Assembly (NCBI GenBank): GCA_964514305.1
Contig: CAZEQD010000004.1
Coordinates: forward strand, 20 to 64,019
Reading direction: 5' to 3'
From: an uncultured Eubacteriales bacterium
Lineage (GTDB): Bacteria > Acidobacteriota > Aminicenantia > Aminicenantales > Aminicenantaceae
Length of the DNA stretch: 64,000 nucleotides
In this document: piece after piece, positions 1-64,000 of the stretch
Layout: the number at the start of each line of letters is the position of its first letter
How positions within the stretch are numbered: position 1 is the first letter of the stretch
Program-made: the position numbers and the translations under genes
The notes under the pieces: generated by a model
Told to the model about the DNA's origin: nothing
The model's input: only the letters and a program-made list of their open reading frames with translations
Databases searched by the model: none

Positions 1-4
1 CAAT

Positions 5-1369
5 ATGGCCATCAAAATTGCCAAAATTTATGAACCCAATAACCTTATCTATATCAACCAGATAGAGGGACTTTTTGGGGCTATTCAAAAAGTTCTGGAG
101 GTGGAGCACGAAGCTTCTTTTACCCTCCGCCAAAGTGCTCTCTTTTTCAACGCTCGAAAAATTATATTCTCCTTTTCGAATTATAATCTCTTCAGATTAA
201 TAAGCAGTGAATTTAAGAAAAAGGATATAAGCATTCTTAATTTCAAACCTGGTCTAAGTCAAGAAGAAGTAAGACAATTTGTAGCTCTTTTTGTTCAAAA
301 AACAGAAAAAAAAGATGATCATTTCCCGGAGTTCCTAAATCGAATTAGAGAAAGTGAAATCAAACATATAACTATTGAAAAAATACCTCCTAATGAATTA
401 GCTATCAGCAATGAAAAATACGCAGCTAAAGTGTTTTTCCTGGGCATCACCCATCTTAAAGAAATGTTTGAGGCCTTAAGCAAAGAAGAAAAAACTCCTC
501 TCAATGTTACCAGGAGATTAATGCAGTCGATGTTTAATCATATTGTAGCCAATGAATCTTTCATCTATGGCTTAACTACTATTAAAAACTTTGATGAATA
601 TACACTCAACCATTCAGTTAACGTCTGTTTACTGTCTATTTCTCTGGGACGGCGGCTGGGACTTGACAAAAATGAACTGGTAGATTTAGGAATAAGCGCT
701 TTTTTTCATGATTTTGGAAAAACTGAAATCCCTAAAGAAATTCTGGATAAGCCGAGCCGATTAGATAAAAAAGAAAGAGAAATAATAGAAAAACATCCTC
801 ATCTTGGAGCTGAAAAACTGGTGCAGCTTAAAGAACAGAGCTATTTACCTATAAGAGCTATCAATGTAGCCATGGAGCATCATCTCAAAGAAGACCTTTC
901 TGGATACCCCCGTTATCACAAGAAAAAAAATATTAACCTTTTTAGCAAAATTGTAAAAATCTGTGATTTCTTCGATGCTTTAACCACAGAAAGACCTTAC
1001 AGAAAGAAAGTTTTTACACGGACTGAAGTCCTTAAAATGATGATAGAGAAAAGCGGCCTTGAATTTGATCCAATCCTCCTCAAAGTATTCGTCAACATGA
1101 TGGGAGCTTATCCAGTTGGCAGCTTGATTCTTCTAAATACAGGAGAAATCGGGCTTGTTTTTGAAGTTAATATGGACCAAGCTAATCTTAACCGACCAAA
1201 GGTTAAAATAATTGCTGACAAAAACGGACATAAAATTGATGGCCAGGTTGTAGATCTCACTGAAGTAGACAGTCAAATCAATCAATATAAAAGAACAATA
1301 ATAAAAGTGCTGGATCCAAAAAAATACAATATAAGAGTGGCTGATTATTTCTTAGTTCAAGCCCAATAA
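5..1369 (+). CDS. HD-GYP domain cyclic-di-GMP phosphodiesterase (start may lie beyond the window edge)
   Basis: HD motif 'FFHDFGKTEIP' and 'HHLKEDLSGYP' (GYP). The ORF begins 4 nt from the window start. Confidence 0.75.
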   Translation: MAIKIAKIYEPNNLIYINQIEGLFGAIQKVLEVEHEASFTLRQSALFFNARKIIFSFSNYNLFRLISSEFKKKDISILNFKPGLSQEEVRQFVALFVQKTEKKDDHFPEFLNRIRESEIKHITIEKIPPNELAISNEKYAAKVFFLGITHLKEMFEALSKEEKTPLNVTRRLMQSMFNHIVANESFIYGLTTIKNFDEYTLNHSVNVCLLSISLGRRLGLDKNELVDLGISAFFHDFGKTEIPKEILDKPSRLDKKEREIIEKHPHLGAEKLVQLKEQSYLPIRAINVAMEHHLKEDLSGYPRYHKKKNINLFSKIVKICDFFDALTTERPYRKKVFTRTEVLKMMIEKSGLEFDPILLKVFVNMMGAYPVGSLILLNTGEIGLVFEVNMDQANLNRPKVKIIADKNGHKIDGQVVDLTEVDSQINQYKRTIIKVLDPKKYNIRVADYFLVQAQ

Positions 1370-1591
1370 ATGTTCTGCCACCTTTGATAACATTTTATTA
1401 TATTTTATTCATCTTTCCCTTTCATCAAATTAAAATAGAAATAAGAGTAAATATATGGAAATACTAAATAAAGAAGTTAAATAAGCCACCAAGAAAAAAT
1501 TTGAAGAGAAAATAGAAAATAGAGTAACTTTAGTCTTCTTCACTCAAGAACCAAAGCGCCTTATCCTGTCTTAAAGGCTTAAAGGCCAGGA

Positions 1592-1780
1592 ATGCCTTTT
1601 CTGCAAGGAAACATAGCTTTTATTTCTCAGTCTGGAGTTCTTTGCGTGTCTGTTCTTGATTATGCCCAAGAATCCAATATTGGCTCTTCTAAGTTTATCA
1701 GTATGGGCAATAAGGCCGGAATCAACGAAAATGATCTTCTTCTAAAAGATGATTCCCAAACAGACGTCATTCTAATGTAA
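1592..1780 (+). pseudogene. Remnant of an NDP-forming acyl-CoA synthetase (ADP-forming acetyl-CoA synthetase-like) alpha segment
   Basis: The 62-aa ORF 'IAFISQSGVL..SKFISMGNKAGINENDLL' matches the conserved ISQSGALG...GFSKFISVGN block of ADP-forming acetate-CoA ligases. There is an in-frame stop immediately upstream and no plausible full-length gene. Confidence 0.45.
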
Positions 1781-1840
1781 ACAACATAAAAGGGGTCACA
1801 TAAACATGGATATAAAAATGCTTTCCTTTTTCGAAGCAAA

Positions 1841-1868
1841 TTGACAATTGGCATATTGCTGTTATAAT
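1841..1868 (+). promoter_or_regulatory. Sigma70-like promoter (TTGACA-16 nt-TATAAT) upstream of the first phosphodiesterase paralog
   Basis: Exact consensus hexamers with a 16-nt spacer, about 12 nt upstream of the ATG at 1880. Confidence 0.5.
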
Positions 1869-1879
1869 AGAGTGTTTTT

Positions 1880-3175
1880 ATGGCTTTATTTAAGAAAGAA
1901 AAGAAGAAAAAAGTCTGCGTTATAGGCTTGGACGGTGTCCCTCATTCCCTCCTCCTTGATTTAAGCCGAAAAGGCATTATGCCTTTTGTTTCCACCCTTT
2001 TAGAGAAAGGGCATCTCCACAAGATGAAGGCCAGCCTTCCGGAAATTTCAGCCGTCAGTTGGACCAATTTCATGACCGGTAGCAATCCTGCTACTCATGG
2101 AATTTTCGGTTTTACTGATTTAAAAAAAGGCAGCTATGAACTTCGTTTCCCCAATTTTCTTGACCTCAAGAAAACCACTTTTTGGGATGAACTTGGTCAA
2201 AAAAAGAAAAAATGCATTATCATCAACCAACCTTCAACCTATCCAGCCCGAAAAATAAACGGAAAATTGATCTCTGGCTTTGTAGCCATAGAATTGGCTA
2301 AAGCAGTTTACCCTCTTTCTCTCAAATTTCATTTAGAAAAAATGGGGTATCAAATTGATGTCGACACCTTTAAAGCCAGAAATGACCACAACCTCCTCTG
2401 GTCAGAGCTAACAGCTACCCTCCAAAGCAGGCTCCAAGCTTTTTCTTGGTTATGGCCCGAAGATTGGGATTATTTTGAACTAGTAATCACCGGCACAGAT
2501 AGACTCCAACATTTCTTGTGGAACGCTTATGAAGATTCAAATCATCCTTTTCATCAAAAATTTTTAGACTACTATCACCGGATAGATCAAGTCATAAAAA
2601 AAGTTGTTACTTCCTTCAGAAAATTTTCTCCAGAGGATAAAGGCCTCTACCTTCTCTCAGATCACGGCTTTACGGCTATTAACCAGGAGGTCTATCTCAA
2701 TGCCTGGCTTGAAAAAGAAGGTTATTTGAAATTCAAAACCGATTCTCCTCAAAATCTCAATGAGATCCATCAGGAAAGTCAAGCTTTTGTTCTTGACCCT
2801 AACCGTCTTTATCTAAATCTAAAACACAAGTTTCCTCTGGGCAGAGTTGAGGAAGCTGAAAAGGAAGCTTTAAAAAGTGAAATCAGAGATAAATTGGAAA
2901 AATTGGAATATAAAGGCCAAAAAGTGATAAGAAAAGTATTGGATACCCAAGATATCTACTCTGGCCCTTATTTAGCTCATGGTCCAGACCTTATTATTCT
3001 TTCTAAATATGGTTTTGACATCAAAGGCTCAATCAAGAAAAAAGATATCTTTAGCCGTTCCAATCTCCAGGGTATGCACACCTGGGACGACGCTTTCTTC
3101 TGGGCCGATAAAAAGATGGCTGAAGATATATCTATTTCAGATTTAGCCTCAATAATTATGGATAATTTTAGCTAA
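1880..3175 (+). CDS. AlkP-superfamily type I phosphodiesterase/nucleotide pyrophosphatase-like protein (no signal peptide)
   Basis: 'VCVIGLDG', 'SAVSWTNFMTGSNPATHGIFGF' (NPP-like nucleophile/metal block), 'LSDHGF'. Paralogous to the next two genes. Confidence 0.65.
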   Translation: MALFKKEKKKKVCVIGLDGVPHSLLLDLSRKGIMPFVSTLLEKGHLHKMKASLPEISAVSWTNFMTGSNPATHGIFGFTDLKKGSYELRFPNFLDLKKTTFWDELGQKKKKCIIINQPSTYPARKINGKLISGFVAIELAKAVYPLSLKFHLEKMGYQIDVDTFKARNDHNLLWSELTATLQSRLQAFSWLWPEDWDYFELVITGTDRLQHFLWNAYEDSNHPFHQKFLDYYHRIDQVIKKVVTSFRKFSPEDKGLYLLSDHGFTAINQEVYLNAWLEKEGYLKFKTDSPQNLNEIHQESQAFVLDPNRLYLNLKHKFPLGRVEEAEKEALKSEIRDKLEKLEYKGQKVIRKVLDTQDIYSGPYLAHGPDLIILSKYGFDIKGSIKKKDIFSRSNLQGMHTWDDAFFWADKKMAEDISISDLASIIMDNFS

Positions 3176-3203
3176 GAGGACTATAATAATTATAAATTAA
3201 AAA

Positions 3204-5309
3204 ATGAAGAAATATGTAAAATTAAAGATATTCTTTTTCCTAATTCTTCTTTCGCCAATAGGTCTTTACGCTTATATTGGGCCTGGGGCAGGTTTTGCTT
3301 TTCTTTCTTCTTTCCTTGTTCTCTTTCTTACTTTTTTTCTAGCAGTATTTTCAATTCTTTCTTGGCCATTCCGGCTTCTCTTGAGGCTAATAAAAGGACA
3401 GAGAGCTTTTAAAAAAAGCCTCATTAACAAATTAGTCATTGTCGGCTTAGATGGCTTGGAGCCAAAACTTGCAGAAAAATTTATGTCAGAAGGAAAATTG
3501 CCCCATTTTTCCCAGCTCAAAAAAAATGGCTCATATGCCCGCCTGAAAACAACAACTCCAGCCATTTCGCCTGTAGCCTGGTCCTCTTTTATGACGGGCT
3601 GCCATCCGGCCAAACATAATATTTTTGATTTCCTCAGCCGAGATCCTAAAACTTATCTTCCTGATCTTTCCTCTGCTAGAATCGTAAGCCCTAAAAGATT
3701 TTTATCCTTAGGAAAATATAATATTCCTCTTTCTAAGCCAGAAATAAAGGGGTTGCGAAAAAGCATACCTTTTTGGAAAATATTAGGAGACAACGGAATT
3801 TTCAGCACAATCTTAAGGGTACCTATTACTTTTCCTCCAGAAAAATTCTCTGGGCATCTCCTCTCGGGAATGTGCGCTCCTGATTTAAAAGGAAGCCAGG
3901 GCACTTTTTTCTATTATACATCTAACCAAGAAAAAATAAGAGAACGAGAAGGAGGTATTAACATTCCAGTGACCGTGAACAGCCATAAAATAGAAACTTA
4001 TATTTCCGGTCCCGAAAATACTCTTCTCAAAAAAAAGGAAGAAATCCACCTGCCCCTAACCATTACTCTCGATTATGACCAAGAAGAAGCTTTAATTGAG
4101 GTCTCAGAGCAAAAATTCAAGCTGAAAATGAAAGAATTCTCCCCCTGGATTAAATTAACTTTTCGCCCCGGATTAGGAATGAAAATCAGGGCCATCTGCC
4201 GTTTTTTTATCTCTCAGATAAAACCTCATTTCGAGATGTATATCACTCCTCTTAATATTGATCCAGAAAAACCAGCTTTACCCATTTCTCATCCCTTCAT
4301 TTATTCCGTTTATCTAGCTAAACTTTTAGGAAGTTTTATAACCTTAGGCGAAGCCAATGATACTTGGGCTCTAAATGAAGGGGTACTCAGTGAACAGGCT
4401 TTTTTAGAGTTTACTTACTCGAATCATAAAGAATGGGAAGAAATGTTTTTTAATGCTCTCAACAAAACCAAAAAAGGGGTAGTGGCCTGTGTCTTTGAAA
4501 CAACTGACAGTATACAGCATATGTTCTTCCGGTATTTAGACAAAAAACATCCCGCTCTTCAGAGCAGCCAAGCTACATTAAGTGAGAAGGTAATTGAAGA
4601 ATTATATCTGCGAATGGATGAATTTATCGGCAGAGTTCAAGAAAAAATTGATAATAAAAGTATCTTAATTATAATGTCTGATCACGGCTTTAAATCATTC
4701 CGGCGGGGAGTTAACCTTAATTCATGGCTCTATCTTAACGGCTATCTCAGCTTAAAAGATAATAAAACAGAAAGTGGCGAATGGTTTAGAGATGTAGATT
4801 GGTCAAAGACAAAAGCTTACGGCCTCGGTTTAGCGGGAATATACATAAATCAAAAAGGGAGAGAAGCCCAGGGGATAGTTGAGCCCGGTCTTCAAACCAA
4901 AGATTTGAAAAGAGAGCTTATCCATAAATTAAATAATCTCAAAGATGAAGAGCAAGACTCTATAGCTATAACTCACGTTTATGACAAAGATAACCTTCCT
5001 TCTGGCCCCTATAAAGATAATTGTCCAGATCTTATTGTTGGCTATAATGAAGGCTATAGGGTATCCTGGGATTCAGTAACTGGAAAAGTAAATTCGGTTA
5101 TTTTTGAAGACAACGCTAAAGCCTGGAGCGGCGACCACTGTATCGACCCTGAGCTTGTACCCGGAGTCTTTTTCTGTAATCAGAAGATAAAAACCAACTC
5201 CCCTGCTATCATTGATATTGCCCCGACTGTACTTGAGCTATTCGGTCTCCAACCTCCTTCCCATATGGACGGTCATTCTTTAATCGAAACTAAAAATTTA
5301 TTTAAATAA
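3204..5309 (+). CDS. AlkP-superfamily type I phosphodiesterase/nucleotide pyrophosphatase-like protein, N-terminal membrane anchor
   Basis: Two N-terminal TM helices, then 'VIVGLDGLEP', 'SPVAWSSFMTGCHPAKHNIFDF', 'MSDHGF', 'SGDHC'. A large insertion relative to paralog 1. Confidence 0.65.
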   Translation: MKKYVKLKIFFFLILLSPIGLYAYIGPGAGFAFLSSFLVLFLTFFLAVFSILSWPFRLLLRLIKGQRAFKKSLINKLVIVGLDGLEPKLAEKFMSEGKLPHFSQLKKNGSYARLKTTTPAISPVAWSSFMTGCHPAKHNIFDFLSRDPKTYLPDLSSARIVSPKRFLSLGKYNIPLSKPEIKGLRKSIPFWKILGDNGIFSTILRVPITFPPEKFSGHLLSGMCAPDLKGSQGTFFYYTSNQEKIREREGGINIPVTVNSHKIETYISGPENTLLKKKEEIHLPLTITLDYDQEEALIEVSEQKFKLKMKEFSPWIKLTFRPGLGMKIRAICRFFISQIKPHFEMYITPLNIDPEKPALPISHPFIYSVYLAKLLGSFITLGEANDTWALNEGVLSEQAFLEFTYSNHKEWEEMFFNALNKTKKGVVACVFETTDSIQHMFFRYLDKKHPALQSSQATLSEKVIEELYLRMDEFIGRVQEKIDNKSILIIMSDHGFKSFRRGVNLNSWLYLNGYLSLKDNKTESGEWFRDVDWSKTKAYGLGLAGIYINQKGREAQGIVEPGLQTKDLKRELIHKLNNLKDEEQDSIAITHVYDKDNLPSGPYKDNCPDLIVGYNEGYRVSWDSVTGKVNSVIFEDNAKAWSGDHCIDPELVPGVFFCNQKIKTNSPAIIDIAPTVLELFGLQPPSHMDGHSLIETKNLFK

Positions 5310-5341
5310 AGAATAGCTCACAAAGAAAACGGAGAATTGAA

Positions 5342-7324
5342 ATGACTATAAATCGGAGAGAATTTATTAAATTAGGACTAACAGCGGGCTCTTTGGTAGC
5401 TCTCGGTCAAAGTTCAAGCCTTTTAACTAAAAACCTAGGCAAAAAAGCTACTCAAAAAAAAGTAATTATTCTTGGTCTTGATGGAATGGACCCTCATCTT
5501 CTCACTGTTTGGATGAAACAAGGAAAGCTTCCCCATTTCCAGCAGCTCTGGAGTCAGGGAGATTTTCGGCCATTAAGAACAAGCATCCCCCCTCATAGTC
5601 CTGTAGCCTGGGCTAACTTTATTACAGGCACCAATCCAGGAGGACATGCTATTTTTGATTTCATTCATAGAGACCCTAATAATTATATCCCTATATTTTC
5701 TACTTCAAAAACAGAAGAAGCTAAAAAAACAATTTCCATAGGTGATTTTGTCCTTCCTCTTTCTGGAGGAAAGGTTAAGCTGCTCCGCCAGGGTAAAGCT
5801 TTCTGGCAAATCTTAGAAGATTATGATATTCCTGCCACCGTTTTTAAGATTCCATCCAACTATCCACCGGCGCCTACCGAACAAAGAACTCTCTCTGGCA
5901 TAGGAACTCCTGATATCCTTGGAACTTATGGAATTTTCAATTACTACACCACTGAATCCAAAGAATTAAATCAAGACATTGGCGGAGGCCGTATCCATGA
6001 AGTTTATGTTATAGGCAACAGAGTTGAAGCCAAGCTGCCAGGACCTGTTAATACCTTTAAAAAAGAAAGGCCAGAATCATATATTGATTTTAAAGTCTTT
6101 ATTGATCCTCAATATCCTGTTGCCAAGATTTCTATTCAAGATAACGAATTCATCCTCAATGAAGGAGAATGGAGCGGCTGGAAAAGAGTTCATTTCACCA
6201 TGATTCCGACTCAAAGCGTGAGCGGCATTTGTATGTTTTACTTGAAAGAAGTTCGACCTGAATTCAAGCTCTACATTACTCCCATTAACATTGATCCTGG
6301 ACATCCAGCTCTTCCCATCTCAACTCCCAAAAGTTATGCTGAAGAGCTAGAAAAGGAATTTGGTCCCTTCTTCACTAAAGGCCTGCCAGCAGACACTTCT
6401 GCTCTCGACAATAATGTCTTAGATGACGGCGAATTTCTCCAGTTAGATGATTTTATCCTGCAAGAAAGACATAAAATATTTGATTACGAGCTGGAGAGGT
6501 TTGATTCGGGTCTTCTCTTTTATTACGTCTCCAGTACCGATCAGCGGCAGCACATGTTCTGGCGGCTGATTGATAAAAATCATCCATCGTATGATTCTCT
6601 CTTGGCCTCTAAATATGGCCAAACTATCGAGAATATCTATATCGATATGGATAACCTACTAGCTAAGGCCATGAAAAAGGTGGACAAGGATACTATATTG
6701 ATGGTTATGTCTGATCATGGATTTGCCCCTTTTCATCGAGGATTTCATTTGAATACCTGGCTTAAAGAATACGGCTACCTGAAACTCATTAACGAACGGA
6801 AACAGGGACAAGAGTCTTTCTTCCTCAACACTGACTGGTCAAGGACGAGGGCTTATGCTATTGGCCTTAATGGTCTTTATATTAATCAAAGAGGGAGAGA
6901 GGCAGAAGGAATAGTCTCCCCTGGAGCAGAAAAAGAAGTTTTGGTCAGAGAAATTGCTCATAAACTGGAAAAATTTAAGGATCCAAAGACAGGAGAAAAA
7001 GTAATTCTTCACGCTTATGTAGCCAAGGATGTTTACAGCGGACCTTATGTGGATGAAGCTCCGGATATAATCCCTGGCTATAATAGCGGTTACAGGGTCT
7101 CCTGGGCCTCCCCTCTTGGCCGAATACCCAAATCTATAATGGAAGATAATACCGAAAAATGGAGTGGGGATCACTGTATGGCTCCTGATGTCATTCCTGG
7201 CATCCTGCTTATGAATCGAAAAATAAAAGTTTCATTTCCAGCTCTTTATGATGTAACAGCTACTATTTTGAAAATTTTTAATATTAAAAAACCAAAAGAA
7301 ATGATCGGCCAAACAATTATATAG
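5342..7324 (+). CDS. AlkP-superfamily type I phosphodiesterase/nucleotide pyrophosphatase-like protein, Tat-exported
   Basis: Twin-arginine signal 'MTINRREFIKLGLTAGSLVALG'. 'ILGLDGMDP', 'SPVAWANFITGTNPGGHAIFDF', 'MSDHGF', 'SGDHC'. Confidence 0.7.
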   Translation: MTINRREFIKLGLTAGSLVALGQSSSLLTKNLGKKATQKKVIILGLDGMDPHLLTVWMKQGKLPHFQQLWSQGDFRPLRTSIPPHSPVAWANFITGTNPGGHAIFDFIHRDPNNYIPIFSTSKTEEAKKTISIGDFVLPLSGGKVKLLRQGKAFWQILEDYDIPATVFKIPSNYPPAPTEQRTLSGIGTPDILGTYGIFNYYTTESKELNQDIGGGRIHEVYVIGNRVEAKLPGPVNTFKKERPESYIDFKVFIDPQYPVAKISIQDNEFILNEGEWSGWKRVHFTMIPTQSVSGICMFYLKEVRPEFKLYITPINIDPGHPALPISTPKSYAEELEKEFGPFFTKGLPADTSALDNNVLDDGEFLQLDDFILQERHKIFDYELERFDSGLLFYYVSSTDQRQHMFWRLIDKNHPSYDSLLASKYGQTIENIYIDMDNLLAKAMKKVDKDTILMVMSDHGFAPFHRGFHLNTWLKEYGYLKLINERKQGQESFFLNTDWSRTRAYAIGLNGLYINQRGREAEGIVSPGAEKEVLVREIAHKLEKFKDPKTGEKVILHAYVAKDVYSGPYVDEAPDIIPGYNSGYRVSWASPLGRIPKSIMEDNTEKWSGDHCMAPDVIPGILLMNRKIKVSFPALYDVTATILKIFNIKKPKEMIGQTII

Positions 7325-7339
7325 ATTTGAGGTGAAGAA

Positions 7340-7531
7340 ATGGGAAAAGCAAAGATTAAACTTGACAAAAATTTAGTGGACAAAGTAAAAAAGATGGCGG
7401 CCATGGCCGGCTATTCTTCTCCAGAAGAGTTCATAACTCACTGTTTGGAAAAAGAAATAGCAAAGCTTGAAGAATCCGATTCTGAAGAGGAAATTAAGAA
7501 GAAATTAAAAGGCCTGGGCTATATATCATGA
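7340..7531 (+). CDS. Small ribbon-helix-helix-like (CopG/Arc/MetJ-type) DNA-binding protein, tentative
   Basis: 63 aa. 'KIKLDKNLVDKVKKMAAMAGYSSPEEFITHCLEKEI' fits a beta-strand / helix / G-x-S turn / helix RHH pattern. RBS 'gaggtgaag' upstream. Confidence 0.4.
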   Translation: MGKAKIKLDKNLVDKVKKMAAMAGYSSPEEFITHCLEKEIAKLEESDSEEEIKKKLKGLGYIS

Positions 7532-7537
7532 ATCGGA

Positions 7538-7823
7538 AGTCGTAAATCGTGAATAGTGAACATTTAGCTGTAGGGTCCGCTGTCCTCAGCGGACCGCCAG
7601 GAAAAGTAAAAGGTAAGGAGCGGGATGTAAGACGTGAATCGTAAGACGTAAATTGTGGAGGGTAAAGATTTATTGGTTTAAAGTTGAAAGTTTAAGGCGG
7701 GAAAGAAGTGAAGAATGAGGAGTAAGGAGTGAAGAGAATGTTATTTAACATCTCACGATTTACCACTCACTACTCACTACACACGATTTACGACTTACGA
7801 TTTACTATTCACGATTTACGATT
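7538..7823. repeat. Composite palindromic element B1: 23-bp terminal inverted repeats, inverted arrays of ~10-11-bp CGTAAATCGTG/ACGATTTAC-type motifs, internal 9-bp GC hairpin
   Basis: TIR-L 7538-7560 'agtcgtaaatcgtgaatagtgaa' pairs with the reverse complement of TIR-R 7801-7823 (21/23 match). ACGATTTAC recurs four times in the right arm and its complement in the left arm. Hairpin ggtccgctg/cagcggacc at 7574-7595. Confidence 0.6.
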
Positions 7824-7849
7824 CAACTCTAATAAGGTACAAAAGAAAA

Positions 7850-8677
7850 ATGTGGTTTTTTAATTATTCATGGGGCAAAATTTTTGAATTTATCTTTTTC
7901 CCCTTTCGCCATCTAAACCCTTGGTGGGGCATGATCTTCATCTCTTTACTTACTGGCCTTTTTATGCTGGCTGTCTTTAAATATACTTCTAATCAAAAAG
8001 GAATTAGTCAAGTTAAAAATAAAATAAAAGCTCATTTACTTGAAATACGTCTATTTAAGGATAATTTTGCTCTCTCTCTTAAAGCTCAAGGCAACATCCT
8101 TCGCTATAACCTTAAATATATCAGCTATTCTTTTAAACCCATGCTGGTTATGATCATTCCTTTGATTTTAATTTTAATCCAACTTAATCTCTGGTTTGGC
8201 TATCACTCCCTTGAACCAGGACAAAAAGCAATAGTCAAAGTGAAACTAAAAAAAGAATATAATCCTCTTGATTTAAAGTTAAAAATAGATCCATCACCAG
8301 GTTTTCGGGTTGACAGTCCTCCTTTAAGGATAGAAGAAGAAAAAGAAGTAAATTGGCGGATCCAAGCTAAAAAGAAAGGCATCTATTCTTTGGTCATAAA
8401 AGTTGACAATCAAAGCTATCAAAAAAATGTAGCCATTAGCCAAAATTCATTAACTAAAATTTCCCCAGCCAAAGTTAATAAAAATTTTTGGGCAGAGTTG
8501 CTTTACCCTGGGGAACAACCTCTTTCTTCGGATTCTCCCCTGGAATCGATAGAAATAACCTATTCTTCCAAAAAAATGAATCTTTTTGGCCTCCATCTCC
8601 ACTGGCTTATTGTCTATTTTGTTTTGTCAATAATTTTTGGCTTCGGACTTAAAGGTTTTCTTAAGGTACAAATCTAA
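7850..8677 (+). CDS. Hypothetical membrane protein
   Basis: Multiple hydrophobic helices; no recognisable motif. Confidence 0.45.
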   Translation: MWFFNYSWGKIFEFIFFPFRHLNPWWGMIFISLLTGLFMLAVFKYTSNQKGISQVKNKIKAHLLEIRLFKDNFALSLKAQGNILRYNLKYISYSFKPMLVMIIPLILILIQLNLWFGYHSLEPGQKAIVKVKLKKEYNPLDLKLKIDPSPGFRVDSPPLRIEEEKEVNWRIQAKKKGIYSLVIKVDNQSYQKNVAISQNSLTKISPAKVNKNFWAELLYPGEQPLSSDSPLESIEITYSSKKMNLFGLHLHWLIVYFVLSIIFGFGLKGFLKVQI

Positions 8678-8790
8678 TATATGATTTAAGATTCCAAGCC
8701 AAATTAACTAAAATAAATATATTACTTTCTTATTAAAGGCCTCTATTAAGGCTTAAATTACAAAATCCTCAATACGAAAGGAAAAAAACA

Positions 8791-9915
8791 ATGAGAATTG
8801 AACCCTTCCAAATGGAACGTTGGCAATCGACCTGGGAAAATGTGGTTAATTACAACCTGGCAGAAAGCGGCGTCCATCCTCTCTCGCTCCAACAATTGTT
8901 ATCTTTTTCAGATATTCATAGTCTTGGACACCTTTCCCTTGGATACACACAAACCAACGGCGATCCAAAACTGAGAGAAAAAATTGCAAAACTTTACCCA
9001 GGAGCCAATATCGAAAATATCTTAGTCACCACAGGTTCGGCCGAAGCCAATTTCCTTGTGATCTGGAGTTGTGTCGAGCCTGGAGATGAAGCGGTCTTCA
9101 TGCTTCCTAATTATATGCAAATGTGGAGTCTTCTCCGTGCTTTCGGATCTAAGGTCAAGCCTTTTTACTTAAGAGAAGACTTAAATTGGAGTCCTGATCC
9201 AGCAGAACTGAAAAAAACAGTTAGCAAAAATACTAAATTAATAATAATCACCAATCCTAATAACCCAACGGGCAGTATCTTAAATCAAGAAGCTAGAGAA
9301 ACCATTGTTAATCTAGCTGAATGGGCAGGTGCCTGGATTTTTGCTGATGAAGTCTACCGGGGGGCTGAATTAAATGGCCAGCTTACTCCCAGTTTTTGGG
9401 GTACCACTAAAAAAGTAGTAGCTACTAGTGGGCTTTCTAAAGCATACGGATTACCAGGTTTAAGAACAGGCTGGATTGTTGGCCCTGAGGATTTCATACA
9501 AAAAACATGGCCCTACCGTGATTACACTTCCATCTCTTCAAGCGCTGTCAGCCACTTCTTAGCTCAGATTGCCCTTACACCTGAAATAAGAGAAAAAATT
9601 CTGAAAAGAACAAGGGAAATTCTAAAGACAAACCTTCCTCATTTACAAAAGTGGCTGGCTCAACAAGATGGGCTGTTTAATCTCGTCCCCCCTCAAGCTG
9701 GAGCAATTGCTTTTGCCAGCTGTAAGTTAAATATTGATTCTGTCCAGCTAGCGACCAGAGTACTTGAAGAAAAAAGTGTTCTTATTGAGCCAGGTGAGCA
9801 TTTTGCTATGGGCAATCATCTTCGCTTCGGTTACGGTATGGAAGAAGAAGCTTTTCTTAAATCTTTGGCCCTAGTTTCAGAAGTCATTAATAATATCAAG
9901 AAAGAGTTAGCTTAA
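8791..9915 (+). CDS. Class I/II PLP-dependent aminotransferase
   Basis: 'NPNNPTGS' and 'SKAYGLPGLRTGW' (PLP-lysine block). Confidence 0.8.
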   Translation: MRIEPFQMERWQSTWENVVNYNLAESGVHPLSLQQLLSFSDIHSLGHLSLGYTQTNGDPKLREKIAKLYPGANIENILVTTGSAEANFLVIWSCVEPGDEAVFMLPNYMQMWSLLRAFGSKVKPFYLREDLNWSPDPAELKKTVSKNTKLIIITNPNNPTGSILNQEARETIVNLAEWAGAWIFADEVYRGAELNGQLTPSFWGTTKKVVATSGLSKAYGLPGLRTGWIVGPEDFIQKTWPYRDYTSISSSAVSHFLAQIALTPEIREKILKRTREILKTNLPHLQKWLAQQDGLFNLVPPQAGAIAFASCKLNIDSVQLATRVLEEKSVLIEPGEHFAMGNHLRFGYGMEEEAFLKSLALVSEVINNIKKELA

Positions 9916-9931
9916 CGATACAATTTTCTTA

Positions 9932-10489
9932 TTATCCAATTCTATTAAACCAAGCAATTTGGTCGAGGCTTTTCCTCTTTTTTGCTTTGAGCGGCCTTTT
10001 TTCATAATAGCCCATAGCTAAGAGAGATACTATTTTATATTTCCTTGGTATTTTAAAAAATTTTCTGGCCTTGCGGATACTAAACCAGCCAACCCAGCAG
10101 GTTCCCAGGCCTAATTCTTCTGCCTGGAGAACAATATGTTCACCGGCGATACCAACATCAATTAAATAATAGTGAACATTCTGAATTTGCTTTCCTATTC
10201 TATTGGCCACAATATCCAATCTAGCCATAATTAAGATTAAGACTGGAGCTTGGGCTGCAAATTTGGAGAAATAATAAATGCCTGAAAAAACTTCTTCAGC
10301 AAAAGCTTCTTTCAATTGAGGATCATCAATAACTAAAAACCTCCAGGGCTGAACATTTTCGGCTGAAGGAGCTAGGCGAGCAGCCTCAAGGCAAGTTATT
10401 ATCTTTTTTCTTTCTACTGGCTTGCCTAAATAACGCCTAATACTTCTCCTCTTCTGGACAAGTTGTCTGAATGAAAGTTTATTTTCCAT
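9932..10489 (-). CDS. Nitroreductase family protein
   Basis: 'RRSIRRY' N-terminal motif and a ~185-aa nitroreductase fold pattern. Confidence 0.75.
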   Translation of the reverse strand: MENKLSFRQLVQKRRSIRRYLGKPVERKKIITCLEAARLAPSAENVQPWRFLVIDDPQLKEAFAEEVFSGIYYFSKFAAQAPVLILIMARLDIVANRIGKQIQNVHYYLIDVGIAGEHIVLQAEELGLGTCWVGWFSIRKARKFFKIPRKYKIVSLLAMGYYEKRPLKAKKRKSLDQIAWFNRIG

Positions 10490-10851
10490 TTTACAATCTA
10501 ATTTTCATCCTATTTATATGAATCAATCACATAAAAATTTCAACTGATTTTTTAAATAATATACCCTATATTTTCATGATAATTAAGAAGATAAATTGCA
10601 GGCATGAAAGGCAAAGTCGATTTTCCCTCGGCCAAGCCCATAAGGGTGAGTGGGAGACCTTGTCAAGACTGGAGGGAAACCGACGACTTAAAAGCCGTTT
10701 CCTTTGAATATGAGACAGCCCAGAAATGAGGATAATCCCTTAAGATAATGGACCACAGCCGGCCGACTAGCACCATATTTCCTAGAAATTTCTCGTTGCC
10801 AAAAAAGAATATGTTTATAATAATAGGAAAAAGAAAAGCGAAGGAGGAAAA

Positions 10852-12834
10852 ATGATCAGAAAAATATTTGTTTTAAGCCAGATTATTTTTTCCTTTTCCA
10901 TTTTACCGCAACTTCTGGCAGGTATTACTCTCTGCTCTCAAGTTGCTAATTATACTATGGATGTTCATCTTGACCCTGAAAATAATTTAATAATGGGTAA
11001 AGAACTTCTTGTCTGGACAAACAGCACTCAATTTCCGGCTCCAGAACTCTGGTTTCATCTATACTGGAATGCTTTTCAGAATAACAAGAGCACTTTCCTA
11101 AAGGAAGCAAGAGAAAGGACAAATGTAGCTGACTTTAAAAAAGACGATTGGGGATACTGTCGCATCCAATCCATAAAAATCGTTCAAAATTCTTATTTTG
11201 AAGATTATGATCTAACACCTTGGCTAGAATTCCGCCATCCTGACGATAATAATCTTTATGATCAAACAGTGTTTTCAGTGGCTTTGCCTCATCCCTTAGA
11301 ACCCGGTCAAACAATTTCCATAGCCATTGATTTCAAATCAAAAATTCCCCGGCCCATTTCCCGGACAGGTGTCTGGAAAGATTATTATTTTATTGCCCAA
11401 TGGTTTCCTAAAATTGGAGTCTTCGAACATGGTCAATGGAACTGTCATCAGTATCATGCCCACAGTGAATATTTCGCCGATTACGGAACCTATGATGTTA
11501 AAATTAGACTACCTTCTTCTTTTATAGTAGGAGCAACTGGAGAACATCGAGAAAAAATTAACAATGGAGATGGCACAATCACTCACCATTTTTTCCAAGA
11601 CAGTGTCCATGATTTTGCCTGGACAGCCAGCCCCCGTTTTCTTGAATACAAAGAAAACTATGAATTTTCTCCAGGAAAATCGACTGAAATTACTCTCCTC
11701 CTTCAACCTCACCATAAGCATCTTAAACAAAGATACTTAATGGCTTTAAAGAATGCCCTTAAATATTGTAGCCTTTTTTATGGGGATTACCCTTACTCGA
11801 CTATTACCTGCGTTGATCCAGCTTATAACAGCCGCTCTGGAGGCATGGAATACCCGACATTTTTCTCAGCTGGTGCTTATTTTCTTAGCAAAAAAGGTAT
11901 CCCCAGGCCAGAGGGAGTTACCATTCACGAATTTGGACACAATTACTTTTACGGCTTAGTCGGAAGCAATGAATTTGAAAATCCCTGGATGGATGAGGGT
12001 TTCACTTCATTCTTGGACAGCCAGGTCTATTATGCAGCCTATGGTCAGCCTCTCTATTACAAAATGTACTTTGGTTTTCCGGTAATCTTTAAAGAAGTCA
12101 AAATACCTATTGAAGCAGAGGGGATCTCCCGCCATCGCCTAACTTATAATCTTGATAATATGCAACGCTTTGCCTGGCAGTTTTTATCAGGTGAGAGCTA
12201 CGGAGCTAACTCCTATGCTAAAGCAGAGCTTATGCTGCGCACTCTTCAAAGATACATGGGTAAGGAGAACTTCTCTCAGATGATTAAAGCCTATAGCCAA
12301 CGATTCTGGTTCAAACATCCTCGGCCAGAAGACTTTATTAATACTGTTTCTGAATTTGCCCGTCAGGATATGAGCTGGTTTCTGGATCAATTTATATACG
12401 GCTCAGAAAAACTTGACTACGCTCTAGCAAATCTTAGCTGGCACTTACCATCTCAACCCCGGGGTTGGTTTGAGGGAAAATATAGAGATGGCAATATAAA
12501 CCCCTCACAGCTCTCTATCTTCGAATCTGAAGTTGTAGTTCGCCGCCTAGGAGGGGTTAAAGTGCCTGTTGACATTCTAGTCGTTTTTGAAGATGGCCAG
12601 AAAGTCAGAAAGAAATGGGATGGACAATACCGTTGGAAAAGGTTTTCTTTTAAATATCCCTACAAGGTGAAGAAGGCAGTAGTTGATCCTGATTTCAAGC
12701 TGGTCATGGACATCAACCGGACCAACAACAGTCGCCTGAGAAAAGCCAATCTTTTAGCTCCCTGGAAATGGATGTCAAATTGGTTAATTTGGCTTCAACA
12801 TGCCTTAGAAGTATTCACCATTTTTGGCGGCTAA
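10852..12834 (+). CDS. Secreted M1-like (gluzincin) zinc metallopeptidase
   Basis: Signal peptide. 'HEFGHNYFYG...(18)...E' HEXXH-X18-E zinc site. Confidence 0.7.
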   Translation: MIRKIFVLSQIIFSFSILPQLLAGITLCSQVANYTMDVHLDPENNLIMGKELLVWTNSTQFPAPELWFHLYWNAFQNNKSTFLKEARERTNVADFKKDDWGYCRIQSIKIVQNSYFEDYDLTPWLEFRHPDDNNLYDQTVFSVALPHPLEPGQTISIAIDFKSKIPRPISRTGVWKDYYFIAQWFPKIGVFEHGQWNCHQYHAHSEYFADYGTYDVKIRLPSSFIVGATGEHREKINNGDGTITHHFFQDSVHDFAWTASPRFLEYKENYEFSPGKSTEITLLLQPHHKHLKQRYLMALKNALKYCSLFYGDYPYSTITCVDPAYNSRSGGMEYPTFFSAGAYFLSKKGIPRPEGVTIHEFGHNYFYGLVGSNEFENPWMDEGFTSFLDSQVYYAAYGQPLYYKMYFGFPVIFKEVKIPIEAEGISRHRLTYNLDNMQRFAWQFLSGESYGANSYAKAELMLRTLQRYMGKENFSQMIKAYSQRFWFKHPRPEDFINTVSEFARQDMSWFLDQFIYGSEKLDYALANLSWHLPSQPRGWFEGKYRDGNINPSQLSIFESEVVVRRLGGVKVPVDILVVFEDGQKVRKKWDGQYRWKRFSFKYPYKVKKAVVDPDFKLVMDINRTNNSRLRKANLLAPWKWMSNWLIWLQHALEVFTIFGG

Positions 12835-12854
12835 GCATACTAAGGAGATAAAAG

Positions 12855-13796
12855 ATGAAAGTATTTATAAATTTCAAAAAAGGGTTCCAGGCATCCAGCC
12901 AAACATTCAAAATGATCTTCATGCTTTTCCTGATAAATTTTTTCATATCTTTAATTCTAGGTTTTCCTATGTTAGGCACTCTTAAGTCTTCCTTGGGTTC
13001 TAGCATAGCTGGGGAAAAGATGGCCAAAGGCTTTGATTATTTATGGTGGCAGGAATTCAGAGATGAAAGTCAGGGTTTGGCTCTTACTTTCAGGCCTTCA
13101 ATTATCAATCAAGGGGCAATTTTGGACAATGTTGAATATTTAGTAGAAATGCGTTTCTTCCAGCTTCCCTTAGCTGTTCTTATTTTAATACTAATTTATA
13201 TAGTCATTCATACTTTTCTGGCGGGCGGACTTCTGGCTATTTTTAATCAAGACGAGATTAAATTCACCTTAAAAAAATTTTTCGGAGGGGCGGGACAATA
13301 TTTTTTTAGATTTCTGCTGTTAATGGCCATCTCCTGGGTATTTTTTCTGGCTATCGGATTCTTTTTGAACAAAGGCTTTAACTCCCTCATAAGCAGAATT
13401 GCAGCCAAATCTTTAACTGAAATTCAACCTTTTTATGCTGGTCTCCTTTTTAAAGGTGTAATTTTATTTCTACTGTTATTTACCCACATGGTATTTGATT
13501 ATGCCCGCATCAAAATCGTAGTTGAAGATAGCAAAAATGTTTTGACCTCAGCTCTAAAATCCTTTGGATTTGTGGCCAAACATTTAGGATCAACCTTAGG
13601 TCTTTATTTTATCTTGATCGGTTTATCTATAGTAACTGCTATTCTTTATATAGCTTTAAAAAGCTTAATTCCCCAGGCAAACTTAGCCCCAGTAGCCATC
13701 GCTTTTTTAATTCAACAGGCTTTTATTTTGGCCATTATCTGGCTTAGGTGCTGGCTCTATTCTTCTCAATTGGAACTTTATAGATATTTAAAATAA
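12855..13796 (+). CDS. Hypothetical polytopic membrane protein
   Basis: At least six predicted TM helices. Confidence 0.45.
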   Translation: MKVFINFKKGFQASSQTFKMIFMLFLINFFISLILGFPMLGTLKSSLGSSIAGEKMAKGFDYLWWQEFRDESQGLALTFRPSIINQGAILDNVEYLVEMRFFQLPLAVLILILIYIVIHTFLAGGLLAIFNQDEIKFTLKKFFGGAGQYFFRFLLLMAISWVFFLAIGFFLNKGFNSLISRIAAKSLTEIQPFYAGLLFKGVILFLLLFTHMVFDYARIKIVVEDSKNVLTSALKSFGFVAKHLGSTLGLYFILIGLSIVTAILYIALKSLIPQANLAPVAIAFLIQQAFILAIIWLRCWLYSSQLELYRYLK

Positions 13797-13904
13797 TAAT
13801 TGAAGATTGGTAATTAACTTGGATTATTCATAAAAAATGCCGATGTTTTATTTGGAATTTTACATAGATATGAACAAATCAAAATTATTCAGCCAATTCT
13901 ACGA

Positions 13905-14010
13905 AGAATGCTTATAACTAGTTGCTGTCCAGCCGAATCCCATAGTGATGGGCATGGGGGTCTTTGGCGATAACGGATGGGAATCGACGTTTTTAAAGAA
14001 GACTCCTCTA
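13905..14010 (+). repeat. Family-A dispersed repeat, degenerate copy A3
   Basis: 'tccagccgaatcccatagtgatgggcatgggggtctttggcgataacggatggg' aligns to the cores of A1 (39165-39215) and A2 (63778-63826). Confidence 0.45.
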
Positions 14011-14120
14011 AGTATTGGATATTACTGGAATAAAAATGCTTCGCTAAGCTGAAAATTTATTTGCTCTCTTATATTCTTTTTGATATAGTCTCCATAAGAC
14101 AAAACAATCGAGGAGGTCTA

Positions 14121-15098
14121 ATGAAAAAACTATCAACAATCACTATTATTTTAGCCTTAATTTTCTTCTCCTTTGTCTCCTGTGGAAAAAAAGTTACAGC
14201 CCCTAAAGCGGGCTCGGCTTCAGCCAATGATATGCTTAACTTTGTTCCTGTCGAGGCAAAAGGCGTTATCATGATTGATTTTCATCGAGCCATGTCGACC
14301 GAAATAGCCAGAAAAGCCATTGAGGAAGATAAAAATTACAAGAAATACCAGGAGTTTGTCAATAAAACAGGAATTGACCCTCAAAAAGATGTCTACTTTG
14401 TGACTGTGGCCGTAACTGAAGCCATGGAAAAAGGCAAAACCAAAGGTTCAGCTATTATCAACTTAAAATACAACAAGGAAAATCTTCTTTCTTTAATAAA
14501 ACAACAAGAAGGAAAATTAACAGAAGAAGATTATAATGGCTTCACCATTTATTCATCAAAAAAAGAAGATGAAGGAGGCTGTTTTTCATTTCTGGACGAT
14601 TCCAATGCAGTGGTGGGAAATGAAGCTGGCGTGAAATCGGTGATTGATGTTCTCTTGAAAAAGAAAGACAACGTTTTTAAGAATCAAGCCCTTTCTTCTT
14701 TGATGGCCAAAACTAACAAAGAAGCCATGCTCTGGGGGGCCTTTATCATCTCTCCTCAAGCCATTGAAAAAATTACTTCCCAAAATCCAATGCTCAGTAA
14801 TCTCAAAGCTGTTGATGCTGCTATCCTTTATTTTGATTATCAAAACAAAAATATTATGGCTGAAATAAAAGTAATGAGCAGCGATGAACAGAAAAATCAG
14901 CAGATTGCCGACCTTCTTAACGGAGTCAAAGCTATGGGAGGAATGGCTGCTGCCAAGAAGCCTGAAATAGGTGAATTTATCAATAAAATCGAGATTTCTT
15001 CAGCTCCTGATCATGTCAAAGTTTATGCTAAAATTCCAGAAGAGCTGATAAATAAGCTCAAAGAGATGAAGGCCACTGAAAAAAAGACATCTGACTAG
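14121..15098 (+). CDS. Hypothetical lipoprotein
   Basis: 'MKKLSTITIILALIFFSFVSCGKK' lipobox. RBS 'gaggagg' upstream. The 14061 start in the ORF track is probably too far upstream. Confidence 0.5.
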   Translation: MKKLSTITIILALIFFSFVSCGKKVTAPKAGSASANDMLNFVPVEAKGVIMIDFHRAMSTEIARKAIEEDKNYKKYQEFVNKTGIDPQKDVYFVTVAVTEAMEKGKTKGSAIINLKYNKENLLSLIKQQEGKLTEEDYNGFTIYSSKKEDEGGCFSFLDDSNAVVGNEAGVKSVIDVLLKKKDNVFKNQALSSLMAKTNKEAMLWGAFIISPQAIEKITSQNPMLSNLKAVDAAILYFDYQNKNIMAEIKVMSSDEQKNQQIADLLNGVKAMGGMAAAKKPEIGEFINKIEISSAPDHVKVYAKIPEELINKLKEMKATEKKTSD

Positions 15099-15099
15099 T

Positions 15100-15912
15100 T
15101 TAATCTTCTAAAATATATTCTTTAATAGAAAATATCAAACAGGCCAATCCCAAAAAAATAACTGTAAGGAGGAAAAGAGTAGTTACCGCTACCAAAGGCG
15201 GAGTAGGCTCCAAGCGAAAAAGAAGAAAAGAAAATCTGCCTCCTGTTGGCACATGAAGAAGGGACTTGAGATAATGAACGATAGCCAACCTTTGAGTTGA
15301 TCCCGGAAAATATTGAATTACATTTTCCCAGCCAAAGCTAAAAATCAAGCCAAAAAGGATGGACTTTTTTAAAAATGTCCCAATAAAAGTAAAGAGAGCC
15401 GAATAACAAATCAATCCTATGAGGAGAACCCCCATATATTTTAATAAAATTTTGTATAAGGCAAGCTCATCAAGGTAATCAACATTTAAAATTAAAAACG
15501 AGAGAACCAGTCCAACCACAGTCATTAAAACAACTAGAAAGGTATAAGCCATATATTTGCTCAAAATAATTGCTGATTTGGAGATGGGTCTGGTCGTCAA
15601 GTAAGTAATAGTTTTGCCTTCTATCTCTTCCGAACAGACCGAAGTCCCAAAAAATAAAGCCAGAATAAGAATAAGAAATTGAAGATAAAAAACCATAATC
15701 ATACTGGAAAAAACAGAAATGCCCTCAATATGGCTTCTCCCTGAAGAAAGATGAATGAATTTTATGGCCAAAGACATAAGGACCGGAAGAAAGCTTATTA
15801 CATAAAAGACTCTTGTCTTGCGTGATCTTCGACCGACAAAAAAGAAAAAAGAAAAAAGACTCCCCAGAGAATTAAAAAACAAAGATTGGCTTCTACCTTT
15901 TCCTTTGCTCAT
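15100..15912 (-). CDS. ABC-2 family transporter permease
   Basis: Six TM helices. 'SEEIEGKTITYLTTRPISK' ABC-2 permease motif. Confidence 0.6.
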   Translation of the reverse strand: MSKGKGRSQSLFFNSLGSLFSFFFFVGRRSRKTRVFYVISFLPVLMSLAIKFIHLSSGRSHIEGISVFSSMIMVFYLQFLILILALFFGTSVCSEEIEGKTITYLTTRPISKSAIILSKYMAYTFLVVLMTVVGLVLSFLILNVDYLDELALYKILLKYMGVLLIGLICYSALFTFIGTFLKKSILFGLIFSFGWENVIQYFPGSTQRLAIVHYLKSLLHVPTGGRFSFLLFRLEPTPPLVAVTTLFLLTVIFLGLACLIFSIKEYILED

Positions 15913-15915
15913 TTT

Positions 15916-16842
15916 CTATTTTCCTACCAGATAATCAAAAACAGCCTGAAGATTATCATCAGGAGAAGTAATTTCCTTAATTTCGATATTCTCTTTCAAA
16001 AATAAAGAAGGAAGAAGACTGAAGAGCTTATCTCTATTGTTAGTTTCAACCAGAAGAGAATCTGGACTTTGGCCAAAATTGATCTTTAAGACATAATCTT
16101 GGTCGATAATTCTGGAGGCCAGCAAACGGGGTTGATTACATTTGATAGAAATTATATGGGGATGAGTATCTATTAAATCACGGATGTAATGGATATCACC
16201 TTGAGCAAAAATTTTGCCTTGATGAATAAGAATAATTTTTTTGGTCATAGCTTCAATTTCAGGTAGAACGTGGCTGGAAACAATGACTGTTTTCCCTTCT
16301 TTGGCATATGATTTTATGAGTTTGATAATCTTCCTTCGGCCTAATGGATCCAAGCCATTAAGAGGCTCGTCAAGAATCATGATTTGGGGTTGATGGCCAA
16401 TAGCCTGGGCTAACTTTAACCTTTGCCGCATTCCCCGGCTATAGGATCTGATGACTCTATTTTTATCCTCTACTAATTCTACAATTTCTAAAGTTTCTTC
16501 AGCTTTTCTTTCTGCTTCTGTCTTTGAAAATTGTTGAAGTCTAAGCATGAAAATCAAAAATTCCCGTCCAGTCAATTCTTCATAAAAAGAATCTTGCTCT
16601 GGGCAATAACCAATTTTTGAGAAAAGAGAATAATTATTCCTAACCTTTTGACCCTCAATAATAACCTGACCTATATTGGCTTTTATTTGCCCTGTTATTA
16701 ATTTTAGAAAAGTGGATTTGCCGGCGCCGTTGGGCCCTAATAATCCTGTAATGCCTGGCTCAACTTTAAGAGAAACATCACTTAAACCAAGAACATTACC
16801 ATACCATTTAGAAAGATGGCGAGTTTCAATTACCGGCTTCAT
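15916..16842 (-). CDS. ABC transporter ATP-binding protein
   Basis: Walker A 'GLLGPNGAGKST', signature 'YSRGMRQRL', Walker B 'ILDEP'. Confidence 0.85.
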   Translation of the reverse strand: MKPVIETRHLSKWYGNVLGLSDVSLKVEPGITGLLGPNGAGKSTFLKLITGQIKANIGQVIIEGQKVRNNYSLFSKIGYCPEQDSFYEELTGREFLIFMLRLQQFSKTEAERKAEETLEIVELVEDKNRVIRSYSRGMRQRLKLAQAIGHQPQIMILDEPLNGLDPLGRRKIIKLIKSYAKEGKTVIVSSHVLPEIEAMTKKIILIHQGKIFAQGDIHYIRDLIDTHPHIISIKCNQPRLLASRIIDQDYVLKINFGQSPDSLLVETNNRDKLFSLLPSLFLKENIEIKEITSPDDNLQAVFDYLVGK

Positions 16843-17708
16843 TTTATAATTTCCACCTCTTTAATTCGCTTCTTTAAGATATATCCGGCCAAAACAGTTA
16901 ATAGGATTAAAATCAAGAAAGAATATAGCCAAGAAAAATTATAGGGAGTTTTCTGGATAAAAAGAAATGAGCCTACTTGCTGTAAATTGCATTTTAAAGA
17001 AAGAAGAGCAAAATAAGGATTTTTAAAAATTCCATAAAAAATACCAAACAATATATCTGAAAAGATATAAACACCAAAAATAAAAATAGCCACATATCTT
17101 CTATTCTTACTCAAAGCAGAAAGAGATAAGGTATAAACAGCAAAAAATCCAGTCACAAAAAATGAGTAGCCTATAATAGCCAAAGGAAGCCAAGGATATT
17201 TGACTAAAAAACTAAAACTTCCAGAAAAAATAAGCTTCATAATCAAAAGGAAAAGACCTGGAATAAGGGTCAGAACAAAAAGAAAAAAAGCAATGACTGA
17301 CATTTTGCCCAAGAAGTAGTCACCTTTTCTGAGGGGACGAGAAAAATAAAGCTGCAATGAATTATATTTAAGGTCGTCTGAAATAAGTCCGGCTCCACAA
17401 AAGATTAAAATCATCACTATAATAAAAAGTAAAAGATCATTGGTAAAATAAGATTTGAAATAGAGAGGATTTATTTGAAGGAATTCAGCCTGGCCTTTAA
17501 TCATGAATTTAAAATCTTCTAACCTTTCAGATATATAAATCCCAGCTAAATAGACCAAGGTTGGAGTCAAGGAACCAAAGAATAATAATTTAAAAAATTT
17601 TTTTCTAAAAGTTAATTTTATCCCCCATTTAGTGATTGGCATCCATGGAAATTTATTTTCTCTTAACTTTCCCTGCCAATGGCTGTAACCCTTTTCCCGA
17701 ATGGTCAT
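16839..17708 (-). CDS. ABC-2 family transporter permease
   Basis: Six TM helices. 'DDLKYNSLQLYFSRPLRK' motif. Paralog of 15100-15912. Confidence 0.6.
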   Translation of the reverse strand: MTIREKGYSHWQGKLRENKFPWMPITKWGIKLTFRKKFFKLLFFGSLTPTLVYLAGIYISERLEDFKFMIKGQAEFLQINPLYFKSYFTNDLLLFIIVMILIFCGAGLISDDLKYNSLQLYFSRPLRKGDYFLGKMSVIAFFLFVLTLIPGLFLLIMKLIFSGSFSFLVKYPWLPLAIIGYSFFVTGFFAVYTLSLSALSKNRRYVAIFIFGVYIFSDILFGIFYGIFKNPYFALLSLKCNLQQVGSFLFIQKTPYNFSWLYSFLILILLTVLAGYILKKRIKEVEIIK

Positions 17709-18619
17709 TAATCTACTCCTACTGCTTTGGCGAAAAGATCCTCAAGTGATGTTTGACTTTTGATAAAGTGTCTAATCTGAATATTTTCCTCTGCTCCAAT
17801 TTTGAAGATTTCTTGAGAACTCTGGCCAGGGGGCATATAAACTTTTAATAAGCCATCTTCTGTTTCTTCGACTCGGCAGCCAATAGCTTTTAATCTCTGT
17901 AAGAAAATTTGTGTGTTTCCCTTAATCCTGATTTCAAAAAGATTGTATTTGATGGCTTTAAGTTCTTTCATCTCTCCTTGGGCAGCTACTTTACCTTTAT
18001 TTAGAATCACTACATAAGAGCAAGTAGCTTCGATATCAGCCAGAATATGAGAAGAAATTAAGACCTGTATTTCTTTTTTAGAAGAGATATCCTTAATCAG
18101 CTCCAGTATTTCTTGGCGTCCTTGAGGATCTAAACCACTGGTCGGTTCGTCCATAAAAATGAGCTGGGGATCATGGACAATGGCCTGGGCCAGTTTCAAC
18201 CTTTGCTTCATACCTCCTGAATAAGTCTCTACTAAGCGGTAACGGCTTTCTTCCAAGCCCACATAAAAAAGAACTTCATGAGCCCGTTTCATGGCTTCCT
18301 GATGGGGCATGCCTGAAAGCTCACCAAGATAGGAAGTAAAAGAAACAGCATCCATCCCTGGAAGATAACAATCATCCTCAGGTAAATAACCAACAAGCCG
18401 GCGGATCATTGACTGTTGCCTTTTTATATTATAGCCGAGTACTGTCCCCTCCCCTTTTTCCACTGGAAGAAAGCCCAGCAATATTCTCAAAAGAGTGCTT
18501 TTTCCAGCTCCATTGGGCCCTAAAAGTCCCACAGCTCCTGGGGGCAAACTGAGGTCTATCCCGGCCAGAGCTCTAATGCGGCCGTAGTTAAAATAAAGAT
18601 TCTTGACTTCGACACTCAT
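17708..18619 (-). CDS. ABC transporter ATP-binding protein
   Basis: 'GLLGPNGAGKST', 'YSGGMKQRL', 'MDEPTSGLD'. Paralog of 15916-16842. Confidence 0.85.
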   Translation of the reverse strand: MSVEVKNLYFNYGRIRALAGIDLSLPPGAVGLLGPNGAGKSTLLRILLGFLPVEKGEGTVLGYNIKRQQSMIRRLVGYLPEDDCYLPGMDAVSFTSYLGELSGMPHQEAMKRAHEVLFYVGLEESRYRLVETYSGGMKQRLKLAQAIVHDPQLIFMDEPTSGLDPQGRQEILELIKDISSKKEIQVLISSHILADIEATCSYVVILNKGKVAAQGEMKELKAIKYNLFEIRIKGNTQIFLQRLKAIGCRVEETEDGLLKVYMPPGQSSQEIFKIGAEENIQIRHFIKSQTSLEDLFAKAVGVD

Positions 18620-18683
18620 TACAGATCTTAAGCTTTCTTTTTATGATACGTTATTCTTTAAAAAAAGGTTTCTCTCAGCTCCC

Positions 18684-20276
18684 CTAAAAATCTTTAACAG
18701 GAACTTTCTTTCCCTCTCCGAGAACCAGGGCCCTGTAGGCTTTTTCTACTCTATCCCAGTTTTCTTCCCTGTCCAAAGCCCAGAATCTACCCATAACTGT
18801 CACCACTTGACCTACAGTCAATTCCCTGCACATCTGCTCCACTTTATTTACATAAACAGCTCCACTTTCCGGTTTTTCCCCTCTCCTTCCGATTAGAGCA
18901 TGAACAAACACTTTATTGATCCCTATCTGTTGGGCAAGCCTCAGGAGTTGATAGAGATGCTTTATAGTTCCATGAGAACTGTAATGGGAAACAATACCTA
19001 AAAGATGAAGGGACTTTTTCTCTTTTTTAGCTCCTTCCATAGCCCACAAAAAAGCAGTATTCTGAAAAAAAAGGCCATCTTCAATGGCTTTATCTATTCT
19101 TACTCTATCCAAAAAAACTCGCCTTCCCGCCCCAAGGTGAAGATGTCCTGCTTCAGAATTACCAACCGTATGAGCTGGCATCCCCACTGCTTCTCCTGAA
19201 GCTTGAAGCTGACAGTGAGGAAATTCTGACCATAGCTTATCAAAGTAAGGAGTTCTGGCAACATAAAGAAGATTGCCAGGCCCTTTCTCTTTTAACCCCC
19301 AGCCATCGAGGATAAGGAGGACAACCCGTCGCTGGGTATGAGCTTCTTCCTGAGAATTAAGAAGAAGAGTTTTTCCAGTTATTTCAGATGGTTGATTTAA
19401 ATTAAGAAGATTGATAATAGTAGGGGTAACATCGGCCAGCTCTCCCCTTTCCTTTAACAACCATTTTTTAGATCCAAAATTAGCATAATCAGCTAAAATA
19501 AAAGGCACAGGATTTTTTGTATGACCAGTATTGATAGAACCATCTTCATAAAACCATTCCTCAACGGTACCATGATCTGAAGTAACAATTAAAGTCACTC
19601 CTTCTTGGCGGCAGGCCTCAATAACTTTTCCCAGTTGGAAGTCAACTGTTTCCACTGCTTTAAGGACGGCCTGTCTATCTCCGGTATGGCCGACTACATC
19701 TACATTGGCAAAATTGGCTATTATTAATGAATAAGAAGGATCTTTTATTTTTAAAGATAAGGAGACGGCTACTTCTTTGGCACTCATTTCAGGCTGGAGA
19801 TTATAGGTAGGTATTCCAGAAGGTGAATCAATGATTATTCTTTCTTCACCCGGAAAAATTTTATTATTTTTGCCATTCATAAAAAATCCAACGTGAACTG
19901 CCTTTTCAGACTCAGCGATTTTCAGAACTTTTAGGCCACTTTTAGTTACCACCTCAGTTAAAGTATTCTTAATTTCTCCAGGGGAAGGGAAAGCTACCTT
20001 GGCCTTAAGAGAGGGATGATACTCGATCATTGTCACAAACCTGAGATCCAAGTCAGGAACAACTGGAAAATGTTTAAAATTTCTCTCAGTTAAGGCTCTG
20101 GTCAACTCAATTTCCCTCTCACCTCTAATGTCGTAAAAAATAACAGAATCTCCCTTTTTTATCCTACCTAAGGGATGATTATTTTTATCCACCGCTACTA
20201 TTGGGTCTAAGTTTTCGTCTTCTTCACCTGCTTGATAGGCGCTTTTAATGGCTTTAACCAACGATGAATTAATCAC
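18684..20276 (-). CDS. gpmI: 2,3-bisphosphoglycerate-independent phosphoglycerate mutase, apparently circularly permuted
   Basis: All iPGM motifs are present but reordered. The C-terminal phosphatase-half motifs (HVGFFMNGK, NLQPEMS, VDVVGHTGD, TSDHGT, HTKNPVPF) come first. They are followed by LILDGWG, GNSEAGHLHLGAGR, RRGEKPES, LDREENWDRVEKAY. Confidence 0.8.
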   Translation of the reverse strand: MINSSLVKAIKSAYQAGEEDENLDPIVAVDKNNHPLGRIKKGDSVIFYDIRGEREIELTRALTERNFKHFPVVPDLDLRFVTMIEYHPSLKAKVAFPSPGEIKNTLTEVVTKSGLKVLKIAESEKAVHVGFFMNGKNNKIFPGEERIIIDSPSGIPTYNLQPEMSAKEVAVSLSLKIKDPSYSLIIANFANVDVVGHTGDRQAVLKAVETVDFQLGKVIEACRQEGVTLIVTSDHGTVEEWFYEDGSINTGHTKNPVPFILADYANFGSKKWLLKERGELADVTPTIINLLNLNQPSEITGKTLLLNSQEEAHTQRRVVLLILDGWGLKEKGPGNLLYVARTPYFDKLWSEFPHCQLQASGEAVGMPAHTVGNSEAGHLHLGAGRRVFLDRVRIDKAIEDGLFFQNTAFLWAMEGAKKEKKSLHLLGIVSHYSSHGTIKHLYQLLRLAQQIGINKVFVHALIGRRGEKPESGAVYVNKVEQMCRELTVGQVVTVMGRFWALDREENWDRVEKAYRALVLGEGKKVPVKDF

Positions 20277-20405
20277 ATTTATCTCCTTATCCTTCTAATA
20301 TCAGGCCTATACTATAGAAATGAAGATAAAGGTTGTCAACTTACTCAGGGCAAAATTAGACAATGGCAACTTCCTTTTTTCTTGGATATCCAATAATTAA
20401 AGGAT

Positions 20406-21293
20406 TTATCTGAAACTTAATAGAGCTGAGGGATCTACTCTGCTTCCAAAAATTTTTACCCCCCAATGGAGATGAGGACCGGTTACCCGGCCAGTAGCAC
20501 CTACTTCTCCAATAGTTTCTCCTTTTCTTACTTGTTGCCCTCTTTTTACTCTGATTTTTGAAAAATGACAGTAAATAGTAAAAACTCCTAAACCATGATT
20601 AATGATGACTGTCTTTCCGGAAAAATATAATTCTGCGGCCAAAACCACCTGTCCTGAGTTTGAAGCCCTGACGGGCGTTCCAGCAGAAGCAGCTATATCC
20701 AAGCCACTATGGGAGGATCGAGGTTGATTGTTATATACTCTTCTCTCGCCGAATTGAGCGGTTATTCTGCCAGAGACAGGCATGATAAAGGCTCCATCGC
20801 TCCACCATTGGGAACTAAACATAGAATATATGGTTTTTAGAATTTCTGCTTCTCTTTTTATCCTTTGCCTCACCTCTGGTGGAGGAGTTACATATTTTTG
20901 CTCAACCCATAATTTAATTAACGGGAATTGTTTAGGAGAGATAACGATTTTTCGCTCAAACATTTGCCACAATCCATTTTTATCCTCCAAGAAAATTTTA
21001 ATAGGATATTCTCCCGGCTGAAGAGAAAGATCTAATCCTATAAAAGCCATTAGCTTTAATCCTTGACTGTCTTTACCCATTCTGTATTCTTTTCCTAAAA
21101 ATATAACCTTGGCCGCTTCTATCCCCTGTTGCTTTTCAATCTTTAAAGCAATAACCTCTCCTGGCTGAAGAGTTCTATAGCTAACGCCAACGGCTATTCC
21201 AGAAGGGCTAAGCCACTTTTCACTCTGAAAAGAAAAAAGACAACTCTGACTAAAAAGAAAAAAGACAAAAAATATAAAAGTTAATTTTCTCAT
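20406..21293 (-). CDS. Secreted M23 family peptidase
   Basis: Signal peptide. 'HSGLDIAASAGTPV' and 'HLHWGV' M23 metal-binding blocks. Confidence 0.75.
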   Translation of the reverse strand: MRKLTFIFFVFFLFSQSCLFSFQSEKWLSPSGIAVGVSYRTLQPGEVIALKIEKQQGIEAAKVIFLGKEYRMGKDSQGLKLMAFIGLDLSLQPGEYPIKIFLEDKNGLWQMFERKIVISPKQFPLIKLWVEQKYVTPPPEVRQRIKREAEILKTIYSMFSSQWWSDGAFIMPVSGRITAQFGERRVYNNQPRSSHSGLDIAASAGTPVRASNSGQVVLAAELYFSGKTVIINHGLGVFTIYCHFSKIRVKRGQQVRKGETIGEVGATGRVTGPHLHWGVKIFGSRVDPSALLSFR

Positions 21294-21297
21294 TTTT

Positions 21298-22131
21298 TTA
21301 ACCTAAAAATTTAAGAATTAGCTGATTGACTTCTGGCCACTTCTCCACCTGGGGAAGATGCCCACATTTATCAAAGACAACCAACTTAGAGTTCTTAATT
21401 AAATTCTTTCCCCGGTAGGCTTGAACTACGGGAATGATCCTATCGTTTCTCCCCCAAATAATAAGTGTGGGCTGGTTTAAAAGGCTAGCCCTTTCCATTA
21501 TCGGATCTAAAATATCTTTTTTCAGCCCACCCAGATTAACTCCTCTGCGCAAAATCCGAAGGCAGACTTTTCTGGCCAAGGGAGATTCAAACATCTTTAG
21601 GACACAGCTAACCAATTCGGCCGGCAATTTTTGGCGGTCATAGAATAATCTAGAAAGGAATAGTTTAGTAATTATAAAATGCCGCAGATAAAAAGTAATT
21701 TCCCCCAAAGGATAAAGGGTACCAAGCCTTAATAAAAAAGAAAGTTCTCGTCCAAAACCAGCGTTATCTACCAAGATAAGTCTTTCAATTCTTTGGCCTA
21801 ATTCAGAAGCAGTATAAAGGGCGATAAGGCCACCAAGAGAATTTCCAATCAAAGAAACCGAACGAAGCTTAAGACTCTCCAGAAAAGAACGCATGAAATT
21901 TGAGGCCAAATCAAGACTGAACTCTATCTGGGGTTTGGCTGAATAACCAAAACCCAAGAAATCAAAGGCTATAACGTGATATTTATGGGAAAGATAGTTA
22001 AAATTAAATCTCCACCATTCGAGAGAGCCACCCAAGCCATGAATTAGGACTAAATGGGGCCCCTTGCCCCTGGCTGCGCATCTAATCTTGTAGCCATTGA
22101 CCTTAATAAAAAATGTCTCCATTCTCAACAA
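21298..22131 (-). CDS. Alpha/beta-fold hydrolase
   Basis: 'LVLIHGLGGS' and nucleophile elbow 'GNSLGG'. Confidence 0.7.
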   Translation of the reverse strand: MLRMETFFIKVNGYKIRCAARGKGPHLVLIHGLGGSLEWWRFNFNYLSHKYHVIAFDFLGFGYSAKPQIEFSLDLASNFMRSFLESLKLRSVSLIGNSLGGLIALYTASELGQRIERLILVDNAGFGRELSFLLRLGTLYPLGEITFYLRHFIITKLFLSRLFYDRQKLPAELVSCVLKMFESPLARKVCLRILRRGVNLGGLKKDILDPIMERASLLNQPTLIIWGRNDRIIPVVQAYRGKNLIKNSKLVVFDKCGHLPQVEKWPEVNQLILKFLG

Positions 22132-22138
22132 AAATAAT

Positions 22139-22718
22139 TCAAGCTTTTATTTGCTTTTTGAGAATCCTACCTGGTAAATTTCCTGTATGTTGGCCCCGAT
22201 TTATGACTACCCGACCATTAACTATCACATACTCAAGGTCGAACTGTTGTTTTAAATCCTCCTTCATCTCTTCAAATTTTGTTTGATCTAGGGGGAAAAG
22301 GAGAATATCCACAATTGCCACTGATGAGGGTCGTAATTCCCTGTCGAATCGAACTTTCTGCTTTGGGATTAACCAAAAGGCTAATATCTGTATGATCATG
22401 GACATCTATGAACCCTGAACAAACAGCCAGCCCTTTTGCTTCAATAACTGTTTTTGCCTTGGAGCTTGAGATCTTACCTATTTCTTTAATTGAATCTCCA
22501 AGGATACCTATATCTGCTTCAATTCCCTCGTGACCTAAACCATCGAAAACTTCTCCTTCTTTCAGAACAAGATCAAAATCCTTATTAGTTTTACAACCTT
22601 TTAGTAAAAAGCTGCTACTTCCAAACCCAGCAATGGCTATTATCTGGCTACTTTTTTTTAAAAAATGCCGGCGAGATATTTTCCTTTTCATAATTATCTC
22701 CTCAGTCACCAAATTCAA
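22139..22718 (-). pseudogene. Decayed Tat-exported amidohydrolase (D-aminoacylase-like) with a large internal deletion and frameshift
   Basis: N-terminal 148-aa frame: Tat signal 'RRHFLKKS', 'GFIDVHDHTD'. A different-frame 88-aa piece ends '...VNGRVVINRGQHTGNLPGRIL', a D-aminoacylase C-terminus. The two overlap at 22272-22405, and about 300 aa of the middle is missing. Confidence 0.6.
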
Positions 22719-22842
22719 AGTTAATATATAAAATAAATAATAAGAAATCTACTCTCCAAAAGGAGAATTATTCTTATTTCGGCCGAAAAACAATCTCCTC
22801 TTCATGATTTTATGATAAAATAAATTAAATTTTAACTAAGGA

Positions 22843-22953
22843 ATGACGATGAAAATAAGCAGAAGAGATTTTCTATTGTTGTCGGGTATAAGCCCAACTT
22901 TATTTTCTAAAAAAAGAGAGAAGCCAAAAAACCATCTGTTCTCCTCCAGTTAA
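22843..22953 (+). pseudogene. N-terminal stub of a Tat-exported protein
   Basis: 'MTMKISRRDFLLLSGISPTLFS' twin-arginine signal, followed by a stop after 36 codons. No downstream continuation. Confidence 0.4.
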
Positions 22954-23141
22954 AACCGAAATTTTCAAGATACGATCCCTGGCTTGAGTTAAATCTTGAT
23001 CATTTAGGTTAGAATCTGGAGAAAGTTAGAAAAAAAGCGAAAGTGCCTATCATGGCTGTCATCAAATCTGCAAATTTATCAACTACTTCTGGTTTCATAA
23101 TAAACCTCTTCTTCAATATAAACCTTTATAATTTATAATTA

Positions 23142-23609
23142 TTAGCTACCAATAGTTGATAGCCAATATTGCCAATTCTTTATTCGAGGAAAATACATAA
23201 AAAGAAGAATTGCCGAAACAATAAGGAGTAGATAAAAATCTCTGGAAATTCCACTTAAAAAAAAGAAAATCAAGCCATAAAGAGCAGGACCTTCACTTAA
23301 AACAGTGGAGATAATCGATGCTTGACTGAGCCTATTAATTAATTTTAGGCGGTCAGCAGTAGGTAACCTTTTTAAAAGGAATCCCTTTATTATCCTTAAA
23401 AGAAAAACATGGATAATAGAAAGAGCATAAAAAACATACCTTAAACTCTTCATTTCCCCTAAAGGAATAAAGCCTACCCAAGATTGATGATAAGCTTTTA
23501 CATACTCCACAACAATGACATAAATAACAAGGCTTCCGATAACAGAAGCTCCTATGACTACAGCTAACCTGAAAGCTTTGTTTAATTCTTGATCATTTAT
23601 TTCATCCAT
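23142..23609 (-). CDS. Hypothetical membrane protein
   Basis: Four hydrophobic helices. Confidence 0.4.
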   Translation of the reverse strand: MDEINDQELNKAFRLAVVIGASVIGSLVIYVIVVEYVKAYHQSWVGFIPLGEMKSLRYVFYALSIIHVFLLRIIKGFLLKRLPTADRLKLINRLSQASIISTVLSEGPALYGLIFFFLSGISRDFYLLLIVSAILLFMYFPRIKNWQYWLSTIGS

Positions 23610-23650
23610 TATTCTCTCCTTATTATTTTTTTACTCTCTATTTGAAATAT

Positions 23651-24487
23651 TTAAAAATCAAAGCAAAAAATGATTGATTGCTGCTGCGATGAAAATTCAA
23701 AATAAACCCTTAGCTTCTTTTCTTGCCTTTGTTTATGTAAACCCAGTATTTTTTGAGCTACTACATAACCGGCCACTCCCCCCAAAAAGACATCTGAAGC
23801 CCAGTGTTTATTACCATAAACTCTGGATAAAGAAGCCAAGGTGGCTAAACTATAAGCCAAAAAATCAATATAAAATCTCTGGCTTTGCTGGGCAACTACT
23901 GTAGCTACGGCAAAAGCAGAAGCAGCATGGCCAGAAGGAAAAGAGTAGAAACCAGATTTCAGGGAAAAAGGATGAAAAGACAGGCTTCCTTCATCTTTAT
24001 AAGGCCGGGCTCGGCCCAAAATGAATTTTGCCGAGGAAACAATTGCTCCCGTCAGCAACCAGCTTTCTAAACTGATAAGAGCGATTTTCCTGATATTATT
24101 GTCTTTCCCAATCTCCCCTGAAAGATACAATCCAGCCAAGGCGCTTCCCAAAAAATACCCGCTACCCAATATAGAAAAGGCTCGAGAAAGATTGGAAGCC
24201 CCAGAATTTTGATGTTTCAAAACCCAGCTATTTATGTTTTCGTCCACGGTAAATAAAAGAAGGCTGCTACCAAGGATAGCCGAAAATTCCAGAAGATCGC
24301 TTCTCTGCCAATGGCCGGGAGAAACTACTATATCTTTAAAATCATTTAAATAATATCGGAAATATTCTTTATTCAGCCTATAATTTAAAGTATGCTCTTT
24401 CCCATAAACAGCACTTTGAACAACAGAAAAATATAAAAAAACTATAACAATGCTCTTTATAAGCTTTGAATTTCTAGATAAGAACAA
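23651..24487 (-). CDS. PAP2-family phosphatase
   Basis: 'KFILGRARPY', 'PSGHAASAFA', 'SRVYGNKHWASDV' (KX6RP / PSGH / SRX5HX3D). Confidence 0.8.
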   Translation of the reverse strand: MFLSRNSKLIKSIVIVFLYFSVVQSAVYGKEHTLNYRLNKEYFRYYLNDFKDIVVSPGHWQRSDLLEFSAILGSSLLLFTVDENINSWVLKHQNSGASNLSRAFSILGSGYFLGSALAGLYLSGEIGKDNNIRKIALISLESWLLTGAIVSSAKFILGRARPYKDEGSLSFHPFSLKSGFYSFPSGHAASAFAVATVVAQQSQRFYIDFLAYSLATLASLSRVYGNKHWASDVFLGGVAGYVVAQKILGLHKQRQEKKLRVYFEFSSQQQSIIFCFDF

Positions 24488-24511
24488 CTTCCTTTCCTAT
24501 TTTTTTCCTCA

Positions 24512-25777
24512 TCATTCATCCAAGAAACTTTCAATAATTTTAAGGCTCACCTCAGTAGCACCTTGAAGATTAGTAAGAATTTCTTTAGCTCTTTGTCCCA
24601 TTCTTTCCACCCTTTCTTGGTTTCCAGCCAAAAATATGTTCATTAAATCTTGATCGCTTTTTATTTGTTTGGCTGCTTTCTCCTGGAGAAATTTCTGAGC
24701 TAAATAAGAGAAATTTTCCATATGAGGTCCGAAGTAAATCGGTTTGCCATAAAAAGCTGGTTCCAGGAGATTATGTCCTCCCCACGGTATTAAACTCCCC
24801 CCAATAAAGGTTACATCCGAAAGGGCATAAAATTTAGGCAATTCTCCAATAGTATCAACAATCAATACATCCCAAGATCGATAAAGTGAAAAAGAGGTTC
24901 TTCTTTGCACCTTAAAACCATAATTTTTAGCTGTTTTCTCTATTTCTTCAGCTCTTTCTGGATGACGAGGAACTAGAATCAATAAAATATTTTTCTTAAT
25001 TCTTAAAGCACTAGCGTAGGCTCTTAGGATTTTAGCCTCTTCACCTTTTCTCGTACTGCCGGCCACAATTACTGAGCAGCCTTTTTCAATACCTAAACTC
25101 TCTTTTAATTTTAAAAGCTCGCTTTCAGTTAAAACCGGCAGGCGAATTTCTGCTTTTAAATTTCCGGCTACCTCAATCTTAGCCGTATTTATCCCCAATC
25201 TTTCTAAGTATTGCTTATCCTTTTCTGTTTGCATTAAAAAAAAGCTAATATTCTCCAAAACATTTTTTATGATCCTTTTTACCTTTTTATATCTCTTAAA
25301 AGATCGATTAGAAATTCTACCATTGACTAATATTACCCCCCGAGTTTGTTTCCGTGCTTCTTTTATCAGATTAGGCCAAAATTCAGACTCAGCCAAGATA
25401 AAAGCTTCTGGTTTCAACACCCTAAAAAACTTTTTTACTACCCATTTAAAATCAAGAGGAACAAAAAAGAAATTATCTATCCCCTCTAATTTTTCTTTAG
25501 CTATCTGGAGCCCAGTACTAGTTAAGGCGGAAAAATGAACAAAATAATCAGGATGTCTTTTTTTAAATTCCTTGACTAAATTCCGCAGAGAAAGCACTTC
25601 GCCAACCGAAACAGCATGAATCCAGATCGATTTAGAAGGCAAGCTGGGAGGCCAGAGATTAAACCCTAGCCTTTCTCGAAGATTTAGATTATCTCCCTTT
25701 AATTTTAAGCGAACAAAATAAATAGGGATTAAAACAATTAAAGATAAAAATAGCAGGGTAGAATAGAAAATATACAC
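24512..25777 (-). CDS. kdtA: 3-deoxy-D-manno-octulosonic acid (Kdo) transferase
   Basis: N-terminal TM, 'WIHAVSVGE' motif, and a glycosyltransferase C-domain. Confidence 0.75.
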   Translation of the reverse strand: MYIFYSTLLFLSLIVLIPIYFVRLKLKGDNLNLRERLGFNLWPPSLPSKSIWIHAVSVGEVLSLRNLVKEFKKRHPDYFVHFSALTSTGLQIAKEKLEGIDNFFFVPLDFKWVVKKFFRVLKPEAFILAESEFWPNLIKEARKQTRGVILVNGRISNRSFKRYKKVKRIIKNVLENISFFLMQTEKDKQYLERLGINTAKIEVAGNLKAEIRLPVLTESELLKLKESLGIEKGCSVIVAGSTRKGEEAKILRAYASALRIKKNILLILVPRHPERAEEIEKTAKNYGFKVQRRTSFSLYRSWDVLIVDTIGELPKFYALSDVTFIGGSLIPWGGHNLLEPAFYGKPIYFGPHMENFSYLAQKFLQEKAAKQIKSDQDLMNIFLAGNQERVERMGQRAKEILTNLQGATEVSLKIIESFLDE

Positions 25778-25834
25778 TTTGAAGACTATACTAAATTAGT
25801 TTTCTTTGTGCAAGATAAGAGAAGAACCGCGATA

Positions 25835-25905
25835 GCTAATAATCAATAAAGTTATATTTAGAGGCAGCAATTTCAAAAAAAGATTGCCAGTTGCAGCTAT
25901 CTTTT
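25835..25905 (+). repeat. Family-A dispersed repeat, 5'-portion-only copy A4
   Basis: 'gcgatagctaataatcaataaagttatatttagaggcagc' matches the A1 start 'gcgatagctaataatgaatgaggtcatatttataggcagc'. The core is deleted. Bounded by gatagct...agctatc. Confidence 0.45.
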
Positions 25906-25967
25906 GGTAAGCTAAAAGCCCAGGCATTTCAGATTCAAATAATTGAACAGGACTGAAAGGAATTATA

Positions 25968-26339
25968 ATGACCAACGAAGAAAAACCTAAAACTCAAAAA
26001 AAACCTCTTGAAACAAAACAGTCTTCAGCCAAGGAAAAAGATAAATCTGTCGAAAGTAAGCCCGAGGAAGAAAAAGAAGAAAAAAAGGCTGAAAATTCTG
26101 AAGCCAAAAAAGAACCTAAAAAAGAAGTAAAAAAGGAAGCTGTCAAAGAAGAAAAACCTTCTGAAAAGAAAGCAGAACCAGCTCCGGTCACTGCTCCTAA
26201 GCGAAAAAAAATAAACAAAATGAGCCTCGAAGAAATAGAAGCTAAAATCGAAGAGGTTAAAAATAAAATGGGCGGACTCCACTCTAAGTATGGCCGTCAG
26301 TTGCTTATAAGAAGAGACTATTTACATTCTCTAAAATAA
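25968..26339 (+). CDS. Lys/Glu-rich low-complexity hypothetical protein
   Basis: KEEKK-type repeats; no recognisable domain. Confidence 0.35.
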   Translation: MTNEEKPKTQKKPLETKQSSAKEKDKSVESKPEEEKEEKKAENSEAKKEPKKEVKKEAVKEEKPSEKKAEPAPVTAPKRKKINKMSLEEIEAKIEEVKNKMGGLHSKYGRQLLIRRDYLHSLK

Positions 26340-26368
26340 CCAAACATCTATTTTTCATCTCATCTTAG

Positions 26369-26875
26369 CTATCTTTTTTTCATAACAAGCTTCATCCTAA
26401 TCCGGTAATAAGGAATAAGAATTAAAATAATACCAAAAAGAGAGTAGAAATAATAACTACTTATACCCTTTTCTATTCTGTGAGCAACAAGAATCAGGCT
26501 CCTTTGAAGGTGAATAAAAATAAGATTAAAGAAAATAAGAACCAAATAAATAAATTCTTGTCTTATTTTTATTAGAAGGGAGCGTTTATTCTCAGAGAGA
26601 TTGTCAATAGCGCCCACTAACAGCTTAACATCTCTAAGTTCTTTGAATTTAATCCTTGAGACAAGCCAAAAAGAAAAAAAGAAAAGAGTTTGAGCTAAAG
26701 GATAGATGAAAAAAAGAAGAGATTTCTGCCCATATAAAGTACGCTGGTTAAAGAAATTGATCCATAAAGGTATTTTTAAGGGAAGTCGAGGATAAGCATA
26801 GATGGCCATAATCCAGCCGGCAACAAGCAGCAAAATATTAGCCGCTAAAAGAAAAAGTGGGGCTTTTTTTATCAT
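26369..26875 (-). CDS. Hypothetical membrane protein
   Basis: Four TM helices. Confidence 0.4.
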   Translation of the reverse strand: MIKKAPLFLLAANILLLVAGWIMAIYAYPRLPLKIPLWINFFNQRTLYGQKSLLFFIYPLAQTLFFFSFWLVSRIKFKELRDVKLLVGAIDNLSENKRSLLIKIRQEFIYLVLIFFNLIFIHLQRSLILVAHRIEKGISSYYFYSLFGIILILIPYYRIRMKLVMKKR

Positions 26876-27137
26876 TTTGTTCGAGCCTATAGCCTATTCT
26901 AAATATTAAATTAAATTTAAGAAATCATCAATTGAAAACAGAACAGAGAAAGCTTAATTACGGTTATAGATTTATAAAATTGAAAAATCACCCTTCCCGG
27001 CAAAATATTTTTTAATTCCAGAAAAAAAGCAGTATCAAGCCAATAATAAAAAGTATAAAAAAATAAGATACACAGATAGATTTACATCTGATAAGTTTTT
27101 TGATATTATATTTTACCAATAAAAGGAGACGACAAAA

Positions 27138-27404
27138 GTGCTAAATAAAGAAGAAAAATCAAAAATAATTGGAAACTATAAAACTCATGCTGGAGATACT
27201 GGTTCACCAGAAGTTCAGATTGCTCTTATTACTAATAGAATAAATTACTTAACTAAACATTTCTTAATTCACAAGAAAGATTTTCATTCCCGGACTGGCC
27301 TTATGAAATTGGTCGGCCGCAGAAAGAGACTGCTGGAGTACCTAAAATCACAGGATGTTAAAAGGTATGAAACTCTAATTAAGAAACTCAAGCTTAGAAA
27401 ATAG
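27138..27404 (+). CDS. rpsO: 30S ribosomal protein S15
   Basis: '[25 protein letters not shown]'. GTG start with an AGGAG RBS. Confidence 0.9.
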
Positions 27405-27427
27405 GCAAAGTTCCGGGTTTTTACAAA

Positions 27428-29605
27428 ATGTCAGGCCTTAAAATAAATCTGGAAATAAGCAATCGTCTCCTTACTATCGACATCAGCAAAATTGGAAAGC
27501 AAGCAGACGGTACTGCCTTTCTCCGCTATGGAGACACCATCATGCTTATCTCTGCTACCTCTAAAAAAGAAGTAAAGGAAGAAAAGCCTTTTTTACCTTT
27601 GATTGTTGATTACAGAGAAAATACTTATGCTGCTGGAAAAATACCGGGAGGTTTTTTTAAAAGGGAAGGTAAACCTTCTGAAAGAGAAATTTTGGTCAGC
27701 CGGTTAATTGACCGGCCAATACGGCCTCTCTTTCCCGAAGGTTATTTTTATGATACGCAAATAGTTGCTCTTTTGCTTTCAGCCGACTTAGAAAATGAGC
27801 CGGATACCTTAGGAATAATAGGGGCATCTACTGCCCTTTATTTTTCTGATATTCCTTTTACTTCTCCTCTTGGCGCTGTTAAGGTTGGCCTTATCGATAA
27901 TGAATTTATTCTTAATCCAACCGTTAGCCAACTTGATAAAAGTTCTCTCAATATGGTCGTAGTGGGAACTGAAGAAGGGATTATAATGATAGAAGCTGGT
28001 GGAAAGGAAGTTGAAGAACAAAAAATTATAAAAGGCGTTTCTTTAGCTTATGACTCCATCCAAAAAATCATCCAAGCTCAGAAAGATTTATACGAAAAAT
28101 CAAACATTAAAAAAAGAGAATTCCTACCCAGGCAAATAAATTCAGATAGACTCCTAAAAATCGAGAAAGAAATCTCTTCTCCCCTTTTGGAAGCTATCCA
28201 ACTAAAACAAAAAAAAGAAAGAGAAGAAGCAACTAAAAAAATATTAGACAATCTCCTCCAGGCAATTCCTGAAGAAAATGAAGAAGAAATTAGCGAAACT
28301 AAAGAAATTTTTTATCAAATCCAAAAAAAATTAGTAAGAAATTTAATTCTCAATCAGAAGAAAAGAACTGACGGCAGAAGTTTTGATGACATAAGGCCCA
28401 TCTCTATTGAAGTGGGCATCCTGCCCCGAACTCATGGTTCAGCCCTTTTTACAAGGGGAGAGACGCAATGTTTAGCCACTGTTACTCTTGGCACTTTTGA
28501 GGATGTGCAGCGACTAGATGGTTTAGGGGAAGAAGCTGAAAAAAGATTTATGCTTCATTATAACTTTCCTCCTTTCTGTGTCGGTGAAGTCTCTTTTTTA
28601 AGGGCACCAGGCCGACGGGAAATAGGACACGGGGCCCTGGCTGAAAAATCCATCCTGCCTTCTATCCCAGATGAAGAAAAATTTCCTTATACAATTCGAA
28701 TAGTCTCAGATATCTTAGAATCCAACGGATCCTCTTCCATGGCTACTGTCTGTGGCGGAGTCCTGTCTTTAATGGATGCCGGCGTTCCCCTGTCTATGGT
28801 TATAGCTGGAATCGCTGTTGGTCTGGTTAAAGAAGACAAGAACTATGCACTTCTAACTGACATTGCTGGGCTCGAAGATCATTTTGGTGATATGGACCTT
28901 AAAGTAGCCGGCACCGAAAAAGGAATAACAGCTATCCAGCTTGATCTTAAGATTCCGGCCATTTCCCTCGAAATTTTAAAAGAAGGCCTGCTTAAAGCCA
29001 AAGAAGCTCGAATCAAGGTCTTAGAAAAAATGAAGGAAGTCTTGCCTGCACCTCGTCCTGATATTTCACCTTATGCTCCGCGCATCATTAATCTTGTTAT
29101 TAATCCAGAAAAAGCAAGCGAAGTTATTGGCCCTGCGGGAAAGGTAATTAAAAAGATTATCGCTCAAACAAAAGCCAAAATAGATATCGAAGAGAGCGGT
29201 AAAATCACTATAGCTGCCTCTGATATTCAATCAGCTGAAAAAGCAAGAGAAATGATCAGGGAAATTACCATAGAAGCTGAAGTCGGAAAAGTCTATACAG
29301 GCAAGGTTGTCCGTATAGAAGATTACGGAGCTTTTGTCGAAATTCTGCCCAACATTGTTGGCCTTCTTCACATTTCTGAAATCTCCCACCGTCACATCAG
29401 AAACATTAGAGATATCCTGAAAATTGGCCAGACTGTTCGGGTTAAAGTCATCTCAATTGATGAAGACCATAAAATAAGATTAAGTAAAAAAGTTCTTGAA
29501 CAAAATGAGCACCGGCCTTCACCCTTCAACCGCCCCCAACATAAAAAGCCTTACTCTTATCATAATCGTTATGGTAAATCTCGTTATGATAAGAAAAAAT
29601 TCTGA
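27428..29605 (+). CDS. pnp: Polynucleotide phosphorylase
   Basis: Two RNase PH domains plus KH and S1 (725 aa). Conserved rpsO-pnp arrangement. Confidence 0.9.
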   Translation: MSGLKINLEISNRLLTIDISKIGKQADGTAFLRYGDTIMLISATSKKEVKEEKPFLPLIVDYRENTYAAGKIPGGFFKREGKPSEREILVSRLIDRPIRPLFPEGYFYDTQIVALLLSADLENEPDTLGIIGASTALYFSDIPFTSPLGAVKVGLIDNEFILNPTVSQLDKSSLNMVVVGTEEGIIMIEAGGKEVEEQKIIKGVSLAYDSIQKIIQAQKDLYEKSNIKKREFLPRQINSDRLLKIEKEISSPLLEAIQLKQKKEREEATKKILDNLLQAIPEENEEEISETKEIFYQIQKKLVRNLILNQKKRTDGRSFDDIRPISIEVGILPRTHGSALFTRGETQCLATVTLGTFEDVQRLDGLGEEAEKRFMLHYNFPPFCVGEVSFLRAPGRREIGHGALAEKSILPSIPDEEKFPYTIRIVSDILESNGSSSMATVCGGVLSLMDAGVPLSMVIAGIAVGLVKEDKNYALLTDIAGLEDHFGDMDLKVAGTEKGITAIQLDLKIPAISLEILKEGLLKAKEARIKVLEKMKEVLPAPRPDISPYAPRIINLVINPEKASEVIGPAGKVIKKIIAQTKAKIDIEESGKITIAASDIQSAEKAREMIREITIEAEVGKVYTGKVVRIEDYGAFVEILPNIVGLLHISEISHRHIRNIRDILKIGQTVRVKVISIDEDHKIRLSKKVLEQNEHRPSPFNRPQHKKPYSYHNRYGKSRYDKKKF

Positions 29606-29626
29606 TAAATTTAATCAGCCAAGCTG

Positions 29627-30112
29627 ATGAGAGTCAAATCTGGTTATAATAAAGGTTTCACTCTAGTAGAAATGCTGGTGACTCTCACCATCCTAGCTAT
29701 TATGGCCTCAGCCATTCTACCCTTAGCAAAAACAGCCGTAAAGAGAGAAAAAGAAATTGAATTGAGAAGAAGCTTAAGGATGATAAGGGAAGCAATCGAC
29801 GCCTATAAAAAATTAGCCGATGAAAAAAAGATTAAAGTTGAAGAAGAAACAGAAGGTTATCCTCCTGATTTAGAAACCCTGGTTAAGGGAGTCGAAGTTA
29901 AAGCTGAAATACAAGGCAAAAAAGAAGTAACAAAAATCATTAAGTTTTTAAGAAGAATCCCCAAAGACCCTATGACTAACTCTTATGATTGGGGACTACG
30001 CTCTTATCAAGATGAACCTGATTCTGAGGTCTGGGGAGGACAAAACGTTTATGATGTTTATACTAAAAGCCAGGCTAAAGCTCTTGATGGAACCAAGTAT
30101 AAAGATTGGTAA
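29627..30112 (+). CDS. Prepilin-type N-terminal cleavage/methylation domain protein (pseudopilin)
   Basis: 'GFTLVEMLVTLTILAIMASAI'. Confidence 0.7.
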   Translation: MRVKSGYNKGFTLVEMLVTLTILAIMASAILPLAKTAVKREKEIELRRSLRMIREAIDAYKKLADEKKIKVEEETEGYPPDLETLVKGVEVKAEIQGKKEVTKIIKFLRRIPKDPMTNSYDWGLRSYQDEPDSEVWGGQNVYDVYTKSQAKALDGTKYKDW

Positions 30113-30116
30113 GAAA

Positions 30117-30530
30117 ATGAAGAAGAAATTACTTTCCTCCAGACAACAAGGATTTACTCTAATTGAAATGATAATCGTTTTTACCCTCATTGGTATCCTG
30201 GTTGGTCTAGGCATTCCTCAATATAAATATGCCGTTAAAAGAGCAAGAGAGTCAGTTCTAAGAGAAAATTTATTCCAAATGAGAAAACTCATCAATCAGT
30301 ATTATGCGGATAAGGGAAAATATCCGCCTTCACTCCAGGCTTTAGTTGATGAAGAATATTTACAAAAAATACCCATAGATCCCATCACTAAATCTTCAGA
30401 AACATGGGTTGAAGTTAGAAAAACATTGACTGATGAAGAAATAATGGCTGGCCAAGAACCTGGAGTCATAGATGTTCTTTCTGGTTCCGATAAAAAAGGA
30501 CTGGATGGCACTCCTTATAACACTTGGTAA
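30117..30530 (+). CDS. GspG-like pseudopilin
   Basis: 'MKKKLLSSRQQGFTLIEMIIVFTLIGILVGLGIP'. Start re-assigned to the ATG at 30117. Confidence 0.7.
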   Translation: MKKKLLSSRQQGFTLIEMIIVFTLIGILVGLGIPQYKYAVKRARESVLRENLFQMRKLINQYYADKGKYPPSLQALVDEEYLQKIPIDPITKSSETWVEVRKTLTDEEIMAGQEPGVIDVLSGSDKKGLDGTPYNTW

Positions 30531-30539
30531 TCTCTGAAG

Positions 30540-31073
30540 ATGAAATTTTCTACTGGCGAAAAAGGCTATACTTTAATTATCCTTTTGATCGCTATTGCAG
30601 TCATGAGTGTGGGCTTATTAATAGCTATTCCTGTCTGGAAAACGCAAATTCAACGAGAAAAAGAAGCTGAGTTAATCTTTCGCGGCCATCAATACGTAGA
30701 GGCTGTTCGCCTCTATCAATTAAAATATCCAGGCCGCTTTCCTCATTCTCTCAAAGAACTCTTGGGAGAAAAATGTATCCGCAGACTTTACAAAGAGCCG
30801 ATGACTAAGGATGGCCTCTGGGATGTAATCCTCCTTTATCAGGGAGTCTCTCGTCAAAGAGGACAATCGCCCCAAAAGGTGATGATAGCTCCCCAAAGAG
30901 TGCTTTCTTCCTTGGACAATCCCCAAATCTTGGGAGTGGTAAGCTCATCCCCACAAAAATCCATAAAAATATACAATGGGCAGACGTCCTATGATAAATG
31001 GCTTTTCTTTTATGGACAAGACCCGCAGCGAATGCCTGAAATTATCCGTTATGGTCAAGCCGAACAAAAGTAA
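30540..31073 (+). CDS. Pilin-like N-terminal domain protein
   Basis: 'KGYTLIILLIAIAVMSVGLLIAIP'. Confidence 0.55.
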   Translation: MKFSTGEKGYTLIILLIAIAVMSVGLLIAIPVWKTQIQREKEAELIFRGHQYVEAVRLYQLKYPGRFPHSLKELLGEKCIRRLYKEPMTKDGLWDVILLYQGVSRQRGQSPQKVMIAPQRVLSSLDNPQILGVVSSSPQKSIKIYNGQTSYDKWLFFYGQDPQRMPEIIRYGQAEQK

Positions 31074-32203
31074 TGGCTTTTATTCTTATCGTTGCCGGCG
31101 AAAATTCAGGAGAAAAATATGGAGCTCGGCTTGTCCACGAATTTAAAAGATTAAATCCCTCTTTCCAATTTTTTGGCATTGGTGGCTGCCGTATGAAAGA
31201 AGAAGGGGTTAACCTTCTTTATTCTATCCAAGACATGGGAATAGTTGGTGGCCTTGAGGTTGTAAGCCACTTCCCCAGGCTTATAAAAATATTCAATCAT
31301 CTCCAAAGAGAGATTCGCAGTAAAAAACCCTCAGCTGCTGTTCTCATTGATTCACCCGATTTTAACCTCCGTCTGGCTAAAAAACTTAAAAAATACTCAA
31401 TCCCTATCCTTTATTATGTAAGTCCTACGGTCTGGGCCTGGAGGAAAAAAAGACTAAAAGTCATCAAAAAAACTGTCTCAAAAATGCTTCTAATATTTCC
31501 ATTTGAAGAAAAAATTTATAAAAATCATGAAATTCCAGCTAAATATATTGGCCATCCTCTTTCAGAAATCATTAATCTTTCTCTGACCAAAGAAGAATTT
31601 TACCAAAAATATGAGCTGTACCCTGGCCAAAAAATAATAGCCCTAATGCCAGGCAGCCGCCAGAGCGAACTAAAATTTCATCTACCAGTCTTACTTAAAG
31701 CCATGGTCAAAATAAAGGCTGAATTTCCAGTTCAATTTCTTCTTCTCAAAGCAGAAAACATCGAAGCCGACCTTTTAGAAAAATATTTAAAAAATGCAAA
31801 AAGCAACTTGAAGATATTAAATAACAATAAATATGAAGCTTTAGCTTACGCCCATCTTGTCCTGGCCGCCTGTGGCACGTCTAACCTAGAAGCAGCTCTT
31901 TTAGGCACTCCCCTCATTGCTTTCTATCGAATTTTTCCTCTTACTTATCTTTTTGGCATAAAATTAATTAAGATTAAAAACTACAGTATAGTCAACATTC
32001 TTGCCGGGGAAAAAATCATCCCTGAGTTAATCCAGCATAACTTTACGCCTGAAAATATCTTCCAGGAGACAAAAAAAATCCTGGGATCAGAACTGATAAA
32101 ATCAAGGATGGTGGAAAACTTTTCTCACCTAAAAAAAACATTAAACAAAGGTCAGGCTTCCTTAACAGCTGCCCAAGAATTAGAAAAGCTATTAAGATTT
32201 TAA
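31073..32203 (+). CDS. lpxB: Lipid-A-disaccharide synthase
   Basis: 'ILIVAGENSGEKYGARL' N-terminus; ~376-aa GT19. Confidence 0.8.
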   Translation: MAFILIVAGENSGEKYGARLVHEFKRLNPSFQFFGIGGCRMKEEGVNLLYSIQDMGIVGGLEVVSHFPRLIKIFNHLQREIRSKKPSAAVLIDSPDFNLRLAKKLKKYSIPILYYVSPTVWAWRKKRLKVIKKTVSKMLLIFPFEEKIYKNHEIPAKYIGHPLSEIINLSLTKEEFYQKYELYPGQKIIALMPGSRQSELKFHLPVLLKAMVKIKAEFPVQFLLLKAENIEADLLEKYLKNAKSNLKILNNNKYEALAYAHLVLAACGTSNLEAALLGTPLIAFYRIFPLTYLFGIKLIKIKNYSIVNILAGEKIIPELIQHNFTPENIFQETKKILGSELIKSRMVENFSHLKKTLNKGQASLTAAQELEKLLRF

Positions 32204-32210
32204 TCTTTAT

Positions 32211-32708
32211 TTAGTTGGAGGGGATAATAAATTCCAGCTTATCTAATAATTTAAGCTGATTCTTGGCTACACTGCCTGCCTTTAATTCCAATACATAAGT
32301 AGCTGGCAATTGAGAAGAATAGGTGGGACAAGGTTCCTTCAGACAAGGAGGAACATTTTCTTCGAGGTGTATAATTCTTTTTTCCTTGTCCAGCCAGAGG
32401 ATATCGATAGAAAATTTCATGTTTTTCATCCAGAAAGGATAAATACCCCCTTTTTCGAAAATAAAGAGCATCCCTTGATCTTCATTAATTTTTTCCCGAA
32501 ACATAAGCCCCAGAGCTCTTTCTTCCTCAGTTCTTGCCAACTCAGCTGTTACCGAGAAGCCATTAGGAAAAAAAACTCTGATATAGCCTTTTTTACCCCC
32601 TTCGACAGAGATAAAAATTAGACTTAAAATTAAAAAAAGGAACAAAACAGGCAGCGAATGAGGCGCTCTTAATTGGTTATTATTTCTTTTAGTTGCTTTT
32701 CGGGTCAT
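32211..32708 (-). CDS. DUF192 (COG1430) protein
   Basis: 'DQGMLFIF...FWMKNMKFSIDILWLD' block. Confidence 0.6.
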   Translation of the reverse strand: MTRKATKRNNNQLRAPHSLPVLFLFLILSLIFISVEGGKKGYIRVFFPNGFSVTAELARTEEERALGLMFREKINEDQGMLFIFEKGGIYPFWMKNMKFSIDILWLDKEKRIIHLEENVPPCLKEPCPTYSSQLPATYVLELKAGSVAKNQLKLLDKLEFIIPSN

Positions 32709-32712
32709 GGTT

Positions 32713-33345
32713 TCAATGAATAGAGACTAAAGGCACAAATCTAACAGGTAACAATTTTTTTTTCTTAAATTTTTTCTTGTCTCTGGTAATAAGCACTAAT
32801 TCTTGGAAAGTAGAGCCAACTGGAATAATCATTCTGCCTGATATCCTCAGCTGTTTCTTGAGGCCTTCGGGAACTTTAGAAGGAGCAGCTGTAACTATAA
32901 TGCCATCATAAGGGGCATATTCTGGCCAGCCTAAAGTGCCATCTCCGATTTTAAAATTAATATTTTTATACCCCAGTTGACTTAATATTTTTTGAGCCCT
33001 TAAAGAAAGTTCCCCTAAAATCTCAATAGTATAAACCTCTTCAGCTATTTCAGCCAGGACAGCCGCTTGATATCCAGAACCGGTTCCTACTTCTAAGACT
33101 CTCTCCCTTCCTGTCAGCTGAAGAACCTCAGTCATATAAGCCACAATATAGGGCTGGGAAATAGTCTGACCATAACCTATTGGGAGGGGCTCATCACTAT
33201 AAGCATATGGAAGCATTTCTTTGCTGACAAACAGGTGACGGGGAACTTTTTTCATGGCTTCTAGGACTTTTTCATCTTTTACGCCTCTATTTTTTATCTG
33301 TGATTCTACCATTTTTTCTCTTTCTCGGCTGAAATTCTTTGTCAT
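32713..33345 (-). CDS. pcm: Protein-L-isoaspartate O-methyltransferase
   Basis: 'VLEVGTGSGYQAAVLA' SAM-binding motif. Confidence 0.85.
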   Translation of the reverse strand: MTKNFSREREKMVESQIKNRGVKDEKVLEAMKKVPRHLFVSKEMLPYAYSDEPLPIGYGQTISQPYIVAYMTEVLQLTGRERVLEVGTGSGYQAAVLAEIAEEVYTIEILGELSLRAQKILSQLGYKNINFKIGDGTLGWPEYAPYDGIIVTAAPSKVPEGLKKQLRISGRMIIPVGSTFQELVLITRDKKKFKKKKLLPVRFVPLVSIH

Positions 33346-33379
33346 CCCGCCTTCTTAATAAAAAAGGATTCTTTCTGAT

Positions 33380-34834
33380 TTAGTAAGCCCGAGCAAAATA
33401 GACAAAATTTTCAGCTTTTTTCTTACAAAAAACACACTCTCCAGTTGATTGAGGCTTATTATCAGATAAGATGATGGCTCTGATGGTAGCCATTGTTTCC
33501 TCTTTTATCTTTTCTTCACATCTTTGCTGACCACACCAAAATGCCTTAACAAACCCTCTTTTTGATTCAATCAAAGTTTTAAGTTCCTGGTAGTTTCGAG
33601 CTTCGTGGGTATTAGCTTGCAAAAATTCTAAAGCTTGATTAAATAAATTTTCTTGAACTTGCTCTAAAACCTGCCGCGTCTTTTTTTGCAGATGATCAAG
33701 CTTGACCGTTTGCTTGGCTAAGGTGTCTCGTCGAACCAAGACTGCTTGATTTTCCTTGATATCTCTAGGCCCCACTTCAATTCTTAAAGGAACCCCCCTC
33801 ATCTCCCACTCCGAGAATTTCCAGCCAGGAGTAAATTCTTCTCTTTCATCTAATTTAACTCTAAGGCCTGCCTTTAGTAACTTTTTCTTAATTTTTTGAG
33901 CTACAGGCAAAACGCTTTCTTTCCAATTACCGATAGAAATAGGAATAATCACTACTTGAAGCGGAGCAACCCTGGGGGGGAATTTAAGTCCAGAATCATC
34001 TCCATGAGACATAATCAAGGCTCCGATCAAGCGAGTGGAAACTCCCCATGATGTTTGCCAGACATACTGAAGATTCTGATCTCTATCTTCAAATCGAATA
34101 TTAAAGACTTTAGAAAAATGCTGCCCCAGATTATGGGAAGTTCCCATCTGAAGAGCTTTGCCATCAGCCATCAAAGCTTCTATAGAATATGTCTCTAAAG
34201 CCCCAGCGAATTTCTCTCTTTCACTCTTTTTGCCTGAGATAACTGGAATGGCCAATTCTGTTTCGACAAATTCTTTATATAGTTCTAAGATCATCAATGT
34301 CTCTTTTTGGGCTTCTTCATAGGTTTCGTGTGCAGTATGACCTTCCTGCCACAAAAACTCAGTTGTTCTTAAAAATGGCCTGGTCACTTTTTCCCAGCGA
34401 ACAATGTTAGCCCATTGATTAATCAAAAGAGGCAAATCCCGCCAGGATTTTACCCATTTAGAATACATGTTGCCAATTATTGCCTCTGAAGTAGGCCTAA
34501 CAGCCAGTCTTTCTTCCAATTCTTCTTTCCCTCCATGAGTAACCCAGGCTACTTCCGGTGAAAATCCTTCTAAATGTTCGGTTTCTTTTTTTAAAAAACT
34601 TTCAGGAATAAAGAGAGGGAAATAAGCGTTAGAATGGCCGCTTTCTTTTATTCTTTTATCAAGTAATGATTGAATATTCTCCCAGATAGCGTAGCCATAA
34701 GGTCTTATAACCATCATCCCCTTGATCGGGGCATAATCAGCAAGCTCTGCTTTGCGGATAAGCTCAACATACCATTTTGAAAAATCCTCACTCTTGGGAG
34801 TAAGCTTTTTTACATATCGCTGTTTTTCCTTCAA
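33380..34834 (-). CDS. proS: Proline--tRNA ligase, archaeal/eukaryotic-type
   Basis: 484 aa, class II aaRS motifs, no bacterial insertion domain. Confidence 0.85.
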   Translation of the reverse strand: MKEKQRYVKKLTPKSEDFSKWYVELIRKAELADYAPIKGMMVIRPYGYAIWENIQSLLDKRIKESGHSNAYFPLFIPESFLKKETEHLEGFSPEVAWVTHGGKEELEERLAVRPTSEAIIGNMYSKWVKSWRDLPLLINQWANIVRWEKVTRPFLRTTEFLWQEGHTAHETYEEAQKETLMILELYKEFVETELAIPVISGKKSEREKFAGALETYSIEALMADGKALQMGTSHNLGQHFSKVFNIRFEDRDQNLQYVWQTSWGVSTRLIGALIMSHGDDSGLKFPPRVAPLQVVIIPISIGNWKESVLPVAQKIKKKLLKAGLRVKLDEREEFTPGWKFSEWEMRGVPLRIEVGPRDIKENQAVLVRRDTLAKQTVKLDHLQKKTRQVLEQVQENLFNQALEFLQANTHEARNYQELKTLIESKRGFVKAFWCGQQRCEEKIKEETMATIRAIILSDNKPQSTGECVFCKKKAENFVYFARAY

Positions 34835-35071
34835 CTTTTTATTCCTAAATCAGATTCTCGGTCATTCTATCGACAGCTGATTTTTTTGTCAAGAAAAGGA
34901 GGGTATTTATCCCGGCCATTGTCAGCATCACAAACTGAGAAATTAAAATTTACAAGAAAATTTATTCTCTCCAATTCAAATTCACCCCTTATTTCATCCA
35001 AAAAGGTGATTGACCAAGCCAAAAAAAAATGCAATTTTATCATTTCAAAAAAAATGGAAAAGGAAGCGGTC

Positions 35072-35431
35072 ATGCCAGACAAAATCTCTACCGAAGATAT
35101 TAGTCTAAACAAACAATCGGAAAAAGGTTTTAAACTTCCCCTGCCTGCTATTATCGAAGGCACTAACAAATTTGGAACTCCTTTTAAAGAAAAAACAACC
35201 TTATCTTATATAAGTCATCAGGGATGTTCTTTTTGGTTAATTAACAATGTGGCTCTCGGCCACGAATTAAAATTAAGCATTGATCTCCCGCCCACCCTTT
35301 CCGAAGGAAAGCAACTCAAGCTTAAAATAAAAGGAAAAGTGGCCTTTATTGAAGCCACTAACAGTAAAGATTTAAGGCAGAGAATTTCACTTCGGTTTGA
35401 AAATAAATATATCATTCAAGCTGAAGAATAA
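35072..35431 (+). CDS. PilZ-like beta-barrel domain protein (tentative), paralog 1
   Basis: 'YISHQGCSF' resembles the PilZ D/NxSxxG..F block. No RxxxR. Start chosen at 'MPDKIS'. Confidence 0.3.
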   Translation: MPDKISTEDISLNKQSEKGFKLPLPAIIEGTNKFGTPFKEKTTLSYISHQGCSFWLINNVALGHELKLSIDLPPTLSEGKQLKLKIKGKVAFIEATNSKDLRQRISLRFENKYIIQAEE

Positions 35432-35587
35432 AGTCATTATTCTTGAGAAAAATAAGTTGTTGAGACGTCTTAATATATTAATGTATTAAAAAATGAAAAT
35501 TGAAGATAATTAGTCATTGTTTTAACCATCTTAGATGATAAAAAACGGAAAAAATTCACCCTTTAATTCATCTCTAAAAGGGATTGA

Positions 35588-36007
35588 ATGAAGGAATTAG
35601 CTATGGGACAATGCCTTCCAGTGATGAAACTGATAAGAATGCCTGATAAATCCTCCATCCAAGGTGTCGCCAAAGTGACGAGGAGAGAGCGTGCTTTCAA
35701 GCTCTCTCTTCCAACTTTGGTTTCGGGCATTGATGCTTATGGTAATTCCTTTCAAGAAAGAACAGATCTATGTTCAATAAGTTCCCAAGAAGCAACTTTT
35801 TGGCTTAATTCAGGAGTTACTATAGGCTCCAAACTGAACCTTTCTCTTGAAATTCCCAAAACCCTTATTCTTGAAAATAAGCTTAGACTTCTTCTATCGG
35901 GTACAGTTGTCTATGTTAAGGCTGAATCAAAATCAAAAAAGAAGCAGCTCATCTCTGTCCAACTGGATCGAACCTATAAAATTCAATCTAATTCGCCTAA
36001 AATATGA
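35588..36007 (+). CDS. PilZ-like beta-barrel domain protein (tentative), paralog 2
   Basis: 'TRRERAF' and 'SISSQEATF'. Same architecture as paralog 1. The start may be at 35639 ('MPDKSS'). Confidence 0.3.
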   Translation: MKELAMGQCLPVMKLIRMPDKSSIQGVAKVTRRERAFKLSLPTLVSGIDAYGNSFQERTDLCSISSQEATFWLNSGVTIGSKLNLSLEIPKTLILENKLRLLLSGTVVYVKAESKSKKKQLISVQLDRTYKIQSNSPKI

Positions 36008-36379
36008 TTTATTGGCGTTTTTTAATAGGGTAAACTTTCCATCTTTTCCTTCCGAAAAAAAATTTTAGACCAAGTTTTGCTCCTAGCCTCATTCTATTCA
36101 AGCTAAAATCAAGAATTCTTAATATTTAGAGAATTCTTCTTAAAGGAGTCGGTTTCCATTCATCCTCGCCAAATAGCCTCATCAATTACTGTGCCAGGTT
36201 TTGGCTGGATGACTATCGATTCCGCCTTACCTACCTGGAGGCAATTGATCTTCTCATTTATGCCAGAAATAAAGAAGCTTACAAAAACTCTTTATTTTTT
36301 GACAAAAAATTCAAGGTTAAGTATAAATATAATGTCCCAGGAATTAAGGCTAAAAATTATTGATCGGGGGTAAAAGGCT

Positions 36380-37351
36380 ATGCATCGCAAGCCATTAAAT
36401 TGGATATTAATCTTACTGTTCATGTGGCTGGCCAGCAGTTTGAATTTAAAAAGCCAGGAAATAGATCCTTTTTATCTTAATCTTTTAAATCAAGGAGAAA
36501 AATCATTCTCAGCTGGTAATTATAAACAAGCCATTAAAGAGCTGGAAATTGCTGCCTTCGGGCTTCTAGAAGAAAATTTATTAAGAGCTAAAGCCTATGT
36601 TTATTTAGGTTTAAGCTATTATAATTTAAGAGATCTGGCTAAAAGCAAAAAATACCTAATTAAAGCCAAAAAATGCTTGGGCCAAGCTGATCCACAACAA
36701 TTAAATATAGATGAAACCCTTATTATTGAATTTAACAATCTGGTAAATTCTTTCCAGCTAACGGAAAAGCAAAAAATTAATGCCGAAAAAAAGGTCAGTT
36801 CATTGAATTCAGTTACCAAGACTTCTGGAAGAGAAGAAAAAGCTAAAAGAGAAACAGCCACCAGAATTGAAGAGCTTAGAAGAGGTATAAAAGCAGATCC
36901 TCGGAATATATCTCTCCATTACGAGCTCTATCAAATTTACCTCGATCAAAATAATATAAAAGAAGCCAAAAAAGTCCTCAAAGACTTAGCCAAGAAAAAT
37001 CCTGCAGAAATTAATAGTTATTATTTACTTGGAAAAATTGAATTTAAGGACAGAAAATATAAAGAAGCCCAACAGGCTTTTGCCAAAATGTTAAATATAT
37101 CTCAAAGAGTCAAATTTGATGAAATAAAAATAACTGAAGCTAAAGCCTATCTGATTCTTTCTACCTATTTTCGAGGAAAAAGAAAAGATACACAAAAAAT
37201 GGTGGCAGACTGGAGAGAAGAGTTAACTCCAGCCAAAATTAGTCTATTATCATTAGATATTGGTGAAAAAGAAATACTGCAAAAAATAATAAATACTTAT
37301 AAAATCCGGGTCAAAACTGAAAAAGATAATTTTCAATTTTCATCTTTTTAA
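36380..37351 (+). CDS. Secreted TPR-repeat protein
   Basis: Signal peptide; TPR-like helical repeats. Confidence 0.5.
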   Translation: MHRKPLNWILILLFMWLASSLNLKSQEIDPFYLNLLNQGEKSFSAGNYKQAIKELEIAAFGLLEENLLRAKAYVYLGLSYYNLRDLAKSKKYLIKAKKCLGQADPQQLNIDETLIIEFNNLVNSFQLTEKQKINAEKKVSSLNSVTKTSGREEKAKRETATRIEELRRGIKADPRNISLHYELYQIYLDQNNIKEAKKVLKDLAKKNPAEINSYYLLGKIEFKDRKYKEAQQAFAKMLNISQRVKFDEIKITEAKAYLILSTYFRGKRKDTQKMVADWREELTPAKISLLSLDIGEKEILQKIINTYKIRVKTEKDNFQFSSF

Positions 37352-38961
37352 AAATAAAAAAGAAAGCCAAAATCAATGGTTAAAAATATATTCTGCTGTA
37401 GCCACTCCACCCGGTTTAAATTGTGAGCTAAACCCAGAGCTCCATTTAGGCCAACTCTACCCAATCTCAATTCAGCTCCGCTTAAGATAGCTACTCCCCA
37501 AAGAGTTTTTTGTCTGTAATCATAAACAAAACTGTAATACCATATCTCTTTGAAGATCTGAGCTGCTTCGACACCTAAGCCACCAAGCTGGAGATCAAAA
37601 TAGAAAGCTATTGGATCCATTTTTAAAGGTAAATAATACTTAATCCCTCCACTAAAAAGAACAACACTTTTTACCCAGTTGGAAGAGGAATAAATAAAAG
37701 AACTGGGATAATAACCGGCTCCACCATGAATAGAAATTCCTCTTTTAGTATTGAATTGGATAAAGATTCCTAGGCCGCCTTGAGACTGCCCATATCCTAT
37801 TCCTAAGGAAAAAGGGTAATACTTTTTTTTATTAATTTTAACTGCGAAAGGATGTAATTTTTTCTGGATGATTGGTTGATTAGCTTTTTTTCCTCTCTTC
37901 CTATTTTGAGGAAAAGGGGAAAAATCTTTTTCTTCTTTGAATTTCTCGGCAGAAAAATGCTCAACCAGGCCTGATGATGAAGGAAGGATCTTAGTCTCTT
38001 TCTCTATAACCTCTTTTTCTTGGTTAGCTGCCCTTAAGGCCAAAAACGGCCTGGCTCGAAAATAATTTCTAGCTTTAAGACTAGTTAGTTCTCTTCTTTC
38101 TAATGCCTGAGGGAAGTCTACTATTTTTAAGAAAAAAGCATCTTCATCCTCTGAAAAAGCAGAGATTTTAAGGCCCTTAAACAGATTTTCCTTTGTTTCA
38201 AGAGGTGTTTTCTGATTACAATCTAAGGAAACTTCGATAAGTTTGGTCTGAATTTTGTTTTTCTCATCTTTTTTTGCTGTTTTAAAAAATCTGTTTACCT
38301 CTATTTCCCCTGGGCTTTTTACTGCTCTTCGGAAGACAAGCTGATTTCCTTCTCTAAAGGCAAAGGGCAATTTATTTAAATGTAGCCTTAGAGAAGGCAG
38401 GGCAGTAGCTATTATATTCTGGTATGATTCTTTTTTTTGAGTAAAAGATTTTAAACTAGGGAAAGTTCTAGCCAAGGTGTGAGGAGCTGGATCAAGAGAG
38501 ACAAATTCTCTTTTAAAAAGTGACGTGGGCAGAACGGTCATTTTGTCCAAAAAAGTTTTTTGGTCCTTCTTTTTCTCAATTAATAAAGCATTTTTTTTCT
38601 TAAGTGATAAATTATCTCGCTTTTTTCTTGAATCAGCCTTTAGGTTCGCTTCAAATTGTAAATCCCTTTTACTTCCTTCAAAAAATTCAATTAGCAAGCT
38701 ATGAACAAAGCCGCTAACTTTACAATTCTTTTTTGACGAACGAAAGGTTACATAATACCACTCATTTCTTATTTTCCCAGCTTGAAATAAAGTAAGAATA
38801 GTTCCCTTGTTAACAGTTTCTATTAAATAGCTGCGGCTATTAGGCTCTGCATAAATATTAGCTTTATCAGCAACGACAACAGCTTTTCTGACTTGAGTAG
38901 AAGATAAATTAAGAACCAGTAATAGACAGGCAGAAATGAGCATAAAAATAATTTTTTTCAT
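37348..38961 (-). CDS. Hypothetical outer-membrane beta-barrel protein
   Basis: Signal peptide. C-terminal alternating amphipathic strands ending in 'FLFYF'. Confidence 0.45.
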   Translation of the reverse strand: MKKIIFMLISACLLLVLNLSSTQVRKAVVVADKANIYAEPNSRSYLIETVNKGTILTLFQAGKIRNEWYYVTFRSSKKNCKVSGFVHSLLIEFFEGSKRDLQFEANLKADSRKKRDNLSLKKKNALLIEKKKDQKTFLDKMTVLPTSLFKREFVSLDPAPHTLARTFPSLKSFTQKKESYQNIIATALPSLRLHLNKLPFAFREGNQLVFRRAVKSPGEIEVNRFFKTAKKDEKNKIQTKLIEVSLDCNQKTPLETKENLFKGLKISAFSEDEDAFFLKIVDFPQALERRELTSLKARNYFRARPFLALRAANQEKEVIEKETKILPSSSGLVEHFSAEKFKEEKDFSPFPQNRKRGKKANQPIIQKKLHPFAVKINKKKYYPFSLGIGYGQSQGGLGIFIQFNTKRGISIHGGAGYYPSSFIYSSSNWVKSVVLFSGGIKYYLPLKMDPIAFYFDLQLGGLGVEAAQIFKEIWYYSFVYDYRQKTLWGVAILSGAELRLGRVGLNGALGLAHNLNRVEWLQQNIFLTIDFGFLFYF

Positions 38962-39110
38962 TATTTTATCTCTTATTTTTAAAATTTTAGTTAGATCTGG
39001 TCAGCCGTCAATCGCCTCTCTAGGTGAAAAGGGCGATGATATTGTCCTCTCCTTAATCACCTCTGTCGATGACCTAATTTGTCTTAGTCAACCAAGAAAA
39101 CGTCCCTAAA

Positions 39111-39270
39111 ACTGCGATAGCTAATAATGAATGAGGTCATATTTATAGGCAGCTATTTTCCTCCATCCGAGCCCATAGTGCTGGGTGGGCTGGTCTTGGC
39201 GAGGATGGAAGGAAATTAATGCCAAATTTCATTTCTTTATGAAGAATTTCACTCTTCACGCTTTTGGAGA
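39111..39270 (+). repeat. Family-A dispersed repeat, full copy A1 (contains a conserved 30-codon ORF and nested stems)
   Basis: ~80% identical over ~150 nt to 63731-63890. The ORF 'MNEVIFIGSYFPPSEPIVLGGLVLARMEGN' is at 39127-39219. Confidence 0.6.
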
Positions 39271-39292
39271 TGCTGCCGGCGGCCAGCTCTTA

Positions 39293-39321
39293 TTGACAGA
39301 TAAAAAAATGTAACATATACT
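39293..39321 (+). promoter_or_regulatory. Sigma70-like promoter TTGACA-17-TATACT for thiC
   Basis: Hexamers at 39293-39298 and 39316-39321, about 50 nt upstream of the thiC ATG. Confidence 0.45.
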
Positions 39322-39371
39322 ATGGTGTCTAATCATTAAAATTAAGTCTTTAGAATCGATTGTGAAAACTT

Positions 39372-40679
39372 ATGACTCAATTAGAAGAAGCCAGAAAAGG
39401 AAATATAACTCCAGCCTTAAAAATAATCGCTGAAGAAGAAGGCCTCTCTTGCCAGACTTTACTCGAGCTGGTTGCTCAGGGAAAAGTTGTTATTCCTTGC
39501 AATCCCAACCATCCTATTTCTCGGCCGGCAGGCATTGGTTACAATCTAAAGACCAAGGTTAACGTTAATATCGGAACCTCTGTCGATTTTCCTCAAATAG
39601 AAAATGAAATTAAAAAAGTAGAAGTGTCTCTAAAATATGGCGCCGATACATTGATGGACTTGAGCACAGGCGGGGATATAAAAAAAATCCGGAAAACAAT
39701 TCTAGCTAAAGCCCCCATTCCTCTAGGCACAGTACCTGTTTATCAAGCTGCTATTACAGCTATCGAACATCGAGGCTCAATTGTAGACATGAAAGTGGAT
39801 GATCTTTTTTCTATTATTGAATCTCAAGCTAAGGAAGGGGTTGACTTCATGACAGTTCATGCTGGCTTGACTTCGAAAGGAATTGAAAGGTTAAAGAATC
39901 AGGGAAGAGTAGCTGACATTGTTTCTAGAGGAGGTGCCTTTCATTTAGCTTGGATGCTTCATAATCAAAAAGAAAATCCGCTTTATGTTCATTTTGATCG
40001 CTTATTGGAAATAGCTGCAAAATACGATGTAACTCTAAGCCTTGGCGATGGACTAAGACCGGGCTCAATTCTTGATGCTACAGATCGCCCTCAAATAGAA
40101 GAGCTTCTAACTTTAGGTGAACTGGTTAAGCATTCTTGGGAGCAGAACGTTCAGGTTATGGTCGAAGGTCCTGGCCATATTCCTCTTGACCAAGTAGAAA
40201 TGAACATCAAACTCCAAAAACGTCTCTGTCATGATGCTCCTTTCTACGTCTTAGGCCCATTAGTTACAGATATTGCCGCTGGTTATGACCACATTGTCTC
40301 AGCTATTGGAGGCGCTATAGCTGCCGCTGCTGGGGCAGACTTCCTATGTTATGTCACTCCTGCAGAACACCTTGGTTTGCCCTCAGTCGATGATGTTAGA
40401 GAAGGTCTTATCGCTTCCAAAATTGCTGCTCACGCAGCCGACATTGTCAAAGGGATAAAGGGGGCCCTTGATAGAGATTATAAGATTTCAGAAGCAAGAA
40501 AAAATCTTGATTGGGCAAAGCAAAGCCAACTAGCCATTGACCCTTATAAATTTAAGGATATACGAAAAAAAAGAAAGTCAAGATCAGCGGCCTGCTCCAT
40601 GTGCGGAGATTTTTGTGCTCTTCGCATCGTCAGCGAATTCTTAAATTCCAAGGGAGCAGCCGATGACATCCGCTTCTAA
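39372..40679 (+). CDS. thiC: Phosphomethylpyrimidine synthase
   Basis: Full-length ThiC with C-terminal '[11 protein letters not shown]'. Confidence 0.9.
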
Positions 40680-41502
40680 ACTCCTTTTTGGAACAGCCGG
40701 TATTCCTCACCAGACGACTATTTCCTCCACCCTAAAAGGAATTCAGGAAGTCAAAAACCTGGGCCTTGATTGCTTAGAAATCGAGTTTGTGAAGGGCATT
40801 AAAATGAGCCTGGATCTAGCTCAAGAAATAAAAAAAGCAGCCTCAGCCAGCCAAATAAGACTAAGCCTTCATGCTCCTTATTATATTAATCTTAATTCTG
40901 TTGAAGAAGGAAAGAGGTTATCCAGTCAAGAACGTCTTTTAACTTCAGGCCGAATAGCTAAAATCTGTGGAGCCGAAAGCGTCGTTTTCCACCCTGGATA
41001 TTATGGGGAAAAAACCTCAGAAGAGACTTACCAAAATATTCGAAAAGGAATAAGTGAAATTATCTCTATTTTAAAAGCAGAAAGAAACAACATTATTCTC
41101 AGGCCGGAAACTATGGGGAAAAAAACCCAGTTTGGTTCCCTGGAAGAAACATTACGTCTTTGCCGGGAGACAGAGGGCCTTCTCCCCTGCCTTGATTTCT
41201 CCCATCTCCATGCAAGAGAAGGAAAGATAAACAGCTATTCTGAATTTCAGCGCATTTTCAAAAAAGTAGAAAAAAAATTAGGTATTCTTGCCTTAAAAAA
41301 TGCTCATATTCACATCTCTGGGTCAGAATACAATGCAAAAGGAGAGAGAAAACATATAAATCTTCAGAGCTCAGATTTTCGTTATGATGAATGGATCCAA
41401 GCACTGAAAGATTTAGAGGTAGAAGGAATGGTCATCTGTGAGAGTCCTAATTTGGAGAAAGATGCTCTAATGCTCAAAAATCTTTATCAGAGCAGAGCTT
41501 AA
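40663..41502 (+). CDS. Endonuclease IV-like (AP endonuclease family 2 / xylose-isomerase-like TIM barrel) protein
   Basis: 'HAPYYINL', 'VFHPGYY', '[14 protein letters not shown]', '[12 protein letters not shown]' parallel the Nfo metal-binding blocks. Confidence 0.55.
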
Positions 41503-41658
41503 TTAATAATTTAAATTAAATTACAAAATCAAGATTGTCGCCTTCACCCCCCTCTAAGGGTGAATCATTCAGCTAAAATTCATCCTCCAAACCACCTTAA
41601 AAGGCCATTGCATTTAAGCTTGGATTATGACATTATAAACAGGCTCAAACTAAAAAAG

Positions 41659-41742
41659 AGGAGGGCCGTGCCAGGTTTTGGAAAAGGAAGAAAGGTGGGA
41701 GGATAAAGGTGGGATCCTCTCATGCGGCCCTCCTTTTAAATT
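41659..41742 (+). other. GGA-rich hairpin element with a U-rich tail (candidate sRNA or complex terminator)
   Basis: 10-bp stem aggagggccg/cggccctcct closes a 56-nt purine-rich interior with six GGA motifs, then 'ttttaaatt'. Confidence 0.35.
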
Positions 41743-41910
41743 CATAATATCTATTTAGTAAAAATCTTAATTCCACACCACCCAATATACAATATCTTGA
41801 GTCTTCTAGCAAAAAAATACGACATATTGTGAAAAAAGTCAAGTAAATTTTTATAAAAAATTGCCAAATACTAAAAAAGAAGATAAGATAAAATAACGAC
41901 AGGAGGAAGG

Positions 41911-43335
41911 ATGAAAGACTATAAACTTTTAATTAATGGTAAATGGCAAGAATCAAAAAAGGTAAGGCTTATAAAATTCCCTTTCGATCAAAGCTCAATA
42001 GGAAAAGTTCATTTGGCTGAAAAGGATCAAATTGAATTAGCTTTGTCTGCAGCTGAAGCTGCCTTTGCCTCTACCAAAAAGTTATCAAGTTATGACCGGT
42101 CTCTTATCCTGGAAAATATCTCGGCTAAAATTGAAAAGAATAAAGAAGAAATAAGCCGCTCTATTGTCCTCACCTCAGGAAAACCTCTAAAGTCCGCTAG
42201 AGTAGAGGTTTCCAGAGCGATTAATACTTTTAAGATTGCCTCTGAAGAAGCTAAAAGAATAGACGGAGAAATCATACCTCTTGACTGGAGTCCACAAACT
42301 AAAGAAAGATGGGGATTATTAAGACGCTTTCCTCTTGGAGTTATTACAGCCATTACTCCCTTTAATTTTCCTCTCAATCTCGTTGCCCATAAATTGGGGC
42401 CAGCTCTTGCTTCAGGCAATTCTATTATCCTTAGACCAGCTACCCAAGTAAGTATCACTTCCCTCCTCTTAGGAGACATAATTAAGGAGAGCGGCTATCC
42501 AGCCGGAGGAGTGAATGTTGTTCCGTGTGGCTATCAAGAAGCTGAAGCCTTGCTCACTGATAAGCGGATCAAAATGCTTACTTTTACTGGCAGTCCTACT
42601 GTAGGATGGGAATTCAAAAAGAAAGCTTATAAGAAAAAAGTAACCCTAGAATTGGGAGGAAATGCAGCTGCAATCATAGAACCGGATTCAAATTTAGATT
42701 ATGCTCTGGAAAGAACAATTTTAGGAGCTTTTGCTTATTCTGGTCAAATTTGTATTTCCATTCAAAGAATTTTCCTCCATGAGAAAATATATGATCGTTT
42801 TATGGCTGAGTTCACGGCCAAAATAAAAAAGCTGAAAATGGGTAATCCCCTTGATGAAGAAACTGATATCGGTCCTATGATAAATATAGAAGCTGCTAAC
42901 AAAACTGAAGAATGGGTAAATGAAGCCTTAGAAAATGGAGCCCGTCTTGTTTGCGGGGGAAACAGAGAAGGGGTAATGTTCGAACCGACTGTCCTTGAAA
43001 AAGTAAAACCTAAACTTCGCATTTCATGGTTAGAGGCTTTTGCTCCAGTAGTTGTGGTATTTCCCTATCGAAATTTTGAAGATGCTCTTCAAGGTGTTAA
43101 TTATTCAATCTACGGCCTTCAAGCTGGTGTTTTCACCTCAAATCTCAACAAAGCTTTTCAAGCTTTTGAAAACTTAGATGTTGGGGGGGTAATCATCAAT
43201 GATATTCCTACTTTCAGGATTGATCACATGCCTTATGGAGGAATCAAAGAATCGGGTTTTGGACGCGAAGGCTTGAAATATACTATAGAAGAAATGACAG
43301 AGCCAAAATTAATGGCTCTTAATCTCCTCGTCTGA
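41911..43335 (+). CDS. NAD(P)-dependent aldehyde dehydrogenase
   Basis: 'ELGGNAA' and catalytic-Cys block 'GQICISIQR'. 474 aa. Confidence 0.8.
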   Translation: MKDYKLLINGKWQESKKVRLIKFPFDQSSIGKVHLAEKDQIELALSAAEAAFASTKKLSSYDRSLILENISAKIEKNKEEISRSIVLTSGKPLKSARVEVSRAINTFKIASEEAKRIDGEIIPLDWSPQTKERWGLLRRFPLGVITAITPFNFPLNLVAHKLGPALASGNSIILRPATQVSITSLLLGDIIKESGYPAGGVNVVPCGYQEAEALLTDKRIKMLTFTGSPTVGWEFKKKAYKKKVTLELGGNAAAIIEPDSNLDYALERTILGAFAYSGQICISIQRIFLHEKIYDRFMAEFTAKIKKLKMGNPLDEETDIGPMINIEAANKTEEWVNEALENGARLVCGGNREGVMFEPTVLEKVKPKLRISWLEAFAPVVVVFPYRNFEDALQGVNYSIYGLQAGVFTSNLNKAFQAFENLDVGGVIINDIPTFRIDHMPYGGIKESGFGREGLKYTIEEMTEPKLMALNLLV

Positions 43336-43547
43336 AAAGCCAAACCGCCTGTTAGCCAGAGGAGACTTACTAGCACTTACTTGCGGCTCATTACCTGCTC
43401 TCTTCCATTTATTGCTTGACACATACTTCAGAGAATCCTAAACTAGAATTTAATTAACCTGAATAATTCACCAATAAAGTTTATGGGAAATTTTAAGAAT
43501 ACTTCAGGTTAATTACGTTCTTAATTTATATTTTCCTGGAGGTAATA

Positions 43548-44405
43548 ATGAAAGTCATAAGCTTAGCAAAGGTTAGAGATAGAATTAAAGATGTAGTTCA
43601 ACAGGCAAATTTTGAACTTCAAGATGATGTCCTTAAAATTATCAAAGAAATGGAAGGAAGGGAAGAATCTCCAGCTGGAAAAGCTGTTTTTAAACAAATC
43701 TTAGAAAATGCTCAAATTGCTAAAAATGAAAAGTTAGGTCTTTGTCAGGATACGGGTTTAGCTGTCTTTTTTGTTGAGATAGGAGAAGATGTTGAGCTTA
43801 AAAAAGAAGAGGGCCTGGAAAGCCTAGGTCAAGCTATTACTGAAGGAACAAGGATAGGCTACCAAGAAGGTTATCTGCGAAAATCTGTGGTTGAAGATCC
43901 CATAAGGAGAAAAAATACAGGTGACAATACACCCACCTACATTCACTGGGAATTATTACCAGGAGATAAATTTAAAATTACTTTTATAGCTAAAGGTGGT
44001 GGAGCTGAAAATATGAGTGCTATTCGCATGTTTGCTCCTGCAGCTGGAAAAGAAGGAATAGAAGATTTCGTTGTCGAAACAGTGGATAAAGCAGGCTCTA
44101 ATCCCTGCCCTCCAATTATTGTTGGAGTCGGAGTCGGTGGCAACTTCGAATATTCTGCTTTTCTGGCCAAAAAATCTTTATTAAGAAGACCTCTTGGAAC
44201 TCATAACCCTGACCCATTTTATGCTGATATGGAAAGGAGATTGCTGGAAAGAATCAATAATTTAGGCATTGGACCTCAAGGCATGGGGGGAAGAATTACA
44301 GCTCTAGCAGTCCATGTGGAATCATTCCCCTGCCACATTGCTTCCATGCCAGCTGCAGTCAATATTGAGTGCCATTCTCATCGAGTCATAAGCTTTGAAT
44401 TATAA
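43548..44405 (+). CDS. Fe-S hydro-lyase, tartrate/fumarate subfamily, alpha-type subunit (class I fumarate hydratase alpha)
   Basis: 'LCQDTGLAVFFVEIGEDV'. ~285 aa. Confidence 0.7.
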   Translation: MKVISLAKVRDRIKDVVQQANFELQDDVLKIIKEMEGREESPAGKAVFKQILENAQIAKNEKLGLCQDTGLAVFFVEIGEDVELKKEEGLESLGQAITEGTRIGYQEGYLRKSVVEDPIRRKNTGDNTPTYIHWELLPGDKFKITFIAKGGGAENMSAIRMFAPAAGKEGIEDFVVETVDKAGSNPCPPIIVGVGVGGNFEYSAFLAKKSLLRRPLGTHNPDPFYADMERRLLERINNLGIGPQGMGGRITALAVHVESFPCHIASMPAAVNIECHSHRVISFEL

Positions 44406-44489
44406 TAATTTTTTGAGATCATCTCTCCTTTCTTCTAATTTCCGGATTAATGTCCAAGACAAAACAATCATCAATTAAAGGAGATTCTA

Positions 44490-45032
44490 ATGATTGAAAT
44501 CCGCTTTCATGGACGAGGAGGCCAGGGAACTGTTGTTGCCTCCAAGATTCTGGCTGATGCTATCGCCAAAGAAGGAAAATATGTTCAGGCTTACCCAGAA
44601 TTTGGAGTAGAAAGAAGAGGGGCTCCGGTCTACGCCTTTCTCCGAATCGATAATAATCCTATTTTCGATAAAAGCCGCATTTATCACCCTGACCATATAG
44701 TGGTGGTAGACCCCACCCTTATAGAAGCCATTGATGTCACCCAAGGCTTAAAAGATGGAGGCTGGATAATTGTCAATTCAGATAGGAAGCCAGAAAAATT
44801 GGGCTTCCCTTCCAAATATAAAGTAGCAACTATTGATGCTACTGAAATCGCCATAAAACATAAGTTAGGAACTATGGCTGCTCCTATCGTCAATACAGCT
44901 ATTGTCGGAGCAGTCGTCAAAATCTTAGGTTTAGCCAAATTAGAATCAGTCTTGGAAGCCGTCCAAGAAGGAGTTCCCCTTAAACCCGAAGCCAACACTT
45001 CAGCAGCTAAAGAGGCTTATGAAAGAGCTTAA
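44490..45032 (+). CDS. porG: 2-oxoacid:ferredoxin oxidoreductase gamma subunit
   Basis: 'MIEIRFHGRGGQGTVVASKILA..YPEFGVERRGAPV'. Confidence 0.85.
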   Translation: MIEIRFHGRGGQGTVVASKILADAIAKEGKYVQAYPEFGVERRGAPVYAFLRIDNNPIFDKSRIYHPDHIVVVDPTLIEAIDVTQGLKDGGWIIVNSDRKPEKLGFPSKYKVATIDATEIAIKHKLGTMAAPIVNTAIVGAVVKILGLAKLESVLEAVQEGVPLKPEANTSAAKEAYERA

Positions 45033-45193
45033 AAATTTTTATAATTATACTATTTCTATAGTTTTTCTATAATATTAAATTGGTTACTAAATTCAGGATT
45101 ATAACCCCTTTTATTTTACCTACCATAATTAGATTGAAAAAAACATTACTTTAGGCTTTTTATAAATTTTTTAAATTGAGGAGATAATAAATA

Positions 45194-45493
45194 ATGAAGG
45201 ATAAAAAATCAGCCAAAAAAATTGTGCTCAAATCCGCCAAAGAATTTCCGTTAATGCCCATGTCGGTGGGTTCTATGCTATTTAACAAGACTGGCGCGTG
45301 GCGCAATATCAGGCCTGTTATTGATCTCAGCCAATGTATTCAATGCGGCATCTGCTGGAAATTCTGTCCGGATGTGGCTATTTTTATTGACAAAGAATTC
45401 CCTGTTGTAAACTATGACTACTGCAAAGGCTGTGGCATTTGCGCCGAAGAGTGCCCTGTCAAATGTATTATCATGGTGGAGGAAGAAAAATGA
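45194..45493 (+). CDS. porD: 2-oxoacid:ferredoxin oxidoreductase delta subunit (2x[4Fe-4S])
   Basis: 'CIQCGICWKFCP' and 'CKGCGICAEECP'. Confidence 0.85.
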   Translation: MKDKKSAKKIVLKSAKEFPLMPMSVGSMLFNKTGAWRNIRPVIDLSQCIQCGICWKFCPDVAIFIDKEFPVVNYDYCKGCGICAEECPVKCIIMVEEEK

Positions 45494-46644
45494 GAAAAGT
45501 GATTATGGGTAATCATGCCTTATCTTATGGGGCAATGTTGGGTAGAGCTCAGGTTATTGCTGCTTATCCTATAACTCCCCAGACCCAAGTAGTAGAACTT
45601 CTTTCAGAAATGTGTGCTAACGGTACATTGAAGGCCAAGTTTATCAAAGTTGAATCAGAACATTCAGCCATGGCTGCTTGCCTGGGTGCTTCTTTGGCTG
45701 GGGCCCGGACTTTTACGGCCACTTCAGCCCAAGGTTTAACTCTAATGCACGAACTCCTTCATTGGGCTTCAGGTGGAAGGCTCCCGGTAGTTATGGGCAA
45801 CATAAATCGAGCCATGGCTCCTGGTTGGAGCATCTGGTCTGACCAAAACGATAGCCTCTCTCAAAGGGACACAGGCTGGATTCAGTTTTACTGTTCCAGT
45901 AATCAGGAAGTGCTCGACACGGTAATCCAAGCTTTTAGAGTCTCTGAAAAATTTCATATCCCGAGTATGATTATCCTTGACGCCTTTACCCTCTCTCATA
46001 CTTATGAAGTAGTTGACATTCCGGATCAAGCTAAAGTTGATGAGTTTTTGCCGCCTTATAAGCCTCAAATCAGGCTTACACCTGAAGAGCCTCGTGCTTT
46101 CGGCGGCTTAACTTCACCCGATCATTATTTTGAGCTCCGTTATAAACTCCAAAAAGACATGGAAAAAGTGCCGCCTTTGATAGAAACGACAGGCAAAGAG
46201 TACCAAAATTTATTCGGCCGCTATTTAGGTTTAGTTGAGGAATATTATTGTCAGGATGCAGATTTAATATTTGTTACCTCTGGGACTACAGGTTCAACGA
46301 CTAAAGTAGCTGTTGACCATCTCCGTCAGCAAGGGATTAAAGCTGGCAATTTAAGAATAAGGGTTTTTAGACCTTTTCCTTTTGCTACCATCAGATCTAT
46401 TCTAAGCCGGGCTAAAAAAGTAGCCGTAGTTGACCGCAATATCTCATACGGCCATCACGGTATTTTTTATCAGGAAGTAAAATCTGCTTTTTACGGTCAA
46501 AATAGCCATCCCCCCATATTTGGTTTCATCACTGGCCTTGGTGGCAGAGACATAACCCCTTCATCTCTCCAAGAAATTGCTTATTATGCCCTAAAAAATG
46601 ATAAACCACAAGAAGAGATTACCTGGATAGGAGTAAGAAAATGA
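45491..46644 (+). CDS. porA: 2-oxoacid:ferredoxin oxidoreductase alpha subunit
   Basis: 'MRKVIMGNHALSYGAML'. Start taken at 45491 rather than the overlapping upstream Met. Confidence 0.8.
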
Positions 46645-47540
46645 AAAAAGCAAAAACCATGAAACTCTCGCTTCCTCCCGAAGAATATATGAATTCAGGC
46701 CATCTCGCCTGTCAAGGATGTGGTGCTACTTTAGCCATGAGATACGCTCTTAAAGCTCTAGGCCAAAAAACAGCTCTCTGTATTCCGGCCTGCTGTTGGT
46801 CTGTTATAGACGGACCATTTCCCTATTCATCTCTGGAAGTGCCAATTTTTCACTGCGCTTTTGAGACAGCGGCCTCTTCAGCCTCTGGCCTAAAAGCAGG
46901 CCTGGAAATGGTTGGAGACACTGAGACTACGGTGGTTGCTTGGGCTGGGGATGGCGGAACCTTCGATATCGGCATTCAAGCCTTGTCTGGAGCAGCCGAA
47001 CGAAACGATAATATAATTTATGTTTGTTACGATAATGAGGCTTATATGAACACCGGTATTCAACGTAGCTCAGCCACTCCTTATGGAGCTTGGACAACCA
47101 CTACTCCTGTTAAACACTTTAAAGATAGACCCAAAAAAGATATCGTGGCCATCATGGCTGCTCATCATATCCCCTATGTAGCCACAGCCAGCGTAGGCTA
47201 TCCTGAAGATCTTATAAAAAAAGTAAAAAAAGCAAAATCCTTTATAGGAACCAAATTTCTCCATATCTACGCCCCTTGTCCCACTGGCTGGAAAAGCCGG
47301 CCTGAAGATACTGTTAAGTTGGCCAGATTAGTCGTTCAAACAGCCATTTTTCCTTTGTATGAAATCGAACATGGAGAAAAATATATCCTCAATATTAAAC
47401 TAAGAGAAAAGAAACCGATCAATGATTATCTTCGACTTCAAGGAAGATTCCGCCATCTTAAAGAAGAGGAAATAGCTTTCATGCAAAAAAATGTAGACAT
47501 CAACTGGGCTAAGCTGCTTAAAAAATGTGAAAACCTCTGA
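46641..47540 (+). CDS. porB: 2-oxoacid:ferredoxin oxidoreductase beta subunit (TPP-binding)
   Basis: 'GDGGTFDIG' TPP motif. Confidence 0.85.
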   Translation: MKKAKTMKLSLPPEEYMNSGHLACQGCGATLAMRYALKALGQKTALCIPACCWSVIDGPFPYSSLEVPIFHCAFETAASSASGLKAGLEMVGDTETTVVAWAGDGGTFDIGIQALSGAAERNDNIIYVCYDNEAYMNTGIQRSSATPYGAWTTTTPVKHFKDRPKKDIVAIMAAHHIPYVATASVGYPEDLIKKVKKAKSFIGTKFLHIYAPCPTGWKSRPEDTVKLARLVVQTAIFPLYEIEHGEKYILNIKLREKKPINDYLRLQGRFRHLKEEEIAFMQKNVDINWAKLLKKCENL

Positions 47541-47649
47541 TCATTACTATATATCATTAAAATTTCAATAAATTTTCCATATTATATTTTACTGGCACAA
47601 ACGCTCTGCTATGGATAGCAGACCCTAAAGATAGTAGCTTATTAATTCC

Positions 47650-47716
47650 TAATTTTCACTTTTCTCTTCTTACTTCTCACTGTTTACTATTCACTGTTTA
47701 CTTTTTACTCTATTAT
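47650..47716 (+). repeat. Family-B element, solo arm copy B2
   Basis: 'ctgtttactattcactgtttactttttactctattatgc' aligns with B1 right end 'cgatttactattcacgatttacgattcaactctaataagg'. Adjacent hairpin ctgctat-gg-atagcag at 47606-47621. Confidence 0.5.
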
Positions 47717-47717
47717 G

Positions 47718-48716
47718 CTACCATCTATAAACTATGGCCGCCCAGGTAAAGCCAGCCCCAAAGGCATCCATCAAGATTATATCACCCTTTTTTAGCTTTC
47801 CGGCCTGACTAAGTTCATGAAGGCCGATAGGAATTGTGGCCACTGAGACATTGCCGTATTTATGGATGTTAATGTAAACTTTTTCTGGAGGTAGCTTTAA
47901 ACGTTTACCAGTGGCTTCGATTATTCTTATATTTGCTTGATGAGTTACAAGATAATCAACATCTTCTTTCTTCAAGTCAGCACGAGCTAGGGCTTCTAAA
48001 GCAGCTTCCCCCATACGCTTAACAGCATGTTTAAAAACCTCATTTCCCTTCATATGAAGAAAATGGAGTCCCTGGGAAATCGTTTGATTAGAAGCTGGTA
48101 TTCGGGTTCCTCCACCTGGGATGGAAAGTAAATCACCAAGATTGCCATCGGCCTTCCAGTAGGAAGAGAGCATGCCCGAATCATCGTCACTTTCTTCAAG
48201 GATTACGGCTCCGGCACCATCTCCGAAAAGAACACAAGTACTGCGATCTTTCCAGTTGGTAACCTTGGTTAAAAGTTCTCCTCCTACTAATAGAATACGT
48301 TTGAGAGCTCCACTCAAAATTAAACCTTCAGCTAAAATCATTCCATACAAAAATCCGGTACACCCGGCCGAAATATCAAAAGCAGGGATATGGTCAGCTC
48401 CGAGTCCTTTCTGAATCCAGCAGGCAGTAGAAGGAAATATGGTATCTGGAGTGGAAGTAGCGGCTATAATAAGATCAATATCTTCAATTTTAAGCCGGGC
48501 TGAACGAAGAGCGTTCAAACCAGCTTCAATACCGAGATCAGATGTAGCCTGTTCAGGCGAAGCTACTCTTCTTTCTTTGATTCCGGTTCTGGTTATTATC
48601 CACTCATCTGAAGTATCTACCATTTTTTCCAAATCGGAGTTGGTTAAAATTTTATCAGGCACATAAAAGCCGGTACCTACGATTTTGATCTTTCGTTTTT
48701 TCTCTTTGTTGGCCAT
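47718..48716 (-). CDS. fabH: 3-oxoacyl-ACP synthase III
   Basis: Catalytic Cys 'AGCTGFLYG', 'HQANIRII', 'GAGFTW'. Start at 'MANKEKK' with a GGAG RBS. Confidence 0.85.
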   Translation of the reverse strand: MANKEKKRKIKIVGTGFYVPDKILTNSDLEKMVDTSDEWIITRTGIKERRVASPEQATSDLGIEAGLNALRSARLKIEDIDLIIAATSTPDTIFPSTACWIQKGLGADHIPAFDISAGCTGFLYGMILAEGLILSGALKRILLVGGELLTKVTNWKDRSTCVLFGDGAGAVILEESDDDSGMLSSYWKADGNLGDLLSIPGGGTRIPASNQTISQGLHFLHMKGNEVFKHAVKRMGEAALEALARADLKKEDVDYLVTHQANIRIIEATGKRLKLPPEKVYINIHKYGNVSVATIPIGLHELSQAGKLKKGDIILMDAFGAGFTWAAIVYRW

Positions 48717-48792
48717 AACATCTCCAAATAAGCATTTTCTATAGCACAAATAATTTCAATTTGCAAATAAATAAGAAGACAAGTAAAATCAA

Positions 48793-50034
48793 TTGATAAT
48801 GAAATTCATAAAATACTTTATAATTAATTTCTTTTTATTAATATGGCTGGTCAGTTCATCCTGGTCTCAACTAATCATAGGCCAATATCAAGATGAAGCA
48901 CCGGTTAGAAGCTGGAATAATTTAGGAGTAGTGAATGCTTCCTCTTTAGGTATGGGCGAAGCCTATTACGCTTTTGCTTTGGACTGCTCAGCTAGCCTGG
49001 CTAATCCGGCTCTTTTGCCTTATCTTTCCCAAATCTGTGTAACCGCTCATGGCTCTTTTAATTCTTCCTCTTTTTATAAGTATTCATTGATAAACACTGG
49101 CGTAGTAAATACTAACCAAAACATTAAGCTTAATATTTATAGCTCAGATTTTGTTGGTTTATCAGTTAAAATCAAAGATTGGACTCTGGCCTTAAGTCAC
49201 GGCATTCTTGAAATTTATAACCGGCCTTCGGTTGAGCAAAAATATTATTATAGAGGGATTCTTTATTCGCGATTAAACTTTAGCCAAGAAGGTCTTCTCA
49301 AAGTAATCAATTTTTCCCTAGCCCGGAAGATAAATTCCCACCTTTCATTTGGTTTAGGTCTAAACCTAGTGAGAGGTCATCTTGAAAAAAAAATGGAGCA
49401 AAATTGGCTAGATGATAACATAACTCTTAGCGACAGCAAATCTCAGCAGTTTCATGGATTTTACTTTAATTTAGGGCTATTTTATGCACCTTCTTCCAAG
49501 CTAAACCTGGCAGCCATATTCCGCAGTCCTTACCAAAAGAAGGCAGACGGCCAGAGCTCTTACAGATATTTATCACCAAAAGGAGAAACAGACATCAAAA
49601 TAGAAGCTTCTGCCCAGAATAAATATCTCCAGCCTCTGGTTGTAGGCTTTGGCCTAAATTATCAGATTTCTCCTCAATTCAGGTTTGCTTCTGACTTTAG
49701 CTACTTTAACTGGTCAAACTATAAAATCACTTATTTTGAAGAAGAAATCGACAGACATTTCAAAAACGTAATAAAAGTTGGAATGGGAATTGAATATCTG
49801 ACAAAAATAAGATTATCAAACTATCAGATTGCAATTCCTTTACGACTCGGCTTGATTTATGATCCCCAACCGATGTCAAGGCCCAACTCTTACTATCTTT
49901 ATTATACTCTTGGCTCTGGCTTCCAATGGAGAAAATTCCAGCTGGACTTAGGAGCATCTTTTGGCCGAGAATGTGGATCTGAAGATTCTCTGTCTGCTCG
50001 GAAAATTTCTCTGTCACTTATTTTCTTGATGTAA
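48793..50034 (+). CDS. Hypothetical secreted/outer-membrane protein
   Basis: Signal peptide; beta-rich with an aromatic C-terminus. Confidence 0.35.
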   Translation: MIMKFIKYFIINFFLLIWLVSSSWSQLIIGQYQDEAPVRSWNNLGVVNASSLGMGEAYYAFALDCSASLANPALLPYLSQICVTAHGSFNSSSFYKYSLINTGVVNTNQNIKLNIYSSDFVGLSVKIKDWTLALSHGILEIYNRPSVEQKYYYRGILYSRLNFSQEGLLKVINFSLARKINSHLSFGLGLNLVRGHLEKKMEQNWLDDNITLSDSKSQQFHGFYFNLGLFYAPSSKLNLAAIFRSPYQKKADGQSSYRYLSPKGETDIKIEASAQNKYLQPLVVGFGLNYQISPQFRFASDFSYFNWSNYKITYFEEEIDRHFKNVIKVGMGIEYLTKIRLSNYQIAIPLRLGLIYDPQPMSRPNSYYLYYTLGSGFQWRKFQLDLGASFGRECGSEDSLSARKISLSLIFLM

Positions 50035-50072
50035 TAAAAAAATGAAAATAAATTTAAACTAAGAGGTAAAGA

Positions 50073-51380
50073 ATGAAAATCAGAAAAATAGTGTTTTTCC
50101 TGATTATTTTTCTAGTCCTCTTCTTCCCTCTTCTGGCCCAAGACTATAATAATACGACAATTATCAGTGTCAGCCAAAATCCTCAAGCAATCAGAAAAAT
50201 TAACAAATTGAACCTGGATATTCTGATGATCTGGCAAGGAAGAATCTACATCATCTGTAATCGGCAACTTGATGATCTATTAAAAATAAAAAAAGCCAAT
50301 ATTGCCTATCAAATCGAAACTCAGAAATTCTATCCATTTTCTAACAAAGATGCTAATCTCCAGGGAAGCATAAATGGTCCTTATCATACTTATCAAGAAC
50401 TGGAAAACGACTTAATGACTTTAGAAGAAAGATTTCCTGATCTGGCTAAGCTTTATATCCTTGGTCAGAGCTTGGAAAATAGGAATATTTATGCCCTTAA
50501 AATAAGTGATAACGTTTCCCTGGAGGAAGCCGAAGCCGAGGTCCTCTTTATTGGTTGTCATCATGCTCGCGAATGGATTTCAGTGGAAGTACCCTATTTG
50601 TTAGCCAAGTATCTTGTTGAGAACTACAGCCGCCAACTTACTATAAAAAATCTTGTCGACCACAGCCAAATTTGGATTATTCCCCTTCTCAATCCTGATG
50701 GCCTCGAATATTCTATTCATTTTTATCGCTATTGGCGAAAAAACAGACGTAATAATGGAGACGGCAGTTATGGAGTAGACCTTAATCGAAATTATAGTTA
50801 CAATTGGGGCCTGGATAATGAGGGTTCAAGCCCCAATTCCTTTTCTAATGTTTACCGAGGAAAATCACCTTTCTCCGAACCTGAAACTCAAGCTGTCAGA
50901 GATTTCTGTCTGACTAGGAGATTTCAGGCTTTGATTTCCTATCACAACTACTCTCAAGTTATCCTTTACCCGTGGGGTTATACTAGCGTTCCTTCACCCA
51001 AAAACAAGCTTCTTGAGGAGATGGCTGCTCAAATGTCTGAATTAATTCAAGCTGTTAACGGTCGCTTTTATGAATATGGCCAGGCTGGAAACTCTTTCTA
51101 TCTAACCAATGGAGATACCACTGACTGGGCCTTGGGAGTTTATCATATACCTGCCTTTACTATTGAACTGCCTCCTGTAGATGTCCTCCACGGCGGTTTT
51201 TTCAACTCAGGGGAAGATATACAATCAATTTTTAAAGAAAACTTGCCGGCTGCTCTTTATCTTATCGACTGGTCAATGAAGAATTTTTCTGAGCAATTTT
51301 CTAATTCAACTGGTACAAAAGGGGAAAAGAACAAACAGAGAAAAAATTTGACAATTTTTGTCAAAAGAGATAAGAAATAA
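50073..51380 (+). CDS. Secreted M14 zinc carboxypeptidase
   Basis: 'HHAREWIS' (HxxE), 'NPDG', 'SYHNYSQVILYPWG'. Confidence 0.8.
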   Translation: MKIRKIVFFLIIFLVLFFPLLAQDYNNTTIISVSQNPQAIRKINKLNLDILMIWQGRIYIICNRQLDDLLKIKKANIAYQIETQKFYPFSNKDANLQGSINGPYHTYQELENDLMTLEERFPDLAKLYILGQSLENRNIYALKISDNVSLEEAEAEVLFIGCHHAREWISVEVPYLLAKYLVENYSRQLTIKNLVDHSQIWIIPLLNPDGLEYSIHFYRYWRKNRRNNGDGSYGVDLNRNYSYNWGLDNEGSSPNSFSNVYRGKSPFSEPETQAVRDFCLTRRFQALISYHNYSQVILYPWGYTSVPSPKNKLLEEMAAQMSELIQAVNGRFYEYGQAGNSFYLTNGDTTDWALGVYHIPAFTIELPPVDVLHGGFFNSGEDIQSIFKENLPAALYLIDWSMKNFSEQFSNSTGTKGEKNKQRKNLTIFVKRDKK

Positions 51381-51401
51381 TGAAAAAATTTCTAGGAAAC
51401 T

Positions 51402-52436
51402 ATGAAAACCTTTTTAGCCAGCCTTTTTTCTTCTCAGCCCCCACCTCCCGCTAGAGAAGGCCTCCCCTATTGGGCCTTCTGGTTTCTGTTGTGTATTATT
51501 CTTCTTTTAATTATTTTTATTTTTCTCAGAGATAAAGATTTAAGACAAAGGCTTGATTCTTTTTTCTTTAAAACCAAAATCAAATTGATAAAATTCCGCC
51601 TTCAAACCAAGCTTAAAAAGGAAAAACAGAAAAAAATAAAGCTGCTTAAAGCCTTAGGAAAAAAAGCTTGGCTGGAAAACCTTATGATTGAAAAAGGCCA
51701 AGAACTATTGGTCAATCTTAACCAATTAGAAAAAGAGAAAGCCAAACTGGAAAAAGAAAAAAAGGCACTAGCAGCCAGAATAGAATCACTGGAGCTCAAA
51801 CTTGAAGATATACAGCAAAAATATGAGGAACCATTGAAACAAAAAGAAAACGAGAAAAAGCCATATAAGGAGAAATTAAGTGAAATCAGAGATCAGCATA
51901 AAATTTTAAATATAAAAATTGAAAAAAGCCAAAAAGAAGCTGAAAAAATAGAAAAAGAATTTAATGAAATTCAAAAAGCTCTCGAACAAAACAGTAATCT
52001 TTACCTACAGGAGGAAAAACAAAAGGTTAGAAAAGAAAAAAATACAGATCAGCTCCAAAGCCTTAAACAGCAAAAAGAAAGTATTAGCCAGAAAATTACT
52101 TCCTTTACAGTCGAAAAAGATAAAAGCATCCAAGAAGAAAGAAAACTCCAACAAATTATAAACTCTCTTAATGACTCTATAAGAAATCTTCATCAGGAAC
52201 AGAAAGAGCATCAACAAAAATTACAGAAAGAAATCAAAGAATGGGAGAAAGAAAAATATAAAATTTTACAGAAAATAAGAGAAAATGAATCCCAAAGAGA
52301 ACCTCTCTTCGAAAACTTGGGAAAAATCATTGATGAACAAAGAGTAGATCATGAAGAGTTAATTGTCTTTTATTCTCAGATTGACAGGACCAATCGTCGT
52401 ATTCAAGACCTGGAAAATCAAATTAAAAATTTATAA
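51402..52436 (+). CDS. Membrane-anchored coiled-coil protein (K/E/Q-rich)
   Basis: N-terminal TM, then heptad-like charged repeats. Confidence 0.4.
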   Translation: MKTFLASLFSSQPPPPAREGLPYWAFWFLLCIILLLIIFIFLRDKDLRQRLDSFFFKTKIKLIKFRLQTKLKKEKQKKIKLLKALGKKAWLENLMIEKGQELLVNLNQLEKEKAKLEKEKKALAARIESLELKLEDIQQKYEEPLKQKENEKKPYKEKLSEIRDQHKILNIKIEKSQKEAEKIEKEFNEIQKALEQNSNLYLQEEKQKVRKEKNTDQLQSLKQQKESISQKITSFTVEKDKSIQEERKLQQIINSLNDSIRNLHQEQKEHQQKLQKEIKEWEKEKYKILQKIRENESQREPLFENLGKIIDEQRVDHEELIVFYSQIDRTNRRIQDLENQIKNL

Positions 52437-52693
52437 GAAGCAACCAATATTTAATCCCCTTTCTTGTTCTGGCAAATCTTCTTTTTTGACATAAGAGAAA
52501 AGTGGATGTTTAATAATCTCTAACTAAAATTGACTGCCCTATTAGTCACCATCTATAATTACAGGTTACCAGCTAGACCAAAATCCGGGCTCAACCTCGG
52601 CGGATAAAAAAGTTTTAAAATAAAAGTAAGCTTTTATGGTGACGAAGATGACAATGATTATCATAAGATAAAAAAACAGTTTGAAATTCAGCT

Positions 52694-53269
52694 ATGATTG
52701 ATAAAAAAGCAGGAATTCTCCAAAAACCTAAAATACTGGTTCATATCTGCTGTGCTCCCGATGGGCTTTATGTCATCCAACTTCTGCAAAGAGACTATGA
52801 AACCAGCGGCTTTTTCTATAATCCCAACATTCATCCTTTTTCTGAATATAAGCTTAGATTGGAAGAGACAAAAAAAATAAGTCATCTGCTGAATTTCGAA
52901 CTTATAGAAGGGGAATATGACGATCATCGCTGGTTCAGAATAACCCAAAAATATAAAAATGAGCCTGAAAAAGGAAGAAGATGCGACATTTGCTATGCTC
53001 TTCGACTCCAGAAAACAGCCGAGACTGCAGCCAAGCTTCAATTTGATATTTTTACCACCGTCATGAGCCTAAGCCCTTGGAAAAAAGCAGAAGTCCTCAA
53101 CCGGATAGGAAAAATGTTTAGCCGAAAATACAAAATAGATTATTTAGAGGCTAATTTTAAAAAGAAAGATGGCTTTAAAAAAAGCGTTATCCTCAGCCGC
53201 CAATATAGTCTTTACCGTCAAAATTACTGTGGCTGTGTCTACAGCCAACCTTCACCAAAAAATGTCTAA
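52694..53269 (+). CDS. queH: Epoxyqueuosine reductase QueH (DUF208)
   Basis: 'LVHICCAPDG' and C-terminal 'NYCGCVYS' cysteine blocks. Confidence 0.7.
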   Translation: MIDKKAGILQKPKILVHICCAPDGLYVIQLLQRDYETSGFFYNPNIHPFSEYKLRLEETKKISHLLNFELIEGEYDDHRWFRITQKYKNEPEKGRRCDICYALRLQKTAETAAKLQFDIFTTVMSLSPWKKAEVLNRIGKMFSRKYKIDYLEANFKKKDGFKKSVILSRQYSLYRQNYCGCVYSQPSPKNV

Positions 53270-55559
53270 CTCTGGGTCTCCTTCTTCCATCACCCTTATT
53301 GTTTTTGGTGTGGTCCAGGGAGTAGGTTTCAGACCGTTTGTCTACAGACTTGCCCATGAATTTGGCTACAAGGGCTGGGTAAAAAATATAGGATTTGGGG
53401 TAGAAATTCATCTCGAATCCTGTCAAAAAACAGATTTTGAAGCTTTCCTGCGAGCTCTCAAGGAAAAAAAACCTCCTCTAGCCAGAATCGAAAAGATAAC
53501 AATTGAGCATACCCCTGCACGTCATCTTAAAGGCTTTAGAATTAAGAAATCAAGAGCAGGCAAAAGTTTCGTTTTTATTTCTCCTGATATATCTGTGTGT
53601 GAAGAATGCTTTAAAGAAATGTATTCTCCTTCTGACAGAAGATTTCTCTACCCCTTTATTAATTGCACCAACTGTGGCCCTCGTTATACTATTGTCAAAT
53701 CTCTTCCTTATGATAGAGAGCAGACAACCATGGCCAAATTTAAAATGTGTCCTAACTGCCGCCAAGAATACTCTGATCCTTTAAACAGAAGATATCATGC
53801 CCAGCCCATAGCTTGTCCTGTTTGTGGGCCTCAGGTGAAACTTCTTGAAGCAACCACTGGCCGAGAATTAGAAGGAGGAGTAAAGACAGCTGCTTCATTT
53901 ATTAAAAAAGGAAAAATTATAGCTGTCAAAGGCCTGGGAGGTTTCCATCTTGTCTGTTCTCCTTTTAACTTTCGGGCTGTAGCCAGGCTGAGAAAAATAA
54001 AAAAAAGAAAGACCAAACCTTTAGCTTTAATGGCCAAAAACTTCAGCATTGTTAAAAAATATGCTTATCTTTCTTTAGAAGAAAAAAAGCAGCTTACCTC
54101 AGGACAACGGCCTATTGTCCTCCTCAGAAAGAAGGAAGATATTAAAGGAATTGCTCCTTATTTGAATGAACTGGGCTTCATGCTGCCTTACACACCTCTT
54201 CATTATTTATTATTAAATGATCTGGAGTTAATAGTAGCCACCAGTTCCAACCAAAAAGACGCTCCGCTTATGAAAGATGAGAGTGAAGGAGTCGGCCAGA
54301 TTTGTGATTACATCTTCACCCATGATAGACCAATCCAGATGAGAGCTGACGATTCTGTTCTTAAAGTAGTTAATAAACAGCCACTTTTCCTCAGACGGGC
54401 TAGAGGCTATGTTCCCTATCCTCAAAAAGTACCTTCATCTTTAGCCATCCCCAACCAGATTATAGCTTTAGGAGCAGAGCTTAAAGATACAATTTCAATC
54501 TATAAGAATGGTTATGTTGTAACCAGCCAATTTTTAGGAGATCTGGATGAATATTTAAACTACAAATATTTTCAAGAGACGATTGACCACCTTTCTCGGC
54601 TTTTTGAAGTTAAGCCTCAAATAGTTGTTTCTGATCTTCACCCAGATTTTCAGACTACCAGATTTGCTCAAAAAACCGGCCTTCCCCACTTTCAAGTTCA
54701 GCATCACTTTGCCCATGTTCTGGCCCCTCTTTTGGAACACAACATAGTTCCAGAAAAAAAAGTTTTGGGAGTGGCTCTGGATGGCTACGGATATGGAGAT
54801 GACGGCCAAGCTTGGGGGGGAGAATTCTTACTGGCTGATTATCTATCTTATCAAAGATTAGCTCATTTTAAATATGTAACCTTGCCTGGGGGAGATTTGG
54901 CATCTAAACAGCCCTGGAGGATGGCCCTTTCCTACCTAATAGATACTTTTGGCCTTGATTACCCTCACTTACAAATTTTTCGAGATATTAAAAAAGAAAA
55001 ACTGAAAAGTCTGGAATTAATGATAGCCAACAACATCAACAGCCCCCTCACCTCCAGCTGTGGGCGGCTTTTTGATGCGGTTTCTTTTCTCGTAGGGCTT
55101 TCGCCTTTAGAAGTTGAATTTGAAGCTGAGGCTCCAATGAGATTAGAAGCAGTAGCTGAAGAAAATCTTAACCGATACTATGAATTTTCGATTGATTCAT
55201 CAGCATCTCCTCTTCAAATCTCTTTCCAACCGATGATAAAGGAAATATTAGAAGATCTGAAATTAAATGTTCCCCCCTCTCAGATATCGGCTAAATTTCA
55301 CAATACTTTGGCCCAGGTTACAGCTTCCTTGGCTGAATTTGCTAAGAAGAAATATGAAACTGACATAGTAGTCTTAACAGGAGGGGTCTTTTTAAATAAA
55401 GTACTTTTAAAGAAAACAACCAATCTCCTCGAGAAAAAAAATCTCATAGTCATAAGACCTCTAAATTATCCTCCCAATGATGAATCAATTTCCTTGGGAC
55501 AAATTGCTCATGCTCTTTACAAATTAAAAATAAACAGGGGGCCAGGCTTTTTAAACTAA
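53262..55559 (+). CDS. hypF: Carbamoyltransferase HypF ([NiFe]-hydrogenase maturation)
   Basis: Acylphosphatase 'VQGVGFRPFVYRLA', two CxxC-X18-CxxC zinc fingers, YrdC and Kae1-like domains. Start at 'MSNSG', overlapping the queH stop by 8 nt. Confidence 0.85.
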   Translation: MSNSGSPSSITLIVFGVVQGVGFRPFVYRLAHEFGYKGWVKNIGFGVEIHLESCQKTDFEAFLRALKEKKPPLARIEKITIEHTPARHLKGFRIKKSRAGKSFVFISPDISVCEECFKEMYSPSDRRFLYPFINCTNCGPRYTIVKSLPYDREQTTMAKFKMCPNCRQEYSDPLNRRYHAQPIACPVCGPQVKLLEATTGRELEGGVKTAASFIKKGKIIAVKGLGGFHLVCSPFNFRAVARLRKIKKRKTKPLALMAKNFSIVKKYAYLSLEEKKQLTSGQRPIVLLRKKEDIKGIAPYLNELGFMLPYTPLHYLLLNDLELIVATSSNQKDAPLMKDESEGVGQICDYIFTHDRPIQMRADDSVLKVVNKQPLFLRRARGYVPYPQKVPSSLAIPNQIIALGAELKDTISIYKNGYVVTSQFLGDLDEYLNYKYFQETIDHLSRLFEVKPQIVVSDLHPDFQTTRFAQKTGLPHFQVQHHFAHVLAPLLEHNIVPEKKVLGVALDGYGYGDDGQAWGGEFLLADYLSYQRLAHFKYVTLPGGDLASKQPWRMALSYLIDTFGLDYPHLQIFRDIKKEKLKSLELMIANNINSPLTSSCGRLFDAVSFLVGLSPLEVEFEAEAPMRLEAVAEENLNRYYEFSIDSSASPLQISFQPMIKEILEDLKLNVPPSQISAKFHNTLAQVTASLAEFAKKKYETDIVVLTGGVFLNKVLLKKTTNLLEKKNLIVIRPLNYPPNDESISLGQIAHALYKLKINRGPGFLN

Positions 55560-55671
55560 ATTCAGAATAACATCTACTCCAAGCGAATTTTGACTCCACC
55601 GATAAAAGAAGAAATAAAATTTATAAATAAAGACAGAACAAAGCCACCAACTCCCAGCTCGACAAAACCAA

Positions 55672-56304
55672 TTATCCCCCCAAGAAAGCATAAACAATGC
55701 CTCCTACCAAGGTGCCTTGAAGTTCTCCTAAAAACAGAGGCAGAGACAGGGCAATTTGACCAAAAATATCAGTCGATCCTAGCAGAGCTCCTCCTAAAAT
55801 CCCTATAAAAACTCCGGCTGCGGCCATGAAAAGAAAAAAAGATAAAAGATTTAGAGATCGAAAAATAAAATAATTGTCCTCTTTCTCAATTTTTAATTCA
55901 TCCAGCTTATTTCTCAATGATTGCTCTTTTTTCCCATAGAAAGGAATAGCAACGGAAGGCTTATCAAATTTTTGTTTCCTATTAGGAGATAAATCCCACT
56001 TATCATCTAAATTCTGACCGCAGCCAGCACAAACTTCATCTTTCAAATTATTCTCATAGCCACAGTAGATGCAAATAGCTTTTCCTTCCTTTATAGATGG
56101 CGGTTTCGATTGAATCCAATTTTTACCATCATAATAATACCACTGGCCACTTTTAGCTCCGACCATCCAGAACTTCCCCTGTTGATCTTTTAAAGGTAAT
56201 TTTCTTAGTTCCTCTATAAATTCCTGTCTAGATATTCTCCCTTGCCAAAATTTCTCCTTCAGCTCACTATATTCTTGTTCTATTTTTTTGAATTGCTTTT
56301 CCAT
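55672..56304 (-). CDS. Zinc-ribbon protein with C-terminal glycine-zipper membrane segment
   Basis: 'CIYCGYENNLKDEVCAGCGQNL'. C-terminal 'GVFIGILGGALLG'. Confidence 0.4.
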   Translation of the reverse strand: MEKQFKKIEQEYSELKEKFWQGRISRQEFIEELRKLPLKDQQGKFWMVGAKSGQWYYYDGKNWIQSKPPSIKEGKAICIYCGYENNLKDEVCAGCGQNLDDKWDLSPNRKQKFDKPSVAIPFYGKKEQSLRNKLDELKIEKEDNYFIFRSLNLLSFFLFMAAAGVFIGILGGALLGSTDIFGQIALSLPLFLGELQGTLVGGIVYAFLGG

Positions 56305-56614
56305 CTTAATAACCTATTTTAGCCAATTTACCTTTAATTTCGCACAGATAAAAGAAGCTTTTCTCTTTTTCTTTTTCTAAATTCAGGCAAGCAAAATACC
56401 AATCATTATTTTGGTAGCTTTGTAAATTGTTTATTTTCAGCATATTTATAAATCATTTAATATCAATAATATAGGCATTATGCACAAATTATGTGCAATT
56501 TGTCATATTTCTAAGAAATTTCTAATTTTTGGCTTTAAAAAGGAAGATATTTCCACAAGATTTCCACAAAATCTGTGAAAATTTCGCAGCCCCAAATCTT
56601 TCTCCTTACATTCT

Positions 56615-57553
56615 CTATAAAGGCAATAATTTCCTTATTATTTCTATTAAATTAGCACCTTCATATCCTTTAATAGGATCGGGAATGAAAGATAGAATAA
56701 AAATTAATAAAACTAAAAACCCGACAAATTTACGGCCAGGAGATAAAGAGCTTCCTTCATCTATTACTCTCGGATGTCTAAGGCCAAGAAGAAGAATAAT
56801 AAAAGCCCAGAGAAACCAACCTAACCAGAAAAAAATTCCCATTATAATGAATATTCCCAAAAATATTTTGGCCAAATTTTTGGATTTACCTCCAAAAAGA
56901 GCATAAGAAACATGACCTCCATCAAGTTGTCCAACAGGAAAAAGGTTCAGAGCCGTCACAAAAATACCTACCCAACCGGCAAAAGCCACCGGGTGTAAAA
57001 TTATATCATGGTTAGGCGGAATGTTTTCAAATATAATGCTTGCAGCCAGTTTCAACAGAAGGGGTTCCCCAAAAACAAGCGTCCCTTCTTGAGGGAGAGC
57101 AGGGACAACCTTAGAAAGGGAAAGGCCATAGACAAGAGCTGGAACAGCCAGGACAAATCCAGTCAAGGGGCCAGCTACTCCGATATCAAAAAGCTGCTTC
57201 TTTCGGGTAATAGGAGATTTTATTTTGATAAAAGCTCCTAGAGTGCCAATTAAAGTAGGAGCCGGGATAAAATAAGGCAAAGTGGATTCAATCTGGTAAT
57301 GTTGACAGGTCAGGAAGTGTCCTAATTCATGTCCTAATAAAATAATAATAAGGACTAGAGCATAGATAATGCTTAAGTAAATAACCTGAGGATCTTCGAA
57401 AATTTTTATTCCAAGATTAACCTCTTGGGGCTGACTGAGAACATCAGCGTATTTAAAGCTAAGACTCCAGCTTATGCCAACGACAAAAGTGGAAACCACG
57501 GTCACTGCAAACAAAACAATATTAATCCAGATTTTACCTCTTATATTTATCAT
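56615..57553 (-). CDS. M50 (site-2 protease-like) membrane metalloprotease
   Basis: Intramembrane 'HELGHFL' and 'FPVGQLDGGH'. Confidence 0.75.
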   Translation of the reverse strand: MINIRGKIWINIVLFAVTVVSTFVVGISWSLSFKYADVLSQPQEVNLGIKIFEDPQVIYLSIIYALVLIIILLGHELGHFLTCQHYQIESTLPYFIPAPTLIGTLGAFIKIKSPITRKKQLFDIGVAGPLTGFVLAVPALVYGLSLSKVVPALPQEGTLVFGEPLLLKLAASIIFENIPPNHDIILHPVAFAGWVGIFVTALNLFPVGQLDGGHVSYALFGGKSKNLAKIFLGIFIIMGIFFWLGWFLWAFIILLLGLRHPRVIDEGSSLSPGRKFVGFLVLLIFILSFIPDPIKGYEGANLIEIIRKLLPL

Positions 57554-57627
57554 CTAGCTTATAAAAAAATAGGAGTGATAAATATCACTCCTACTCTAAT
57601 TCTAATCAACTACAATAGGTAGAATAA

Positions 57628-57876
<249 letters not shown>

Positions 57877-57945
57877 CTATTTCCTCCTCAAAAAAAATTA
57901 ACAGACTATTATATATTTTTTATGAGAATTTACAAGCAAAACTAG

Positions 57946-58605
57946 TTATTTTTTTGCTTCCAATTTCTTGGCTTTTTGCGAGGCATCATAACCAAAGTAT
58001 GTCTGGGGAAATTCAGCTTGAAGTCTTCTATAAAGAGCCAGCGCTTGCTTAGAATCACCTTTCTTTTCAAGAACTTCTGCTTCATGGAAAAGGATGGCAT
58101 CCAGAGTATAGGCTTTTGGTTTCTCCTCTTCTAATTTTTTATATATTTTAAGAGCTCTATCGAAATCCTTTCGTTTTAAATAAAGCTGAGCCAATAGATC
58201 TTGAGACTGATAATAAAAAAGATCTTTCTTCTTGGCTGAAACTTGTTTCAAGAACTTTTCTGCTTTATCCAACTTCCCTTTTTCCAGCCAGTAATTACCC
58301 AATATGACAGAAGCCAGTCTTGCATACTGATCTTCACCTTTGGCTAATCTTTCCAGTTCAGTCAAATTCAGGGGATTAGACTCAAGTTCAGAGTAGAGTT
58401 TAACTACCTGGCCAATAAAACGGCTTTCCTTTTTTAGGTGTTGACTTTTTACCAATTTAGTGCCCACAAAAGCCAAGATTACCACTACGATGACCACCCC
58501 AGCTATAATTAATTCTCTTTCTCTTTTTTGGGCAAAGCGGATTAGTTTAGTGACCGTAGTGACTAATTCATCTTCTTTAAGTTGCTTTCTTTTTATTCTT
58601 CTCAT
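57946..58605 (-). CDS. Membrane-anchored TPR-repeat protein
   Basis: N-terminal TM; TPR-like repeats. Confidence 0.45.
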   Translation of the reverse strand: MRRIKRKQLKEDELVTTVTKLIRFAQKRERELIIAGVVIVVVILAFVGTKLVKSQHLKKESRFIGQVVKLYSELESNPLNLTELERLAKGEDQYARLASVILGNYWLEKGKLDKAEKFLKQVSAKKKDLFYYQSQDLLAQLYLKRKDFDRALKIYKKLEEEKPKAYTLDAILFHEAEVLEKKGDSKQALALYRRLQAEFPQTYFGYDASQKAKKLEAKK

Positions 58606-58834
58606 TTTTCTCTCTTTGCTTAAATAGTAATTATCTTTCTAAAGAGAGCCATGTCAGGATCCCACCTTTTTTAAGCTGCTACCGTGAATAATGTCTGATT
58701 AAAATCTCAGCTAACCGTTTTGAATATTTTATTTATCACAAAAAGAATAAAAATCCAACTATCTTTGCAGAAAATTTGAAATTTAGACTATTCCTTTTTA
58801 ATAATGAATCAATTTTATCTATCATTAACTGCAG

Positions 58835-59128
58835 CTAGCTTATAGTTATCAATCGTCCATGCTTATCTGTTTCTAGATTTAGGGCCTGTCGGCTGGAAAG
58901 AACCCAAGGCTTATCCCATTTTATAACTTTATTTCCATTCCAATAATAGGTGTCAAATGAAGAGGAAGCTTCATGCCAGATTAGAGCACAGTAATAGCGC
59001 TCATTTTTTCTAAGAGTTTTTCTTATATAGCGACGGGCCTTGCGGCGTGATCTAAAATTTTTGTAAAACTCCTGATGTTCAGGATAGTCTCCATAAAGAT
59101 AAACTTCCCAATCTTTGGCCCCGAACAT
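58835..59128 (-). CDS. Hypothetical protein
   Basis: 97-aa ORF rich in W/Y/K; no motif. Confidence 0.3.
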   Translation of the reverse strand: MFGAKDWEVYLYGDYPEHQEFYKNFRSRRKARRYIRKTLRKNERYYCALIWHEASSSFDTYYWNGNKVIKWDKPWVLSSRQALNLETDKHGRLITIS

Positions 59129-59243
59129 TTTTCCTTTTTTCTTATTATCAGGAATAACGCCTCATTCCAGACATTTCGTACATGAAAAGATTTGGCGAAG
59201 CGGTTATTCTTAAATAGATATTAATCTAATTTAAGCTTTCTTG

Positions 59244-59369
59244 TCAATCTATGCTAGGCTTTATGCTAGGATTATTTTCAATTAAACTAAAAATTGTATT
59301 TTTGGCCGCTTCTTCCCAGGAATTGGGGCTAGTGCCTATAAGTTCAATAACCTTATAAATGCTTTCCAT
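59244..59369 (-). pseudogene. Truncated dodecin-like ORF
   Basis: RBS 'aggaggg' + 'MESIYKVIELIGTSPNSWEEAAKNTI' matches the dodecin N-terminus (xVYKxIELVGTSxxSxExAxxNA). It diverges and stops after 41 aa, where full dodecin is ~68 aa. Confidence 0.35.
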
Positions 59370-59930
59370 GATTTCCCTCCTTTATTGAAACTTTTTTTGG
59401 CTACCTGAAAGACAGTTTAATAGACGTGAAGACTGTAAAACTTTAGGCTATCATTGTCAATATTAGTGAAAATATTGACTCATCGCCTAAAAATTTATAT
59501 TTCTAGTACAAATTATTTAAGGTGAAAGCAAGGGAGATCGACTGTCCGAATTGCCATTCGGAAAATAGTGACACTTCCGCTTTTGCAGCAATTACGGTAT
59601 TCCTCTTCCTACACAAGAAAAAATTTTCTGTAACTGAACCGCTCCAAATCCCCAGACGGTGCAAAAAAAATGTGGCCAAATATTTTCTTTCACTTTTAAA
59701 TGCTAAAAAGCAGGAGTCTAGGAAACATAATTCGTCAATAATAAAACAGTACTCACTAAAAGTAAAAAGTAAAAACAATTAATAGGGTTATTTTATTAGA
59801 ATTCAAGCATTATTTTCTCAACGCAGAATACGTCCCCTCAGCAAAGCAAGTTTTTTCACCATCATAATATCATTATCTAGATATCAGACTTTCCCTTCCC
59901 TTCCTAATAGAACCATCAAAATCAATCTAT

Positions 59931-60473
59931 TTATTCAATTGCTTGTAGTTTGGTCAACACTTGAGATAGTTGCTCATTTGCTTTTTCCAGCTCCTTTGCT
60001 GCGGCCAACGCCATATTGTAGACTGGATTCCTTTCTATGTTTTCAACCTTCTCGGACCATCTTATAAATTTCTCACTATGCTGTTTATTATGCCTAACCC
60101 AAGAGGTTAAAATTATTTTAAGCCGACCTCTCTCATCTGTGGAAAATTTGTTAATAATAGCTTCAACTGTCTTTCTAATGGTGTGTTCAGGCACAGCTCC
60201 AAGGATCTCATGTACTTTCTCACCTTCAAAAAAGAACATCTGCATGGGTATGCTCATGATCTGATATCTTGCGGCAGTCCGCTGGTTTTCATCCACATTA
60301 AGTTTGCAGAACTTAAACCTACCATCATATTCCTCTGAAAGCTTGTCATATATGGGTGAAACCATCCGGCACGGACCACACCACGGAGCCCAGAAATCAA
60401 CTTCAGTAGGTATATCTGATCTAAGGACCTCTTCTTCAAAATTTTGATCCGTAACTTCTACTACTTTGCTCAT
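59931..60473 (-). CDS. trxA: Thioredoxin with a ~70-aa C-terminal extension
   Basis: 'WAPWCGPCRM' active site. The extra helical tail is 'LEKANEQLSQVLTKLQAIE'. Confidence 0.8.
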   Translation of the reverse strand: MSKVVEVTDQNFEEEVLRSDIPTEVDFWAPWCGPCRMVSPIYDKLSEEYDGRFKFCKLNVDENQRTAARYQIMSIPMQMFFFEGEKVHEILGAVPEHTIRKTVEAIINKFSTDERGRLKIILTSWVRHNKQHSEKFIRWSEKVENIERNPVYNMALAAAKELEKANEQLSQVLTKLQAIE

Positions 60474-60785
60474 ATTGCCTCCTTTAAAATTAATTCTTGT
60501 CTTGGATAATAATCATCGCTGCCATCTAAAACCTCAACTTATTAAAAAAATATGCTTCTTTAAAATTAAGACTTAGCCTTAAAGCTAATTAAAAAACAAT
60601 TTCTAGTGTTCACTTTCCATTTATCCTGAAGTTTGAACTTATGTTTTCTTTATTGTCTCCTTATTTCATTACAAATTATTATTTAATCGCCAATGGTTCT
60701 CATACTAGGAATAACATTTGTCCATTAGTATTAGATAGAATCCTATCCAATTTGACCTTTCCCAACGTCTCCTCTTTTTAATAAA

Positions 60786-61727
60786 TCAAGAAATCGTGAT
60801 TCTAGCCCCATTTCTTTTTATTTGAAGATACTCAAAAGCAGACATAGCCGCAATAACACCATCACCCACTGCAGCAGCAATTTGGCGAGGTGAACTCCTT
60901 CGAACGTCACCAGCTGCAAAAATACCAGGCGCTGAAGTAGCCATCATCTCATCAGTAACTATATGGCCACTGTCGTCAACTTCCAAGATTTTAAAGAAAT
61001 GCTGGCTATTGGGCATGAGGCCAACGGCCACAAATGCACCATCTACCTTTAACTCGGATTGCTGCCCTGTTTTCACATTGATCAGTTCGAGCTTTTCCAG
61101 TATTTCTTCTCCCAAAAATTTAGAGACCACTGTATCCCAAATGAATGCTAACTTTGGATTGGCAAAGGCTCGTTCTTGAAGTACCTTTCCAGCTCGAAGT
61201 TGATCACGCCGATGTATTACATACACCTTATTCGCATACTGGCTCAGCTCAAGAGCATCAGTAATAGCCGTATCACCTCCTCCTATTACTGCTACATCCC
61301 GGTTACGGAAGAAAAAGCCGTCACAGGTTGCACAATAGGAAACACCATGACCTGAAAGTCTTTCTTCACCAGAAACTCCCAGTCGGCGATACTCCGAGCC
61401 AGTAGCTATAATTATAACCGGAGCTTCAAAACTACCTTTAGAAGTAGAGATTTTATAAAATTCCTTGCCAATGAGGTCTGTAACCTCAGCAGTTACGACA
61501 TCTAAATCGTAGGCAACAGCCTGTTGTTGCATAAGTGAACTCAGCTCAAAACCAGAGATGCCTTTAGGAAAACCAGGGTAATTCTCTATTAATCTAGCAT
61601 TCATCATCTGTCCACCTAATGCTCCTCGCTCCACCAGCAGACTTTTAAGGCCGGCTCTCGAAACATACAGTCCAGAGGTGAGGCCAGCAGGGCCCCCTCC
61701 AATAATAACTACATCATAACTAGCCAT
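60786..61727 (-). CDS. trxB: Thioredoxin-disulfide reductase
   Basis: 'IIGGGPAG', redox 'CATCDGFFF', 'GGGDTA' NADPH site. Confidence 0.9.
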   Translation of the reverse strand: MASYDVVIIGGGPAGLTSGLYVSRAGLKSLLVERGALGGQMMNARLIENYPGFPKGISGFELSSLMQQQAVAYDLDVVTAEVTDLIGKEFYKISTSKGSFEAPVIIIATGSEYRRLGVSGEERLSGHGVSYCATCDGFFFRNRDVAVIGGGDTAITDALELSQYANKVYVIHRRDQLRAGKVLQERAFANPKLAFIWDTVVSKFLGEEILEKLELINVKTGQQSELKVDGAFVAVGLMPNSQHFFKILEVDDSGHIVTDEMMATSAPGIFAAGDVRRSSPRQIAAAVGDGVIAAMSAFEYLQIKRNGARITIS

Positions 61728-61836
61728 TGGCTGTTCCTTTCATCATTGATCTGAACATAAATTCTTCTATTCTTCCTTCTCTATGGTCAATAAGGCTAAG
61801 CTTCCATAATAAATATTGCAAGCCTTTCCTAACCTA

Positions 61837-62109
61837 TTACCTAATCACAGCCAGAATATCACCTCTCGCTATGATTAAATATTTTTTCCCTTCAAACTCA
61901 ATCTCATCACCAGTAAATTTTGCGTAAACTATTGTATCACCTACTTTAATTTTATTAGCAAGCTCTTCATCAGTTCCAACTTCAATAACTTTGCCTCTTC
62001 TTGGCTTTTCTTTGGCAGTATCAGGAAGAATTATGCCGGATTTAGTTTTGGTTTCGGTAACCTCCTCCGGCTCAACTAAAACCCGATCCTCAAATGGCTT
62101 AATTTTCAT
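61837..62109 (-). CDS. groS: Co-chaperonin GroES
   Basis: 'IKPFEDRVLVEPEE...KSGIILPDTAKEKP..GKVIEVG'. Confidence 0.85.
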   Translation of the reverse strand: MKIKPFEDRVLVEPEEVTETKTKSGIILPDTAKEKPRRGKVIEVGTDEELANKIKVGDTIVYAKFTGDEIEFEGKKYLIIARGDILAVIR

Positions 62110-62125
62110 TTTTGAATCTCCTTTC

Positions 62126-62374
62126 TCATTTGATATTTAATAATTTATCAATTTTTGCTTTATTAAACCCTACAACAGGGCGATTATTAATTAAAACAAC
62201 AGGAACACCCATTATATTTCTCCGCTTAAGTTCCCGCACTCCCTCTGAGTCTCTTTCTACATTTACTTCCCTAAACCTGAATCTTTTCTCTCTTAAATAT
62301 TGTTTAACTCGGTTACACCAAGGGCATGAAGAAGATGTAAAAATTATAATTCTTGGCTGATTAGGTGCAGACAT
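62126..62374 (-). CDS. Glutaredoxin-like small redox protein
   Basis: 'IIIFTSSSCPWCNRVKQYL'. Confidence 0.7.
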   Translation of the reverse strand: MSAPNQPRIIIFTSSSCPWCNRVKQYLREKRFRFREVNVERDSEGVRELKRRNIMGVPVVLINNRPVVGFNKAKIDKLLNIK

Positions 62375-62631
62375 ATTTACCTCTTTATTCTCATTCCAGC
62401 TTCTTATTTATTCTATTTTCTACCTTCTCTTCAGCCAATAGGTTTCCTGCTAAACTTTTTAAAATAGTTCTCACTTCTGTTTTCAAGCTTCCGTTTTGAC
62501 TCTATTTTCATCTAACAAATTTTGTCCTTTACTTAATTTCTCAGCCAATCTACTAACGGTATTAATTGTTTTGCCACAATAAGTACAATTCTAAGGAGTA
62601 CAATAAATTTAAGATCTGGGTATACCTTTCA

Positions 62632-63156
62632 TCACCCAAGCTTTGCTTTATGAGAGACTTTAACACTCCTCCTGATATCCTCACATTTTTTCCCTGCTTT
62701 TTGTTCACATTTTTCACAGTATCCCTCAAGGTACAATTCTGCTCTGGTGACATTAAAGGCAAATTTTCGCTTTACATTGACCACTAGCTTGTCAATTATA
62801 GAACTCTTAAACTCTATAATCTGACCACAACCCAGGCATACCAGATGCTGATGATCCAGGGGCTGCTTTATCTCGAAACAACGGCGTCCTCCTCCCAAGT
62901 GTCTCTCATCAATTAAATCCAATTTTTTAAATAGATTAAGACTACGATATACTGTAGCTAAGCTGATAGATTCGTCTTTGTTATTAGCACGTCTATACAG
63001 CTCCTTCGCATCAAGATGCACATCTGACTGGCGTATTAATTCCAGCAGGACCAGTCTTTGATTAGTAAGAGGATGCCCCTGTAATTGTTCTAAATAATTG
63101 CAATTGATTCTCAATCTCATCTTTATACATTTTAGTTTTCTTTTTTCTTCTGTCAA
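62632..63156 (-). CDS. Fur-family metalloregulator (PerR-like by context)
   Basis: 'LTNQRLVLLELI' helix, 'DHQHL' metal site, two CxxC pairs ('CLGCG', 'CEKC'). The start may be the internal Met at 63120. Confidence 0.75.
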   Translation of the reverse strand: MTEEKRKLKCIKMRLRINCNYLEQLQGHPLTNQRLVLLELIRQSDVHLDAKELYRRANNKDESISLATVYRSLNLFKKLDLIDERHLGGGRRCFEIKQPLDHQHLVCLGCGQIIEFKSSIIDKLVVNVKRKFAFNVTRAELYLEGYCEKCEQKAGKKCEDIRRSVKVSHKAKLG

Positions 63157-63506
63157 GAAAAATCATTTAAACTTTTTTTATTATTTAGCTTAATTAACTT
63201 TTTATAAATTTCTTTTTTTATATCTTATCCTCTGCTTCTAGATTGAATAGAGCTACATGGAGAGAGAGACTTTGATTGAATTTATATCAAATATTTAATT
63301 TATATCAAATATTTTATTAAATTATATATTTAAGTAAAAAATAGATCACATCATAATCACTCCAATTAAGAAAAGAAAATATAGTTAACAAACTTTCTTC
63401 CTTTCGAGCTAGCAATAATTCTCAAGAATTGAAGATAATTTGCTATCAAAAATAACTTCGCAAAAAAGAAATGGCTAAAATATCCATTTAAACATATATA
63501 AGAAGT

Positions 63507-63581
63507 GCGCCTGACAGGACTCGAACCTGCGACACAGGGATTAGGAATCCCTTGCTCTATCCATACTGAGCTACAGGCGCA
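63507..63581 (-). tRNA. tRNA-Arg (anticodon CCU)
   Basis: A 75-nt cloverleaf: 7-bp acceptor GCGCCUG/CAGGCGC, D-arm GCUC-AGUAUGGAUA-GAGC, anticodon arm AGGGA-UUCCUAA-UCCCU, T-arm GCAGG-UUCGAGU-CCUGU, discriminator A. CCA is not encoded. Confidence 0.85.
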
Positions 63582-63730
63582 CCTTCTAAATTCTTAGCAT
63601 ATCCAGAGTAATTGATCTGGATAACCTCACACTTTTTATATTTTTTTAAGACTGAAGCGTCTATTAATTTACCAATTTATAGCCTTTTTTTCAATCAGAT
63701 GGTCCTGGCGATAAGCATGTCCCAAACTGT

Positions 63731-63890
63731 TATAGCTAATAATGAAGAAGATAATATTTATAGGCAACGATTTTATTCCATCCGAGCCTATATTGGTGGG
63801 ATGGGATTTGGCGAAGATGGAGGAAAATCGTTGCTAAATTTAATTTCTTTGGGAGGAATTTCACTTATCACGGTTTTTAGAATTCTTCCC
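63731..63890 (+). repeat. Family-A dispersed repeat, full copy A2
   Basis: Aligns with A1 across ~150 nt. Perfect 10-bp outer stem caacgatttt/aaaatcgttg and inner ccatcc/ggatgg. ORF 'MKKIIFIGNDFIPSEPILVGWDLAKMEENRC'. Confidence 0.6.
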
Positions 63891-64000
63891 TCCTGGCTTA
63901 ATCTTGGCTTCCTAACTTAAATCTACAAGAGCTTTCCTCTAAAGGAATACAAGTTGTGATTAAGTTTGTAGATTGAAGAGAATTTCAGCTTATCGCTTGA

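Follow-up and report, generated by a model that had tools for sequence, protein, structure and literature searches.

Between two genes that nearly touch one another in related genomes, the stretch of DNA analysed here (64,000 nucleotides, hereafter the window) carries an insert that we take, with fair confidence, to be a lineage-specific heptanucleotide simple-sequence element: about 40 degenerate units, in two convergent blocks, interrupting the gene pair for a 63-aa ribbon-helix-helix (RHH) protein and a 275-aa membrane protein. The element has a 7-nt period and convergent polarity, is absent from relatives, and is fixed in the population at a stable length. An earlier sequence-only reading had seen here an inserted, repeat-built, inverted-repeat structure as opposed to ordinary spacer, and that description stands. 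Neither of the two identities it went on to propose, a MITE and an iteron operator, survives the comparisons below.

Layout and periodicity of the insert

In an alignment with four relatives lacking the insert, the element follows the last sense codon of the RHH gene and precedes the ancestral stop/spacer sequence (TAATAAGG...). The heptads share a core that reads GTRA(R) on one strand and TYAC on the other; most units retain it, while positions 5-7 are variable. GTRAnnn lies on the plus strand in the left two thirds of the element and on the minus strand in the right third, the two opposed blocks converging on a small palindrome in the arrangement 5'-(GTRAnnn)n ... (nnnTYAC)n-3'. The left arm begins at the stop codon of the RHH gene, whose TGA is part of the first unit of the outer block, and the right arm finishes 21 nt before the next ATG (Table 1).

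Table 1. Features of the heptad element, its flanking genes and the second array (window coordinates; a dot denotes no strand)
Feature	Position	Strand	Remarks
63-aa RHH gene	7340..7531	+	adjoins the element without belonging to it
Whole inserted heptad element	7529..7829	.	301 nt = 43 x 7
Element termini			TGAATCGTAAATCGTGAATAGT
Left outer block, 5 units	7528..7562	+	aTGAATC GGAAGTC GTAAATC GTGAATA GTGAACA; pairs with 7801-7826
GTAG (in left-block register), then perfect 9-bp GC hairpin	7570..7595	+	GGTCCGCTG-tcct-CAGCGGACC
Left inner block, 14 units, single register	7606..7703	+	inside the zone of GC skew +0.76 (7596-7745)
Left inner block, units 1-7		+	GTAAAAG GTAAGGA gcgggat GTAAGAC GTGAATC GTAAGAC GTAAATT
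Left inner block, units 8-14		+	GTGGAGG GTAAAGA tttattg GTTTAAA GTTGAAA GTTTAAG gcgggaa
Four more units past a 4-nt phase shift	7708..7735	+	GTGAAGA ATGAGGA GTAAGGA GTGAAGA
Central palindrome, meeting point of both orientations	7738..7751	.	ATGTTAtTTAACAT; apex of predicted stem
Right block, 11 units, GTRAnnn on minus strand (plus strand nTYACnn)	7750..7828	-	found by TRF
Right block, units 1-6 (minus strand)		-	TGAATC GTAAATC GTGAATA GTAAATC GTAAGTC GTAAATC
Right block, units 7-11 (minus strand)		-	GTGTGTA GTGAGTA GTGAGTG GTAAATC GTGAGAT
Ancestral stop/spacer remnant and ribosome-binding region of next gene	7830..7849	+	TAATAAGGTACAAAAGAAAA; by alignment with relatives
275-aa membrane-protein gene	7850..8677	+	next gene after the spacer
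Second array, single-armed, same heptad class, 8-9 units	47653..47712	-	starts 9 nt past the FabH-like stop
Second array, units		-	GTAAAAA GTAAACA GTGAATA GTAAACA GTGAGAA GTAAGAA gagaaaa GTGAAAA

Identity at lag 7 within the element is 0.527 where dinucleotide shuffles give 0.269 +/- 0.025 (z = 10.3), with autocorrelation harmonics at lags 14, 21 and 28; TRF reports periods of 7, 14 and 28, including period 7 (5.9 copies) and period 14 (5.3 copies) for the right block. The sequence-only reading would have been refuted by a repeat pattern no better than a shuffled background; the pattern exceeds such a background in period and also in predicted folding (below). On the other hand, the "~10-11-bp motifs" described in the sequence-only reading dissolve into this register: identities at lags 10 and 11 (0.29 and 0.25) are at background, and each of the motifs named corresponds to one and a half heptads. 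Throughout the window and 745 kb of related DNA, GTRA chains occur with period 7 only and never with 5, 6, 8, 9 or 10.

The 23-bp terminal inverted repeats that had been described are real, the arms 7538-7560 and 7801-7823 being complementary at 21 of 23 positions; with one 7-nt indel allowed, the inverted repeat reaches 7529-7572 versus 7761-7826 and is the strongest in the 64-kb window. Equally real is the 9-bp GC hairpin (7574-7595), which has a perfect stem and a 4-nt loop and occurs once in the window. No T-run follows it on either strand, and a scan for intrinsic terminators made no call. The plus strand of the entry (left) arm holds 21 stop triplets at a GC skew of +0.76; that of the right block has a skew of -0.61, a single stop triplet and neither ATG nor GTG. 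The gap had been said to hold no ORF, and this is essentially right: the sole candidate is a spurious 44-aa GTG ORF (7729-7863), which owes its existence solely to the lack of stop codons in the TYAC-oriented arm. The four units at 7708..7735 look Shine-Dalgarno-like.

As a single strand, the element has a predicted fold of -101.8 kcal/mol on the plus strand (z = -6.6). Folds of this stability, along with several GGA/AGGAG motifs between 7613 and 7735, might suggest that selection has acted on a fold, either in a structured non-coding RNA gene or in a cis-acting regulatory RNA, for example a protein sponge with repeated GGA or GURA motifs. We regard such an RNA as highly improbable. The predicted fold of the minus strand is at least as strong (z = -8.0), as for any DNA palindrome; GGA motifs occur in a minority of units only; relatives lack homologous sequence; Rfam gives nothing relevant at the gathering threshold or even at E<=10; there is no sigma-70-like promoter in 7000-8200, and the array itself lacks any promoter or terminator consensus. 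The comparable spacer of a related lineage (locus L025) folds no better than its shuffles on either strand, and RNA-specific pairing through G-U in that spacer was rejected on this ground.

A "partial copy of one arm" had also been reported at 47650-47716. What lies there is instead a separate array of GTRAAnA units on the minus strand, oriented in the sense of a FabH-like gene (47718-48716, minus strand) and sitting between two convergent gene ends. It is identical in four same-species contigs. The two arrays have no terminus in common, and an 18-mer shared by both arms of the first element is absent at 47.6 kb, even with 3 mismatches allowed. These are the two loci of heptad arrays of this class in the 64-kb window.

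The gene pair and its spacer in related genomes

The product of the 63-aa ORF scores 21.5 bits against Pfam RHH_1 (cut-off 20.5) and gives weak matches to the N-terminus of NikR. Its AF2 model (pLDDT 79) has an extended N-terminus followed by helices at 10-23, 28-46 and 49-59, and the best Foldseek neighbours (NikR, MazE6, FitA, CopG, VapB and ParD), all at E>1, are all RHH proteins; a PDB sequence search returned only an insignificant match to a uL13 tail. This weak but consistent evidence fits an RHH protein with a predicted extra C-terminal helix. It has 2514 homologues, with identities of 74-100% across 80 species loci and 120 listed proteins, and those among the listed ones that carry a lineage name are all Aminicenantes. 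Some homologues are mislabelled as "uncultured Eubacteriales" or Desulfaltia.

In relatives the membrane-protein gene lies directly 3' of the RHH gene, and the stop and start codons often overlap or nearly do so. The gap at 7532-7849 is indeed abnormal, as had been claimed: across 79 related loci the same spacer measures 0-345 nt with a median of 29, most of these relatives having 0-40 nt and no array, and the closest ones 12-15 nt. Orthologous loci without the insertion, the comparison earlier proposed as a check, do exist, and aligned with the window they leave a clean gap of ~300 nt. Judged from these alignments, the insert is lineage-specific and separates an RHH gene and a membrane-protein gene that are otherwise closely coupled.

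Within the species, element length is unchanged in the 8 contigs that span the whole spacer, with 0-5 SNPs; 2 further contigs end inside the spacer, and the part that they hold is free of indels. A phase-variable contingency locus was considered and rejected, there being no length polymorphism among the spanning contigs (8 and 4) and the units being heterogeneous.

Between species the picture is more labile. At least three or four other lineages (L019/L020, L025 and L043) carry heptad arrays in the same spacer or flanking the RHH gene, with unit sequences that differ; copy number and unit letters differ at the same sites even between L019 and L020, and in L020 the operon promoter has a TCAC-oriented array that stops 8 nt ahead of its -35 box. 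Across the rest of the ~745 kb sampled, which centres on this operon, few arrays occur. Subject to that operon-centred sampling, their recurrence at the RHH operon would appear to be more than is predicted for a random simple-sequence repeat.

GTRAnnn arrays in other genomes

A metagenome scan for five consecutive units, (GTRANNN)x5, found at least 120 loci at GC contents of 25-70%. Adjacent arrays within this set are paired convergently in 32 cases and divergently in 1. An upstream ORF ends at a median of 8.5 nt before arrays read in the GTRA sense, and the next start lies at a median of ~130 nt. About three quarters of the listed loci consist of a single arm; where two arms are present they can be very unequal (18 versus 5 units), may differ in their spacer letters, which need not be complementary (L169, L151), and the loops differ between copies even inside one genome (L166). 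Several loci on one contig tend to share a heptad type peculiar to that genome (L166, L126, L147, L178). No RHH family is among the families listed for 109 small ORFs flanking these arrays. The GTRAnnn class is widespread, has the same polarity as the window element, and has no tie to RHH genes. A bidirectional terminator, as an explanation for the convergent pairs, was rejected, since the orientations of flanking genes have no bias toward convergent genes. BLAST against plasmid records matched other heptamer arrays only, among them (GTAAATC)~29 on a plasmid of Planktothrix and (GTAGTGA)10 on one of E. albertii, and BLAST against phage records gave no match.

These results bear directly on whether the element is a binding site for its neighbour. 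The RHH protein omega of plasmid pSM19035 binds 7-10 contiguous 7-bp units, 5'-WATCACW-3', in direct and inverted orientation with one dimer per unit (PMC9499535), and the reverse complement of that unit, WGTGATW, is a GTGA-type heptad (PMC9499535). By analogy, dimers of the neighbouring 63-aa protein, one per 7-bp unit, could read the GTRA(R)/TYAC core and, spreading as a polymer over both arrays, regulate the downstream gene or organise DNA as at a centromere. The window array, with at least 4 contiguous 7-bp units, adjoins the RHH gene, as arrays do in L019/L020, L025 and L043, and a conserved core of 4-5 bp with free spacer letters is the expectation for contact by an RHH beta-ribbon.

The RHH protein is nevertheless conserved at 74-98% identity across 79 species, yet the array is missing from the spacer in most of them; being absent beside a conserved RHH gene, it is not the conserved operator of that gene, nor is it needed for the function of the protein. 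No conserved heptad pair is found in the operon promoters of 24 species, the array contains no promoter-like site and lies downstream, not upstream, of the RHH gene, and the second array sits between two convergent gene ends. Arrays of the GTRA class, moreover, occur in organisms far beyond the range of this RHH family. Whereas the omega sites of the inc18 plasmid are well-conserved copies of WATCACW over the copS, delta and omega promoters and have a ParA partner, the window array is degenerate, chromosomal and not conserved with the protein, overlaps no promoter, and has no gene for ParA among its neighbours (phosphodiesterase-family, membrane protein, aminotransferase, nitroreductase). WATCACW itself is not matched: the units read ATTYACG or ACTCACT, half of them with TTAC, so that only the (T)CAC core is common. 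Overall polarity is also opposite to that of the omega parS, which runs TCAC then GTGA (PMC9499535). The omega precedent would keep the operator idea as a minority rival, and an unlikely one. The ParR/ParG/CopG type of iteron operator proposed in the sequence-only reading does not stand, given a period of 7 and not 10-11, the empty spacers of most of the 79 relatives, promoters without heptad pairs, the missing sigma-70-like site, and no RHH enrichment at other arrays.

The other identity proposed, a mobile one, has the appearance of the element on its side. Like MITEs, the element is small (~300 bp), has no ORF, is bounded by inverted termini that are near-identical over 21-23 nt, and is present in one lineage while the orthologous site in relatives is cleanly empty. 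The heptad ends could then be multi-copy sites for a transposase encoded elsewhere, as in a non-autonomous MITE/REPIN-type element, and the inward polarity of paired arrays (32:1 at the at least 120 loci) does resemble that of transposon ends, as the genome-specific heptad types might also suggest. Alternatively, a GTAG-plus-hairpin module could have been mobilised by a REP-associated tyrosine transposase (RAYT). REP elements of proteobacteria carry a GTAG tetranucleotide ahead of a GC-rich hairpin, an arrangement seen here too; they are 20-40-nt conserved hairpins that number in the hundreds and are associated with a RAYT gene. Like REP, BIME and REPIN elements, the element is intergenic, palindromic and placed between cistrons of an operon, as those often are, and other palindromic repeat elements occur in the equivalent spacer of L005, L014, L021 and L024.

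Against mobility in either form, which together we judge improbable, stands first the absence of a target-site duplication at either candidate boundary: no direct repeat is found across the flanks ...ATATCA/TGAATCG and CGATTCA/ACTCTAATAAGG (slashes mark the boundaries), comparison with empty sites included. The termini and the hairpin occur once in 64 kb, where no second copy of the element is found with up to 3 mismatches, and the second array has other termini. What were called terminal inverted repeats are the outer units of the heptad arrays, internally repetitive 7-mers in variable number. In contrast to REPs, the element consists mostly of heptad arrays with a single hairpin, and no transposase or RAYT is encoded among the neighbouring genes. 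Finally, the unequal and often single arms, variable loops and differing spacer letters of the class fit in-situ slippage better than copy-and-paste.

Kinship, origin and possible effects

Among the long simple-sequence repeats of bacteria, heptamers are the commonest (PMC4679880). The G-rich ones include GGGAATC/GGGANTN of Xanthomonas and GGGGAYT of Nostoc (Rehm et al. 2015; PMC4692102). Xanthomonas genomes hold 183-186 (GGGANTN)n arrays each, 89-93% of them intergenic and with 70-75 convergent pairs; the arrays lie <=50 bp past stop codons on the sense strand, or antisense upstream of ORFs, at a mean of 28 nt from the 5' ORF vs 160 nt from the downstream ORF, and their length varies between close species, while their function is not known (PMC4692102). 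Like these repeats, the GTRAnnn arrays are built on a 7-nt unit in which 4-5 positions are conserved and the spacer letters are free. They are intergenic, the G-rich strand running in the sense direction within a few tens of nt past a stop codon and the C-rich one being turned towards the next ORF; they frequently form convergent pairs, shift in length and sequence between close relatives, and have neighbouring genes without a prominent functional class. The units themselves are one or two positions apart (GGGAATC vs GTGAATC/GTAAATC). Unlike them, the window element has a GTRA core in place of GGG(G)A, is more degenerate, and packs ~40 units into one element where four are typical. With this core, the window array cannot form G-quadruplexes, which were the feature put forward for the repeats of Xanthomonas and Nostoc.

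Other tandem heptamers include the cyanobacterial STRR, TAACTGA in Beggiatoaceae, Cyanobacteria and Bacteroidetes (MacGregor 2015, PMC4679880), and the MTYCTGA x5 sites of Geobacter (PMC2700814). Here, too, the repeats are intergenic, patchy in phylogenetic distribution, and absent from close relatives whose spacers are shorter, and TAA/TGA triplets occur in the units; the Planktothrix plasmid repeat has exactly a unit of the window. These are mostly near-perfect copies of one heptamer, however, unlike the degenerate window array, and those of 'Maribeggiatoa' are forward-oriented and lie immediately before start codons, whereas the window array directly follows a stop codon. The element shows the features of the heptameric-repeat class, namely exact 7-nt head-to-tail units of core plus variable letters, stop-proximal intergenic placement, convergent pairing and lability between species, and on these sequence characters it belongs with the known dispersed intergenic heptamer repeats of bacteria (Xanthomonas, Nostoc, cyanobacterial STRR and the TAACTGA of Beggiatoaceae).

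Such an element could have arisen by 7-nt replication slippage together with inverted duplication of its outer units. That the two arms are nearly identical over their outer 21-23 nt, like those of a true TIR, counts against this simple-sequence explanation. If the element is co-transcribed with the operon, the G-rich entry arm, with stops in all three frames, would pair in the mRNA with the C-rich exit arm, itself free of start triplets, to give an imperfect stem of roughly 130 bp and about -100 kcal/mol. REP elements have been proposed to affect mRNA stability and differential expression within operons, and these intercistronic effects serve as our model: the stem would uncouple translation of the RHH and membrane-protein genes and might, in the manner of a REP, influence the stability or processing of the RNA. 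Based on predicted folding, an intercistronic RNA stem is the most likely effect of the element, although the equally strong fold of the minus strand and the lack of significant structure in the L025 spacer speak against it. Stop codons in all frames, considered as a general cause of polarity, were rejected by reasoning, because GGGAATC arrays, which have no stop triplets, show the same polarity.

That the GTRA class obeys the same stop-proximal, convergent rules as GGGAATC argues against the G-quadruplex as their common cause. A bolder extension is that, with placement and polarity the same across phyla and G-quadruplexes impossible for GTRAnnn, a shared G-quadruplex-independent mechanism lies behind both, the window element marking where a system not yet described has acted or still acts; we offer this as a long shot. 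One candidate would be a heptad-reading protein, which in Aminicenantes could be the conserved 63-aa RHH protein: in four or five lineages, arrays of this kind flank its gene. Another would be a process adding repeats to both 3' ends of a DNA break, from which exactly this convergent polarity, unequal arms and variable junctions would follow.

To our knowledge, the origin and function of bacterial heptamer repeats are still unexplained after more than 30 years. To these repeats the window adds a long, degenerate example that is not G-rich, from an uncultured phylum, and the polarity rule is a concrete constraint for any future mechanism. At this locus, the analysis removes two tempting but wrong labels, MITE and ParR/ParG-type iterons. 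For the organism itself, a long self-complementary repeat has come to lie between the RHH and membrane-protein genes, normally almost fused, in one Aminicenantes lineage, and it probably alters their co-expression.

Period and symmetry of the insert

The insert at 7529-7829, between the RHH gene and its membrane-protein neighbor, is built on a period of 7 nt. Self-identity at lag 7 is 0.53 (z = 10.3), with harmonics at 14, 21 and 28, while dinucleotide shuffles reach 0.27 ± 0.025; TRF returns periods of 7, 14 and 28. The repeat pattern rises above a shuffled background, but the ~10–11-bp motifs proposed in the sequence-only reading are not the repeat unit, as lags 10 and 11 lie at background. 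About 40 heptads with the core GTRA(R) stand in register, and the GC skew changes sign halfway through the element, being +0.76 before the center and −0.61 after it. The arms 7538-7560 and 7801-7823 are, as had been described, complementary at 21 of 23 positions; if one 7-nt indel is allowed, the symmetry begins at the stop codon (7529) and reaches 7826, and this inverted repeat is the strongest in the 64 kb. The 9-bp GC hairpin reported inside it is perfect and occurs once in the window.

Arrangement of the heptad arrays in the window
Feature	Position	Strand	Remark
Five heptad units	from 7528	+	First unit provides the RHH stop codon
GTAG + hairpin	7574-7595 (hairpin)		After the five-unit block
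14 heptad units	7606-7703	+	
Four heptad units	7708-7735	+	
14-nt palindrome	7738-7751		Center
11 heptad units	7750-7828	-	GTRAnnn on the opposite strand
Second array	47653-47712	-	

The second array, formerly read as a partial copy of one arm, is instead an array in its own right, with one arm of 8-9 units that belong to the same heptad class. It begins 9 nt past the point where a FabH-like gene stops, has the sense orientation of that gene, and is located between convergent gene ends. Another 25 nt on, between the convergent PorB-like and FabH-like genes, comes an imperfect hairpin, CTCTGCTAT-gga-TAGCAGAC (47604-47628), with no T-run following. Elsewhere, 3.3 copies of an AT-rich 18-nt tandem repeat lie ~170 nt from a minus-strand tRNA gene (63275-63333 and 63506-63580).

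In the window's own population, the element has the same length, with 0-5 SNPs, in 8 contigs spanning the whole spacer; two shorter contigs end within the spacer and carry no indel in the part they cover, and the second array is identical across four contigs. Because of this constancy both arrays are fixed, stable structures in the population; hypervariable contingency repeats are ruled out by the constant length in the spanning contigs (8 and four).

The RHH operon and its spacer in related species

The window comes from an uncultured Aminicenantes bacterium; the RHH protein and its neighbors occur in identical form on metagenomic contigs, and close homologs are labeled Aminicenantes. The 63-aa protein (ORF 7340-7531), with 2514 database homologs, scores barely above the cut-off of Pfam RHH_1. 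AlphaFold predicts a stretched-out N-terminus, then helices 10-23 and 28-46 and one more helix after these, and the closest solved structures are all ribbon-helix-helix (NikR, MazE6, FitA, CopG), at E-values >1. Invariance is highest not in the DNA-reading strand, but within residues 24-63: at G24-Y25, at H34-C35 and in the tail S48-EEE[IV]KKKLKGLGYIS at the C-terminus. This tail forms the third helix of the model and has the look of a motif for docking to proteins.

In the operon, its conserved partners are a membrane protein and two proteins of the phosphodiesterase family. In more than 20 Aminicenantes species, the operon promoter shows TTGACA-like and TATAAT boxes, ~160 nt before the first of the phosphodiesterase genes (sites across L006-L079, e.g., L020:380-425 and L019:415-460 of the related-species loci). 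Since only about 7-12 nt separate the -10 box from the ATG, the promoter sequences suggest that these mRNAs are leaderless or near-leaderless.

Eighty species-level loci (~745 kb) were fetched for homologs of the RHH protein. The membrane-protein gene directly follows the RHH gene in 79 of the 80, across a spacer of 0-345 nt (median 29), and the stop and start codons often overlap. This spacer is 12-15 nt on contigs with a 95%-identical RHH protein and 318 nt in the window, where the downstream gene (275 aa) starts at 7850. Alignment with orthologous loci lacking the insertion, the comparison earlier proposed, reveals that 301 nt have been cleanly inserted after the last sense codon and before the ancestral TAA-spacer-ATG.

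Unrelated repeats recurrently land or expand in this spacer. In four other Aminicenantes species (L005, L014, L021 and L024) it is occupied by palindromic, REP/MITE-like elements of the GTCATTGCGAGG type, GTGTCATTGCGAGGAGCGAAG...GCTCGCAATGACA (~6190-6400 per locus). At L018:6190-6535 (CP070825.1) the 345-nt spacer holds a ~45-nt direct repeat (CCTGAATTATTCATAAAAAATGCC...TTACAG), present once in L028, around a ~230-nt GC-richer insert that may be a different small mobile element. Other heptad arrays lie in the same spacer in L019/L020 (TAGTGAG CTGTGAG ...), L025 (AGTAAGG ...) and L043 (TTAAGGA/GTAAGGA), one 12-nt spacer having gained such arrays repeatedly. L020 carries further arrays past the stop codon of the preceding gene and immediately upstream of the operon -35 box, and L019 has two convergent arrays ahead of the operon whose spacer letters differ. 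Chains of at least four GTRA units occur at period 7 only, with none at periods 5, 6, 8, 9 or 10, in the ~745 kb of related loci and the 64-kb window.

A class of intergenic heptamer repeats

Metagenome contigs scanned for (GTRANNN)x5 gave at least 120 loci, at contig GC of 25-70%. Among the matches listed, arrays within 400 nt of each other form 32 convergent pairs, in which each strand has its GTRA units first, and 1 divergent, with often unequal arms, loops that vary between copies on one contig and, in some pairs, complementarity of the 4-nt cores only, not of the spacer letters. Also among the matches listed, GTRA-sense arrays adjoin the upstream ORF end (median 8.5 nt, a value inflated by an ORF-calling artefact), the next start lying at a median of ~130 nt, and convergent arrays show no preference for convergent gene pairs. 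The only family matched more than once by the 109 small flanking ORFs, among the matches listed, is 23S_rRNA_IVP/four-helix-bundle (2/109).

These comparisons bear on both readings offered earlier. The MITE or REPIN reading gains from the clean presence/absence pattern, near-identical termini and fixed polarity of the element; however, the element has no target-site duplication and no further copy in 64 kb, and the irregular arms across the class, among the matches listed, do not fit. A minority reading, that the RHH protein binds the arrays as its operator, has a genuine precedent: on WATCACW units of 7 bp, omega of pSM19035 places one dimer each (PMC9499535), and heptad arrays do recur around the RHH gene in four or five lineages. 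Yet most species have no arrays beside an otherwise highly conserved RHH protein, and the 24 operon promoters compared show no conserved heptads, which tells against the iteron operator first envisaged; moreover, the array lies downstream of the RHH gene, the second array lies between convergent gene ends, and Pfam finds no RHH family in the 109 small flanking ORFs, among the matches listed.

We class the element with the intergenic heptamer repeats of bacteria, as a new member in convergent-pair form. Among long simple-sequence repeats in bacterial genomes, heptamers, which include cyanobacterial STRRs and TAACTGA repeats, are the most frequent, and close relatives with shorter spacers lack them (PMC4679880); MTYCTGA x5 sites are known in Geobacter (PMC2700814). 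The closest description is that of Rehm et al., who report 183-186 (GGGAATC/GGGANTN)n arrays per Xanthomonas genome, ~90% intergenic and with 70-75 convergent pairs, assigning no function and proposing G-quadruplexes (PMC4692102). The element follows the placement and polarity rules of these repeats, its unit GTGAATC/GTAAATC being 1-2 substitutions from GGGAATC, but is unable to form G-quadruplexes.

On plasmids, all that the element matches by BLAST are other heptamer arrays, and phage records give no match. Planktothrix agardhii plasmid NZ_LR882964.1 (22867-24138; L225:470-665, 737-771) bears ~29 perfect GATTTAC units, which on the other strand read GTAAATC, the window's main unit. This array has a DUF1998 gene on one side and, on the other, drmA from a DISARM defence system; the annotation turns part of it into a hypothetical protein, and a small opposite array makes a rare divergent arrangement. 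Escherichia albertii IncF plasmid CP043241.1 (L226:601-669) has ten perfect TCACTAC units (GTAGTGA), as at window 7766-7779, inside a "hypothetical protein" adjoining cydX; the annotated ORF of this protein probably exists just because the heptamer array contains no stops.

Origin and possible function

The element may have arisen via 7-nt slippage, an origin hypothesis that the repeat literature attributes to Mrazek et al. 2007 (PMC4679880; PMC4692102), plus inverted duplication of the outer units. Since a scan finds no promoter or terminator consensus inside it, it is probably read through and transcribed together with the operon. The two arms are predicted to pair in an extended, imperfect stem of -101.8 kcal/mol (z = -6.6). 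Apart from this foldability nothing speaks for an independent sRNA: the element matches no Rfam family and lacks those same consensus signals. The purine-rich entry arm has 21 stop triplets over all frames, and neither ATG nor GTG occurs in the pyrimidine-rich exit arm.

A role in the transcript is the most economical functional reading, any function being inferred; it is weak, as the opposite strand folds equally well and no significant structure is seen for the L025 spacer, which is analogous. It is improbable, though conceivable, that the class shares a G-quadruplex-independent heptad-reading or heptad-adding system, possibly involving the RHH protein. As part of the operon transcript, the stem would uncouple two genes that are tightly coupled in relatives, and could act as intercistronic REP elements do, whose function is our model for it.

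What the first reader, a model, noticed from the sequence alone, without database searches (positions are those of the whole stretch)
18684..20276. Cofactor-independent phosphoglycerate mutase appears circularly permuted
The 530-aa ORF contains every hallmark of GpmI, but the two halves are swapped. Residues 1 to ~305 align with roughly residue 225 to the C-terminus of canonical iPGM. They carry DLRFVTMIEY, HVGFFMNGK, NLQPEMSAKE, NVDVVGHTGD, VTSDHGT, HTKNPVPF and ITGKTLLL. A short linker (NSQEEAHTQRR) then runs into the canonical N-terminus: LILDGWG, the Ser-nucleophile block GNSEAGHLHLGAGR, SHYSSHG, RRGEKPES and LDREENWDRVEKAY. The ORF ends about where it began in the canonical numbering, so this is a clean permutation with no duplicated segment. 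No flanking gene fragments suggest an unresolved tandem duplicate. In the known iPGM fold the N- and C-termini both sit in the phosphatase domain, so a permuted yet functional enzyme is structurally plausible. The only glycolytic mutase in the window may therefore have non-canonical topology.
Basis: partly seen in the sequence, partly recalled or inferred. Interest (0 to 1): 0.8.

Follow-up and report, generated by a model that had tools for sequence, protein, structure and literature searches.

The report
Naturally circularly permuted phosphoglycerate mutase
This gene encodes a cofactor-independent phosphoglycerate mutase whose two sequence halves are swapped; the swap is real, is conserved in hundreds of Aminicenantes species and other bacteria, seems to have arisen more than once at the same surface loop, and comes with a remodelled substrate pocket, so its exact reaction still needs testing.

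Summary
ORF 18684..20276 (-), 530 aa, aligns to Bacillus stearothermophilus iPGM (1EJJ) in swapped order: residues 8-306 match canonical 218-510 and residues 315-523 match canonical 3-211, joined by a 10-residue linker. Nothing is duplicated and there are no flanking fragments.

It is not an assembly artefact. All 120 closest database relatives share the same order, as do the best 80 of 399 matching species-representative genomes (mostly Aminicenantes), including closed chromosomes. An AlphaFold2 model is confident (pLDDT 85.5) and matches iPGM structures over about half the chain, as expected for rewired connectivity.

All metal ligands, the Ser nucleophile and the Arg/Lys/His substrate contacts are invariant. 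However, the gene belongs to a strongly supported permuted clade ("SSHG" type) in which the 97%-conserved Asp154 and several neighbouring pocket residues are replaced.

Other permuted lineages keep canonical motifs and group with canonical-order enzymes, which suggests repeated permutation at one loop. Outside Aminicenantes, SSHG-type genes sit in a conserved HAD / ApgM / PRK-like kinase operon or in ABC importer operons.

So the topology is settled, but PGM activity is only the most likely function. I found no prior description in the searchable literature. I class it as a new variant of a known kind.

The parts
18684..20276 (-). Complete gene for the circularly permuted iPGM-family enzyme (530 aa, GTG start, TAG stop at 18684-18686).
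   Evidence: ORF listing; two-stretch swapped alignment to 1EJJ; TIGR01307 at 499 bits.
19992..20276 (-). Residues 1-95: second part of the phosphotransferase domain (canonical ~218-310), now at the N-terminus. It carries Arg51 and Arg54 (canonical Arg261 and Arg264).
   Evidence: Alignments. Pfam Metalloenzyme begins at residue 96.
19359..19991 (-). Residues 96-306: C-terminal part of the phosphatase (alkaline-phosphatase-like) domain (canonical ~311-510). It carries Lys125, Asp193, His197, Asp234, His235 and His252.
   Evidence: Pfam Metalloenzyme 96-294 matches profile positions 62-251. These residues are invariant in 120 of 120 relatives.
19329..19358 (-). Residues 307-316 (NSQEEAHTQR): linker that joins the ancestral C-terminus to the ancestral N-terminus.
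   Evidence: The only stretch with pLDDT below 50 is 312-315. Residues 306-315 form the highest-entropy stretch in the clade, yet length is fixed at 10 residues in 119 of 120.
19107..19328 (-). Residues 317-390: N-terminal part of the phosphatase domain (canonical ~5-77), with Asp324 (canonical Asp12), Ser374 (nucleophile, canonical Ser62) and His378.
18687..19106 (-). Residues 391-530: first part of the phosphotransferase domain (canonical ~78-211) plus a short variable tail, now at the C-terminus. It carries His435, Arg465, Arg497 and Arg503.
   Evidence: Pfam iPGM_N 394-524 matches profile positions 1-131.
18969..18983 (-). Residues 432-436 (YSSHG): clade-specific replacement of the canonical GGVHS. 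His435 (canonical His123) is kept.
   Evidence: Invariant in 120 of 120 relatives. SSHG is shared by the whole permuted clade.
18876..18890 (-). Residues 463-467 (GRRGE): replaces the canonical DGRDV. Arg465 (canonical Arg153) is kept and Asp154 becomes Gly466.
   Evidence: Invariant in 120 of 120 relatives. Asp154 is 97% conserved in 136 canonical representatives.
20283..20288 (-). Shine-Dalgarno-like AAGGAG, 6 nt upstream of the GTG start.
   Evidence: Read directly from the sequence.
20311..20339 (-). Sigma-70-type promoter-like site, TTGACA-17 nt-TATAGT.
   Evidence: Best hit of the scan, 11 of 12 matches. This is a consensus match only.
15100..18619 (-). Four downstream genes on the same strand: two DrrA/GldA-like ABC ATPases, each followed by a membrane-protein gene that matched no family model. 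Their position is conserved, but no functional link is shown.
   Evidence: Found immediately downstream in 68-76 of 80 Aminicenantes species genomes. Family assignment.

Best explanation
This is an intact, expressed and selectively maintained gene for a circularly permuted member of the cofactor-independent phosphoglycerate mutase (iPGM) family.

A canonical iPGM is a phosphatase domain with the phosphotransferase domain inserted into it (A1-B-A2). Here the chain starts in the middle of the transferase domain (canonical ~218) and runs through the second hinge into the phosphatase domain. It crosses a 10-residue linker that joins the old C- and N-termini, finishes the phosphatase domain, and passes the first hinge. 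It ends with the first half of the transferase domain (B2-A2-linker-A1-B1). The phosphatase domain is now the contiguous, inserted one. Both hinge peptides and the two-domain fold are kept.

The enzyme should therefore work as iPGMs do. The domains close on a phospho-acid, the phosphate is transferred to Ser374 at the two-metal site, the bound acid is reoriented on the Arg-rich transferase domain, and the phosphate is returned. In Aminicenantes the most likely reaction is still 3-phosphoglycerate to 2-phosphoglycerate and back, but this step is inferred, not shown.

The permutation most likely arose by tandem duplication, in-frame fusion and trimming of both ends (inferred). It appears to have happened at least twice, at the same surface loop.

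Sub-claim confidences: real permuted gene, 0.97; catalytically competent metal- and phosphoserine-dependent enzyme, 0.85; PGM is its physiological reaction, about 0.55-0.6.
For: Swapped two-block alignment to 1EJJ and family HMMs matched in two stretches. The same order occurs in 120 of 120 closest clusters, in the best 80 of 399 matching species genomes including closed chromosomes, and in independent assemblies of the same gene.

Asp12, Ser62, His66, His123, Arg153, Arg185, Arg191, Arg261, Arg264, Lys336, Asp403, His407, Asp444, His445 and His462 are invariant in 120 of 120.

The linker and the new termini are the most variable parts, with linker length fixed. The AF2 model has pLDDT 85.5 and pTM 0.86, with only the linker at low confidence.

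The gene has its own promoter-like site and SD. The canonical two-hinge, two-domain architecture is described in PMC5382265.

A permuted lineage with fully canonical motifs (P0121) overlaps the stop of a pgi gene by 4 nt, so the permuted topology occurs in a glycolytic operon context.

Recurrence: the SSHG clade is supported in 147 of 150 bootstraps, all permuted sequences are monophyletic in 0 of 150, and the P0121 group nests with canonical sequences in 130 of 150.
Against: Asp154 is 97% conserved in canonical iPGMs but is Gly here. V122S, M189L, N259D, D263E and N447T also differ, all at positions at least 85% conserved in canonical enzymes. The glycerate pocket is therefore not canonical.

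The stricter NCBIfam equivalog NF003897 is not reached (402 bits against a cutoff of 862), and NCBI names relatives 'alkaline phosphatase family protein' or 'hypothetical protein'.

Sister SSHG-type genes lie in operons with an ApgM-type PGM, HAD hydrolases and a PRK-like kinase, or with ABC importers and RpiR/LacI regulators. That pattern suits a specialised substrate.

The Aminicenantes neighbourhood (M23 peptidase, ABC-2 exporter) says nothing about glycolysis. I could not scan a whole Aminicenantes genome for other PGMs. No activity data exist. The trees are bootstrapped NJ only.
Confidence: 0.6

Rival explanations
1. The gene is a real, active permuted iPGM-fold enzyme but no longer a phosphoglycerate mutase. 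On this view the SSHG-type clade, including this GRRGE-type gene, acts as a mutase, phosphotransferase or phosphatase on a different small phospho-acid or phospho-sugar acid.
For: The whole clade has lost Asp154, with co-changes at positions 122, 189, 259, 263 and 447. The DGRST subtype lies in a HAD-HAD-[permuted gene]-ApgM-PRK-like kinase operon in 47 of 75 loci. The ApgM there passes its equivalog cutoff (573 bits against 468), which would make a second PGM redundant. The DGRSS and DGRSA subtypes sit in ABC importer operons with RpiR or LysR regulators. NCBI's pipeline does not name these proteins as iPGM.
Against: All phosphate- and carboxylate-binding residues (His123, Arg153, Arg185, Arg191, Arg261, Arg264, Lys336) are invariant. 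Identity to canonical iPGM is 41-45% over both halves. The Aminicenantes branch has its own motif (GRRGE) and does not share the operon contexts: there is no ApgM, HAD or PRK-like gene in the window or in 0.9 Mb of Aminicenantes flanks. The gene is present in single copy at a fixed chromosomal position across Aminicenantes species genomes (the best 80 of 399 matches were examined), as expected for a housekeeping gene.
Confidence: 0.33
2. Assembly artefact: a collapsed or mis-joined tandem gpmI duplication, or a chimeric contig, creates an apparent permutation.
For: None found.
Against: Identical topology and break point occur in 120 of 120 closest clusters from JGI, NCBI, ENA and Logan assemblies. 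They also occur in the best 80 species genomes, including four closed chromosomes, and in 80 further metagenome loci. The open reading frame runs through the junction, with proper start, stop, SD and promoter-like signals. There is no repeated DNA and no extra fragments.
Confidence: 0.01
3. Decaying or inactive relic: the permuted gene is a non-functional remnant of a duplication.
For: Loss of the highly conserved Asp154, and non-canonical motifs.
Against: There are 15 catalytic or binding residues and more than 100 columns invariant across relatives that are only 63-82% identical overall. The clade-specific replacements are themselves invariant, which indicates purifying selection. Length is intact in the best 80 species-representative genomes. 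The predicted fold is confident.
Confidence: 0.02
4. Single ancient origin: all permuted iPGMs (the SSHG type plus the canonical-motif lineages P0121, P0127, P0128 and P0171) descend from one permutation event, and the tree fails to show this because the SSHG branch is long.
For: All 13 permuted lineages break within a few residues of the same loop and use a linker of similar length (6-11 residues in the alignment). P0128 and P0171 join the SSHG clade in 10-32% of bootstraps. NJ is prone to long-branch artefacts.
Against: All-permuted monophyly is 0 of 200 and 0 of 150. SSHG plus the P0121 group is monophyletic in 1 of 150, and the P0121 group nests with canonical-order sequences in 130 of 150. 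The canonical-motif lineages keep the canonical state at all 9 clade-diagnostic positions. P0121's nearest relatives outside its tiny clade are canonical-order at 47-53% identity.
Confidence: 0.2

Closest known systems
Canonical bacterial cofactor-independent phosphoglycerate mutase (GpmI/GpmM; TIGR01307; PDB 1EJJ, 1O98, 2IFY, 4MY4, 5KGL)
   Same: 41-45% identity over both halves. It has the same two domains (alkaline-phosphatase-like phosphatase domain and phosphotransferase domain) joined by two hinges. All metal ligands, the Ser nucleophile and the Arg/Lys/His substrate contacts are the same. The predicted fold is the same (PMC5382265).
   Different: Chain connectivity is circularly permuted: the new termini lie in the transferase-domain loop at canonical 212-217, and the old termini are fused by a 10-residue linker. 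Asp154 is lost, and GGVHS/DGRD are replaced by YSSHG/GRRG. There is a 6-residue insertion at residues 267-274.
Archaeal-type cofactor-independent PGM (ApgM; TIGR00306, PF10143)
   Same: Same alkaline-phosphatase-superfamily metal site. It is weakly detected by the query (35 bits). It is encoded next to sister SSHG-type permuted genes.
   Different: It has a different inserted cap domain (PhosphMutase, not iPGM_N), is about 400 aa, and is not permuted. The window protein is clearly of the iPGM_N type.
Phosphopentomutase (DeoB) and other alkaline-phosphatase-superfamily enzymes
   Different: Only the phosphatase core is shared. These enzymes have no iPGM_N transferase domain.
Other natural circular permutations of enzymes (for example, eukaryotic versus bacterial glutathione synthetase, cited in PMC2876114)
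   Same: Same phenomenon: homologous fold, swapped sequence order, and old termini joined. Such proteins are often mis-annotated by colinear models.
   Different: Those are different families. Here the permutation inverts which domain is the inserted one in a nested two-domain enzyme, and it seems to recur at one loop.

Membership tests
iPGM (GpmI/GpmM, TIGR01307) | Family HMM score above the curated cutoff | tested here: met
   TIGR01307 scores 499.3 bits against a cutoff of 330.65, as the sum of two stretches. The stricter NF003897 scores 402 bits against 862 and is not met.
iPGM (GpmI/GpmM, TIGR01307) | Two-metal site ligands (canonical Asp12, Ser62, Asp403, His407, Asp444, His445, His462) and the Ser nucleophile in a GNSE motif | tested here: met
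   All are present (Asp324, Ser374, Asp193, His197, Asp234, His235, His252) and invariant in 120 of 120 relatives.
iPGM (GpmI/GpmM, TIGR01307) | Substrate-binding basic residues (canonical His123, Arg153, Arg185, Arg191, Arg261, Arg264, Lys336; residue list recalled from the 1EJJ literature) | tested here: met
   All are conserved and invariant in 120 of 120.
iPGM (GpmI/GpmM, TIGR01307) | Asp154 of the DGRD motif (97% conserved in the 136 canonical representatives sampled here) | tested here: not met
   It is Gly466 here and the motif reads GRRGE. It is Ser or Gly across the SSHG clade.
iPGM (GpmI/GpmM, TIGR01307) | Colinear domain order: phosphatase-N, transferase, phosphatase-C | tested here: not met
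   The order is transferase-C, phosphatase-C, linker, phosphatase-N, transferase-N.
iPGM (GpmI/GpmM, TIGR01307) | Two-domain iPGM three-dimensional fold | tested here: met
iPGM (GpmI/GpmM, TIGR01307) | Catalyses 3-phosphoglycerate to 2-phosphoglycerate interconversion without 2,3-BPG | not testable with these tools
   This needs an enzyme assay or genetic complementation.
iPGM (GpmI/GpmM, TIGR01307) | Is the organism's glycolytic PGM (sole PGM, or in a glycolytic gene context) | tested here: inconclusive
   The window and the Aminicenantes flanks show an M23 peptidase and an ABC-2 exporter, and no glycolytic genes. No other PGM was found in the window. A whole genome could not be scanned.
ApgM (archaeal-type iPGM, TIGR00306) | PhosphMutase (PF10143) cap domain and family HMM above cutoff | tested here: not met
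   TIGR00306 scores 35 bits against a cutoff of 320. Pfam finds iPGM_N, not PhosphMutase.

The most novel reading that the evidence does not exclude
The SSHG-type permuted clade, this gene included, may be a previously unrecognised enzyme family that has left glycolysis. On this reading it is a permuted iPGM-fold phosphomutase or phosphotransferase with a rebuilt hydroxy-acid pocket (Asp154 lost). In many bacteria it would work together with an ApgM-type mutase, two HAD hydrolases and an N-terminally extended PRK-like kinase, in an undescribed pathway for an imported phosphorylated or acidic sugar derivative. The Aminicenantes GRRGE branch would be a further specialisation. In addition, permutation at one loop of iPGM would have arisen independently several times, which would make it a natural model for how nested two-domain enzymes can invert their insertion topology.
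Probability: 0.3. Interest if true: 0.75.

Novelty: new variant of a known kind. Interest (0 to 1): 0.62.

Why it matters
- **Enzyme topology:** iPGM is a textbook glycolytic enzyme and a drug target in bacteria and parasites, and its nested two-domain topology has been treated as fixed. A large natural family with inverted nesting shows the fold tolerates rewiring at one specific loop. It also supplies ready-made sequences for protein-engineering and folding studies.
- **Annotation:** colinear equivalog models under-call these proteins. NCBI names many of them 'hypothetical' or 'alkaline phosphatase family', so metabolic reconstructions of Aminicenantes, Limnochordia and others may wrongly report glycolysis as complete or incomplete.
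- **Function:** the permutation is coupled with the loss of a near-universal pocket residue, and sister genes sit in a conserved HAD/ApgM/kinase operon. This points to a testable, possibly new, phospho-acid pathway.

Tried and rejected
- **Evolutionary intermediates:** I looked for full or partial tandem duplicates among long or three-stretch representatives (P0184, P0157, P0170, P0213, P0134, P0125, P0151, P0187, P0224, P0245). All are canonical cores with unrelated extensions.
- **Organism names:** I tried to get names for the canonical-motif permuted lineages and for the query's own cluster. None are on record.
- **AFDB fold search:** the library was unavailable.
- **Aminicenantes metabolism paper:** Kadnikov 2019 (doi 10.1007/s00792-018-01073-5) is not held. 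PMC7509429 says nothing about PGM in Aminicenantes.
- **Literature probes:** searches for a prior description of permuted iPGM, or for the role of Asp154, found nothing relevant. The stated role of Asp154 as a glycerate-hydroxyl contact therefore rests on my memory of the 1EJJ papers plus its 97% conservation measured here.
- **Operon partners:** a search for ApgM, HAD or PRK-like partners in the window and in 0.9 Mb of Aminicenantes flanks found none.
- **Rejected explanations:** assembly artefact, pseudogene, and a fusion of fragments from two different genes.
Full report
**1. What is there**

Against PDB sequences it matches Bacillus stearothermophilus iPGM (1EJJ) in two blocks in swapped order. 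Query 8-306 equals canonical 218-510, and query 315-523 equals canonical 3-211.

Pfam finds Metalloenzyme and iPGM_N, each in two stretches. TIGR01307 scores 499 bits against a cutoff of 331, while the stricter NF003897 is not reached.

tblastn of the two canonical halves against all 64 kb finds only these two segments, adjacent (20255-19359 and 19334-18711). There is no repeated DNA between 17 and 22 kb, and an in-frame stop lies six codons upstream of the GTG.

Upstream are a TTGACA-17-TATAGT promoter-like site and an AAGGAG 6 nt before the start.

The break point is canonical ~212-217 rather than ~225.

**2. It is not an artefact**

- The 120 best database relatives (63-82% identity; JGI, NCBI, ENA and Logan assemblies) each cover 98-100% of the query in one colinear alignment. 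All 120 are permuted with the same break point.
- A scan of one genome per GTDB species found 399 genomes with relatives. The best 80 are all full-length and colinear. Where the records name a lineage it is Aminicenantes or Acidobacteriota, and many carry only generic labels. They include Ca. Aminicenans sakinawicola and four closed chromosomes.
- The query's own 90% cluster has copies from independent assemblies on contigs up to 172 kb.
- The gene keeps a fixed chromosomal position. The same pair of ABC ATPase and membrane-protein genes follows it in 68-76 of 80 genomes, and an M23 peptidase gene lies upstream in 54.

**3. Anatomy**

| Residues | Segment | Canonical residues |
|---|---|---|
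| 1-95 | Second part of the transferase domain | ~218-310 |
| 96-306 | C-terminal part of the phosphatase domain | ~311-510 |
| 307-316 | Linker | none |
| 317-390 | N-terminal part of the phosphatase domain | ~5-77 |
| 391-530 | First part of the transferase domain | ~78-211 |

Domain limits come from the Pfam stretches and the alignment.

[quoted passage not shown] Here the order is B2-A2-linker-A1-B1. Both hinges are kept, but the phosphatase domain is now the contiguous, inserted one.

Within the clade, the most variable stretches are the new N-terminus, the linker (306-315), the new C-terminus and one loop (267-274). Linker length is fixed at 10 residues in 119 of 120 while its sequence is free.

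The AlphaFold2 model (alignment A1) has mean pLDDT 85.5 and pTM 0.86, and its only stretch below 50 is residues 312-315.

**4. Active site**

All seven metal-site residues, including the Ser nucleophile, together with His66, His123, Arg153, Arg185, Arg191, Arg261, Arg264 and Lys336, are present and invariant in 120 of 120 relatives.

The clade also carries invariant departures from the canonical motifs. GGVHS becomes YSSHG, and DGRD becomes GRRG, so Asp154 is lost.

Among 136 canonical-order representatives, Asp154 is 97% conserved. Eight other positions at least 85% conserved are also replaced across the wider permuted clade: 24, 64, 122, 189, 259, 263, 404 and 447.

The role of Asp154 as a contact to the glycerate hydroxyl is from my memory of the 1EJJ papers. 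I could not retrieve a source.

**5. How far the permutation extends**

An exhaustive HMMER search of 1.84 billion 50%-identity representatives found 14 permuted representatives among the top 150. All break within a few residues of the same loop and join the old termini with a variable spacer.

Ten of them form one clade. Its bootstrap support is 199 of 200 with nine full-length representatives, and 147 of 150 with denser sampling. The clade is defined by SSHG, GNSEAGH, ALDR, RGERE and the loss of Asp154. Named members come from Aminicenantes, Ca. Desulfofervidus auxilii, a Pseudomonadota MAG and Limnochordia. NCBI often labels them 'hypothetical protein' or 'alkaline phosphatase family protein'.

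Four other lineages (P0121, P0127, P0128, P0171) are permuted but keep all the canonical motifs. P0121's clade is tiny, and its next relatives are canonical-order enzymes at 47-53% identity.

In bootstrapped NJ trees, all permuted sequences are never monophyletic (0 of 200 and 0 of 150). SSHG plus the P0121 group is monophyletic in 1 of 150. The P0121 group nests among canonical sequences in 130 of 150. This favours at least two independent permutations at one loop. NJ is a weak method for a long branch, so I leave a single origin at about 0.2. No duplication intermediates were found.

**6. Function**

Evidence for a working PGM:
- The catalytic and binding residues are complete.
- The protein is 41-45% identical to canonical iPGM.
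- It is a single-copy gene at a fixed position across Aminicenantes.
- The permuted topology occurs directly behind pgi, with a 4-nt overlap, in the canonical-motif P0121 lineage.

Evidence against:
- The pocket changes described above.
- The contexts of sister SSHG-type genes. In 75 metagenome loci, the DGRST subtype lies in a conserved arrangement of HAD-IA hydrolase (one or two copies), the permuted gene, ApgM (NF003160 equivalog, 573 bits against a cutoff of 468) and a PRK/uridine-kinase-family kinase. LacI or RpiR regulators and transporters are often nearby. This holds for 47 of 61 DGRST loci.
- The DGRSS and DGRSA subtypes mostly sit in ABC importer operons.

A second cofactor-independent PGM in the same operon makes a plain PGM role doubtful for those subtypes. 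The Aminicenantes branch has its own motif (GRRGE). It lacks these partners in the window and in 0.9 Mb of flanks, and its neighbourhood is uninformative.

The window is otherwise housekeeping DNA, with no other PGM among the 38 of its 51 ORFs of at least 150 aa that I scanned.

I put PGM at about 0.55-0.6 and a diverged substrate at about 0.33.

**7. Comparison with what is known, and novelty**

The protein meets most defining features of iPGM: HMM score, metal site, nucleophile, basic substrate contacts and fold. It fails two: colinear order and Asp154. Activity is untestable here. It is not ApgM or DeoB.

Full-text searches for circular permutation together with iPGM, phosphoglycerate mutase or the alkaline phosphatase superfamily returned nothing relevant. 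The library lacks most subscription journals, so absence of a prior description is not proven.

I class it as a new variant of a known kind: a widespread, apparently recurrent, natural circular permutation of iPGM, coupled in its main clade to a remodelled pocket.

**8. Verdict**

The topology is settled. The reaction catalysed, and the number of independent origins, remain open and are directly testable. Interest 0.62.

Noticed in passing
L094-L173 (e.g. L091 921-4949; L161; L124; L132; L138): There is a conserved operon around the DGRST-type permuted iPGM-like genes. One or two HAD-IA hydrolases (~247 aa, motif I 'DLGNTL') lie upstream. A bona fide ApgM (401 aa) and a PRK/uridine-kinase-family kinase (~398 aa, with a ~185-aa N-terminal extension) lie downstream. 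LacI or RpiR regulators and MFS or ABC transporters are often nearby. The pathway is unknown.
   Followed up: partly
L006 389-6817; L007 1-7044: In Ca. Desulfofervidus-like contigs, the permuted gene overlaps by 44 nt the end of a giant 2142-2401-aa ORF. That ORF has a PPDK_N (PEP-utilising, ATP-grasp) domain and faint P-loop-kinase hits.
   Followed up: no
L090 3299-8572; L096-L101: DGRSS-, DGRSA- and NRHG-type permuted genes are the last gene of, or adjacent to, an ABC importer of the SBP_bac_1/8 type. It has a fused ~550-620-aa permease and an ATPase with a TOBE domain, with LysR or RpiR regulators. This suggests uptake of an organophosphate or acid substrate.
   Followed up: partly
window 15100-18619 (-) and 20406-21293 (-): In Aminicenantes the permuted gene has tightly conserved neighbours. 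Two DrrA/GldA-like ABC ATPases, each followed by a membrane-protein gene with no family match, lie downstream (68-76 of 80 species), and a Pgp3-like M23 peptidoglycan peptidase lies upstream (54 of 80). The reason for this linkage is unknown.
   Followed up: partly
window 1880-7324 (+): There are three tandem paralogous genes of the type I phosphodiesterase / nucleotide pyrophosphatase family (Pfam Phosphodiest; 431, 701 and 660 aa). They are also alkaline-phosphatase-superfamily members, and an HD-domain protein gene (5-1369) precedes them.
   Followed up: no
P0171 (5027 aa, Logan contig of 15.6 kb), residues ~3855-4374: A permuted, canonical-motif iPGM segment is embedded in a 5027-aa predicted protein. 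This may be a gene-calling fusion or a real giant multidomain protein.
   Followed up: no
P0170 (683 aa, canonical order): This canonical-order iPGM homologue lacks Arg153 and Arg191 (motifs LDGVDS and AMEHR) but shares GNSEAGH and RGER with the permuted clade. The NJ tree places it next to that clade. It may be a divergent paralogue or a long-branch artefact.
   Followed up: no
window 19455-19478 (-), residues 267-274: This is a clade-variable surface loop with a 6-residue insertion relative to 1EJJ ('ADYANFGSKKWLL' against 'VTK------KGIKL'). It is the only highly variable internal stretch besides the linker.
   Followed up: no
Database annotation of relatives (P0005, P0054, P0103, P0115, P0276, P0299-P0304): Naming is inconsistent. 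JGI calls these proteins iPGM. NCBI calls many of them 'alkaline phosphatase family protein' or 'hypothetical protein'. Pathway reconstructions for these lineages may therefore differ by pipeline.
   Followed up: partly
window 63505-63580 (-): tRNA-Arg(CCT) is the only RNA gene detected in the window by ARAGORN and by Rfam.
   Followed up: yes

Follow-up and report, generated by a model that had tools for sequence, protein, structure and literature searches.

The intergenic region upstream of thiC in the 64-kb stretch of DNA analysed here (the window) contains a sequence which recurs between other genes of the same organism, and the question is whether such repeats encode a small protein, give rise to a structured RNA or represent mobile DNA. 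A sequence-only reading had described a family of four copies of a repeat of approximately 160 nt, all on the plus strand, with nested stems and an ORF of about 30 codons, and had left open a choice between a small-protein family, a type I toxin-like peptide, a structured small RNA and the conserved end of a mobile element. In our opinion, the repeats probably (with a probability of about 0.6) constitute an old, lineage-restricted family of non-autonomous, MITE-like DNA transposons of approximately 180 nt with no coding capacity. The arguments are as follows.

The repeat is a non-coding sequence of about 180 nt, dispersed between genes. All four copies reported earlier were found again at or near their positions and on the plus strand. 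Two of them are of full length: A1 (39095..39277, +; 183 nt; nhmmer E=6e-57; 86.8 bits with the covariance model) and A2 (63710..63889, +; 180 nt; nhmmer E=7.5e-53; 83.8 bits). A3 (13875..14043, +; nhmmer E=1.6e-7 and 3.6e-29; 59.9 bits) belongs to a divergent subfamily, and A4 (25814..25915, +, limits approximate; nhmmer match at 25825-25874, E=2.6e-7) is internally deleted. The observation is real, but the copies had been under-counted, and the family is not restricted to one strand: both nhmmer and the covariance model detected in the window the divergent copy A5 (10553..10739, +; nhmmer E=9e-10, or 2.5e-37 with the wider model; 74 bits) and the copy A6 (36097..36283, −; nhmmer E=1.5e-4 and 3e-31; 62 bits), and, outside of it, a seventh copy, A7 (L023:5841-6019, minus strand), 8 kb from the left end of the window in the same genome. 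Together with two further independent copies from a related metagenomic organism (locus L003, with L005 as its second contig, and locus L009, with L002 and L010 as further contigs), the six copies of the window and A7 make nine distinct copies. They occur on both strands, at a density of about one per 10 kb, and every one of them is intergenic. The nhmmer profile was built from four full copies and a wider model was used afterwards; the covariance model of the core retrieved the same copies as nhmmer and no others. An exact-seed repeat search of the window ranked A4, A1 and A2 together as the first of its direct-repeat families (D1), and a degenerate pattern of the loop matched only A1 and A2 in the window, the chance expectation being 0 (0 in 100 shuffles).

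The length of the element between its ends is 180-187 nt, and the distance between the flanking direct repeats described below (180-183 nt) replaces the earlier estimate of approximately 160 nt. The identity of about 80% over some 150 nt, claimed for A1 and A2, holds for a 77-nt block (83%), and over all 189 aligned nucleotides it is 73%. Among the copies, pairwise identity ranges from 50 to 77%, the value for A6 versus A1 and A2 being only about 50%, and at least two or three subfamilies can be distinguished; A3 and A6 have a distinct 3' tail in common. Metagenome contig L004 carries a copy identical to A3. As to A4, the lack of the core, noticed previously, was borne out, and both ends are still present: this copy retains the left terminus (GATAAGAG...) and the 5' arm as far as GGCAGCAATTT; of the outer stem it keeps the remnant GATTGCC, and it has the right-end-like TTTTGGTAAGCT. 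The low identity of the copies, the existence of at least two or three subfamilies and the occurrence of one internally deleted copy provide grounds to regard the family as old.

The earlier proposals included a family of peptides of about 30 aa, either small proteins or type I toxin-like, starting at the conserved AATAATGAA. The reading frames on which it was based do exist: in A1 an ATG-initiated ORF of 30 codons occupies positions 39127..39219 (+), its A2 equivalent lies at 63742-63837, and the two (30-31 codons) are in the same register, with a length difference of 3 nt, so that the extra in-frame codon noted for this pair is correct. Elsewhere, however, the copies have indels of a single nucleotide. 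Thus, in L009/L002 and in L003 a 1-nt deletion in the loop places the C-terminal half in another frame, and in A7 the ATG is present but the core is in yet another one. The ATG itself is kept in only four of the nine copies, being replaced by ATAATTAAG in L003 and A5 and by ATAATCAA in A4, and A3 and A6 have no corresponding ORF. The differences between the A1 and A2 frames had been considered mostly synonymous or conservative; in fact they fall almost evenly on codon positions 1, 2 and 3 (8/6/7) and result in 3 synonymous and 13 non-synonymous codon changes, i.e., there is no codon-position bias. Moreover, several frames are open on both strands across the GC-rich core, and a search with the longest ORF variant among 5.8 billion predicted proteins returned one near-identical sequence only. 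Since the ORF is not conserved among the copies, which break it freely, the very behaviour that the sequence-only reading had named in advance as an argument against coding, we reject the coding readings: a peptide family of this kind is hardly credible, and the ORF, judged spurious, is a chance reading frame without coding constraint.

The element ends in short, imperfect inverted repeats, GGTAAGCATC on the left and GATGCTTTC on the right. In the better-preserved copies the left end follows the consensus G(G/A/T)TAAGC(A/T)T, which recurs in complementary form on the right, giving termini of the type GGTAAGCAT/ATGCTTACC. Individual left ends read GGTAAGCATC, GATAAGCATG, TTTAAGCATC and TGTAAGCTTC; the right ends, taken as reverse complements, read GAAAGTATCC, TGAAAGCATTC and GTGAGCATTTCC and match the left ones at 6-8 of 10-12 positions. 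In addition, the family model matches its own reverse complement with E-values down to 7e-7, which means that the palindrome extends over the whole element. Immediately outside the inferred ends lie direct repeats of 8 bp, 180-183 nt apart. They were evaluated by a permutation test with offsets allowed, and as the ends had been placed by eye beforehand, the following significance values are inflated: in L009 the repeats are identical (ATTCCTGC on both sides, 8/8, P=5e-4), in A2 they agree at seven of eight positions (GTCCTGGC, 63702..63709, and CTCCTGGC, 63890-63897, +; P=0.012), and in L003 (CTTAACTT and CTGAATTT) and A7 (TTCCTTGA and TCCCCTGA) at six of eight (P=0.086 in each case). The pairs flanking A1 (GTCAACCA and GGCGGCCA) and A6 (AAAGAGTT and AATGAGGC), with 5/8 matches, are uninformative. 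Left and right repeats agree better within one copy than between copies. Three of the duplications are nevertheless alike (TCCTGGC, TTCCTGC and TTCCTTGA), having the motif TCCTG in common; instead of having arisen independently, they could belong to a direct repeat at the ends of the element or reflect a preferred target.

Sites without the element were found in sister lineages. In contigs L011, L012, L016, L017, L034 and L035, originating from several samples, ThiC is 87-88% identical to that of the window and the gene order around thiC is kept; the intergenic region upstream of the gene is, however, 213 nt long versus 410 nt in the window. Its flanks align, on the left up to ...CTCTGTCGATGAC and on the right from the promoter block TTATATTGACAGATA...TATACT, and the A1 block of about 190 nt is missing between them; relative to these empty sites, the extra block extends to about 39290. 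A model search of the A1 sites in the sister lineages revealed no copy. The native thiC promoter (TTGACA-17-TATACT, 39293..39321, +), situated about 15 nt past the IRR terminus at 39277, is kept in the empty sites and hence is not part of A1. A6 is likewise missing from its syntenic site in L011 and L016: the spacer there measures about 130 nt as opposed to about 350 nt in the window, and the promoter of the TPR gene downstream of this site is conserved in the sister lineages. The absence of so diverged a copy as A6 implies that several source subfamilies with the same core coexisted and were active after the split from the sister lineages. The plus strand of the empty A6 site (L016:380-400 and its equivalent in L011) contains GCTGTCCAGCCAAA, resembling the 5' arm of the A3/A6 core (GCTGTCCAGCCGAA); unscored by the models, it could be a chance similarity or a relic.

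Several other features of the thiC region deserve mention. To the left of A1, the block 38985-39068 (GTCAATCGCCTCTC.AGGTGAAAAGGGCG.TGATATT...ATCACCTCTGTCGATGAC) is near-identical in the window and the sister lineages, in contrast to the diverged spacer adjacent to it, and overlaps the predicted minus-strand promoters of a gene of unknown function encoding 537 aa (37348-38961). In a near-identical strain (L013:8006-9590, 99.9%) this gene is split by a deletion of about 29 nt into ORFs of 90 and 395 aa. Searches of the region preceding the gene of the short ThiC (435 aa), 39290-39372 in the window, revealed no TPP riboswitch in the host or in three relatives (L011, L018 and L024). A1 itself was also considered as a TPP riboswitch and rejected: it has no Rfam match, is located upstream of the promoter and is missing in relatives.

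The window is part of a metagenome-assembled contig of 172 kb from an uncultured Aminicenantes-related bacterium; the nearest named homologues of ThiC (80-83% identity) are labelled Candidatus Aminicenantes. A search for the loop pattern in 185,579 species-representative genomes, the host genome not being among them, gave a single chance match in a GC-rich gammaproteobacterium, and a metagenome scan gave four loci only, from two samples. Neither a scan of viral contigs nor a BLAST search of plasmids and phages produced a match to the repeat, and the core model found no copy in a total of about 90 kb of contigs from relatives with ThiC 83-84% identical (L018, L024-L033). Since there is no real match in the species representatives or in these relatives, the family is confined to a narrow lineage.

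As for the genomic context, six of the nine copies (A1, A4, A5, A7, L003 and L009) are located in divergent intergenic regions, and A3 and A6 between co-directional genes. A1 lies between the conserved block ending in ...CTCTGTCGATGAC and the thiC promoter; A2, between the gene of tRNA-Arg(CCT) (63505-63580, −) and the 3' terminus of a gene encoded on the minus strand (its right-hand context was read from contig L019); A3, upstream of the ORF 14061-15098; A5, between the genes of a nitroreductase (−) and an M1 peptidase (+), both named from Pfam; and A6, between a 139-aa ORF (+) and the TPR gene (+), just upstream of the promoter of the latter, TTGACA-17-TATAAA. Seven of the nine copies point toward the next gene, which is not significant (binomial P about 0.18). 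Together with the location of six of the nine in divergent promoter regions, this orientation hints, below statistical significance, at selection or at an insertion preference.

Repeats of other kinds were noticed as well. Between fur and the tRNA-Arg gene there is an AT-rich tandem repeat of 18 nt (ATTTAATTTATATCAAAT, 3.3 copies, 63275-63333). To the right of A2, all available assemblies of the genome break 150-250 nt beyond the end of the window (63985-64000; L019:1-162), inside a minus-strand gene whose product shows, in its last 53 residues, a weak similarity to the Cas_Cmr5 C-terminus (E=0.059); a break shared by all assemblies suggests that a repeated sequence is located there. Arrays of a 7-nt unit occur at 7531-7572, 7627-7653 and 7752-7825, with CGTAAAT/CGTGAAT on the left and the complements ACGATTT/CACGATT on the right. 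The two sets are inverted relative to each other and enclose a G-rich centre of about 180 nt within the intergenic DNA before the ORF 7850-8677, and a similar array is present at 47653-47709. These heptamers look like a second repeat system unrelated to the family under discussion and are possibly iterated protein-binding sites.

The nested stems reported previously are indeed present. According to individual folds and the consensus, the centre of A1 forms a long imperfect hairpin (39148..39223, +; 63763-63835 in A2) with an outer stem GGCAGCTATTTTCC/GGAAATTAATGCC, an inner stem TCCATCC/GGATGGA and a G-rich loop, which may have the potential to form a G-quadruplex; the outer stem of A2 is perfect. 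A second, small hairpin is found near the right end of A1 (TGAAGA-ATTTCAC-TCTTCA, 39240..39258, +), followed by a weak T run; its counterpart in L003 is GTGAGGA-ATTTCAC-TCCTCAC. This second hairpin (helix 3) is 71% paired, with two pairs changed on both sides, and has no terminator score. The family could alternatively be a multi-copy structured small RNA or a cis-acting hairpin module of RNA or DNA, possibly one that a mobile element carried or gave rise to. The functional part of such a module would be the central hairpin with its G-rich loop, acting, for example, as a small RNA, as a leader or stability element of mRNAs or as a protein-binding site upstream of promoters. The central hairpin is in fact the best conserved part of the element both within the main subfamily (79% identity versus 62-69% at the termini) and between subfamilies (64% versus 40-47%), and compensatory changes are seen in its small inner hairpin CCYA/TGGG and in the second hairpin. 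Pair counting in eight related sequences, some of them only 50% identical, gave 79.7% paired cells versus 75.5% in shuffles (2 of 500 reach the observed value) and a covariation score of 0.207 versus 0.152 (5 of 500), with seven pairs changed on both sides, but unconstrained related sequences exceed this shuffle control in 5-25% of cases; in slid registers the pairing falls to 33-51%. The prevalent orientation of the copies toward the next gene and the position of A1 and A6 directly upstream of promoters also speak in favor of such a module.

Nevertheless, a number of observations make this explanation rather unlikely. An Rfam search around A1 and A2, both at gathering thresholds and at E<10, gave nothing meaningful, only tRNA reaching the gathering score, and neither a sigma-70-type promoter nor an intrinsic terminator was predicted inside A1 or A2. 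The covariation term of RNAalifold for eight distinct copies was unfavourable (+1.47). The plus strands of A1 and A2 fold modestly better than shuffles (z of -1.8 and -2.4), but the minus strands fold at least as well (-2.3 and -3.4), and G-U cells on the plus strand (17) are about as numerous as A-C cells (14), the minus-strand equivalents of G-U, so that neither strand stands out as that of an RNA. A1 and A6 lie upstream of the promoters of their neighbours, i.e., outside the transcripts, A6 and A2 face no gene start, and the same genes with the same promoters do without the element in the sister lineages. Thus, the earlier suggestion of a structured small RNA finds no support, the pair counts being only marginally above their controls.

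The better conservation of the central hairpin in comparison with the termini does not fit easily. If an element depends on a transposase, its tips are normally under the strongest constraint, so this pattern, the opposite of the expected one, is an argument against a MITE, as are the shortness and imperfection of the inverted termini (6-8 matches of 10), the likeness of three of the duplications and the coexistence of several source subfamilies implied by A6. The pattern might be accounted for if the central 75-nt hairpin with its G-rich loop (GAGCCCATAGTGGTGGGTGGGG..TTGGCGA) were a functional module that selection has maintained in subfamilies with nearly randomised arms. Such a module could be a small RNA borne by a mobile element or a DNA or RNA site acting on neighbouring promoters; the latter is proposed because most copies are directed toward a gene start lying a short distance downstream. 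We consider selection on the hairpin of this kind unlikely. Two strains compared at the L009 locus show 2 differences within the element, 4 within the spacer next to it and 9 within lpxK, too few for a decision.

The conservation of the centre above that of the tips, as well as the presence of conserved internal and sub-terminal hairpins and the location of five of the six window copies on one strand, would also suit an element transposed as a single-stranded hairpin, i.e., a PATE derived from IS200/IS605 or a repeat of the REP/BIME type, the hairpins of which would be the structures recognized by a Y1 HUH transposase. Families of these types, however, have neither target duplications nor terminal inverted repeats, and the present copies have both, in the form of flanking 8-bp repeats and inverted termini. 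Furthermore, there is no conserved tetra- or pentanucleotide in the 5' flanks, which end in AACCA, CTGGC, CCTGC, AACTT, CTTGA and GTTTT, no Rfam match to IS605- or HEARO-type RNAs was obtained, and tnpA, tnpB and RAYT genes are absent from all loci read. We therefore regard single-strand transposition as quite improbable. Another possibility is that the repeats are not mobile at all and represent relics of an ancient duplicated intergenic segment or of a gene, which were spread by recombination and deleted in the sister lineages. The age of the copies (50-77% identity) and the fact that no transposase was seen are compatible with this idea, but it hardly explains why nine sharply delimited copies, with defined termini and with direct repeats on their flanks, occur at unrelated loci, or why two independent sites are empty in several sister contigs with conserved flanks, and we find it very improbable. 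Integron attC sites, diversity-generating retroelements (DGR), CRISPR and fragments of group II introns were dropped on the basis of sequence features.

The MITE-like interpretation is preferred because the repeats are small and non-coding, have inverted termini, are flanked by duplications, are dispersed in many copies, are lacking at empty sites and include decayed and deleted members. Their size well under 500 bp, inverted repeats, target duplications and differences in presence between related genomes are all in agreement with what defines MITEs. The suggestion that the repeat belongs to a mobile element thus proved to fit best, with the correction that the repeat, having both termini and target duplications, is a whole miniature element and not the conserved end of something larger. 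From the dispersal and the structure of the copies we infer that the family spread by transposition. Insertion into intergenic DNA would have duplicated 8 bp of the target, and mobilisation would have required a transposase supplied in trans. No gene of a transposase and no full-length parent element was found in the approximately 72 kb of the host genome read. The mobilising enzyme may have been a member of the IS66 family, as suggested by the GTAAGC terminus in combination with the 8-bp duplication. The small ORF and most of what was taken for RNA structure would then be by-products of a palindromic sequence, and the internal deletion in A4 and the diverged subfamilies could be the remains of a decaying transposon family.

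Comparison with known systems supports this picture in part. Intergenic repeats consisting of a long palindrome, with duplications of TA or otherwise very short, are represented by ERIC/IRU of enterobacteria and Correia/NEMIS of Neisseria. The present family is like them in being an imperfect palindrome over its whole length, foldable on either strand, with a conserved central inverted repeat, in its intergenic location beside promoters and in having variants with internal deletions. It differs from them in the absence of sequence similarity, in its 8-bp direct repeats and in the phylum of the host. Closer parallels exist with bacterial MITEs, for one of which, MITEPsy1 of Pseudomonas syringae, mobilisation has been shown experimentally (PMC3189936). 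Common to both are a length of 100-250 nt, the lack of a constrained ORF, terminal inverted repeats and target-site duplication, the occurrence of several dispersed, mostly intergenic copies limited to close relatives, and the presence of degenerate or deleted members. Unlike bacterial MITEs, the copies described here come with no cognate IS in the loci read, are much more diverged (50-77% identity), and have short termini and a centre conserved better than the ends.

As for the putative partner, PMC11946415 (citing the TnCentral paper of Ross et al., 2021) and PMC12888890 give inverted repeats of 20-30 bp starting with GTAAGCG and direct repeats of 8 bp for the IS66 family. The terminus (G)GTAAGC(A/T)T, with its complement at the other end, and the 8-bp direct repeats resemble this arrangement. 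On the other hand, only 6 of the 7 hallmark bases are present, preceded by one extra base, the recognisable inverted repeat is about 10 nt long instead of 20-30, and tnpA, tnpB and tnpC were not seen in the loci read. Besides, the same hexamer GTAAGC lies within inverted repeats of the Tn3 type (MITEPsy2). The similarity of six bases and of the direct-repeat length suggests a link with IS66 that should be treated as a lead only, given the short repeat, the absence of transposase genes from the loci read and the presence of GTAAGC in a Tn3-type repeat as well.

In practical terms, the analysis removes a false call of a small gene or toxin and identifies a family of repeats that will break assemblies and confuse annotation in metagenome-assembled genomes (MAGs) of Aminicenantes. 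If the minority reading, according to which the central hairpin is under selection, were true, the family would be an example of a structured module distributed by a transposon next to promoters and a lineage-specific regulatory repeat of Aminicenantes spread by transposition. In general, the repeats look like an element of an ordinary kind from an organism that has been studied little, and they would be the first mobile-repeat family, with two dated empty sites, to be described for a lineage of phylum rank without any cultured model.
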